Virus record (IMG/VR): IMGVR_UViG_2660238126_000006
Length of the DNA: 7,172 nucleotides
Reading direction: 5' to 3' (one strand)
Origin: a virus
Lineage: Duplodnaviria > Heunggongvirae > Uroviricota > Caudoviricetes
Made by a program: the position numbers and the translations under genes. The notes below the pieces were generated by a model, which was given only the letters and a program-made list of their open reading frames with translations, did no database searches and was not told the origin of the DNA. Below are positions 1 to 7,172 of the stretch, piece after piece. How positions within the stretch are numbered: position 1 is the stretch's first letter; each line of letters opens with the position of its first letter.

Positions 1-66
1 ATGTTAATTGCATGTATATCATTTGGGGTTGCGATGACGACGAACACGCATTTTAGAGGTGAAGAA

Positions 67-620
67 TTGAAGAAGGTTTGGCTTAACCGTTATCCCGCGG
101 ACGTTCCGACGGAGATCAACCCTGACCGTTATCAATCTCTGGTAGATATGTTTGAGCAGTCGGTCGCGCGCTACGCCGATCAGCCTGCGTTTGTGAATAT
201 GGGGGAGGTAATGACCTTCCGCAAGCTGGAAGAACGCAGTCGCGCGTTTGCCGCTTATTTGCAACAAGGGTTGGGGCTGAAGAAAGGCGATCGCGTTGCG
301 TTGATGATGCCTAATTTATTGCAATATCCGGTGGCGCTGTTTGGCATTTTGCGTGCCGGGATGATCGTCGTAAACGTTAACCCGTTGTATACCCCGCGTG
401 AGCTTGAGCATCAGCTTAACGATAGCGGCGCATCGGCGATTGTTATCGTGTCTAACTTTGCTCACACACTGGAAAAAGTGGTTGATAAAACCGCCGTTCA
501 GCACGTAATTCTGACCCGTATGGGCGATCAGCTATCTACGGCAAAAGGCACGGTAGTCAATTTCGTTGTTAAATACATCAAGCGTTTGGTGCCGAAATAC
601 CATCTGNCANNTNNNNTTTC
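67..620 (+). CDS. fadD: Long-chain fatty-acid--CoA ligase FadD, N-terminal ~185 codons (3' truncated at breakpoint near 617-621)
   Basis: Frame-1 translation from TTG at 67 reads [31 protein letters not shown]... which I recognise as E. coli FadD. GAGG lies 8 nt upstream of the TTG. Masked bases 607-616 keep the frame (HL-XXXX-S fits FadD HLPDAIS); homology ends at ~621. Confidence 0.85.
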
Positions 621-869
621 ACAGAGATGGGTATGTACCCACGTATCCGGATATTCTTCTTTCAGGCGTTGCGCCATCGCCATCTGTTCAGGAGATGAGG
701 TCGGGGCGAAGCGTGGCGTAATCGCATATAGCAGACGACCATTTTTGTGCCAGCGTTCAATCAGTTCTTTGCTTTGGTGATAGCTGCTTTCGGCAGTGTC
801 GAGCAGATAATCCGGTGCGTTGCGGTCCATCATCACCTTACCGGCAATCATACGCATATTGATATGACT
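619..869 (-). pseudogene. guaD: Guanine deaminase internal fragment (both ends missing)
   Basis: Minus-strand translation [84 protein letters not shown] matches my recollection of an internal region of E. coli GuaD. No N-terminal amidohydrolase region or C-terminus is present. Boundaries are +/- ~5 nt. Confidence 0.65.
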
Positions 870-1190
870 GCTTCAACGTGCTTGTCGGTCACCAGCAGGT
901 TCAGCTTACGCTTGGACATCACAGTGTATTCCAGATTCAGGCGCGAGAATTCGTACAGGGTAATGTGATGCTGTAGGTATTCACGCCTTAATAACCCCCT
1001 CTTTCAGCCAGATAACCTGTGTTCTCGCCATACCTTCCAGCGCGCATTCTTTTGCATATGCAGCATCGACTTGCTTGGCATGCCCTTTACCGGCAATCTT
1101 CTGTATGCGCTAAACCTAGATAGAATCCACTCTGTGCACATTGAAGCCCCCTCTATGCTTCCTTTCAGGTATTGAAGGGATTGAGATGGG
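870..1190 (-). other. Unassigned segment with two orphan ORF ends: a C-terminal fragment (981-1109, ...[37 protein letters not shown]) and a gene start (870-919, [17 protein letters not shown]...) cut at the guaD breakpoint
   Basis: Minus-strand reading only. Stops in all three minus frames at ~1105-1130. About 65 nt separate the stop at 981-983 from the ATG at 917-919. I could not recognise either product. Confidence 0.3.
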
Positions 1191-1538
1191 CTAAGCATTA
1201 TTGGCCTCCTGCATCAGGAGAAAGACAATCATGGCGGCGCGGAGAGGTCTGGTATCAAATATTGGGCTTACGCCTTTTGCATCCACACACCATTCAGTTA
1301 ACTGGTCTAAGATAGAAATCCTGTATTTCTCAATAATCGGCCATGAAGCGCTCGGATCATTGCAGTAGTCAGGCAAAGGGTTTAATGGCTCAAGACTTAC
1401 ATCGGCATTTCCGTAATACCATTTGTTGGTGTTATTCCCTGATGTTTCAGGCTTACATGCCCAAAGGCCTTTAAAAATTATGTCTCCTACCATTCGGTTA
1501 ATTTCAAAATCACTTAACTGTGAATAATCCATTGTCAT
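1191..1538 (-). CDS. nin-region protein, NinX-like (P22-type), function unknown
   Basis: 115-codon ORF ([34 protein letters not shown]...). Its ATG overlaps the ninE stop as ATGA (1535-1538), and the position directly after ninE matches the P22 nin gene order. Family name is from memory, not a search. Confidence 0.6.
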
Positions 1539-1711
1539 TTCCTCGCACGATGTCTTAGCCACCGGATATCCCACAGGTGAGCCGTGTAGTTGAAGGTTTT
1601 TACGTCAGATTCTTTTGGGATTGGCTTGCGTTTATTTCTGGAGCGTTTCGTTGGAAGGTATTTGCAGTTTTCGCAGATGATGTCGGTGAAACTTCGTCGC
1701 TGTCGCCTCAT
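1535..1711 (-). CDS. ninE: NinE
   Basis: [58 protein letters not shown] is near-identical to lambda NinE as I recall it. Start overlaps the methyltransferase stop as ATGA at 1708-1711. Confidence 0.85.
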
Positions 1712-2235
1712 GCCGCCCTCCTGACGCCCTGCCCGATCGCCATCAATGCCGCTTTGGATACGGTAGTAAACATCCGTCGAGGACTGATGAACGGTCGCCA
1801 AATCAGCAGCATGGAGCCTTTGCTGTTTCCCTTCTTCTCCAGCCCTGTCGATGGTTCGATAAAATTAATCCGTCCATCAGTGATAATGCGAACTTCGTCG
1901 ACACTCTCCAGAGCCTTGCTGAACCATCCGACTGACATATCCTCTGGCACAAGCATAACTACCGTCTGTCGCTGTTGTATGCACTGCTCAGCGGCTTTTT
2001 TCACCCACGGCCTGATATTGCTGTACGGTGGGTTATTCCAGATTGCACCGTGGCTTACCCACTCAGAATTGAGCGCGTCGTCGGCCTCAGTTAGCCAGTG
2101 AGCACACAGAGCATTTTTGTCGCTCGCTGCCGAATCCAGCCAGAATCCAAACTCAATATCCAGTGCATCAAAAAGCCAAAGCGGCGTTTGCCAGCAGTCC
2201 TTGTCGTGTGCTGGCGTATTTGATTTGATAGTCAT
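1708..2235 (-). CDS. Phage Dam-family N6-adenine DNA methyltransferase (orphan; no restriction partner in window)
   Basis: 175 aa from [48 protein letters not shown]...[18 protein letters not shown]. The NPPY motif (motif IV) and overall pattern fit phage Dam-type methyltransferases. Start overlaps ninB stop as ATGA (2232-2235). The longer upstream ORF start at 2295 was rejected in favour of the coupled ATG. Confidence 0.8.
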
Positions 2236-2672
2236 GCAGCCCGATCTCCCCATCTCGCTTTCCATTCCAGAGCCAGTCTCGCTTCGTCTGACCACTTAAC
2301 GCCACGCTCTGTACCGAATGCCTGTATAAGCTCTAATAGCTCCGCAAATTCGCCTACACGCATCCTGCTGGTTGACTGGCCTATTACCACAAAGCCATTC
2401 CCGGCAAGGTTAGGAACAACATCCTGCTGCTTTAATGCTGCGGTAAACACACACTTCCAGCTTTCTGCATCTAGCCAGCGACCATGCCATTCAACCTGAC
2501 GAGAGACGTCACCTAAGCAGGCCCATAGCTTCCTGTTTTGGTCTAAGCTGCGGTTGCGTTCCTGAATGGTTACTACGATTGGTTTGGTTGGGTCTGGAAG
2601 GATTTGCTGTACTGCGTGAATAGCGTTTTGCTGATGTGCTGGAGATCGAATTTCAAAGGTTAGTTTTTTCAT
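2232..2672 (-). CDS. ninB: NinB (Orf recombination mediator)
   Basis: MKKLTFEIRSPAHQQNAIHAVQQILPDPTKPIVVTIQERNRSLDQNRKLWACLGDV... is essentially lambda NinB. A GGGGGAGAGGGAAG RBS precedes the ATG. Confidence 0.9.
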   Translation of the reverse strand: MKKLTFEIRSPAHQQNAIHAVQQILPDPTKPIVVTIQERNRSLDQNRKLWACLGDVSRQVEWHGRWLDAESWKCVFTAALKQQDVVPNLAGNGFVVIGQSTSRMRVGEFAELLELIQAFGTERGVKWSDEARLALEWKARWGDRAA

Positions 2673-2687
2673 GACTTCCCTCTCCCC

Positions 2688-2720
2688 CAAATAAAAAGGC
2701 CTGCGATTACCAGCAGGCCT
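2688..2720 (-). terminator. Intrinsic terminator tR2 (lambda-type), between ren and ninB
   Basis: On the minus strand: AGGCCTGC-TGGTAATC-GCAGGCCT hairpin followed by TTTTTATTT. Matches the lambda tR2 sequence as I recall it. Confidence 0.8.
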
Positions 2721-2745
2721 GTTATTAGCTCAGTAATGTAGATGG

Positions 2746-3036
2746 TCATCTTTTAACTCCATATACCGCCAATACCCGTTTCATCGCGGCACTCTGGCGA
2801 CACTCCTTAAAAATCAGGTTCGTGCTCATCTTTCCTTCCCGTTCTTCCCTGGTAGCAAACCGGTAATACACCGTTCGCCAGACCTTACCTTCGATAACCA
2901 GAAGACCTGCCCGTGCCATTTTAGCCGCGGCCTGATTTATGCTGGTTACTGTTGCGCCTGTTGCCGCAGCTACATCCGGCGCGCAGAAAGTCCGGTGCGT
3001 TTTCAGGTAGTGAAGAATTACCTCTTTGCCTGTCAT
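2746..3036 (-). CDS. ren: Ren (Rex exclusion escape protein)
   Basis: 96 aa, MTGKEVILHYLKTHRTFCAPDVAAATGATVTSINQAAAKMARAGLLVIEGKVWRTVYYRFATREEREGKMSTNL..., near-identical to lambda Ren. ATG overlaps the P stop as ATGA (3033-3036). Confidence 0.9.
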   Translation of the reverse strand: MTGKEVILHYLKTHRTFCAPDVAAATGATVTSINQAAAKMARAGLLVIEGKVWRTVYYRFATREEREGKMSTNLIFKECRQSAAMKRVLAVYGVKR

Positions 3037-3734
3037 ACACTGGCTCCTTTCAGTCCGAACTTAGCTTTGATTTCTGCGATCTTCGCCAGAGCCTGTGCAC
3101 GATTTAGAGGTCTACCGCCCATGACAGGAAGTTGTTTTACTGGTTCAGGGATCGCCTCACCACGGTTAATTCGCGCTGTCATACAGGTCAGTTCATCGGC
3201 AGCCTTGCGCCGTAATTCCGCATCAGTAAGCGCATTGGCCCGCATGTTCTGATACAGGTTGGTAACCAGCCAGTAGTGCGCGTTTGATTTCCACGGATAA
3301 GACTCCGCATCCGGATACAGGCCTCGCTTCCGGCAATACTCGTAAACCATATCAACCAGCTCGCTGACGTTTGGCAGTCCGGCGATAACGGATGCTTCTT
3401 CCCGGCACCATGCAACAAACTGCCCGGGTGATGGCAGAAATGGTCGATTCTGCCGACGGGCTACGCGCATTCCTGCGTTAACCTGTTCCATCGTGGTGAT
3501 CCCGTTTTCCCGAAAAGCCAGAACCCACTGGCGACGGATTTCGTTCACTTCGTTCTGGTCACGGTTAGCCAGGCTCGCCGGGAAAGTTGCCAGTAACTGG
3601 CTGAACACACCGTTGATGATCTGCGCTACCTGCTGTACCTGCGGCTTTTCGTCGTACTGTTCCGGCATGTTGTTGGCGATCCGGCGCATCTGCTCACGGT
3701 CAAAGTTAACCATCTGTGCGGCGATGTTTTTCAT
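3033..3734 (-). CDS. P: Replication protein P (DnaB helicase loader)
   Basis: 233 aa, MKNIAAQMVNFDREQMRRIANNMPEQYDEKPQVQQVAQIINGVFSQLL..., essentially lambda P. ATG overlaps the O stop as ATGA (3731-3734). Confidence 0.95.
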   Translation of the reverse strand: MKNIAAQMVNFDREQMRRIANNMPEQYDEKPQVQQVAQIINGVFSQLLATFPASLANRDQNEVNEIRRQWVLAFRENGITTMEQVNAGMRVARRQNRPFLPSPGQFVAWCREEASVIAGLPNVSELVDMVYEYCRKRGLYPDAESYPWKSNAHYWLVTNLYQNMRANALTDAELRRKAADELTCMTARINRGEAIPEPVKQLPVMGGRPLNRAQALAKIAEIKAKFGLKGASV

Positions 3735-4630
3735 AGATCCACCCCGTAAATCCAGTCTGTGTTTGTCAGGTCGAGTTTTGGTTTGCTGGCTGTCACGACT
3801 GCCTGTTGCTTGTTACGGTTGATTTCGAGCTGGGTCCACTTGTCGCGGAGTTTGGCCGGGCTAAGCACGTTACCGGACCAGAAGTTGTCCTGGCATGCCC
3901 AGCGGAACAGCACGCACATGTCGCGGTGGTTACGTCCGTCACGTTCACGCATCAGGCGGATATCGTTAGCCCACCCTGCAAAATTCGGTTTTCTGGCTGA
4001 TGGCGCGATGGTCTTCACCATGTCAAACATCCACTCTGCGGCGGTCAGGTCTTCTGCTGTCCCCCACTTGCTGCCGCTCTGAATTGCAGCATCCGGTTTC
4101 ACCACAGAAAGGTCGTTTTCTGGCTGGTCAGAGGATTCGCCAGAATTCTCGGACGAATAATCTTTTCTTTTTTCTTTTGTAATAGTGTCTTTTGTGTCCC
4201 CCTGTTTTGAGGGATAGCAATCCCCCAATTTGAGGGATGTTTTATCCCTCGTTTTAGGGGATTTTCCCTCGTTTTGAGGGATACACCATTCTGAGATGTT
4301 TTTATTTGGTCCAAACATGCCGCCTTGCTGCTTGATAATATTCATTCTGACGAGTTCTAACTTGGCTTCATTGCACCGTTTGACAGGTAACTTTGTAATC
4401 TCGCTAAGTTGAGAATCGGTGATTCTGTCCATTGGTTTATTCCACCCATAGGTTTTACGCAGAATGGCAAGCAGCACTTTAAACTGTCGCTTGGTCAGAT
4501 CTGCGCCCGAATAAGCCTCAAGCAGCATATTTGATAGTCTGGCGTAACCATCATCGAGATCTGCCACATTACGCTCCTGTCCGGCAAAGTTACCTCTGCC
4601 GAAGTTGAGTATTTTTGCTGTATTTGTCAT
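3731..4630 (-). CDS. O: Replication initiator protein O
   Basis: 299 aa, MTNTAKILNFGRGNFAGQERNVADLDDGYARLSNMLLEAY..., essentially lambda O. The ori iterons sit inside the gene. Confidence 0.95.
   Translation of the reverse strand: MTNTAKILNFGRGNFAGQERNVADLDDGYARLSNMLLEAYSGADLTKRQFKVLLAILRKTYGWNKPMDRITDSQLSEITKLPVKRCNEAKLELVRMNIIKQQGGMFGPNKNISEWCIPQNEGKSPKTRDKTSLKLGDCYPSKQGDTKDTITKEKRKDYSSENSGESSDQPENDLSVVKPDAAIQSGSKWGTAEDLTAAEWMFDMVKTIAPSARKPNFAGWANDIRLMRERDGRNHRDMCVLFRWACQDNFWSGNVLSPAKLRDKWTQLEINRNKQQAVVTASKPKLDLTNTDWIYGVDL
4151..4282. other. ori-lambda: four ~19-20 bp iterons (4195-4282) plus adjacent AT-rich unwinding region (4151-4194), inside O
   Basis: Four tandem copies of the palindromic motif TCCCTC-N-GAGGGA (for example tccctcgttttgaggga), flanked by cttttcttttttcttttgtaatagtgtcttttgtg. 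An EcoRI site is at 4142. Confidence 0.9.
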
Positions 4631-4641
4631 AATGACTCCTG
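4605..4641 (+). promoter_or_regulatory. pO promoter for oop RNA (-35 TTGAGT 4605-4610, -10 CATAAT 4628-4633, 17-bp spacer)
   Basis: Hexamers and spacing read directly from the sequence. The -10 overlaps the O start codon on the opposite strand, as in lambda. Confidence 0.6.
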
Positions 4642-4717
4642 TTGATAGATCCAGTAATGACCTCAGAACTCCATCTGGATTTGTTCAGAACGCTCGGTTG
4701 CCGCCGGGCGTTTTTTA
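4641..4717 (+). ncRNA. oop: oop antisense RNA (77 nt), overlapping the cII 3' end, ending at the to terminator
   Basis: gttgatagatccagtaatgacctcagaactccatctggatttgttcagaacgctcggttgccgccgggcgttttttat matches lambda oop as I recall it. A GC-rich hairpin plus T6 ends it at 4692-4717. Confidence 0.75.
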
Positions 4718-4956
4718 TTGGTGAGAATCGCAGCAACTTGTCGCGCCAATCGAGCCATGTCGTCGTCAACGACCCCCCATTCAAGAACAGCAAGCAGCAT
4801 TGAGAACTTGGGAATCCAGTCTCTCTTCCACCTGCTGATCTGCGACTTATCAACTCCCACAGCTTCCGCTGTCTTCTCAGTTCCAAGCATTGCGATTTTG
4901 TTAAGCAACGCACTCTCGATTCGTAGTGCCTCGTTGCGTTTGTTTGCACGAACCAT
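4663..4956 (-). CDS. cII: Transcriptional activator cII
   Basis: 97 aa, MVRANKRNEALRIESALLNKIAMLGTEKTAEAVGVDKSQISRWKRDWIPKFSMLLAVLEWGVVDDDMARLARQVAAILTNKKRPAATERSEQIQMEF. TAAGGAAATACTTACAT precedes the ATG. The longer ORF from 5016 was rejected. Confidence 0.95.
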   Translation of the reverse strand: MVRANKRNEALRIESALLNKIAMLGTEKTAEAVGVDKSQISRWKRDWIPKFSMLLAVLEWGVVDDDMARLARQVAAILTNKKRPAATERSEQIQMEF

Positions 4957-4973
4957 ATGTAAGTATTTCCTTA
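4934..4973 (+). promoter_or_regulatory. pRE (cII-dependent promoter) with TTGC-N6-TTGC cII-binding repeats at 4934-4947
   Basis: TTGCGTTTGTTTGC lies on the + strand opposite the cII start, with AAGTAT as the -10 candidate at 4961-4966. In this window pRE points into the cro stub and the breakpoint; no cI is present. Confidence 0.65.
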
Positions 4974-5035
4974 GATAACAATTGATTGAATGTATGCAAA
5001 TAAATGCATACACCATAGGTGTGGTTTAATTGGAT

Positions 5036-5067
5036 GCCCTTTTTCAGGGCTGTGATGTGTAAGAGCG
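5036..5067 (-). promoter_or_regulatory. nutR (boxB hairpin 5036-5050, boxA 5060-5067)
   Basis: The minus strand reads CGCTCTTA (boxA) ... GCCCTGAAAAAGGGC (boxB stem-loop). Rho-dependent tR1 would lie in 4957-5035 but cannot be confirmed from sequence. Confidence 0.75.
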
Positions 5068-5074
5068 GTGTTAT

Positions 5075-5143
5075 TTATGCTGTTGTTTTTTTGTTACTCG
5101 GGAAGGGCTTTACCTCTTCCGCATAAACGCTTCCATCTGCGTN
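5075..5143 (-). pseudogene. cro: cro C-terminal stub (last ~22 codons only), truncated at breakpoint with N at 5143
   Basis: The minus strand reads ...ADGSVYAEEVKPFPSNKKTTA* up to the stop at 5075-5077. Upstream of 5143 the sequence no longer matches cro; there is no cro N-terminus, OR, pR or cI. Confidence 0.75.
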
Positions 5144-5144
5144 C

Positions 5145-5270
5145 ATCAGCCTGAAACCGGAGCATTTCCGGCAACTTCTGGCAGATAAACCCGATACGGG
5201 CTTTCTGGAAATTCATGCAGAGAATTATCTCTGTGCCGGGGGGCCTTTCCACCAGGCGCTGACGGCCCTG
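5145..5270 (+). CDS. Possible N-proximal fragment of a DUF692/UPF0276-family protein (truncated both sides)
   Basis: Plus frame 3 reads [42 protein letters not shown]. This fits the family's N-terminal pattern as I remember it (..EH...LLA..P...EvH.ENY...GG). The reading degrades after the N's at 5271/5277. Competing minus-strand reading is low-complexity P/G/R-rich. Confidence 0.35.
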
Positions 5271-5277
5271 NGTGAAN

Positions 5278-5667
5278 GACACCACCGGAGCTGGTTGCAT
5301 CGGCAGTTGCCGTGTACTGAACCAGATCATCGCGCTGAATAACACTCCCGGCGGTCACCTTCAGGCCATCGCTGACACCTTCCCAGCGCATATACCCGCT
5401 GGCAGCCGTGGCCCCCTTGCGCGGACACCGTTTCATCGCAGCATGTCGCGCCAGCCAGGACTCATCGCACAGGTCAGGCAGCATGTTCATTGCCAGATAA
5501 TCGATGTAACCGTAAACCGTATGCAGCGCCGCCGCATACACCTTTGCCCGCACGTCTTCATCCATGCGCCGGAGCGTGTCGCTGACGTCCAGCCTGGCGA
5601 ATAAATCGTTACGGAGCATACTGATATTTTCTGCCAGCGTCGGGCGCTGAAATTCACTGTCCGCCAT
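5278..5667 (-). CDS. Baseplate J-like (Mu gp47 / P2 gpJ family) protein, N-terminal ~130 codons; 3' part lost at breakpoint near 5271-5277
   Basis: MADSEFQRPTLAENISMLRNDLFARLDVSD...HTVYGYIDYLAMNMLPDLCDESWLARHAAMKRCPRKGATAASGYMRWEGVSDGLKVTAGSVIQRDDLVQYTATADAT fits the baseplate-J N-terminal pattern (RPTL, YGY.D..A...LPD, LARHA, RK.A). Overlaps the gp46 stop by 14 nt. Confidence 0.65.
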
Positions 5668-6082
5668 GCGTTATCGCACTCCACAGATCATCAAAAGAAA
5701 TCATTACCGGTCCGTCACGACGCCAGAGAGTGATACTGTTACCCAGTTCATTAATCCCGGTGCGGCGGATATCCAGATCAATACGGGACACCACACCGTC
5801 ATCAATCATCCATTGCAGGCATTCGCGGATATACCCCCTTACCGTCTGCACCAGCTGATTGGTCAGTTTGCCGCGCTGAAGCAGCCACAGCCGGGAGCCG
5901 TAACGGTCATTCTGTACCGCAGGCCAGGTATCCCCCCACCATCCCATCGGGACGTCGGCATTGTCATCAGGCTCCGCCCGCCGCCAGGTGAACAGGGAAA
6001 TCACCACGGCGCGGGTCAGCGGATCCAGCGGTGCGCTGGCGCAGGTGCGTTTACCGTTCACCGTCAGCCACAGTTCCATCAT
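5654..6082 (-). CDS. Phage GP46-family baseplate protein (Mu gp46-like)
   Basis: 142 aa containing ISLFTWRRAEPDD, GWWGDTWP and GSRLWLLQRGKLT, the motifs I associate with the GP46 family. ATG overlaps the upstream gene stop as ATGA at 6079-6082. Confidence 0.7.
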   Translation of the reverse strand: MMELWLTVNGKRTCASAPLDPLTRAVVISLFTWRRAEPDDNADVPMGWWGDTWPAVQNDRYGSRLWLLQRGKLTNQLVQTVRGYIRECLQWMIDDGVVSRIDLDIRRTGINELGNSITLWRRDGPVMISFDDLWSAITHGGQ

Positions 6083-6447
6083 GCCTCCATCGCTTTATCC
6101 GGTTTGTCGGTGTTACTGCCCTGACCGTTCTCTCTGTGACGATGGCCGTTATAGGCAAGCCGCATCGCTGACATGGTGGTGCCGCCGGAGTCGCACAGGT
6201 CTTTCACCTGTCCGGTCACTTCCAGGTCCATTTCAAAACGTGCTCTGGGCGCATTGCGAAACGTGATCGTTTTACCTGCACCGTCCACCACGATCCCCTC
6301 CCGGGTCAGCGTCACAGACTGCCCCTGATCGTCATAGACAGCCACCTCACCCGTCTGCAGCCCTTTCAGGCGGTAGCGCCGGTCCGACACCGTAACAACC
6401 ACCGCATGAGAACGGTCGCCATCCGGAAACAACACCACCGCTTCCGC
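6079..6447 (-). CDS. Baseplate assembly protein V-like (spike), C-terminal ~122 codons; 5' end lost at breakpoint with N's at 6448/6450
   Basis: ...GLQTGEVAVYDDQGQSVTLTREGIVVDGAGKTITFRNAPRARFEMDLEVTGQVKDLCDSGGTTMSAMRLAYNGHRHRENG... is gpV-like, and its position before GP46 and J matches the Mu-type baseplate order. The first 9 codons of the track ORF are beyond the breakpoint. Confidence 0.55.
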   Translation of the reverse strand, partial: AEAVVLFPDGDRSHAVVVTVSDRRYRLKGLQTGEVAVYDDQGQSVTLTREGIVVDGAGKTITFRNAPRARFEMDLEVTGQVKDLCDSGGTTMSAMRLAYNGHRHRENGQGSNTDKPDKAMEA

Positions 6448-6450
6448 NCN

Positions 6451-6575
6451 TCGGCACCTGCAATTACTGCACATACGGTGAGAAACAAAATAGCAGATAA
6501 TTTATGTTTAACCTTTCCTTGTTGTCGTATATCAGGGATCACTGAAATATAATCAAGCAAACTTTGAATACTCAC
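6451..6575 (-). mobile_element. ISAs1-family (H-repeat-associated) transposase, N-terminal 41 codons only, GTG start
   Basis: (V/M)SIQSLLDYISVIPDIRQQGKVKHKLSAILFLTVCAVIAGA matches the conserved N-terminus of E. coli H-rpt/ISAs1 transposases as I recall it. AGGA lies ~6 nt upstream of the GTG. Truncated at the N's. Confidence 0.7.
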
Positions 6576-6646
6576 CTGGGTCCTTTTTTATCTTTTTAGT
6601 TATTCCAAAGGTTAAATTTTGATCACCTGTAGGCGTTAAAGCCAAG

Positions 6647-6678
6647 ATGAAAATCGTGATTTACATCACAATTTTCAT
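6647..6678. repeat. 32-bp imperfect palindrome: ATGAAAATCGTGAT-TTAC-ATCACAATTTTCAT (14-bp arms, one mismatch, 4-bp spacer)
   Basis: Read directly from the sequence. It lies between the AT-rich ORF stop (6756) and the H-rpt start (6575). No U-tract follows on either strand, so it does not look like a canonical intrinsic terminator. Confidence 0.8.
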
Positions 6679-6755
6679 GATCTTGCCCTGCCCCGTCCCT
6701 TGCTCTCATGTCTTTCTGTATGTATTTTATATTTTTCTCTTTCTGGTGTTGTTCA

Positions 6756-7172
<417 letters not shown>

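Follow-up and report, generated by a model that had tools for sequence, protein, structure and literature searches.

A standard lambdoid-phage dam gene in the lambda ninC/ninD slot and the likely GATC specificity of its orphan methyltransferase

The window that we analysed, a stretch of 7,172 nucleotides of viral DNA, carries on its minus strand a fragment of a lambdoid early right operon (956..5142) comprising the start of rusA, a DUF1364 remnant, ninX, ninE, dam, ninB, ren, P, O, cII and the 3' end of cro. The dam gene (1708..2235, minus strand, stop codon included) was delimited from the list of open reading frames and from profile matches, and codes for a phage-type DNA N6-adenine methyltransferase of 175 residues. 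Its product reads MTIKSNTP...GVRRAA in the six-frame ORF list, from an ATG at 2235..2233 to a TGA at 1710..1708, and the frame is full length, with no frameshift and no internal stop. The NPPY catalytic motif (motif IV, residues 68-71) is read directly from the minus strand at 2023..2034 as AAC CCA CCG TAC. Upstream of it in the protein, conservation and a structural model point to FWLDSAAS (residues 31-38; 2122..2145, minus strand) as a motif-I-like SAM-binding loop following the first core strand, and the fold matches described below suggest that this is the cofactor loop. A sequence-only reading of this DNA had placed a 175-residue methyltransferase with an NPPY motif at 1708-2235, and the ORF list and the sequence agree with it on coordinates, length and motif. 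A longer form of 195 residues, initiated at a GTG at 2295, was considered and rejected: it would overlap ninB by 60 nucleotides, the profile match does not reach into its extension, and none of the records examined annotates it. The PF05869 profile match begins at residue 4 of the 175-residue form, and RefSeq annotates the 528-nucleotide form.

The gene is closely packed between its neighbors. Its start codon overlaps, in the sequence ATGA, with the stop codon of ninB (orf; 2232..2672, minus strand; PF05772, E 2e-54), a recombination mediator identical to lambda NinB, and its TGA shares a second ATGA with the start codon (1711..1709) of ninE (1535..1711, minus strand; PF05322, E 4e-43). Next downstream lies a P22-type ninX (1191..1532, minus strand; DUF2591, PF10765, E 2e-16), annotated as 'phage protein NinX family protein' in E. 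coli STE15; the gene after ninE is this NinX and not lambda ninF, which corrects an earlier description. Between ren and ninB a pattern scan detected a terminator-like hairpin with a T run (2697..2720, minus strand), lying within a block 98% identical to lambda, at what we take to be the position of lambda tR2. The neighbors of dam in the window are all nin, replication or recombination genes with no adjoining restriction endonuclease gene, and none adjoins it in VT2-Sakai or in Serratia prophages either, which upholds the view, also taken in the sequence-only reading, that this is an orphan methylase.

Several further features of the fragment were recorded in passing. A GATC site at 2243-2246 (minus-strand context GGAGATCGGGCTGCATG) falls within the Shine-Dalgarno/spacer region upstream of the dam ATG, the lambda equivalent upstream of ninC being GACA; its presence in the ribosome-binding region may be due to chance. 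A strong terminator-like hairpin of 12 pairs with a T run was found by pattern scan on the plus strand at 4687-4714, antisense to the end of cII and presumably where lambda has the terminator of its oop RNA. The nin region downstream of ninX (956-1190 in the window; 2667-3115 of the STE15 locus L001) is degraded, and a 64-residue ORF at 1004-1198 gave no Pfam match. In the closest prophage, that of E. coli STE15, the DUF1364 gene is annotated as incomplete and is followed by rusA; the phage piece in the window ends 29 bases into rusA.

Comparison of the window by blastn with lambda 38000-44600 showed that window positions 2232-5142 are 98.0% identical to lambda 41084..38174 and that 1538-1704 are 97% identical to lambda ninE, with homology resuming at 1704. 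The 527 bases between these two matches have no counterpart in the lambda segment searched; they bear dam and stand in place of lambda ninC and ninD (lambda 41081-42123). The ninB genes of window and lambda both end in ...GGGCTGCATGA, after which the two diverge immediately, to be alike again from the second or third codon of ninE onward. The replacement of ninC and ninD by dam is a clean module swap at ATGA gene boundaries, and as such an ordinary instance of lambdoid mosaic exchange. Identity to the lambda proteins is 97/97 residues for cII, 299/299 or 298/299 for O, about 230/233 for P and 146/146 for NinB, and it is lower for Ren (about 89/96, or about 93%) and NinE (52-53/58, or about 90%). 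Of cro, no more than the final 21 codons remain, the phage piece being cut off by an N at 5143. The sequence-only reading had described a lambda-like block from cro to ninB, a methyltransferase in the ninC/ninD slot and a return to ninE: the block stands at the nucleotide level with cro reduced to its terminal codons, the slot is confirmed by the non-lambda bases between ninB and ninE, and the return to ninE is borne out by both the Pfam match and the resumed homology.

This lambdoid piece is found as a unit elsewhere. Positions 956-5142 are present at 98% identity over 100% of their length in phages mEp332, ev243 and ev099, and give one 98.7% match to the E. coli STE15 prophage. As for the window as a whole, no single place in any of 5,426 complete E. 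coli genomes accounts for 80% of it. It opens with a fragment of a FadD-like AMP-binding enzyme (1-606), a run of N's (607-616) and a guaD fragment (617-870), followed by the lambdoid piece (956-5142), a single matching block of Mu-type baseplate genes (GP46, baseplate J and gp45/V; 5278-6447), a transposase-associated fragment (DDE_Tnp_1-associated; 6451-6575), an AT-rich stretch with 30-35% G+C (6500-7000) and a C-terminal thiolase fragment (6954-7172). Joins lie near 607-616, 870-955, 5143, 5271-5277, 6448-6450, about 6600 and about 6950, and single N's stand at or near joins at 5143, 5271, 5277, 6448 and 6450. The window (1-7172) is a patchwork of E. coli fragments that are not linked to one another, and has the appearance of a chimeric or scaffolded assembly, not of a real locus.

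To place the protein among adenine methyltransferases we compared it with curated profiles. The Pfam search that the sequence-only reading had proposed matched PF05869, 'DNA N-6-adenine-methyltransferase (Dam)', with an E-value of 3.4e-65 and 219.3 bits (curated cut-off 28.1 bits) over profile positions 1-167 of 169, with no second Pfam family at E <= 0.01. The NCBIfam equivalog model TIGR01712, 'phage N-6-adenine-methyltransferase', was matched over positions 1-165 of 165 with 265.3 bits (curated cut-off 97.05 bits), and PHROG 111, 'DNA methyltransferase', with E 7e-88. Across 45 homologues with 59-98% identity, the residues N68, P69, P70 and Y71 of the motif, together with D34, A36 and K80, are invariant in all 45, and A37 is kept in 39. 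A full-length profile match above cut-off, a (D/N)PPY motif, the cofactor-loop residues and a class-I fold are thus all found, which makes the protein a member of the phage N-6-adenine-methyltransferase family. It does not belong to the canonical alpha-class of E. coli and T4 Dam, showing no match to its profile, an NPPY motif and no extra domain within the 175 residues; nor is it an MT-A70 protein, having no MT-A70 match, NPPY instead of DPPW and a different locus. The label 'Dam-family N6-adenine methyltransferase' given to it earlier is therefore right as to the type of enzyme, but the family (PF05869, TIGR01712) differs from that of host Dam. What the ORF represents is the usual dam gene of lambdoid phages, already catalogued and known by the REBASE-type name M.EcoVT2Dam.

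We then examined an AlphaFold2 model of the protein built from the 45 homologues (pLDDT 88.6, pTM 0.87). The model begins with a short N-terminal helical part bearing the conserved WQTP, followed by a core strand (31-34), the conserved LDSAAS loop, a long loop and a strand (64-67) leading into NPPY; thereafter come the alternating helices and strands of a Rossmann-like methyltransferase, with a C-terminal helix last, and no separate target-recognition domain is seen. Structure comparison placed the model nearest to the N6-adenine enzymes PCIF1 and M.TaqI, the best solved neighbor, PCIF1, being an RNA enzyme. The comparison uses the predicted model because a PDB sequence search with the protein returned nothing meaningful (best E 0.19). 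As modeled, the protein is a minimal class-I, gamma-like N6-adenine methyltransferase core, which has the cofactor loop followed by NPPY in the same order as gamma-class M.TaqI but differs from it in having no separate target-recognition domain. If it acts as M.TaqI and related enzymes do, it would flip the target adenine into the NPPY pocket and methylate it with SAM as the donor.

The closest characterized enzyme is the orf32 product of the Stx2 phage VT2-Sakai (NP_050531, M.EcoVT2Dam), to which the protein is identical in 174 of 175 positions (99.4%). The sole substitution, E79K, is probably harmless because column 79 is variable, holding E, I, L, R or D in the homologues. PMC6602927, which cites Radlinska & Bujnicki 2001 (PMID 11720311), counts M.EcoVT2Dam among the orphan methyltransferases and states that it is 'known to target 5'-GATC-3''. 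The enzyme was cloned in 2001, and the assay behind this specificity used the cloned gene. As a caution, over-produced Dam-like enzymes can methylate off-target (PMC10810198). Taken together, the near-identity and the published specificity suggest that the protein carries out m6A methylation of GATC, so that the earlier statement that specificity could not be read from the sequence was too pessimistic.

Both the gene and its family are widespread. At 95% identity or more, the 528-bp gene occurs in 244 phage records, which include lambda-like isolates, HK544, Sf6, Sf101 and many Stx phages, and in 1,566 of the 5,426 complete E. coli genomes, where, among the records listed, the copies are annotated as 'phage N-6-adenine-methyltransferase' and flanked by NinB and NinE. 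At the protein level, the family was recovered from 2,143 of 50,697 phage records, among them those of T1-like, Vibrio, lactococcal and Gordonia phages. Three Serratia prophage loci (L005-L007; gene at 4001-4528) carry a 73%-identical dam in the nin-region slot, with DUF1367 in place of NinB and an unrelated ORF of 66-67 residues in place of NinE, and together with replication modules of either the lambda-P type or the primase/helicase type. The occurrence of this Serratia dam amid different neighbors indicates that dam is an independent module of the nin region. We also noted protein database entries of 148-240 residues that fuse a Dam domain to NinE, CII, NinB, RusA-like, holin or antiterminator Q domains (P0002, P0005, P0011, P0013, P0023, P0038 and P0084); most come from single contigs, and they are probably frameshifts or assembly chimeras and not real fusions. 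Among complete E. coli genomes, about 29% have one or more copies of dam, and some up to five. The window copy has little discovery value: RefSeq, Pfam, NCBIfam, literature drawing on REBASE and dozens of papers on phage genomes already record this gene, where it lies and what its specificity is likely to be.

With respect to expression, dam is co-oriented with cII-O-P-ren-ninB and lies downstream of the terminator-like hairpin (2720..2697). The gene order suggests that it is translationally coupled to both ninB and ninE. Co-orientation, the ATGA overlaps and a tR2-like terminator upstream therefore lead us to expect a delayed-early product, which would be translated from the pR transcript once N antitermination has taken place; most of it would be made in lytic growth or upon induction, and little while the prophage is repressed. 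Packing by ATGA overlaps is typical of lambdoid nin regions (PMC8022706). According to the same source, host Dam does not fully methylate the virion DNA of lambda and P22, 'possibly because replication outstrips modification'. The phage enzyme might then top up GATC methylation on fast-replicating phage DNA that host Dam leaves under-methylated; progeny genomes would thereby be fully methylated and shielded from GATC-cutting, methylation-sensitive restriction in new hosts, and full methylation would also give normal Dam-dependent processes. We favor such a top-up as the most economical role, and a contribution to GATC-dependent lysogeny control is possible. Cultures of Phi24B lysogens were found to contain the dam product of that phage, which matches the VT2-Sakai protein at 100% identity, and induction brought a significant change in the level of its transcript; the authors of that study proposed that the product may act in addition to host Dam, on which stable 933W lysogeny depends (PMC3342100). 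The phage piece contains 14 GATC sites against 15.8 expected; they are neither avoided nor enriched, and the count thus gives no hint of selection either way. E. coli hosts already carry Dam, which counts against this role, and in the papers that we searched we found no phenotype for a dam-deleted lambdoid phage.

We consider it highly probable that the gene as a whole is explained as a lambdoid dam of mosaic origin, whose presumably delayed-early product performs SAM-dependent N6-adenine methylation of GATC with no partner endonuclease and would top up methylation at these sites. Its being the modification half of a restriction-modification system, with the endonuclease encoded beyond the window, would be compatible with the phage being visible over 4.2 kb only, but the complete genome of VT2-Sakai and the prophages have no nuclease gene beside dam and the literature, as represented by PMC6602927, treats M.EcoVT2Dam as an orphan, leaving this extremely unlikely. 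We likewise judge it very unlikely that dam is a prophage relic, decaying or inactive, that no longer serves a function: the prophage surroundings are indeed decayed, the downstream DUF1364 gene being truncated in the closest genome, and the window is a patchwork containing N's, yet the frame itself is intact, its product is nearly identical to the dam of viable phages and every family-invariant residue is kept.

A question of more biological weight is whether the physiological substrate might be something other than GATC DNA, either RNA or DNA of another or relaxed specificity, perhaps under the direction of a partner like NinE. Such a substrate is suggested by the absence of a recognizable target-recognition domain, by PCIF1, an RNA enzyme, being the best solved structural neighbor, and, for NinE as partner, by the overlap of the dam stop with the ninE start. 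A precedent also exists in a Stx-prophage MT-A70 enzyme of the M.EcoGV type, which passed as a 'GATC Dam' and proved in 2023 to be a 16S rRNA methyltransferase acting with a small partner (PMC10810198). M.EcoGV and M.EcoPA8orf6770P resemble the window protein in being prophage-borne and annotated as GATC adenine methyltransferases, but they are MT-A70 proteins with DPPW, are encoded at the left end of the prophage, need the partner PNB-2 and prefer 16S rRNA. We therefore rejected the idea that this finding overturns the dam annotation, and because it concerns a different gene and family we take it as a caution only. Overall, the chance of a physiological substrate other than GATC DNA appears small. 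A similarly low probability attaches to the enzyme working as a dimer, needing a partner or having a second substrate such as RNA, by which it could sway prophage induction; were this true, dam could influence induction and not merely protect DNA. Under the favored explanation as a GATC-methylating orphan enzyme, the point of wider significance concerns the family as a whole, for which no experimental structure exists and in which a small enzyme apparently reads GATC without a recognition domain.

Among known systems, the lambda ninC/ninD pair shares with dam the slot between ninB and ninE and the use of ATGA or adjacent gene boundaries for entry and exit, but has no similarity to it, NinC being a PAPS-reductase-like protein of 290 residues and NinD one of 57. 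The closest system, M.EcoVT2Dam, agrees with the window gene in length, in the ninB-dam-ninE position and in all the overlaps, and differs in that VT2-Sakai has an O/DnaB-like module where the window phage piece has lambda-type O/P replication. The dam products of Phi24B, HK97, Sf6, HK544, Sf101, CP-933V and others are identical or near-identical to VT2-Sakai orf32. Further removed is the Dam of phage T1, which according to older publications methylates GATC, also belongs to PF05869 and is 34% identical to the window protein over 158 residues, sharing the WxTP, LDAAAS, NPPYS and NxKGS blocks; it differs in being 237 residues long, extended at the N-terminus and furnished with an insert ahead of the last strands, and in coming from a virulent phage with a different genomic context. 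With it we group, as a presumably close known system, the Dam of Haemophilus phages HP1 and HP2. The Dam proteins of E. coli and T4 (Pfam MethyltransfD12), in contrast, have no sequence-level relation to the window protein (~10% identity over ~108 aligned residues of the Rossmann core), and are characterized by DPPY, by permutation of the motif order and by the insertion of a DNA-recognition domain, which the window protein does not have. The GATC specificity common to the phage dam family and to E. coli and T4 Dam is best read as convergence, a view that Bujnicki et al. are said to have put forward in 2001.
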